27,468 nucleotides of DNA from Gammaproteobacteria bacterium (GCA_004356415.1 SMWN01000012.1:1-27468), one strand, 5' to 3'; shown: positions 1 through 27,468, counted from the stretch's first letter. Numbers and translations: made by a program. Notes: generated from the sequence alone by a model not told the origin.

Positions 1-26
1 CCGTTCTTCCTTAGCCCAACACTTAT

Positions 27-113
27 GCCGAGGTGGCGGAATTGGTAGACGCGCTAGCTTCAGGTGCTAGTATGGGTAACCATGTGGAGGTTCAAGTCCT
101 CTTCTCGGCACCA
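27..113 (+). tRNA. tRNA-Leu (anticodon CAG)
   Basis: Cloverleaf: acceptor GCCGAGG/TCTCGGC, D-loop AATTGGTAGAC, anticodon stem CTAGC/GCTAG with loop TT-CAG-GT (CAG at 61-63), long variable arm ATGG-GTAA-CCAT, T-loop TTCAAGT, encoded CCA at 111-113. Confidence 0.97.
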
Positions 114-250
114 TAATTACATTGTAAATTCATAGATGTACCTCGTCGAAGACTACGTCCTCGTCACTCATTTGCGCATCCATGCGCCCGCGACACTTGT
201 GCTCACCCCACAAGGGGGTACCGAGGTCCTGCACGTCGTTCTCGGCACCA
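114..250 (+). repeat. Structured insert ending in a 12-bp direct repeat of the tRNA-Leu 3' end (att-like or tRNA-linked repeat)
   Basis: TTCTCGGCACCA occurs at 102-113 (tRNA end) and again at 239-250. The interval holds hairpins GCGCAT-CC-ATGCGC (174-187) and ACCCC-ACAAG-GGGGT (205-219). Confidence 0.7.
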
Positions 251-282
251 TTGATTTCTTTGTTATACCCAAACTACTTGTA

Positions 283-1593
<1,311 letters not shown>

Positions 1594-1611
1594 TTAGAAT
1601 ACAAAAATGTG

Positions 1612-2808
1612 TTATTGAGGAACAACGACCCACAGACCGTCCTGACATTCAAGTCGCTTGTCACAACCCATGTCTTCCGGCGTATCATTCTGCCCCGGCA
1701 ATTCGCAGATAACGATTTTACCCTGATTTCGTAAATTTCTGATGGCCTCCATTTGACCTGGCTCATCACTGCACGGCACAAAAATACCCGGGATGCTTTC
1801 TGCATCACTATTACTCAGGCCGAGTAAGGTTTTAATATCTGTACTAAATCCGGTTGCTGGACGTGCACGACCAAAAGCACTTCCAATATCATCATAGCGT
1901 CCACCAAAAGCGATGCCCTGACCACAGCCCGGCACATAAGCTGTAAAGACAATTCCCGTGTGATAGTGATATCCGCGCAATTCGGACAAATCAAAATTCA
2001 ATGTCACCTCTGGCATTCTCTTGCTGATCAATTCGAATATATTCTGTAATTCATCCAGACAATACTTAATCTCTGAATTAATATTTTCAAATGAAGCTCT
2101 GGCTTCTTTGAAATCATCAATTGCACCATTCGCAGTTATCAACGCTTTAAACATCTTTCCTGCTTCTGCAGACAAAGAACCTTCTGAAATCATGTCATTT
2201 AATTCAGGCATCGCCTTTCGCTGTAGTACATCAAATAATTCCAGTTCCTTGTCTTCTTTGAGGCCTTCATCCAGTTTTGCTAATTGAACAAGATTGTTAT
2301 AAACACCGACGTGACCAAGATCGACATGAATTTTTTCAATCCCTGCCTTCTTTAACGTCTCAATCATTAAACACAATACTTCGATATCACTTTCAATCCC
2401 TTTGTGTCCATAGAGCTCAGCACCCACCTGCAATGGGCTTCGATTACCCCCGGTATTTTCTGGACGCGTATGCAAAACCGTTCCCAGATAACATAATCTC
2501 GTCGGCACTTCCCTCTTCAGATTATGGGCATCGATTCTCGCAACCTGGGGTGTTGTATCGGCACGCACACCCATTAAGCGACCACTTAGCTGATCAGTCA
2601 GTTTAAATATTTGCAGATCCAGATCTTTGCCTGTCCCCGTAAGTAAAGAATCCATATATTCAATCATTGGCGGAATCACTAATTGGTATCCCCACGTTGC
2701 ATATAGATCAATGATCCCCCGACACAACTGATCGAGCTGCCCGGCTCGAGGTGGCAGTATTTCTTCTATCCCTTCAGGTAATATCCAACTACTTTGAGTC
2801 TTCATCAT
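1612..2808 (-). CDS. hisZ: ATP phosphoribosyltransferase regulatory subunit
   Basis: 398 aa. HisRS-like motifs LPEGIEE, RADTTPQVARID, QVGAELYG, DLSELRGYHYHTG, GGRYD, RPATGFS. Conserved position upstream of purA. Confidence 0.96.
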   Translation of the reverse strand: MMKTQSSWILPEGIEEILPPRAGQLDQLCRGIIDLYATWGYQLVIPPMIEYMDSLLTGTGKDLDLQIFKLTDQLSGRLMGVRADTTPQVARIDAHNLKREVPTRLCYLGTVLHTRPENTGGNRSPLQVGAELYGHKGIESDIEVLCLMIETLKKAGIEKIHVDLGHVGVYNNLVQLAKLDEGLKEDKELELFDVLQRKAMPELNDMISEGSLSAEAGKMFKALITANGAIDDFKEARASFENINSEIKYCLDELQNIFELISKRMPEVTLNFDLSELRGYHYHTGIVFTAYVPGCGQGIAFGGRYDDIGSAFGRARPATGFSTDIKTLLGLSNSDAESIPGIFVPCSDEPGQMEAIRNLRNQGKIVICELPGQNDTPEDMGCDKRLECQDGLWVVVPQ

Positions 2809-2841
2809 ATTTTTTGAAACTTATTGATTTTTACTTGGGGC

Positions 2842-3027
2842 TCAACGAACCAAATAAAGTAATAGCAACCCCGACAGCATGCTCGTCAATCCAATAAAAC
2901 GTAATTTCGTATCATTCATACCTGCAACCAAAATGAACATTTTACGTAAGCCTGCAGGATTACAAAACGGCATGATTCCCTCGATAATGAAGACCAAGGC
3001 CAGTGCTGTAAAAAAGTCAATCCACAT
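2842..3027 (-). CDS. yjeT: DUF2065 family small membrane protein
   Basis: 61 aa, two hydrophobic helices, LALVFIIEGIMPF...LRFIGL pattern. Canonical position after hflC. Confidence 0.88.
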   Translation of the reverse strand: MWIDFFTALALVFIIEGIMPFCNPAGLRKMFILVAGMNDTKLRFIGLTSMLSGLLLLYLVR

Positions 3028-3071
3028 CAGGTTTTCCTAAGATCTTTTTGCAACACAGGCCAAATCTGCCG

Positions 3072-3102
3072 GAGATACCCTGGTAAATTTCCAGGATACC
3101 TC
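3072..3102 (-). other. Intergenic stem-loop between hflC and yjeT
   Basis: On the minus strand GAGGUAUCCUGG pairs with CCAGGGUAUCUC (12 bp, two G-U), 7-nt loop. No U-tract follows. Confidence 0.55.
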
Positions 3103-3139
3103 TGACTCGATTCTAGATTATAAATCTTGGGTTATAACG

Positions 3140-4006
3140 CTATCGACCTAGCGGATGATTAAAATATTTAAAGAAATCTGACTCAGGCGAAATCAGCAGA
3201 ATATCATTTTGGCCACCAAAACTTTTCTGATAGGCCGTTAAACTCCTGTAGAAGGCATAGAATTCCTTATCCTTACCGAAGGCAGCGGCATAAGTCTCCG
3301 TTGCCTGTGCATCACCTTCACCCCTGGTGATCTCGGCATCACGATAAGCATTCGCCAGGATGACTTCCCGTTCCCTATCAGCAGTTGCGCTAATCCTTTC
3401 AGCAGCTTCCGCACCGCGTGCGCGAAAATCCTTGGCTACGCGTAAACGCTCAGCGCGCATTCTCTCATAAACGGAGTGGCTGACTTCTGCTGGCAAATCA
3501 ATCCTTTTTGTTCTGATATCAACGACCAATATACCCAGTTCCTGTGGTAATTGAGCTATCGTTGCTGCAAGCGCATCAAATATTTCACCACGATCACCAG
3601 CCACCACTTCCTGTACGGTTTTCTTACCAAATTCATCACGCAATGCTCTGGTGATTCGCTGTTCAAGCAATCCATTCGCATATTGAACGTCACCACCCAG
3701 GGATATCGTGTAAAACTTGCCAACGTCAGAAATACGCCATTTGACGTAATAGTCGACAATCACATCTTTTTTCTCTTTAGTAAGAAAACGTTGCGGCTCC
3801 TGATCAAGGTTTAATAACCTTTTCTCAAAAGTCTGTGAGGTATTTACACCTGGGATTTTAAAATGTAGACCTGGCTTATAATCAGACCTCTCAATTTCAC
3901 GAAATTTGAAGACAATTGCTTGCTCCCATTGTTGAACCTTAAACAGGGAAACAGACGCAATCAGTGCCAGTAAAATAACTGCAATAATAATCTTTGGACC
4001 CATCAT
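3140..4006 (-). CDS. hflC: FtsH protease modulator HflC (SPFH domain)
   Basis: 288 aa. N-terminal TM helix, PGLHFKIP, VYERMRAER, YAFYRSL. Follows hflK. Confidence 0.97.
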   Translation of the reverse strand: MMGPKIIIAVILLALIASVSLFKVQQWEQAIVFKFREIERSDYKPGLHFKIPGVNTSQTFEKRLLNLDQEPQRFLTKEKKDVIVDYYVKWRISDVGKFYTISLGGDVQYANGLLEQRITRALRDEFGKKTVQEVVAGDRGEIFDALAATIAQLPQELGILVVDIRTKRIDLPAEVSHSVYERMRAERLRVAKDFRARGAEAAERISATADREREVILANAYRDAEITRGEGDAQATETYAAAFGKDKEFYAFYRSLTAYQKSFGGQNDILLISPESDFFKYFNHPLGR

Positions 4007-5154
4007 TAACGTACTCCTCTACTTCTGTTTCCAGGCTGACCAGGCACAGATCCCGGAAGCCTTGACTGTGCATCTGATTTAAACTGTCCAGGAACTGACA
4101 ATCTCCCAGCAGACAATTCTCCGCGCCTCTCCATTAATTTATCAATTGGCAAGTACATCAAACTATTACTATTTACAGAATCAATCAGTACTTTGCTGGA
4201 ATTCGATAAAACGGATTCAATTGCGTCAATGTAGAGACGCTGACGTGTCACCTCTGGTGCGAGTTGATACTCTGCGAGTAATTGCTCAAATCGACTGGCC
4301 TCACCTTCGGCCCTGGCGATGACTTTTGCCTTATAGGCAGTCGCTTCTTCACGCAAGCGTGCGGCCCCACCCCTCGCCTTTGGAATAGTATCGTTTCTAT
4401 ATGCCTCTGCCTGGTTGACCGATTTCTGTTCATCCTCTCTTGCCTTGATGGCATCATCAAACGCAGCCTTTACTTCATCAGGCGGTTTTGCTGTTTGCAT
4501 TTCAACCTTGGCAATCACAACACCAGATTTGTAAATATCCATGATTTCCTGGATTAAAACTTCCTGTCTCTGGGCAATCTCACTTCGACCTTCGGTCAGA
4601 ACAAAATCCAGTTTGCTCTTACCAATCACCTCACGCACAGCACTTTCAGTCACTTGTCGCAAGGTTGCAGCGGGTGCTAAAAGATTGAACAGATAATCAG
4701 CTGGATCCCTGATCTTCCATTGCACTGCGACTTCAACATCAACAATATTCTCATCTTGCGTCAACATAGTCGCCTGATGGCTAATTGAACGCAATTGTCC
4801 AACGTTCACTTTAATCACTTTTTCAATTGGACGTGGGAAACGCAAACTAAGCCCAGGTGGCAGATCGGCCACATGTTCACCGAAACGCAAAACAACTCCA
4901 CGCTCCTGTTCGTCAATTGCATAGAATGAATCGAAAACCAACCAGGCCATGATTGCGATTAAAATAAAGGCCACTGGTAATGCGGAACCGCCCCCATTGG
5001 ATGATGTTCTTCCAAATATCCCCCCCAGACTTTGCTGCATCTTGCGTACAATCTCATCCAGATCCGGTGGACCATCACCTCTATTTTTCCTGCCCCCATT
5101 ACTACCCCAGGGGTCTTTCCCGTTATTTCCACCAGGTGGTTCATTCCAACCCAT
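4006..5154 (-). CDS. hflK: FtsH protease modulator HflK (SPFH domain)
   Basis: MGWNEPPG...DPW...PPDLDE, MLTQDENIV, AFDDAIKAREDE. Start placed at 5154 because GGAGG lies just upstream; the ORF track starts at 5181. Confidence 0.97.
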   Translation of the reverse strand: MGWNEPPGGNNGKDPWGSNGGRKNRGDGPPDLDEIVRKMQQSLGGIFGRTSSNGGGSALPVAFILIAIMAWLVFDSFYAIDEQERGVVLRFGEHVADLPPGLSLRFPRPIEKVIKVNVGQLRSISHQATMLTQDENIVDVEVAVQWKIRDPADYLFNLLAPAATLRQVTESAVREVIGKSKLDFVLTEGRSEIAQRQEVLIQEIMDIYKSGVVIAKVEMQTAKPPDEVKAAFDDAIKAREDEQKSVNQAEAYRNDTIPKARGGAARLREEATAYKAKVIARAEGEASRFEQLLAEYQLAPEVTRQRLYIDAIESVLSNSSKVLIDSVNSNSLMYLPIDKLMERRGELSAGRLSVPGQFKSDAQSRLPGSVPGQPGNRSRGVR

Positions 5155-5210
5155 ACGATATTTCCTCCAATCTTCAGGCATTACACCAATTCTCTAGGCC
5201 GTGTATTGTC

Positions 5211-6527
5211 TCACTGTCGCAGTATATCTTCCAGACCTGATTCCACGCTTATTTCCTGGCCCAGTTCAAGCCCCGATTGCCGAAACAGCTGGTCTAATCT
5301 TTGCGATTCAATATCGACTTCCATTACCCAACCCCCTTTTTCATCGCACCGTTCATTGCGCACAACGCCCATACCAAATAAGTGTGCTCGTAATTTTCCT
5401 GCAGATGCCGGCAAACTAAGTCGATGATGCTGGACTCTGGAACGAATAAACTGGGTAATCGCCATTAATAGGCCATCAATGCCTTCACCAGTACTGGCTG
5501 ATAACCATACTCTGTCCAGAGAATTGTTCTCATTCATTTCAATTCTTGCGCTCATTTCTTCATTCAGATCAATCTTATTGTAAACCTCAATCTGCGGAAC
5601 ACCCCCGGCCCCGATTTCGTTGATGACCTGATTGACCTGCTCAATCTGACTATGACGTTGATCACTGGTAACATCTACAATGTGTAAAAGTAGATCTGCT
5701 GCTATGATTTCTTCCAATGTGGCATGAAATGCGTCCACGAGATCATGCGGGAGATGTCTGATAAAGCCGACTGTGTCGGTTAAAATCACCGGGGTTGCAG
5801 GTGCCAGTTCAATACGTCGAAATGTTGGGTCGAGTGTTGCAAACAGCTTGTTCGCAACGTAGACATCCGAACCCGTCAGTCGATTGAATAATGTAGATTT
5901 CCCCGCGTTGGTATAGCCCACAAGAGACACCACCGGGATGGCAGATCGGGTTCGTCTTTTTCTCCCTTGCTGGCGCTGGCGCCTGACCTTCTCCAGGCGA
6001 GTGTTTATTGTCTTGATTCGTTTGCCTATCAAGCGACGGTCTGTCTCCAACTGTGTTTCGCCGGGGCCCCTTAAGCCAATTCCCCCTTTCTGGCGCTCTA
6101 AATGTGTCCAACCCCGGATCAGACGGGTCGACAAATGTTGCAATTGCGCCAATTCGACCTGCAATTTTCCTTCAAAACTTCTTGCCCGCTGGGCGAAAAT
6201 ATCGAGGATTAGTCCAACACGATCAACCACTCTACATTGGCAAGCTTTCTCCAGATTGCGCTCCTGTCTAGGACTGAGTGTATGATTAAATATGACGACA
6301 TCGGCCTGAGTGGCCATCACTATTTGTTTGATTTCCTCGACCTTTCCACAGCCGATGAAAAACCTGGGATCGGGCACATTTCTGGAACATGTCACGGTAC
6401 TTGCAGGGTGGAGTCCAGCGGAGGTCACTAACTCAACAAATTCATCAAGTCCTTCATTGAATTCAGTCTTTTGAAACTCTATATTAACGAGAACAGCAAG
6501 CTCGCTGATGATTGCCTCGTTACTCAA
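5211..6527 (-). CDS. hflX: Ribosome-splitting GTPase HflX
   Basis: GPGETQLETDRR, G1 GYTNAGKST, LFATLDPT, DTVGF, NKID. TTG start. Confidence 0.98.
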   Translation of the reverse strand: MSNEAIISELAVLVNIEFQKTEFNEGLDEFVELVTSAGLHPASTVTCSRNVPDPRFFIGCGKVEEIKQIVMATQADVVIFNHTLSPRQERNLEKACQCRVVDRVGLILDIFAQRARSFEGKLQVELAQLQHLSTRLIRGWTHLERQKGGIGLRGPGETQLETDRRLIGKRIKTINTRLEKVRRQRQQGRKRRTRSAIPVVSLVGYTNAGKSTLFNRLTGSDVYVANKLFATLDPTFRRIELAPATPVILTDTVGFIRHLPHDLVDAFHATLEEIIAADLLLHIVDVTSDQRHSQIEQVNQVINEIGAGGVPQIEVYNKIDLNEEMSARIEMNENNSLDRVWLSASTGEGIDGLLMAITQFIRSRVQHHRLSLPASAGKLRAHLFGMGVVRNERCDEKGGWVMEVDIESQRLDQLFRQSGLELGQEISVESGLEDILRQ

Positions 6528-6551
6528 AAAAATAATCCAAGTAGCGCGGCC

Positions 6552-6842
6552 TTACGCCTCTCCATGATCAAGGCCGTTGTCATGGTCATCATCTGCCCTA
6601 GGCTGCTTATCATGGTCATCGTCTGCCCTGGGCAGCTTGACGTTACGTGCAGGAACAATGGTTGATATTGCATGTTTATAGACGAGTTGACCGACAGAAT
6701 TTTTTAAAAGCACTACAAATTGATCAAATGATTCCACATGTCCTGTGAGTTTAATCCCGTTAACAAGAAATACTGACACAGGTATCCGCTCTTTGCGTAA
6801 AACGTTAAGAAACGGATCTTGCAGGGTATGCCCCTTACTCAT
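6552..6842 (-). CDS. hfq: RNA chaperone Hfq with duplicated acidic tail
   Basis: LQDPFLN, LVNGIKL, YKHAIST. Start at 6842 (MSKGH) with an AAGGAG SD at 6850-6855. Confidence 0.99.
6580..6639. repeat. 30-bp tandem duplication in the hfq 3' end
   Basis: Units 6580-6608 and 6610-6638 differ at 3 positions and encode [10 protein letters not shown] / [10 protein letters not shown]. Confidence 0.92.
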
Positions 6843-6877
6843 AACAATTCTCCTTGTTATCAAATTATAATTATTAT

Positions 6878-6908
6878 GAGCCTGACATCGGCTCTTTTAT
6901 TATTTTTT
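6878..6908 (+). terminator. Hairpin plus T-rich tract, oriented antisense to the operon
   Basis: GAGCC-TGACATC-GGCTC followed by TTTTATTATTTTTT on the + strand. The stem is short. Confidence 0.3.
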
Positions 6909-6957
6909 ATTGGAACCTCTAAGCACGCACGGGCCCCTTAGTTATCTGCATAGTATA

Positions 6958-7902
6958 TTACATTTGGGACAATAAATGCTCTTTTTGCCCCAAAATCCCC
7001 TGTATCTTGTCAACGAGTTCGGATTCCCCACAATTAAAGAAAATGGCATTTTCTTCTTTTCTTAGCCAGGTCATTTGTCGCTTTGCCAATTGTCGCGTTG
7101 CAATAATTCCTTTTTCAACCATTTGACCGTAATCCATTTTTCCATCCAGATAATCCCATATCTGCCGATAACCAACCATTCGCATGGCGGACAATGTCCC
7201 GCAAAATCGGTCATTTCCATAAAAAGTCCTGACTTCCTCGACGAATCCCTGATCAAGCATCTTCAGGAATCTAGTTTTGATTCTCTCATACAGCATTATC
7301 CGATCTTCCGGGTTAAGAATAATTTTAATCACCTCGAAGGGTAGTGGTCTTGATGTCTCATCTTTAAAGTGATCGGTCATATTACGACCACTAATTTCGT
7401 AGATTTCCAGGGCACGCTGGATCCGTTGAGGATCATTCGGGTGAATCCTGTCAGCAGCCACAGGATCAATCCCGGCAAGCCGTCTGTGCATGGCCTCCCA
7501 ACCTAACTCATTGGCTTCTGACTCGAGCTGCTGTCTTACTTCCTCATCCGCGTCCGGTAAATCCGAGATTCCAGACTCCAGAGAACGGAAATATAAACCA
7601 GACCCACCCACAAGTAGCGGCACCCGCTGATCTGTATGTATTTCATCGATCGCTTGCAAGGCATCGCGTCGAAATCTGGCAGCCGAGTAAGTCTCATCTG
7701 GCTCACAGACATCAATCAGGCGATGCGGAACCTTTTTGAGGAGAACCTTGGACGGCTTGGCCGTGCCGATATCCATCCCCCGGTAAACCATGGCAGAATC
7801 AACGCTGATGAGTTCTATGGGAAGTCGATTGAATAGCTCCACTGCAATGTCGGTCTTTCCTGTTGCCGTCGGTCCCATTAAAAAAATAGCAGGTAAAGTC
7901 AT
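6958..7902 (-). CDS. miaA: tRNA dimethylallyltransferase
   Basis: GPTATGKT, DSAMVYRGMDIGTAKP, VGGSGLY, HPNDPQRIQRALE, TRQLAKRQMTW. Confidence 0.98.
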   Translation of the reverse strand: MTLPAIFLMGPTATGKTDIAVELFNRLPIELISVDSAMVYRGMDIGTAKPSKVLLKKVPHRLIDVCEPDETYSAARFRRDALQAIDEIHTDQRVPLLVGGSGLYFRSLESGISDLPDADEEVRQQLESEANELGWEAMHRRLAGIDPVAADRIHPNDPQRIQRALEIYEISGRNMTDHFKDETSRPLPFEVIKIILNPEDRIMLYERIKTRFLKMLDQGFVEEVRTFYGNDRFCGTLSAMRMVGYRQIWDYLDGKMDYGQMVEKGIIATRQLAKRQMTWLRKEENAIFFNCGESELVDKIQGILGQKEHLLSQM

Positions 7903-7903
7903 C

Positions 7904-9667
7904 TCAGCCTTTTCTCTTCAATAAATTACTAAGAGTTTCACCATCGAGAATCCGCCATGCACCATTCTTTAAATTTATTGCAGACGTCATACTGACCACT
8001 TTTAATTCAGTCAGTAGTTGTGTCACCAACCTGTCGTCTATATTTATCGATCCTGCATCATTCACATGCCCGGACATCATGGATAGGATCTGCCAGTTAG
8101 ATTGGCCAGATTTTATCAGTTGGATCATGTCATCTATCAGTTTCGTTATGTCTGCATACTCAAATAGTATAGGTATTTCACGTATTAATAAGCTAGCTGG
8201 CGCGACCCGCTCTATTTTCAAACCAAAACTTTTAAATACAGACACTTTACTCTCGACCAAATTACCCTCTTCTATCGAAACGTTCATTGTGAGTGGCACA
8301 AGTAATGGCCTTCTACGAATTCCTTGTTTTGCGAAATCATTTTCCAGTTTCGATAAGACAACAATTTCCTGACACAAAAAAACATCGAGCAAAAATGTTT
8401 GATCCTCCATTTGTGTAATCAGATATCGCCCGTCCTCAATTAGTAGGAAATTATTCGAGGTCGATGACGATTTGTCCCAATACTGACTTTTGGCCTGACT
8501 TTTGGCCTGAATTCTAGACTTTAGAGTAGACGAGTATTGCGCACCTCGTTCCTGAATACCTTTCTCCTGGCTCCCCTGCGTACACCCTGCAAACAACCCA
8601 CTAATATATTGGCTATTGGAAATATCAGGGTGCGCACTTGACTCTGTCCCAGCGGTATTCCTCTCACATGCCTGCTTCAGGGCACTAAAAATAAAATCAT
8701 GGACATCTCTTGACTGACGAAATCTCACCTCTTGTTTGGTAGGATGTACATTGACGTCAACATCACCTGCATCCATCTCCAGAAATAAAACATAGACTGC
8801 GTGTTTACCGGTATAAAGATGATCCTGAGTTGCCAGTCGTACCGCGTGATTCACTTGCTTGTCTCGAATCACTCTACCATTCAAATAAAAATACTGGCGA
8901 TCCACCTGATTCCTGGCAATCCCCGGATGACCTAACCAGCCACATAATCGCAAACCGTTACGTTCGTCACTAAGTTCGAACGCGTTCGAAAGAAATGATT
9001 TGCCAAATACCGCATTTACACGTTCAGTGATATCCTTCTGTTGCCCAGAACACTGCAAAATGGTTTTGTTATTGTGTTTTAAATGGAACGAAACATCATA
9101 TCGACTCAAGGCCACTTGTCGTACAATCTCACGGATATGAAAAAATTCAGTATTATCGGTTCGTAGAAATTTACGTCTCGCTGGCGTATTAAAAAACAGA
9201 TCCCATACCTCAACATTCGTACCAACACCCATGGCTATTGGAGCTTGCTCCGTCTGTGAATCTCCATGTTTTACATCGATTGACCAGCCATGTTCTTCAT
9301 CAAAGATACGAGAAGACAGCTTTAATCTGGAGACAGAAGCAATACTGGATAATGCCTCACCACGAAACCCCAGGGTGTTTATTCTCGCCAGTTCTGCCTG
9401 TGTATTGAGTTTACTGGTCGCATGTTGTGCCAATGCCAGCGGCAGATCTTCAGGATGTATGCCACAACCATTGTCCTGTAGGCTAATCAGCAATCGCCCG
9501 CCTTTCTTGATATCAAGCTTAATCTCGGATGCCCCCGCATCCAGACTATTCTCCAGTAATTCCTTGACCACTGACGCAGGACGTTCAATGACTTCACCCG
9601 CGGCAATCTGGTTAGCAAGTGATGTAGAGAGTTTGTGTATTCTTGAAGGAGAAACTGCATTTGCCAT
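7904..9667 (-). CDS. mutL: DNA mismatch repair protein MutL (C-terminal endonuclease motifs degenerate)
   Basis: GEVIERPASVVKELLENSLDAGA, DNGCGI, HATSK, GFRGEAL, FFNTPARRKFL, DVNVHPTKQEVRF. Confidence 0.98.
   Translation of the reverse strand: MANAVSPSRIHKLSTSLANQIAAGEVIERPASVVKELLENSLDAGASEIKLDIKKGGRLLISLQDNGCGIHPEDLPLALAQHATSKLNTQAELARINTLGFRGEALSSIASVSRLKLSSRIFDEEHGWSIDVKHGDSQTEQAPIAMGVGTNVEVWDLFFNTPARRKFLRTDNTEFFHIREIVRQVALSRYDVSFHLKHNNKTILQCSGQQKDITERVNAVFGKSFLSNAFELSDERNGLRLCGWLGHPGIARNQVDRQYFYLNGRVIRDKQVNHAVRLATQDHLYTGKHAVYVLFLEMDAGDVDVNVHPTKQEVRFRQSRDVHDFIFSALKQACERNTAGTESSAHPDISNSQYISGLFAGCTQGSQEKGIQERGAQYSSTLKSRIQAKSQAKSQYWDKSSSTSNNFLLIEDGRYLITQMEDQTFLLDVFLCQEIVVLSKLENDFAKQGIRRRPLLVPLTMNVSIEEGNLVESKVSVFKSFGLKIERVAPASLLIREIPILFEYADITKLIDDMIQLIKSGQSNWQILSMMSGHVNDAGSINIDDRLVTQLLTELKVVSMTSAINLKNGAWRILDGETLSNLLKRKG
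8483..8510. repeat. Perfect 12-bp tandem repeat in the mutL linker
   Basis: CTGACTTTTGGC x2 plus CTGA, encoding QAKSQAKSQ. Confidence 0.9.
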
Positions 9668-9798
9668 AATGCGCTATCATACGGCAGCTATAGATGATCA
9701 GATAGACAACAGATACATCACAGCCAGATTCGCAACAACAAACTAAGCAAAAATGTTCAGGAAACTATTTGGTGAAAAACTCCAAGCAAATTACCCAG

Positions 9799-11106
9799 CT
9801 ATATTGTAGGAATCGTCAGAACCTGACCGACTCGGATCCTGTCGCTTTTCAATCGATTGGAATCACGTAATGTATTCATACTGACTTTATAGCGCTGGGC
9901 AATCCCTGAAAGTGTATCCCCACGCTCAATAACATATTTTCGATTTATAATACTCGCAAGTAATGTTCCCTCAGGGGCATGGTCCCTGAAATAACCTTTC
10001 AGACCATTCAACATTGCTTTAGCGAGTTTGGTTTGATACGTCTTACCTTTTAATTTTCTCTCTTCCTCAGGATTGGATATATAGGCCATTTCAACCAGTA
10101 TTGACGGGATATCAGGTGATTTCAGAACAGCAAACCCTGCTGACTGAACATGCTTTTTATGTGTTTTACCCAGTTTCTTCAGGCCACCCAGCACTCTGTC
10201 AGCAACGCCAATACTGGCTTCAAGACTGGCTGTTTGGGAAAGATCGAGCAATACGGATGCCAGAACATCGTCTTTATCATCAAGACTGACACCACCAATA
10301 AGATCAGCAGCATTTTCCCGCTCGGCTAACCACTTGGCTGCTTCACTACTTGCCCCTCTGTTGGAGAGGATAAAAACAGATGAGCCTCTCACCCTCGGAT
10401 CCTTAAAGGCATCAGCGTGAATAGAGACAAATAGATCCGCCTTGTGCCTCCTCGCTTTCCCAATTCTCTTGCGTAGACTGAGAAAATAGTCACCTTCCCT
10501 GATAAGTACGGCCTTCATGCCATATTCCTGATTGATTAAATTGGCCAAATTCCTGGCAATCTTCAGCGTAACATCCTTTTCGCGCAGACCATTTGGTCCC
10601 GTCGCGCCAGGGTCATCTCCCCCATGACCTGCATCGATCGCGATAACAACATCCTTTGATCTTTTATTGTCCGCCTGTGTAATTACCTGAAGGGCACCTT
10701 TTTGATTATTTTCATCATACAGGTCGACAACCAGGCGATGACCATATTGGCTGTTGGGTTGTAACAGAAAACTTCTCATTTCGATATTTTTCTTTAAATC
10801 AAAGACGACACGTAAATCAGAAGTACCTCTTTCGGCACTTCGAATATTTTTCAGATATTTATCTGCGCTGATGGGTTGGCTAATGGCCTGGCGGATGACC
10901 TGACTGATTTTTGCATTACGAATATCAACGACAAGACGGTGTGGCTTGTCGAGTAATTCCAACTTGTGCTCAACCGGGCCTGAAACATCGAAAACCACAC
11001 GTGTATTATCAGGCGCTGCCCAAATACGGACATTCTGCATTGTTACCTGCTCCGCAAACACAGAGATTGGCAACATGAAACACAAAATGAAACACAGTTT
11101 ACGCAT
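9799..11106 (-). CDS. amiB: N-acetylmuramoyl-L-alanine amidase (AMIN + Amidase_3 + LysM)
   Basis: Signal peptide, AMIN-like RVVFD/RLVVD, IDAGHGGDDPGA, FVSIHADAF, PSILVEMAYISN, and a C-terminal LysM (GDTLSGIAQRY...IRVGQVLTIP). Position between tsaE and mutL. Confidence 0.93.
   Translation of the reverse strand: MRKLCFILCFMLPISVFAEQVTMQNVRIWAAPDNTRVVFDVSGPVEHKLELLDKPHRLVVDIRNAKISQVIRQAISQPISADKYLKNIRSAERGTSDLRVVFDLKKNIEMRSFLLQPNSQYGHRLVVDLYDENNQKGALQVITQADNKRSKDVVIAIDAGHGGDDPGATGPNGLREKDVTLKIARNLANLINQEYGMKAVLIREGDYFLSLRKRIGKARRHKADLFVSIHADAFKDPRVRGSSVFILSNRGASSEAAKWLAERENAADLIGGVSLDDKDDVLASVLLDLSQTASLEASIGVADRVLGGLKKLGKTHKKHVQSAGFAVLKSPDIPSILVEMAYISNPEEERKLKGKTYQTKLAKAMLNGLKGYFRDHAPEGTLLASIINRKYVIERGDTLSGIAQRYKVSMNTLRDSNRLKSDRIRVGQVLTIPTI
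10868..10915. repeat. Degenerate 12-bp x4 tandem repeat in the amiB AMIN domain
   Basis: ctgatgggttgg / ctaatggcctgg / cggatgacctga / ctgatttttgca, encoding KISQ-VIRQ-AISQ-PISA. Confidence 0.6.
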
Positions 11107-11204
11107 GACCTTAAAACCCTAAGTTTTCCTGATATTGTCTTTGTTATTTGATTGTTACTTGAATAATTTCAAGTTTTATCTAGAAAATCAACCTATATCC
11201 ATGT

Positions 11205-11233
11205 TTTATAGGCAATAGTAAAGAAAAAATCAA
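11205..11233 (-). promoter_or_regulatory. Putative sigma70 promoter for amiB
   Basis: Minus strand TTGATT-17 nt-TATAAA, about 100 nt upstream of the amiB start. Confidence 0.55.
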
Positions 11234-11246
11234 GCTTTTAAGGTTG

Positions 11247-11696
11247 TCAAAAAGAACGGATAATATCTTTTCCTGAAGGAGTTTTGGCCTCTAATAACAC
11301 TTTTCTCTGATCGGCCTGATACTGAATATGAATATGAATATCCGGCGTACCCAGGAATGCTGCACCATTTTCTGGCCATTCCACCAGGCATATGCCTTCC
11401 CCGGTAAAGTAATCACGAATGCCGAGTGATTCGAGTTCTTCCGGATCATTGAGCCGATAAAGGTCAAAATGGAATATCTCCAGATGATTGATCTGGTAGG
11501 GTTCAACAAGCGTATAGGTTGGGCTTTTAACTATCCCCTGATATCCGAGTCCATTTAGAAAACCTCTGATCAGTGTTGTCTTACCCGCCCCAAGCTCTCC
11601 CTGCAGGAACAACTTGCTCCCGGGATGACAGAAACTGGCCAATTTCCGGCCAAGTGCCTCCATGGCAGACGCATCAATAACATCAAGCTGACACAT
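11247..11696 (-). CDS. tsaE: tRNA threonylcarbamoyladenosine biosynthesis ATPase
   Basis: GELGAGKTT, VKSPTYTLVEPY, HFDLYRL, LVEWP. Confidence 0.98.
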   Translation of the reverse strand: MCQLDVIDASAMEALGRKLASFCHPGSKLFLQGELGAGKTTLIRGFLNGLGYQGIVKSPTYTLVEPYQINHLEIFHFDLYRLNDPEELESLGIRDYFTGEGICLVEWPENGAAFLGTPDIHIHIQYQADQRKVLLEAKTPSGKDIIRSF

Positions 11697-11798
11697 TGGG
11701 CACCTCTGTTAATTCTGGGTAAGATATATTGAGATTCAAAATATTCAAGCACCATGCACAATATATAATGCTCTCATGCTTGGCACCAGAGTAAGGCG

Positions 11799-11871
11799 CT
11801 AAGTGATTGTAATAGTTATTCTATTGCAATTACTTAGTAACGCGACTATTGGAGTTTTTTGGACTCAATAG
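11799..11871. repeat. Two adjacent inverted repeats in the nnr-tsaE spacer
   Basis: 17-bp arms at 11799-11815 and 11821-11837 (15 Watson-Crick plus 2 G-U pairs on +). Second stem CTATTG(G)AGT/ACTCAATAG at 11846-11871. Confidence 0.75.
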
Positions 11872-11884
11872 ACTTGTCCATGGG

Positions 11885-13399
11885 TTAAGAGGGGTGCCCA
11901 CTAACTAATCGTCGTATCCATGGCATTAAGTCGCTGGCTAACAAACCGCGTTCACCATCAACTGCGGCATTATCTGCGGCAGCTGCATGAATGCATACGC
12001 CCAATCGAGCAGCATCTCCTTTTTCAAGTCCCTGTGCAGATAAACCCGCAATAATGCCTGTCAGGACATCACCCATACCCCCACTAGCCATCCCAGGGTT
12101 ACCTTCTGAACAAATTGAGATGTTTCCTTCGTCGTCAGCAATAATACTGCCACTGCCTTTCAGCACGACAATACCGCCATATTTTTTCTGGATTTCACTG
12201 GCAGCAGAAACACGATCTGATTGAATATCGCGGGGTTCACAATTTAACAGTCGTGCTGCTTCACCCGGATGAGGTGTCAGTATCCAGCGATCAGAAGAGA
12301 CAGGTTCTCGCGCAAGTATATTCAGGGCATCTGCATCAACGACCAATGGCAATTTCCCCTCCAACACCTTGGAAAATAACGAAGACCCCCAGGTAGATTG
12401 ACCAAGCCCCGGCCCAATGGCCACGACACTGGCCTTTCCCAGAAGTGGTTTGATTTCGATCGAGTTTTCAATCGAATGAGCCATAATTTCCGGGACCCCC
12501 ATGGTGATCAATGCGGCATGATTCGCATGGGTGGCGAGACTGACTAATCCTGCACCGGTTCTCGCTGCAGCTTCAGCACTCAACCGTGCTGCGCCAGCAA
12601 AACCTTGATCTCCACCAACTACAAGTACATGCCCATAGTTTCCCTTGTGTGAAGATTTCGATCTTGGTTTTAATAAAGATTGCAGATCATCTAATGTAAT
12701 TCGTTTTGTCATAGATACAATTTTTGTCAGTACCCCATCGGGTACATCCAGCTTGTCAAAATGGACATCTCCAGCATATTCCACACCTTGCCCAGTAAAC
12801 AAGCCTTGTTTAAGGCCAATAAATGTCATTGTGGCCTTTGCATGAACAGCACACCCCATGACCCTGCCCGTATCGGCATTGAGACCGGAAGGGATATCAA
12901 GGGATAAAACAGGTATATCACAACGATTAATAGTATTGATGACCTCTTGCCATTGACCAGTGACTTCCCTGTCCAGACCGGTACCGAGAAGCGCATCGAC
13001 AATGACATCACAGTCATTCAGTTTTCCCCCAAAATCATGACCAAAAGCATATTGCACAGGTTCCAGACCACTGGTAATACATCTTTCTGCAGCCTGTAAG
13101 GCATCACCTGATAATTTTTCGTGATTCCCCACTTGGTGTAGTTTGACGAGGAGATCATCCTCATTGGCAAGCCGTGCCAATATATAACCATCACCCCCGT
13201 TGTTGCCTGGACCGCAGAGCACGTGAATACATTTTGCGTCAGGCCATTTTGAACGCATTAATTGATAGGCCGATGCACCCGCATTTTCCATTAAGGTCAT
13301 ACTGGGAATGGAAAATTCCTCGATGGCAATACGATCCAGCTCTCTAACCTGTGCCGAGAGATAAAGTGTCTTCGGCAAGGATGTTTTATCTGATGACAT
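11885..13399 (-). CDS. nnr: Bifunctional NAD(P)HX epimerase/dehydratase
   Basis: YjeF_N (CGPGNNGGDG, DALLGTG, DIPSG) fused to a carbohydrate-kinase-like domain (HKGNYG, GPGLG, DADAL, TPHPGEAARL, GGMGDVL). Confidence 0.97.
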   Translation of the reverse strand: MSSDKTSLPKTLYLSAQVRELDRIAIEEFSIPSMTLMENAGASAYQLMRSKWPDAKCIHVLCGPGNNGGDGYILARLANEDDLLVKLHQVGNHEKLSGDALQAAERCITSGLEPVQYAFGHDFGGKLNDCDVIVDALLGTGLDREVTGQWQEVINTINRCDIPVLSLDIPSGLNADTGRVMGCAVHAKATMTFIGLKQGLFTGQGVEYAGDVHFDKLDVPDGVLTKIVSMTKRITLDDLQSLLKPRSKSSHKGNYGHVLVVGGDQGFAGAARLSAEAAARTGAGLVSLATHANHAALITMGVPEIMAHSIENSIEIKPLLGKASVVAIGPGLGQSTWGSSLFSKVLEGKLPLVVDADALNILAREPVSSDRWILTPHPGEAARLLNCEPRDIQSDRVSAASEIQKKYGGIVVLKGSGSIIADDEGNISICSEGNPGMASGGMGDVLTGIIAGLSAQGLEKGDAARLGVCIHAAAADNAAVDGERGLLASDLMPWIRRLVSGHPS

Positions 13400-13415
13400 T
13401 GTAAGGAGGACTAAT

Positions 13416-13958
13416 TTAGCTGATGAAATAATGTTCCCGATAGAATTTTAATTCATTAATAGAATCCCGTATGTCTTCCATGGCGAGATGCGTTGAATTT
13501 TTTTCAAATGTGGGTTTTTCAGGATACCAACGTCCAACAATTTCCTTGATGGAACTCACATCAAGATTGCGATAATGAAAATACTGTTCCAGTTGCGGCA
13601 TTAATCGGTGTAAAAATCGGCGATCCTGGCAGATACTATTGCCACACATAGGTGAAACGCTTTCAGGAACGAACTTTTTGATGAATTCCAGGGTCAAACT
13701 CTCCGCATCGGCAGCAGAATGTAGGCTTTCCAATACACGTTTAACAAGGCCGGATTGATTGTGTTGGTGTGTATTCCATTTATCCATCCCAAGCAGAGTC
13801 TCTTCCGCCTGATGAACAGCAATGACAGGCCCCTCGGCAAGAATATTTAATTGGGCGTCGGTGATAATTGTCGCGACCTCAATGATATAATCACTGTCTG
13901 TATCCAGACCGGTCATTTCCAGGTCAATCCAGATGAGATTATTTGCGGACAGGGTCAT
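13416..13958 (-). CDS. orn: Oligoribonuclease
   Basis: [44 protein letters not shown]. Confidence 0.98.
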
Positions 13959-14068
13959 TGAGAATCCTTTTTTGCTTTGGCAGTTGGTATTCTACCCATA
14001 ATATGTGCTGCCTGAAACAAATTAGCCAGCTTAAAAGAACAGAAAGAGAATAGAAAATTATTAAAATT

Positions 14069-15313
14069 ATGAATGAATTTACCTATGTATTTCTTTTTGC
14101 TTTGGCCCTGAGCATCACTATTCAACTGGTACTCGGTTGGAAACATATCAGTCATGTTCGCTCACACCGTGAAAAAGTACCCCATGCCTTTCAGGGAAAA
14201 ATTCCTCTGCAGGCACATCAAAAAGCTGCGGATTATACTCAGGCAAAAGTCAAAACAGATTTTTTTGAGCTATTGCCAGCAACAATCTTCCTTCTGATCT
14301 GGACGCTAGGAGGGGCACTACAATACCTTGATGATAGCTGGCGATCCCTGGGGCTATCTGAACTCTGGACAGGCACAGCATTTTTACTTTCTGTGATTGC
14401 CATCATGTCGATTCTGGATTTACCCATGTCGGCTTATCGTGCCTTCGGTCTCGAACAAAAATTTGGTTTTAATAAAATGACCGTTGGTATTTTTGTCATG
14501 GATATTATCAAAAATACGACTGTAGGATTTGTGATTTTTGCCCCCTTATTTTTATTGATACTTTGGATCATGGATGTCGCTGGTAGTTTGTGGTGGTTAT
14601 ATGTCTGGATGACAATATTTGGATTTAGCCTGTTTATGATGTGGGCCTATCCAAGTTTTATTGCGCCCCTGTTTAATAAATTTAAACCGCTGGAGAATGT
14701 AGAATTGAGAGAGCGCATCGAAAACCTGCTTACGCGCAATGGCTTCACCAGTAATGGAATATTTGTGATGGACGGTTCAACGCGCTCAACGCATGGTAAT
14801 GCCTACTTTGCAGGTCTTGGCTCAAACAAACGCATCGTATTCTTTGACACGTTGATAGAAGAATTAACAAATGATGAGATTGAAGCGGTGTTGGCACATG
14901 AACTCGGACATTTTAAATGTAATCACATCAAAAAAAGTATGGTCGTTAGGGGAGCATTGTCTCTGGCAGGCCTTGCCATCCTCGGCTGGTTGATTGACTT
15001 ACCCTGGTTCTACCAGGGCCTGGGCATTTCTACGCCGTCGAATTACATGGCATTACTATTATTTGTCATGATATCACCAGCATTCACCTTCTTCCTACAA
15101 CCAATTTTTTCTTTCACATCGCGCAAACACGAATTTGAAGCGGATGATTTTGCAGCAGGACAGGCCCAGGCCGAACATTTAATTCATGCCCTGGTGAATC
15201 TGTATAAAGAAAATGCCAATACCCTAACACCTGATCCAATGTATTCGGCTTTTTATGACTCGCATCCACCAGCACCTGTCAGGATTGCACATCTGTCAGA
15301 AAAAGCTTCATGA
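14069..15313 (+). CDS. M48 family (Ste24-like) membrane zinc metallopeptidase
   Basis: 414 aa, multiple TM helices, MDGSTRSTHGNAYFAG, HELGH (HEXXH), SRKHEFEAD, SHPP...RI. Confidence 0.95.
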   Translation: MNEFTYVFLFALALSITIQLVLGWKHISHVRSHREKVPHAFQGKIPLQAHQKAADYTQAKVKTDFFELLPATIFLLIWTLGGALQYLDDSWRSLGLSELWTGTAFLLSVIAIMSILDLPMSAYRAFGLEQKFGFNKMTVGIFVMDIIKNTTVGFVIFAPLFLLILWIMDVAGSLWWLYVWMTIFGFSLFMMWAYPSFIAPLFNKFKPLENVELRERIENLLTRNGFTSNGIFVMDGSTRSTHGNAYFAGLGSNKRIVFFDTLIEELTNDEIEAVLAHELGHFKCNHIKKSMVVRGALSLAGLAILGWLIDLPWFYQGLGISTPSNYMALLLFVMISPAFTFFLQPIFSFTSRKHEFEADDFAAGQAQAEHLIHALVNLYKENANTLTPDPMYSAFYDSHPPAPVRIAHLSEKAS

Positions 15314-15600
15314 GTACATCGTATTCAATCGTACTGCTTCTGTGTTTACTGATGGCACCATTGGCCACAGCACAAGCTGAAGATATTAATGTTGGTAAAG
15401 AGCTACACCAGGAGAATTGCCTGGAGTGCCACAAATTTGAACTTTATGAACGCACTGATAGAACTGTAAAAACCCTGAAACATTTACGCTCACAGGTTTT
15501 ATTTTGTGCAGTGAATAATGATGTTGGGTGGTTTGATGAAGAAATTGATGACGTTACAGCTTATCTTAATACGTTTTATTATCTGTTCGACATGAAATGA
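15310..15600 (+). CDS. Exported monoheme cytochrome c, green heme protein (GHP)-like
   Basis: Signal peptide ending AQA, a single CLECH motif, no Met in the mature core but a third Cys (QVLFC), and WFDEE...YLN...YY. ATGA overlap with the M48 gene. Confidence 0.8.
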   Translation: MSTSYSIVLLLCLLMAPLATAQAEDINVGKELHQENCLECHKFELYERTDRTVKTLKHLRSQVLFCAVNNDVGWFDEEIDDVTAYLNTFYYLFDMK

Positions 15601-15623
15601 ACACTCATTAAAAAATAATCAGA

Positions 15624-16238
15624 TCACAATTTTCGTCTGCCAGCCATGGCATGTGAGATTGTTCTGCTGTTGACATATTCCAGGCCACCGCCCATAGGAA
15701 TGCCATGAGCAAGTCGTGTCACCGTCAAGTCATATTTCCTCACCATTTCTCCGATGAAATGCGCAGTCGCCTCACCTTCCACCGTGGTGTTTGTCGCCAG
15801 GATCACTTCCTGAATCTCACCCTTTTCAAGTAACTGGGCCAACTCAGGCAAACCAATCTCATCCGGCCCAATACCGTCCAATGGTGAAAGATGGCCCATC
15901 AAAACAAAATAAAGTCCTCGATAATCTGATTGTTCTATGGAGGGCACATCCACAGGGCTTTCGACCACACATAGCATAGAACGATCCCGCTTGTTGCTGG
16001 CACATAATTGACATACTTCCGTTTCACTAAAGGTACGACAACGTTGGCAATGACCAATCGTGTCCATGGCTTCATTCATGGAAGTTGCGAGTTTACGCGC
16101 ACCCTCTCTATCTCTTTCCAGCAAGTGATACGCTATCCGTTGTGCAGATTTTTTACCTATGCCTGGCAAACAGCACAGTGCTTCTATCAAATGCGTCAGA
16201 AGTGGGGACTCAATCATTGGCACAAAATATCTGAACAA
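15624..16238 (-). CDS. recR: Recombination mediator RecR
   Basis: [12 protein letters not shown]4 finger CQRC...[32 protein letters not shown]. The start may instead be the ATG at 16217. Confidence 0.97.
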
Positions 16239-16260
16239 TCTCTGAAGAGAGTTTCATGTT

Positions 16261-16584
16261 TTAGAAAGGGAACTTCATTCCGGCGGGCAAATCCATTCCT
16301 GCCGTCAAACCTGACATCTTTTCCTGAGTCATACTTTCCACACGACGATTCGCATTGTTTACTGCGGCAGCGATCAAGTCCTCCAGCATATCCTTGTCAT
16401 CACCAATTAGCGTCGGATCGATGGTCACGCTTTTGACATCGTGTCTACCTGTCATGGTGATCTTGACCAGGCCCGCACCTGACTCGCCTGTCACTTCCAT
16501 ATTGGCAATTTCTTCCTGCGCCTTTTGCATATTTTCCTGCATCTGCTGCGCTTGTTTCATTATGTTACTCAAACCACCTTTCAT
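16261..16584 (-). CDS. ybaB: YbaB/EbfC nucleoid-associated protein
   Basis: [25 protein letters not shown]. Sits between dnaX and recR. Confidence 0.97.
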
Positions 16585-16634
16585 TCTATATTCAACCTCA
16601 TTTAAAAAATATTATTTACAGATCTTATCTATAC

Positions 16635-16776
16635 GAGACCTTTGCACGAAATAGATTTTTCGTCAGAGCAAGGCGAAAATGGTCTACAAAAACGGAGTTT
16701 ACACGTAGTAAATGAGTATTTTTAGACCATTTTTTTACGCCGCTATGGCGGAAAAAATGAATTGTGCAACGGTCTC
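16635..16776. mobile_element. MITE-like palindromic element 1 (142 bp)
   Basis: TIRs GAGACCTTTGCAC / GTGCAACGGTCTC (12/13). TATAC direct repeat at 16630-16634 and 16777-16781. Internal perfect 11-bp stem (16676-16686 with 16723-16733). No transposase. Confidence 0.88.
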
Positions 16777-18422
16777 TATACAGGCCTGATAGATTTCTCA
16801 TCCAGTGTCGCACCAAATATTTCTTCTATTGCCTGGACATTGGCGTCCCCTTTTATGGAAGACTCTGCAGTTTGCTGCTTTTCTCTTTCCTCGCGGGCTT
16901 TCTTTTGAGCAGGTGTCTCGGCCTCAGGCTCCTCAACGGTAATCTTGAGCTGAGTCCCTTTGCCAAAAAGTATCTCCAGTGCATTACTCAGTCGTTCCTT
17001 TTGAGTTTGATTTAGAAGATGTTCTTTATCCGGTGACAAAACCAGATGCACCTTCTCCTTACTAAGTTCTTTTAATGTGCAATGCCCGGCCAACTCTTTG
17101 ACTAATCCAACCAGAGCCATTTCATCAATAATAGATTGCCAGTTGACTGTACCTTCAGACTCAGCATTTGGTTGCGTAGTAGTATTGGTTTCAATACTTG
17201 TCACCTTGCTAGTAGCTAGTGGTTTTTCTGCTTGAAAAGAAACATTATCCTTAACTTCACCTGCTCTGGCTTTATTTCCCCTGGCTTGATTTTTCATGGC
17301 ATTATTTGTTGTTCTGCCAGCATCATCTGTACCAGGACTTGCAACTGCCGCAGGTCTAAAAGCCAACATTCTGATAAGTGTCATCTCAAATCCACTACGT
17401 GGATCAGGTGCTACAGGTAAATCTTTTCGTCCCAATATCCCCATTTGATAATACAGCTGAACATCTTCCTGACTGATATGTTGTGATAGTTCTTTAATCG
17501 CTTCATCCTGTTCAACATCATCACTGTTCAAAACCTGGCAGATAGCTATCTTCTGCAAGATTGAGAGTAATTCCACCAGGACCGAATCATAGTCTGGATT
17601 ATGCTCTGCCATATGGTCAGTGCACTGCAGAACAGATTGCGCGTCTCCGGATATCAAAGCCTCCAGTAATTCTTTCAAGTCAAGACTATCGATTGTTCCG
17701 AGCATGACTCTGACTTGTGCCTCCTGCAAATGGCCACCGCCATAGGCAATCGCCTGATCCAGTAAACTCAGTGCATCTCGTAAGCTGCCATCAGCCGACT
17801 TTGCAATCAGTTTTCTTGATACGGCATCACTTTCAATTGATTCCAGTTCGAGAATTTTCTCCAACTGCATATCTATTTGTTCAACGCTTAGATGCTTAAG
17901 ATTAAACTGCAGACAACGTGATAAAATTGTCACCGGGATTTTCTTGGGTTCCGTCGTTGCCAGCAGGAATTTCACGTGGGGAGGTGGCTCTTCCAGGGTC
18001 TTCAATAGTGCATTGAAACTATGACCGGAAAACATGTGAACCTCATCAATCAGATAGACCTTATAACGCCCAACGCTTGGTGCATATTGGACGTTATCCA
18101 TGAGATCACGCGTCTCATCTACCTTGGCCCTTGAAGCTGCATCAACCTCGATCAAGTCAACAAAACGTCCTTCATCGATACTTACGCAAGCAGAGCATTC
18201 ACCACATGGCGTGGAGCTGACCCCTTGCTCACAATTCAGACATTTGGCAAGAATACGTGCAAGTGTCGTTTTGCCTACGCCACGTGTCCCTGTAAATAAA
18301 TAGGCATGATGTAACCGATCGTTATCAAGCGCGTTGGTCAGTGCCTGTAACACATGGCCCTGTCCGACCATGTCTTCAAATGTCTTTGGCCGCCATTTAC
18401 GCGCCAGAACCTGATAACTCAT
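16776..18422 (-). CDS. dnaX: DNA polymerase III subunit tau/gamma
   Basis: YQVLARKWRP, GTRGVGKTT, C4 zinc module, IDEVHM, LKTLEEPP, SRCLQF, GSLRDALSLLDQ, C-terminal tau domain V-like region. Confidence 0.98.
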   Translation of the reverse strand: MSYQVLARKWRPKTFEDMVGQGHVLQALTNALDNDRLHHAYLFTGTRGVGKTTLARILAKCLNCEQGVSSTPCGECSACVSIDEGRFVDLIEVDAASRAKVDETRDLMDNVQYAPSVGRYKVYLIDEVHMFSGHSFNALLKTLEEPPPHVKFLLATTEPKKIPVTILSRCLQFNLKHLSVEQIDMQLEKILELESIESDAVSRKLIAKSADGSLRDALSLLDQAIAYGGGHLQEAQVRVMLGTIDSLDLKELLEALISGDAQSVLQCTDHMAEHNPDYDSVLVELLSILQKIAICQVLNSDDVEQDEAIKELSQHISQEDVQLYYQMGILGRKDLPVAPDPRSGFEMTLIRMLAFRPAAVASPGTDDAGRTTNNAMKNQARGNKARAGEVKDNVSFQAEKPLATSKVTSIETNTTTQPNAESEGTVNWQSIIDEMALVGLVKELAGHCTLKELSKEKVHLVLSPDKEHLLNQTQKERLSNALEILFGKGTQLKITVEEPEAETPAQKKAREEREKQQTAESSIKGDANVQAIEEIFGATLDEKSIRPV

Positions 18423-18571
18423 TTACTTTCTGTTCATCCCGTTGGTGTTTGTCACTGTTTATATCGATGGACAAGCACGGTAGTCAATAGAGCCATATGA
18501 TACATGAGGACAACATAAAGTGTCGCACAGGAATCAGTGTTCGTTCACCGGGAATCCATAAATACAGATAA

Positions 18572-18686
18572 GGCGGCGGCCCACACCCGCCAAGACCCCG
18601 GCACTCGTATCCATTGCTGCCGTTGCTCCCTTCCGGGCCTGGCGGGGTTCACAATTTCACGTCGCGAGGAGACCGGTGGGGCCACC
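18572..18686 (-). ncRNA. ffs: SRP RNA (4.5S)
   Basis: Minus strand has the domain IV signature GAACCCCGCCAGGCCCGGAAGGGAGCAACGG (GGAA tetraloop) inside a long closing stem (GGTGGCCCCACC...GGTGTGGGCCGCC). Upstream of dnaX. Confidence 0.95.
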
Positions 18687-18791
18687 ATAACAATAAATTA
18701 AACAGGAAATTATCAGGGATAATAAACAAATTTATAGTGCATATATAGCTATTCAGTATACGTATAATGACATTACTTGCCATCTTTCAAG

Positions 18792-18932
18792 CTATTGTGC
18801 GCCAATATTCCAAAAGCCTGTTTCTTTCAGGACCATTGCATACGCCTCACTGACCTCTGCCCTCGTGTTCCTTGATGAACTCACGAGGCGGCCCTCCCCT
18901 GGCTGTACCTCAAAGCAGTATTTATCGGCATC
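18792..18932 (-). pseudogene. Possible 3' remnant of a gene truncated at the IS left end
   Basis: 46 stop-free codons (DADKYCFEV...GFWNIGAQ*) running from the IS boundary to a TAG, more GC-rich than the adjacent AT-rich spacer. No homologue recognised. Confidence 0.3.
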
Positions 18933-18997
18933 TTAGTCTTGCCCCGTTTTAGTGGACACATCTAAATTGACCTAGAGTTAGGGTCAGGAGGTGTGTC

Positions 18998-19312
18998 ATG
19001 AGCAGAACAAGGAGATACAAACGGTATAGCCATGAGTTCAAGCGAGAAGCATTAAAACGTGCTGGTGAAGAAGGCACAACTGATAAACAAGTGAGCGCAG
19101 AACTCGGAATTAGTCGTCGTCAGCTAAGGCGATGGCGGGATGAATTCAGATTATCAGGTAATGATGCCTTTCCTGGTCAAGGCCGCAGTCGTGATGAAGA
19201 AATGACCCAACTGAAACGTGAGCTGGCCAAAGTTAAACAGGAACGGGATTTTTCACCCAGAGGGCACCTTGTAACACATGCGGTGGTGTACTTCGCCAAG
19301 GAGTCGGAATGA
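18998..19312 (+). CDS. IS3-family transposase OrfA (HTH)
   Basis: RYSHEFKREA...ELGIS...LRRW HTH, a coiled coil, and a YFAKES end. AGGAGG RBS. ATGA overlap with orfB. Confidence 0.9.
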   Translation: MSRTRRYKRYSHEFKREALKRAGEEGTTDKQVSAELGISRRQLRRWRDEFRLSGNDAFPGQGRSRDEEMTQLKRELAKVKQERDFSPRGHLVTHAVVYFAKESE

Positions 19313-20034
19313 GATACGAATGTATCGACCGACACCGCAAACAGTATCCAGTCCGAGTGATGTGTGGAGCACTTAAAGTCTCTAGAAGCGGATACTATGC
19401 TTGGCGCACAAGACCTGAGAGTGACAGGGGTAATACTGACCGTGCGCTGACCCAAGTGATACGTGGAATACATCGCGACAACAGAGGGGTCTATGGTGCG
19501 CCAAAAATACGAGTAGCACTTAAGGCGCAAGGCTACCGCCATGGACGACATAAAGTTGCATGCTTGATGCGATTAGCCGGCCTAAAAGGTTGTCCACAGC
19601 GACGCTTTAAGGTCACAACACAATCCGATCCAAGCCACCCTGTGGCGAAAAACCTGCTTCAACAGAACTTTACAGCGAAGGCCCCGAACCGTCAGTGGGC
19701 ATCTGATATTACCTATATAGATACACAACAGGGATGGCTTTATCTGGCGGTCGTGATGGATCTATATTCCCGTCGTATTGTTGGCTGGTCAATGGATCGA
19801 TGTATGAGTCGGTATCTGGTTATTGATGCGCACACGATGGCATTAGATTCTCGTATGCCAGAGAGGCAGTTGATTCATCATTCTGATCGAGGCGAACAAT
19901 ATACGAGTGATGACTTTCGCAACCAGCTCGTCAAGCATGGCATTGAATGCTTCTATAATCGTCAACGTATTCATGGTTATATAGGAAATATCAGTCCGGT
20001 AGATTTTGAGAGACAGATAACCGGACTTAACTAG
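19309..20034 (+). pseudogene. IS3-family transposase OrfB (rve/DDE), catalytic Glu segment deleted
   Basis: VSRSGYYAW, YGAPKI, WASDITY (D1) and HHSDRGEQY (D2) are present. HGIEC joins directly to FYNRQRIHG with no SMS...DNA..ESFF segment. Confidence 0.88.
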
Positions 20035-20086
20035 TGGTCCACTTTTTCGGGGCAAAACCAGTTCTATGAACGCTGAAAGGGGACTA

Positions 20087-21451
20087 CTACAATTGACTGA
20101 TTGCATCTGATAGACGGCTGACTGTAATGACTTCCATGCCTTCGATATTGTGTTTAGGTTGATTGGACTTGGGGATAATGGCTTTTTTGAACCCATGTTT
20201 CACGGCTTCATTGAGTCTCTCCAGACCATTCTGAACGGGTCTTATTTCACCCGCAAGACCTACTTCACCAAATACAATTAAATCCTGCGGCATAGGGCTG
20301 TTTTTCAAACTGGATGTGGCCGCCAACAAGATGGCCAGATCGGCCGCTGTTTCAGTAATTCTAATGCCGCCAACCACATTAATAAAAACATCCTGATCAG
20401 AAGTGCTGATACCTGCATGTCGATGTAACACCGCCAACAACATTGACAGACGGTTTTGTTCTAATCCAAGACTGACGCGTCTCGGATTGCCAAGATGGGA
20501 TGTGTCGACCAGAGCCTGTACTTCAACAAGCAGTGGTCTCGTCCCCTCTTTTGTCACCATGATGACGCTACCTGAGACCGGTTTTTCGTGCCTGGATAGA
20601 AATATTGCGGAAGGGTTGCTGACTTCTTTTAATCCTTTATCCGTCATGGCAAATACGCCAAGTTCATTGACTGCACCATAACGATTTTTAATAGATCGAA
20701 TCACACGGTAACGACTGCCACTGTCACCTTCAAAATAAAGTACCGTATCGACCATATGTTCCAGAATACGTGGTCCTGCTAATGCCCCGTCTTTTGTCAC
20801 GTGACCCGACAGCAACACAGTCGTGTTCGTTTGTTTTGCATAACGCACCAATTGCGCTGCTGACTCCCTGACCTGCGCCACTGAACCAGGAGCAGACTGT
20901 AGCATCTCTGTGTAGACAGTCTGGATGGAGTCTATCACCATGACTTCAGGGCGCTCAGAACTGGCGACTGATAAAATTCTTTCCAGATTGGTTTCTGTCA
21001 GTAACCTGATTTTATCCAGGGCAAGATCCAGACGTCTACCACGAAGACTGATTTGCTGTGCTGATTCTTCACCGGAAACATAAAGTGTTTTCACACCTTC
21101 TTGTCCAAGGTCAGAAAGCATCTGGATCAATAATGTTGATTTACCGATTCCAGGATCACCACCGATTAATGTGACTGACCCGGTTGCCAAGCCACCCCCC
21201 ACTGCTCGATCAAGCTCAGCCATCCCGGTAGTTAATCTGGAAGATTGCTCCGCATCGACAGTATCCAGAAAAGATACCTCTGCAGGGGCTGCTATATGGT
21301 CTCGGATTCGAAATGATTTAACATTCGATGTTGCTTCGACAACTACCTCTATCAGTGTATTCCATGCATGACATTCGTTACATTGCCCCGCCCATTTAGG
21401 CAGGGTGGCACCGCATTCATCGCATTGATATTGGACTTTAGGCTTCGCCAT
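20087..21451 (-). CDS. radA: DNA repair protein RadA/Sms
   Basis: CDECG...CNEC zinc finger, GGDPGIGKST, YVSGEES, GPRILEHMVD, KNRYG, Lon-like GEVGLAGEIR. Start at ATG 21451 (ORF track starts at 21457). Confidence 0.98.
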   Translation of the reverse strand: MAKPKVQYQCDECGATLPKWAGQCNECHAWNTLIEVVVEATSNVKSFRIRDHIAAPAEVSFLDTVDAEQSSRLTTGMAELDRAVGGGLATGSVTLIGGDPGIGKSTLLIQMLSDLGQEGVKTLYVSGEESAQQISLRGRRLDLALDKIRLLTETNLERILSVASSERPEVMVIDSIQTVYTEMLQSAPGSVAQVRESAAQLVRYAKQTNTTVLLSGHVTKDGALAGPRILEHMVDTVLYFEGDSGSRYRVIRSIKNRYGAVNELGVFAMTDKGLKEVSNPSAIFLSRHEKPVSGSVIMVTKEGTRPLLVEVQALVDTSHLGNPRRVSLGLEQNRLSMLLAVLHRHAGISTSDQDVFINVVGGIRITETAADLAILLAATSSLKNSPMPQDLIVFGEVGLAGEIRPVQNGLERLNEAVKHGFKKAIIPKSNQPKHNIEGMEVITVSRLSDAISQL

Positions 21452-22517
21452 ATTCAAACTCTAATCGTTTATGAACGGCACAAAGCATTTCATAGGGAAT
21501 GGTCCCTGCATGTTTGGCAATTTCCTCAACAGGTAATCCCTCTCCCCACAGAACAACCGGATCACCTGTTTTAGCTTGTGGCTGGGAACGCAAATCAACA
21601 GTTAACATATCCATTGATGCACGGCCAATGAGTTCAACCCTTTTTCCATTCACGAGGACAGGTGTGCCTGATTCAGCATGGCGTGGATAACCGTCACCGT
21701 ACCCAGCTGCGACTACGCCCACAGACATGTCTTCCGGACAACGCCACGTCGCCCCATACCCTACTGGCTCTCCTGTCTTCAATGCTTTAACCGTGATTAA
21801 TCTTGATTTAAGTGTCATCACTGGTTTTAATCCTTCTTGTGGACCATTGCTGTTAGCAAATGGGGAGACACCATAAAGCATGATCCCTGGCCGCACCCAA
21901 TCAACGTGGGCATCCGGGAAGGCGAGGATAGCGGCAGAATTTGCAATGGTCTTTTCAAGCGACATATTTTTATTGAACTGACTGAAACAGTTGATCTGTT
22001 CACTTGTCATCGGGTCTTCACGATTATTGGCACTGGCGAGGTGTGTCATCAAACGGATCTCCTTTACACAGGGAAATTGTTCCAGCCTTGCAAGCACGTC
22101 GCTAGCTAGGTCCGGTGAAAATCCAAGACGATGCATGCCTGTATCCAACTTCAACCATATGCAAACGGGTTTGATTAGCTGGTTTTGATCAAGCATTTCA
22201 ACTTGTGAAAGGTCATGCACGACCATGTCTATTCCTAATTGGCTGATCTCTGACAACTCATCTCCAGAATAGGGACCTTCAAGAAGGATGATGCGTTGTT
22301 GAATCTCTGCTTGGCGTAATTCTCTGGCTTCTTCCAGGCAGGCGACGCCAAAGGCATCTGCATGCTCAAGACATTGCGCAATACGAACCAGGCCATGCCC
22401 ATACGCATCCGCCTTGACGATGGCCATGACTCGAGAATTAGGTGCTAATGTGCGGATACGACTGAAATTATGACGAAGTGCGGGAAGATTAATGACAACC
22501 TTTGCAGGTCGGCTCAT
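21438..22517 (-). CDS. alr: Alanine racemase
   Basis: AIVKADAYGHG (PLP Lys), KLDTGMHRLG, VRPGIMLYG, GYGDGYPR, SMDM, TIPYE. Confidence 0.98.
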   Translation of the reverse strand: MSRPAKVVINLPALRHNFSRIRTLAPNSRVMAIVKADAYGHGLVRIAQCLEHADAFGVACLEEARELRQAEIQQRIILLEGPYSGDELSEISQLGIDMVVHDLSQVEMLDQNQLIKPVCIWLKLDTGMHRLGFSPDLASDVLARLEQFPCVKEIRLMTHLASANNREDPMTSEQINCFSQFNKNMSLEKTIANSAAILAFPDAHVDWVRPGIMLYGVSPFANSNGPQEGLKPVMTLKSRLITVKALKTGEPVGYGATWRCPEDMSVGVVAAGYGDGYPRHAESGTPVLVNGKRVELIGRASMDMLTVDLRSQPQAKTGDPVVLWGEGLPVEEIAKHAGTIPYEMLCAVHKRLEFEYGEA

Positions 22518-23953
22518 TCATATCCTCCGTGATCAAATCCTCCACCAGCGAAGTCTCCACCTGGTATAGGGAAATTACTGTCCGGAATATAATTTTCGAA
22601 TTTGGTGTACTGTCCCAAAAACGTCAGTAAAAAATCGCCAATGGGTCCATTACGTTGCTTGGCGATGATGATCTCGGCTTTGCCTTTGTCCACAGTGTCT
22701 TTGTCGTAAACTTCTTCCCGATAGATAAACACAATCAAATCAGCATCCTGTTCTATCGCACCACTCTCACGAAGATCGGACATCACCGGACGTTTGTTTG
22801 TCCGTTGTTCAAGACTTCTGTTGAGTTGTGATATGGCAATGACAGGCACATTCAATTCTTTTGCCATGGCTTTGAGTGAACGGGAGATCTCGGATATCTC
22901 TGTCGCGCGGTTTTCACTGTTGCCCGCAACTTGCATCAACTGTAGATAATCGACAATGACCAAATCAAGACCACCACGTTCTCTGTATATTCGACGGCAG
23001 CGTGCCCTGATTTCAGACGGTGTCAAAGCAGGTGTATCGTCAACAAACAGACGCGCATCTTTCAGAATCTCAACGGCAGATGTTAGCCTGGGCCAGTCTT
23101 CATCCTTAAGTTTGCCGGTGCGAATCTTTTGTTGATTTATCCTTCCCAATGAAGACATCATACGCATTGCCAGGGAACTTCCCGGCATTTCCATACTGAA
23201 TATGATAACTGCAAGTTTATCCTTGATCACAGCATGCTCAGCAATATTGATTGCCAGGGCTGTTTTACCCATGGAGGGTCTGCCCGCGATGATGATCAGA
23301 TCAGAGGGCTGCAAACCGGCTGTTAAATCATCAAATTTATCAAAACCTGTGGCAACACCTGTGATATGACTATCTCGGCGGAAGAGTTCATCAATCTTGT
23401 CCAGTGCATTGACCAGCAGATCCTTGATGGTATCGTAAGTTCTACGGCCCTTTGATTCTCTTTCAGCGATCTCAAATACTACTTGCTCAGCTTGATCCAG
23501 AATCTGTTCATTGCTAAGTCCCTGGGGATTGAAGACATTTTCACTAATCTTATTGGTTGCTTGAACAAGCTGTCTGAGAACGGAACGTTTTCTGACAATA
23601 TCGGCATAGGCTTTAATGTTACTGACGCCGGGGGTTTTTTCTGCGAGTGCAGCGAGGTATGTTAACCCCCCAGCATCATCGAGCTGCTGATGATTTTCTA
23701 ACCATTCTGCAATCGTCACGACATCATAGGGTTGACCGTCATCATCAAGAGTTGTCATAGCTCGAAAAATGACACGATGATCCCTGCGATAAAAATCATC
23801 TTCCGAGACTCTTTCAGTGACATGTTCCCACACATCATTATTCAGCAGAACACCACCCAATACTGCCATTTCAGCCTCAATAGAATGCGGCGGGATCTTT
23901 AACGAAGCTGTTTCTGTATCAACAGTTTCAGCTGTATATGAGGTATCCTGCAT
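22514..23953 (-). CDS. dnaB: Replicative DNA helicase (no intein)
   Basis: PPHSIEAE, GRPSMGKT, FSMEM, VDYLQL, SQLNR, SDLRESGAIEQDAD, AKQRNGP. Confidence 0.99.
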   Translation of the reverse strand: MQDTSYTAETVDTETASLKIPPHSIEAEMAVLGGVLLNNDVWEHVTERVSEDDFYRRDHRVIFRAMTTLDDDGQPYDVVTIAEWLENHQQLDDAGGLTYLAALAEKTPGVSNIKAYADIVRKRSVLRQLVQATNKISENVFNPQGLSNEQILDQAEQVVFEIAERESKGRRTYDTIKDLLVNALDKIDELFRRDSHITGVATGFDKFDDLTAGLQPSDLIIIAGRPSMGKTALAINIAEHAVIKDKLAVIIFSMEMPGSSLAMRMMSSLGRINQQKIRTGKLKDEDWPRLTSAVEILKDARLFVDDTPALTPSEIRARCRRIYRERGGLDLVIVDYLQLMQVAGNSENRATEISEISRSLKAMAKELNVPVIAISQLNRSLEQRTNKRPVMSDLRESGAIEQDADLIVFIYREEVYDKDTVDKGKAEIIIAKQRNGPIGDFLLTFLGQYTKFENYIPDSNFPIPGGDFAGGGFDHGGYE

Positions 23954-24074
23954 TCACTCCTCCTGAAGGAGTTTGTGATTGATAATCATGCCAGTATTCC
24001 TGCCCGGAACCCCGCTCAAGGATTATTCAATGAATATTCCAGGACTCTTGGTAGGGAACACTGACGTGTATTCA

Positions 24075-24524
24075 CTATTCTTCAGCGACGACCGTCACTT
24101 TTATCCTGGCACCAACATCAGCATGCAAGTGCGTCACAACTTCAAATTCACCCAATGCCCTGAGTGGGCCTTCTGGTAGTCGCACTTCATTTTTAGTCAA
24201 TTCAACACCTGCTGCTACGACAGCTTCTGCAATATCAGCAGCACTGACAGAACCGAATAGCTTCCCTTCTTCACCTGCCTTTCTTGCCAGCGTAACTTCT
24301 ACTACATTCATTTTTTCTGCGCGTGCCGTTGCCGTACCCAATGCGTCAGCCTGCGCCTTTTCCAACTCGGCACGACGCAACTCGAATTTCTCGACGTTCT
24401 CTGGTGTGGCAGTGACTGCTTTACCGATCGGGATTAAATAATTTCGACCATAACCAGCCTTTACCCTGACTTGATCACCCAGATCACCCAGTTTATTAAT
24501 CTTTTCTAGTAGTATAACTTCCAT
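24075..24524 (-). CDS. rplI: 50S ribosomal protein L9
   Basis: LGDLGD...[19 protein letters not shown]. 149 aa. Confidence 0.99.
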
Positions 24525-24596
24525 CTAACTAACCTCTCTTTCCAAGACACACCATAGCATAATTCTATAGCACAATTCATCGCCTATTCACGCCCG

Positions 24597-25496
24597 TCAT
24601 CCCTCTTTATTCCTATTGATCATCCATGAATCCACCAAACCCAGACAGGCAACCAGCAGGACTGCCTGTGGCACAAGAAGCAGCAAAACATACATCATGA
24701 TTAACCAACCACGGGGCATACTTTTCGCAGCCACGATCCTGTGTACTGATGCGAGTCCCTGAAATAAATACAGCACAATAACAACCACCAGTATGTCCAG
24801 GCCGGCCGAGCCCGGCTGCCCACTACCGGTATATAGCAACCCTATGCCCATCAAAGTCAGGAATATAACAACATTTGGTAGTCTCAGGGCGTAAAATTCT
24901 GTTCTAAAGCCACCCGGATTAAACAGCGCTGATTGCCACCAGCGGGATAAAAATGTGGCGACGACCAGGCTAATTGTCATACCACTCGCCATCATGGCAT
25001 TCATTGCTGGTGCCGCCCGCTCCAGAACCTCCTGGTACTGCTCACCACCACCCTCAGGAAAAGCATTTTTAATCCAGATTTCCATCCATTGCAGCCACCA
25101 GGCGGGGACATCATCTATCAACCAATGCACCATCAGAACATAAGCTGCTGCAATCACACCCGCCGCAAAAACCAGCCAACCCTGTGACTGTGTTATTCTC
25201 AGGACACTGCAACAAATAGCTACGGGGACCCAAATGCCGAGTGCAAATGCCAATGCAACTTGCGGATTGGCACCTGCTAAAGCGACAAAAAGTACCACCG
25301 CCAATAAACAAACAAGCAGCACCTGCATTCCATATGCGGGCCCTTTCCTTAATATAATTAAGCCTGCCGGGACACCACTTAGTAAGTATGAAAGTGCCGG
25401 AAGTGACATTGCAATCGCTGTGAACAGACTGATTACCGTCACTGCTTGCAAGCGTCCAATCAGCATAAAACCACCAAGAGCACGCATGATTTTCAA
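24597..25496 (-). CDS. DUF2232/YybS-like integral membrane protein
   Basis: 299 aa polytopic protein with RWWQSALFNPGGFRTEF and YLFQGLA. Conserved position between rpsR and rplI. Start may be MRAL at 25487. Confidence 0.85.
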   Translation of the reverse strand: MKIMRALGGFMLIGRLQAVTVISLFTAIAMSLPALSYLLSGVPAGLIILRKGPAYGMQVLLVCLLAVVLFVALAGANPQVALAFALGIWVPVAICCSVLRITQSQGWLVFAAGVIAAAYVLMVHWLIDDVPAWWLQWMEIWIKNAFPEGGGEQYQEVLERAAPAMNAMMASGMTISLVVATFLSRWWQSALFNPGGFRTEFYALRLPNVVIFLTLMGIGLLYTGSGQPGSAGLDILVVVIVLYLFQGLASVHRIVAAKSMPRGWLIMMYVLLLLVPQAVLLVACLGLVDSWMINRNKEG

Positions 25497-25573
25497 CTAA
25501 CCTGAGATGTATCTGAGGAAAGGTTCATCAGACACCAAACTCATTGATTCTGGGCTTATCGGTTTAAGTGCTT

Positions 25574-25798
25574 CTAGTGTGAATCGCAATAAGGCATCAA
25601 CGCTAGAAAACGCGCACGCTTGATTGCAGTAACCAATTGTCTCTGGTAGCGCGCTTTGGTACCGGAAATTCTACTCGGAACGATCTTGCCTGTTTCGGTC
25701 AGATAATTCTTCAATGTATTCACGTCCTTATAATCAATTTCCTTGACACCTTCGGCTGTGAATTTGCAAAAACGCTTACGACGAAAATAACGTGACAT
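25574..25798 (-). CDS. rpsR: 30S ribosomal protein S18
   Basis: [33 protein letters not shown]. Confidence 0.99.
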
Positions 25799-25802
25799 TT
25801 TA

Positions 25803-26417
25803 TCAATCCTCCGTTTTTTCAGTAGTTTCTTCGGCAGCGTCCTCTGTTACAGATTCAGCGACTTCAGTGATATCTTCGGAAGCGTCCTCTGTCACCGATT
25901 CAGCGACTTCAGTTACTTCTTCGCTTGCTGCACCAACAACGGGTGCTTCTGCACTTGGGTTCTCTGCTTCTGCCCCGGTTTTTTCTTTCGCCTCAGCCTC
26001 AGTTTTTTCTTCCGCTTCAGACTTGGCTCTTTTTTCTGCCACAACCCTGGCTTTTCCTTCTGCCTCATCTCTCAGTTTCGCAGCAGCCTCTTCTTCTTCT
26101 TTCATTTTCGCCAGTAACGAAGTCTCCGTAACCGCACCATCACGTTTAATTATAAGGTTACGAATAACTGCATCGTTAAATCTGAAGGCACTGTCCAGTT
26201 CTTTCAATGGTTCGGCGCCACATTCGATATTCATCAACACGTAATGTGCCTTGTGAATCTTGTTGATTGGATAGGTTAACTGACGACGACCCCAGTCTTC
26301 AAGACGGTGGATAGCACCACCACTTGATTCGATCATATTACGGTACCGCTCAATCATTGCAGGTACCTGTTCACTTTGATCCGGATGGACCATGAACACA
26401 ACTTCATAATGTCGCAT
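25803..26417 (-). CDS. rpsF: 30S ribosomal protein S6 with ~100-aa acidic extension
   Basis: [39 protein letters not shown]. Start at 26417; 204 aa. Confidence 0.98.
25829..25913. repeat. 45-bp-period tandem duplication in the rpsF tail
   Basis: 25829-25868 vs 25874-25913 match at 37/40 positions and encode [11 protein letters not shown] twice. Confidence 0.92.
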
Positions 26418-26482
26418 TAAGATAATCCTCTTGGTTTTTAGCAGCCCCCTGACTATTTCACAATGGAGCAAGAATTAAAGAA
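26418..26482 (-). promoter_or_regulatory. S6:S18-type autoregulatory leader
   Basis: Minus strand UUCUUG-CUCC...GGGGGC...ACC-AAGAGGA. UCUUG/CAAGA pairing abuts the SD, with an inner GCUCC/GGGGGC stem and a CC bulge. Resembles the gammaproteobacterial rpsF leader as I recall it. Confidence 0.65.
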
Positions 26483-26488
26483 CGCGGG

Positions 26489-26517
26489 ATTCTAGTGGAT
26501 TTGATCAGAATATTCAA
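26489..26517 (-). promoter_or_regulatory. sigma70 promoter of the rpsF operon with GC-rich discriminator
   Basis: TTGAAT-17 nt-TAGAAT followed by CCCGCG. Confidence 0.75.
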
Positions 26518-26543
26518 ATAATGAAAAATACCTTATTGAATTT

Positions 26544-26685
26544 AGAGTGCCCCTACTAATTCGATTTTTTTCGTGGGTGTAAGGAAGCGCCGCGCGCAAG
26601 ACCGCAGTGTATATGCCATACATGAGGATCTGAGCACAGAACTGACGCTGCAATCGCGTAAAAAAGCAGTTAGTAGAGGTGCTCT
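26544..26685. mobile_element. MITE-like palindromic element 2 (~140-142 bp)
   Basis: TIRs AGAGTGCCCCTACTAA / TTAGTAGAGGTGCTCT (13/16 Watson-Crick plus 2 G-U). Inner T-run/A-run pairing and a central hairpin TGTAT-ATGCC-ATACA. Confidence 0.8.
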
Positions 26686-26688
26686 TGA

Positions 26689-27468
26689 CTATGTCCCCGT
26701 CTTTATCCTTGGCACCGCGGCCAATAACCTTTGTGTGTATGAATTTTGCGGGTTAGTCAATACTTCGTCGACTGTCCCCTGCTCAACAATTTTCCCCTGG
26801 TACATTACGGCTACATAGTGTGCCAGATATTCAACCACACTGATATTGTGTGTAATAAACAAATAAGCAAGCCCCATATTTTTCTGCAGATCTTTAAGAA
26901 GCTCAAGAATTTGCGCTTGCACAGAGACATCCAGTGCACTGGTTGGCTCATCACAGACAATCAATTTTGGTTCAACCGCCAGCGCCCTGGCGATACATAT
27001 TCTTTGTCGCTGCCCGCCTGAAAATTCATGTGGATAGCGATTCTTATGACGCGGTTCAAGGCCTACCTTTTCCAGCAACTCATCAACACGCTTCATTCGT
27101 TGTTGTCTGGAATCACCAATCCCCTGCGCTACCATACCTTCAGCGATGACATCCCCTATCATCATACGCGGGTTCATTGATGAGTAAGGGTCCTGAAATA
27201 TAATTTGAATATCAGAACGTTTTTGCCTCAACGCTTTACCTTTTAATTGTGTGAGTTCCTGACCATCAAAAACAACGCTACCGTCTGTTGCGTGTAATAA
27301 TTGTAAAATGCCCTTACCCATGGTGGTTTTTCCTGAACCAGACTCACCTACGATCGCAAGTGTTTGTCCACTATATATATCAATAGACACGCCATCTACC
27401 GCACGTACATAACCCACCGTTTTTTTCAAAAATCCTTTTTTTATCGGGAAATGTACTTTGAGATCGCG
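26689..27468 (-). CDS. Dipeptide/oligopeptide ABC transporter ATP-binding protein (5'-partial)
   Basis: GESGSGKTT, IFQDPYSSMNPR, FSGGQRQRI, CDEPTSALD, ITHN. The frame stays open to the window edge (RDLKVHFPIKKGFL...). Confidence 0.95.
   Translation of the reverse strand, partial: RDLKVHFPIKKGFLKKTVGYVRAVDGVSIDIYSGQTLAIVGESGSGKTTMGKGILQLLHATDGSVVFDGQELTQLKGKALRQKRSDIQIIFQDPYSSMNPRMMIGDVIAEGMVAQGIGDSRQQRMKRVDELLEKVGLEPRHKNRYPHEFSGGQRQRICIARALAVEPKLIVCDEPTSALDVSVQAQILELLKDLQKNMGLAYLFITHNISVVEYLAHYVAVMYQGKIVEQGTVDEVLTNPQNSYTQRLLAAVPRIKTGT

Follow-up and report, generated by a model that had tools for sequence, protein, structure and literature searches.

The window (the whole 27,468-nt stretch of Gammaproteobacteria bacterium DNA analysed here) carries E1, a 142-nt MITE at 16635..16776 on the plus strand, lodged between two minus-strand genes of a dnaX-ybaB-recR arrangement: dnaX itself (DNA polymerase III gamma/tau, 16776..18422) and, downstream of the element, a ybaB-like gene (16261..16584). 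E2, a 140-nt MITE at 26545..26684 and also on the plus strand, lies beside a minus-strand ABC-F-type gene whose TAG stop codon occupies 26689-26691. A third MITE, 202 nt long (11698..11899, plus strand), fills an entire intergenic gap and provides the stop codon of the ORF at 11885-13399.

Insertion of E1 and E2 at stop codons

The TIRs of both elements were read directly from the window sequence and are common to their sister copies: E1, of the GAGACCTTTGCACGA end type, has TIRs of 13-15 nt (GAGACCTTTGCAC.../...GTGCAACGGTCTC), and E2, of the GGGTGCC/GAGTGCC...CTAWTAAT end type, has TIRs of 15-16 nt (GAGTGCCCCTACTAA.../...TTAGTAGAGGTGCTC). E1 is flanked by TATAC at 16630..16634 and 16777..16781, a word that is single in the empty sites of genomes G009, G002 and G005 and doubled in the window. 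On the minus strand the empty sites read ...GTA TAA, so the insertion of E1 split the dnaX stop codon and converted TAA into a TAG made of base 16776 and the right-hand duplication. E2 is likewise bordered by TTTA at 26541..26544 and, with one substitution, by TTGA at 26685..26688; the vacant site of G008 (...CATTTACTA) has a single TTTA, and only the genome under study and G003 are occupied. The first-pass annotation had drawn E1 correctly at 16635-16776, but its bounds for E2 (26544-26685) took in one base of the flanking TTTA/TTGA duplication on either side, and 26545-26684 is the better delimitation. It had also placed both elements against the stops of minus-strand genes, which is borne out: E1 finishes on the third base of the dnaX TAG, and E2 together with its 4-bp duplication ends right at the TAG at 26689-26691.

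Other E1-type copies have duplications of AACTT, TATGA, TATTA and TATAA, and within the genus the sites, with their target duplications, are found occupied, empty or as footprints. Copies of the E1 type in the same genome and in sister species are 92-98% identical to E1, while the flanking coding DNA is far more diverged across species. With TIRs, target duplications seen against empty sites, and small, non-coding, dispersed copies, E1 and E2 are true MITE insertions whose presence varies between species of one genus.

A folded core common to elements with different ends

The colinear landmarks first noticed in E1 and E2 are all present in the window sequence, and the likeness extends well past them. 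A global alignment has 87 identical positions of ~140 and outscores every one of 1000 dinucleotide shuffles (z = 6.4); with E2 reverse-complemented the score falls to 0, and the colinearity is thus specific to orientation. An nhmmer query made from E1 only also picks up C84 (E 1e-3), a copy of the E2 family from the same genome. Differences are concentrated in the terminal ~15 nt and in the middle stem. Unrelated MITEs that captured the same module were considered and rejected, since homology runs over ~110 of 140 nt; as judged from these alignments, E1 and E2 are diverged members of one superfamily. They differ in state of preservation: E1 folds as DNA into a near-perfect, intact long hairpin (z -7.6 on each strand), whereas E2 is an older copy in which the decayed middle stem is unpaired (z -2.1 and -0.6 for the two strands). 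That E2 persists despite this loss indicates that not every inserted copy is maintained.

What the two elements have in common is a core of ~80 nt with a 5-bp hairpin inside. One core HMM and one covariance model (CM R1) each recover both, E1 at 16664..16746 (plus strand, 81.2 bits, E 8e-20) and E2, in its AGAACCGCAG...GAGGAT...GAGCAC variant, at 26575..26654 (plus strand, 76.7 bits, E 1.6e-18). In E1 the order is CAAGGCG, a covarying stem, an NCG-N-AG internal loop, a six-pair hairpin closed by G·T, TGAG, a stem and ACGC. The innermost 24 nt start at 16693 in E1 and 26603 in E2, as originally proposed; those of E1 (16693..16716, plus strand) comprise the G16697·T16713 pair, TTTAC at 16698-16702 paired with GTAAA at 16708-16712, and the loop at 16703-16707. 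The compensatory changes between the hairpins TTTAC/GTAAA and TGTAT/ATACA (T-A to G-C and C-G to T-A) are likewise confirmed.

The first-pass annotation had argued from two copies for a structured, covarying core common to MITE families with different termini, and both the CM matches and the pair counts carry that argument far beyond them. In alignments fitted with the CM, and hence biased towards the model structure, 94-95% of cells at core pairs are paired, against 30-43% with slid partners, and 14-15 of 20 core pairs show double changes. From one subfamily to another the stems are saturated with changes, with as many as three to five pair types per position, while unpaired loop bases are fixed; the G35·T52 pair is invariant in 29 of 29 sequences, as are C31-G55, T38-A49 and A39-T48 in the core alignment. 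The conservation of the asymmetric loops points to selection on the core, which upholds that part of the initial claim of an active core; protein binding, a nuclease signal or a mobilisation signal, as then proposed, would be candidate roles. Template-switch correction of quasi-palindromes can also produce covariation within DNA palindromes with no selection involved.

A probable widespread mosaic superfamily and its relation to known repeats

The genome under study, a 1.3-Mb, 64%-complete MAG, gave 17 CM matches, or 16 loci after removal of one duplicate contig end. Within the same family, 19 of 24 genomes have core matches, as do about half (72 of 150) of the other families sampled in the class, with 1-30 matches scored per genome and no more than 30 candidates scored for each in the class scan. 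An exact core 30-mer occurs in more than 120 contigs of named assemblies, including Nitrosomonadales, Gallionella, Marinospirillum, Halomonas, Pseudomonas, Cellvibrio, Thiotrichales and Endozoicomonas, together with Desulfobacterales, Desulfuromusa, Alistipes, Cryomorphaceae and Nodosilinea; among the assemblies labelled Desulfobacterota, Bacteroidota or Cyanobacteria, some records are MAGs and possibly mis-binned. The core is also found on plasmids of Pseudomonas, Halomonas and Fukatsuia. The subfamilies have at least five end types, all at 135-143 nt, and target duplications that differ between them (4-bp YTAR, 4-bp AT-rich or 5-bp). Modularity goes both ways, one centre occurring with different end types and one end type with different centres. 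The third MITE of the window is of the latter kind: it has E2-type ends (GGGCACCTCTGTTAAT...) and the AAGGCG...AACGC junctions of E2 around a different centre, and has sister copies in the same genome (C119, C46, C43, C11 and C111). From such comparisons, these ~140-nt palindromic MITEs most likely form a very widespread and mosaic superfamily.

Escherichia coli has a related repeat. CM R1 matches the O157 chromosome at 35.5 bits (E 9e-6) and 24.7 bits, plus two partial matches, and K-12 MG1655 contains six unannotated ~146-nt repeats with the core (nhmmer E 1e-9 to 7e-6). These are palindromic, have their own TIR and are intergenic, for example between glrK and qseG. Probably they correspond to 'RSA' (BEE95), a dispersed intergenic enterobacterial element 152 bp long and present in six copies. 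Their core is the same module in its E2-type variant (AGAACCGGAGCGTAC-loop-GTACGTGAGGATTTCGAGCAC), but their ends (GCCTATCCCA.../...TGGGATAGGC) are unlike those of E1 or E2, which sets them outside either subfamily, and the left junction is CATGGAC instead of CAAGG. RSA elements are cited in PMC3751351.

Some sister subfamilies, with GGAACCTCTGAAAAATG and CAGCCTGTTGAAAAACG ends, have IS5-type termini and 4-bp CTAG/YTAA duplications like MITEPsy1, and a Pseudomonas copy has ISPsy19-like ends (GAGGGTGT...). MITEPsy1 belongs with ISPsy2 and ISPsy19 of the IS5 family in Pseudomonas syringae and transposes in vivo (PMC3189936), which supports trans-mobilisation of such elements. MITEPsy1 itself is a 100-nt element with IS5-type ends and, as read from its sequence, lacks the core; CM R1 has no match at E<=1 on the MITEPsy1 plasmid. 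E1 and E2 were also considered as IS5-type MITEs (GGAAGG/GGAACC...CTGAAAAA with 4-bp CTAG/YTAA) and rejected as such: E1 begins GAGACC... with a 5-bp duplication, and E2 begins GAGTGCC... with TTTA.

ERIC/IRU of Enterobacteriaceae and Vibrionaceae, a ~127-nt imperfect palindrome in transcribed intergenic DNA, has landmarks that look similar by eye (GAAGGCG ... GGAGCTTACA-loop-AGTAAGTGA ... AACGCAG), and one superfamily copy (L054) has an ERIC-type hairpin, GCTTAC/GTAAGT. CM R1 gives a weak match (12.1 bits, E 0.004) on one 344-nt ERIC locus; ERIC copies were not recovered in a whole-chromosome search with the same model, nor was there any nhmmer match at E<=10, and by these comparisons ERIC homology is not demonstrable. 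QMITE1 and QMITE2 of Coxiella burnetii are similar in being hairpin-forming MITEs at gene 3' ends that overlap stops by a few bases, but their descriptions set them apart from E1 and E2 in size, duplications and tip: QMITE1 is 300-400 bp, and QMITE2 measures 150-190 bp, makes 7-11-nt duplications and carries a GTAG REP tip (PMC5896051). An Rfam scan of the window returned only SRP RNA and a tRNA, and a permissive scan of five element loci returned nothing at the elements.

A proposed role for the core in propagation

With moderate confidence, we favour the reading that E1 and E2 are non-autonomous MITEs of a widespread superfamily whose centre is a cis-acting module kept for propagation; the shared centre probably does something for the elements. 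The genome under study, its relatives and a complete Marinospirillum genome yielded neither a cognate transposase nor a full-length parent IS whose ends match. Nor was there an IS-sized pair of matching ends in the genus, the Marinospirillum genome or 190 loci, bearing in mind that MAGs often lack assembled IS copies; candidate pairs proved to be chance matches or a gene between two MITEs. We propose that each subfamily matches its terminal ~15 nt to the resident transposase that moves it, so that ends would turn over, and that the centre would be retained through selection acting on the element itself. Folded as a single strand or a cruciform, the centre would most likely act in cis; its structure is a long hairpin whose internal loops are purine-rich and fixed (GNA opposite GA, tandem GA/GA, CAAGGC opposite CAACGC), along with the invariant G·T. 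In the stems only pairing would matter, so that they drift through compensatory changes; in the loops the sequence itself would matter, which would keep them from drifting. Two modes of action are proposed for the module: a conserved host or transposition factor would bind it, or it would draw the ends of a very short element towards each other. More tentatively, and on balance doubtfully, the ~45-80-nt core might be a portable, strand-asymmetric ssDNA/RNA module whose fixed GA-rich loops let a conserved host or transposition factor recognise it: a universal 'chassis' for several transposases, spreading across phyla. If so, it would let ~140-nt elements use transposase classes with 4-bp YTAR, 4-bp AT-rich and 5-bp duplications, and bacterial MITE biology would gain a cis-acting element not recognised before, present in E. 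coli K-12 as unannotated copies.

Alternatively, the core could be an RNA module that benefits the host (as 3'-UTR stabiliser, bidirectional terminator or sRNA seed), spread by MITEs and held by host selection, which we regard as unlikely. Elements do accumulate right after stops: 71 of 193 stop-facing distances put the core 20-40 nt from the stop codon, meaning that the element abuts it, and convergent gaps hold twice as many core-bearing elements as divergent ones (36 vs 18). AT-rich, TA-containing targets, combined with selection against insertions within genes, would nevertheless account for this adjacency. Many subfamilies have an A-run, a GC stem and a T-run on both strands, as in a bidirectional terminator; yet the E2-type core variant lacks T-runs, and a simple terminator scan found no terminator at E1 or E2. 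Purine-rich GA loops are typical of RNA motifs, but transcripts of the window copies would carry the pyrimidine-loop complement, and orientation of the core relative to flanking genes is variable (41 antisense, 26 sense), a bias so mild that it does not indicate the acting strand. Precedents for a host RNA role exist in ERIC with RNase E, Correia with RNase III and QMITE-derived sRNAs (PMC10969869, PMC5896051); against such a role here, element presence varies among close species and E2 has decayed.

Somewhat less probable still is a core that forms a separate small mobile or recombining unit, nested between fixed junction words in various carrier MITEs and repeatedly captured or exchanged instead of descending with whole elements. 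The junction words CAAGGC ... CAACGC form a direct, not inverted, repeat in nearly all copies, long variants with an extra hairpin module beside the core exist in the same genome (C51, C33) and in unrelated taxa, and both the mixed combinations of ends and centres and the other hairpin of the third MITE could be read in this way. However, homology extends to the arms outside the junctions, between E1 and E2 as well as within the CAGCCTG and GGAACCT subfamilies, and a core standing alone between target duplications of its own was not seen. Given that all end types total ~140 nt, descent with end replacement fits better than nesting.

The core could also have no function, its centre reflecting common ancestry of a young, spreading MITE lineage and its pairing mechanical palindrome correction. 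The near-identity of E1-type copies across species, the exact 30-mer in distant taxa, which suggests recent horizontal spread, and the copies on plasmids agree with this reading, which we nonetheless consider improbable: the subfamily stems are saturated with changes while loop bases and the G·T pair are invariant, and mechanical correction would erase such asymmetries, which persist.

Membership of, or close relationship to, the Rickettsia palindromic element RPE-1 family is very improbable: the size and palindromic build are alike, but the TIGR01045 HMM (cut-off 30 bits) has no match at E<=10 in the six-frame translated genome, the E2 peptide or the peptide of an in-frame sister copy, and the named core-sharing relatives are Gammaproteobacteria, not Rickettsia. 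A 400-genome phylum sample yielded no RPE1 match. E2 is open in one plus-strand frame, as first reported, and its peptide (...VHEDSSTELT...) resembles the RPE-1 motif given in the first-pass annotation, a likeness that the profile search does not sustain; the only protein-database relative of that peptide is one 63-aa ORF, which also speaks against RPE-1. E2 is free of stops in one minus-strand frame as well. Most superfamily copies are intergenic, unlike Rickettsia RPE, and so are E1 and E2, in-frame insertion being limited to the sister copy of the same genome (G000:C79 767-841), which lies in a linker of a PfaB/C-like PUFA-synthase ORF, a segment absent from five orthologues. There, a ~140-nt palindrome has inserted in frame and added a peptide, as Rickettsia RPE do, a likeness of behaviour and not of membership.

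E1 and E2 are mobile insertions

The window, from a MAG of 1.3 Mb in 157 contigs (64% complete, 43% GC), holds two palindromes of ~140 nt, E1 (16635-16776) and E2 (26545-26684), both of which are real insertions belonging to subfamilies that move with target duplications of their own. Direct evidence places the MAG in Pseudomonadota, and the named relatives in which the elements also occur point to Gammaproteobacteria as its class. The dnaX-ybaB gap, compared across ten other species of the genus (G numbers here), is occupied by E1 in the window's own genome, in G003 and in G007, and it is cleanly empty in G009, G002, G005 and G006, a single TATAC being readable in the first three. At the exact E1 site, an 8-nt remnant (GAGACCTC) in G008 (locus L215) and a 10-nt remnant in G004 (L222), each flanked by two TATAC-like words, resemble footprints left by excision or deletion, and the same spot in G010 (L221) carries a different, unrelated hairpin element of ~190 nt. 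Insertion took place within the stop codon of dnaX, turning the GTA TAA of empty sites into GTA TAG, with the G donated by the element. E2 is occupied only in its own genome and in G003; comparison with the empty site of G008 gives a 4-bp duplication, TTTA, now TTTA/TTGA, and the element with its duplication directly follows the stop of an ABC-F-type gene. Other E1-type copies carry 5-bp duplications (AACTT twice, TATGA, TATTA, TATAA). Across species, E1-type copies are 92-98% identical while the adjacent coding DNA is far more diverged, and at the dnaX site G007 carries a copy nearer to another G007 copy than to the own-genome E1, indicating that the E1 subfamily was recently active; by the same comparisons, the stop codon of dnaX is apparently a hot spot for insertion.

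The two elements are related to each other. In global alignment they agree at 87 positions (z 6.4 relative to dinucleotide shuffles), E1 does not score at all against the reverse complement of E2, and E1 alone, as an nhmmer query, retrieves an E2-family copy elsewhere in the genome. E1 folds into an almost perfect hairpin (z -7.6), whereas E2 has lost the middle stem (z -2.1 and -0.6). The landmarks listed by the first-pass annotation are present in both on direct reading, and the two compensatory pairs that it had claimed are exactly what sets the central hairpins apart; the shared core that it described is real, and much broader than could be seen from the window alone. A simple promoter and terminator scan, which is blind to long-loop hairpins, returned nothing at E1 or E2.

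A conserved centre between varying ends

The ~80-nt core was captured in a covariance model, R1, built from an alignment of eleven own-genome copies. It opens with CAAGGC and a variable stem, followed by a tandem GA/GA mismatch, an A/T helix with a bulged A, a covarying N-N' pair, a C-G pair, a GNA-opposite-GA internal loop and a 6-pair hairpin closed by G·T, and the returning strand ends in CAACGC. In its own genome, R1 has 17 matches (16 loci once a duplicate contig end is set aside), all in one register. In two sets of relatives (28 sequences, and 29 drawn from 27 families), whose alignments were fitted to R1 itself, 94-95% of cells are paired, compared with 30-43% once partners are displaced by 1-3 columns; both sides have changed in 14-15 of the 20 pairs, and the observed covariation score was never reached by shuffles. 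Pairing in a DNA palindrome can also persist through template-switch correction, but that process would erase asymmetries, and it is exactly the asymmetries that have been conserved: all 29 sequences keep the G·T pair, and several loop bases also show no variation. The subfamilies share a structured centre in which asymmetric loops are invariant.

What varies is the ends. Sorting of ~166 copies by their ends gave at least five end types, every one 135-143 nt long: CAGCCTGTTGAAAAACG, with a 4-bp YTAR duplication (CTAG, TTAA, TTAG) as in IS5-group elements; GGAACCTCTGAAAAATG and TCTTACTGTGTCAC, each also with a 4-bp YTAR duplication; the E2 type GGGTGCCTCTAWWAATT, with a 4-bp AT-rich duplication; and the E1 type GAGACCTTTGCACGA, with a 5-bp duplication. 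One core-bearing copy in Pseudomonas has ends like those of ISPsy19. The usual definition of a MITE rests on its ends, with the interior regarded as junk from the parent IS. Here the situation is reversed: the centre is conserved, and the ends, the target-duplication rule and presumably the transposase change with the subfamily. We propose that the ends adapt to whichever transposase is available while the centre would be a cis-acting folded module required for the element's own propagation, either recognised by a host or transposition factor or serving to draw together the two ends of so short an element. The suggestion of the first-pass annotation that the core does something is well motivated by its conservation. 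Should the centre be required for mobilisation, or bind a host factor, it could explain end synapsis in very short elements, serve as an annotation handle for thousands of unlabelled intergenic hairpins, and make these elements a tractable system to learn what a MITE interior does.

Less probably, the core might have a host-level RNA function. At ~150 loci with ORF-based gene calls, flanking genes being normalised to the orientation of the core, the core is sense in 26 tandem gene pairs and antisense in 41, and it lies in 36 convergent and 18 divergent gaps; there is therefore no fixed orientation relative to genes, and no fixed transcribed strand is indicated. The core might also be a separately mobile centre. 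Modular assembly is visible: the E2 end type also bounds a different MITE family of ~200 nt in the same genome, which keeps the junction words AAGGCG and AACGC with another centre between them. Its copy in the window (11698-11899, 202 nt, ends GGGCACCTCTGTTAAT...) has sisters on contigs C119, C46, C43, C11 and C111. Long variants of ~210 nt (C51 825-1033, C33 4101-4309 and C115 4034-4245 in the own genome; also loci L090, L097, L186, L127 and L138) carry an additional ~70-nt hairpin (...GGCCCGAAGGG...) beside the core, and this may be a second exchangeable module given that a similar hairpin recurs in unrelated taxa. However, homology in E1, E2 and several other subfamilies extends to the arms that link ends and core, so most of the pattern is explained by descent in which the terminal ~15 nt were replaced, alongside some junctional exchange. 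We favour the centre as a folded module acting in cis for the element's propagation.

Spread and relation to known repeats

R1 matches occur in 19 of the 24 further genomes examined from the family, in 5 of 16 other families sampled at first, and, with one genome taken per family, in 72 of the class's 150 other sampled families (E<=1e-4); leaving out the unpublished genome G063, on which no other claim depends, the class tally is 71/149. The exact core 30-mer is found in more than 120 contigs (a lower bound), among the matches listed in Nitrosomonadales, Gallionella, Thiohalomonadaceae, Marinospirillum, Halomonas/Vreelandella, Pseudomonas, Cellvibrio, Thiotrichales, Endozoicomonas and Moraxellaceae, and further in Desulfobacterales, Desulfuromusa, Desulfobulbaceae, Alistipes, Cryomorphaceae and Nodosilinea; many of these assemblies are MAGs, so single cross-phylum records call for caution. 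It was not found in the viral contigs searched. On plasmids of Pseudomonas, Halomonas and Candidatus Fukatsuia, the matches are to the core only. Mere recency, which the near-identity of E1-type copies might suggest, is an unlikely explanation. The structured centre and its invariant asymmetric loops are kept in about half of the sampled families of the class, and beyond it.

The distribution includes Escherichia coli. In O157, an unannotated palindromic repeat of ~146 nt matches R1 with 35.5 bits (chromosome-wide E 9e-6), and MG1655 has six copies, for example at glrK-qseG and pyrH-frr, with an E2-type variant of the core. These K-12 copies (NC_000913.3: 2689522-2689667, 1007684-1007823, 2543658-2543776, 1798989-1799129, 192648-192764 and 2746328-2746423), which would be among the hairpins annotated through the centre, have no RefSeq repeat feature at the two loci inspected (glrK-qseG and ycbX-rlmL). 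In all likelihood they belong to the long-known 'RSA' family, which has six copies of 152 bp. A repeat family named RSA is cited in PMC3751351. The literature searched on RSA/BEE95, on the consensus of RPE and on IS5-type MITEs whose centre is conserved gave no account of the superfamily.

The resemblance to the Rickettsia element RPE-1 proposed earlier fails at the level of protein profiles: TIGR01045, the RPE1 HMM, is blank on the own genome, on the E2 peptide and on an in-frame copy, and has no match in a 400-genome sample of the phylum. The RPE-1 label is very probably wrong for E1 and E2. Searched against the protein database, the E2 peptide has one match, an unnamed 63-aa protein. No Rfam family, a check that the first-pass annotation had named, matched the elements. 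The window's only Rfam matches are a small bacterial SRP RNA (18581-18678, minus strand, 63.7 bits) and a tRNA (27-110, plus strand). A hairpin-rich insert after tRNA-Leu (114-238) lacks the core motif by eye, has no core HMM or CM match and is not a superfamily member. ERIC landmarks look alike by eye, but this visual resemblance is unconfirmed by nhmmer (no match) or by R1 (12 bits). The Pseudomonas syringae element MITEPsy1 has IS5-type ends resembling those of one subfamily, but its interior is without the core, and it was rejected as a member.

No transposase or parent IS was found among the candidates examined (the genus, Marinospirillum and locus L139). Ends of the E2 type occur only within the genus, where no two of them were found at an IS-sized spacing; a pair of ends 1.1 kb apart in Marinospirillum encloses ordinary coding DNA, and the pair at L139 a hydrolase gene and not a transposase. 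At L139 (1461-2710, in a Cellvibrionaceae MAG), the alpha/beta-hydrolase gene (BD-FAE/Abhydrolase_3) has a complete core-bearing MITE on one side and, on the other, a partial second copy that shares its end, an arrangement that resembles a composite transposon.

Effects on neighbouring genes

The elements rewrite stop codons (TAA to TAG in dnaX), give stops to their neighbours and can add peptides, which makes them relevant to gene annotation in MAGs. Stop-codon-to-core distances peak at 20-40 nt, meaning that the entire element abuts the stop; this adjacency fits TA-rich targets that overlap stops together with selection against insertion within genes. The third MITE of the window, at 11698-11899, occupies the entire gap between two minus-strand genes: it begins 1 nt past the ATG of the ORF at 11247-11696 and provides the TAA stop of the ORF at 11885-13399. 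One behaviour is truly RPE-like, the in-frame insertion of a sister copy (L012; contig C79 767-841 of the own genome, with a duplicate contig end at C77 6463-6542) in the linker of a PfaB/C-like PUFA synthase with AT and FabA-like domains. This core-bearing copy encodes ...VHEDSSTELT... (...RKHRTENRNIQLVHEDSSTELTQRS...) and is also present in G003; G008 has a core match in the same gene, and the segment is absent from five orthologues in the genus.
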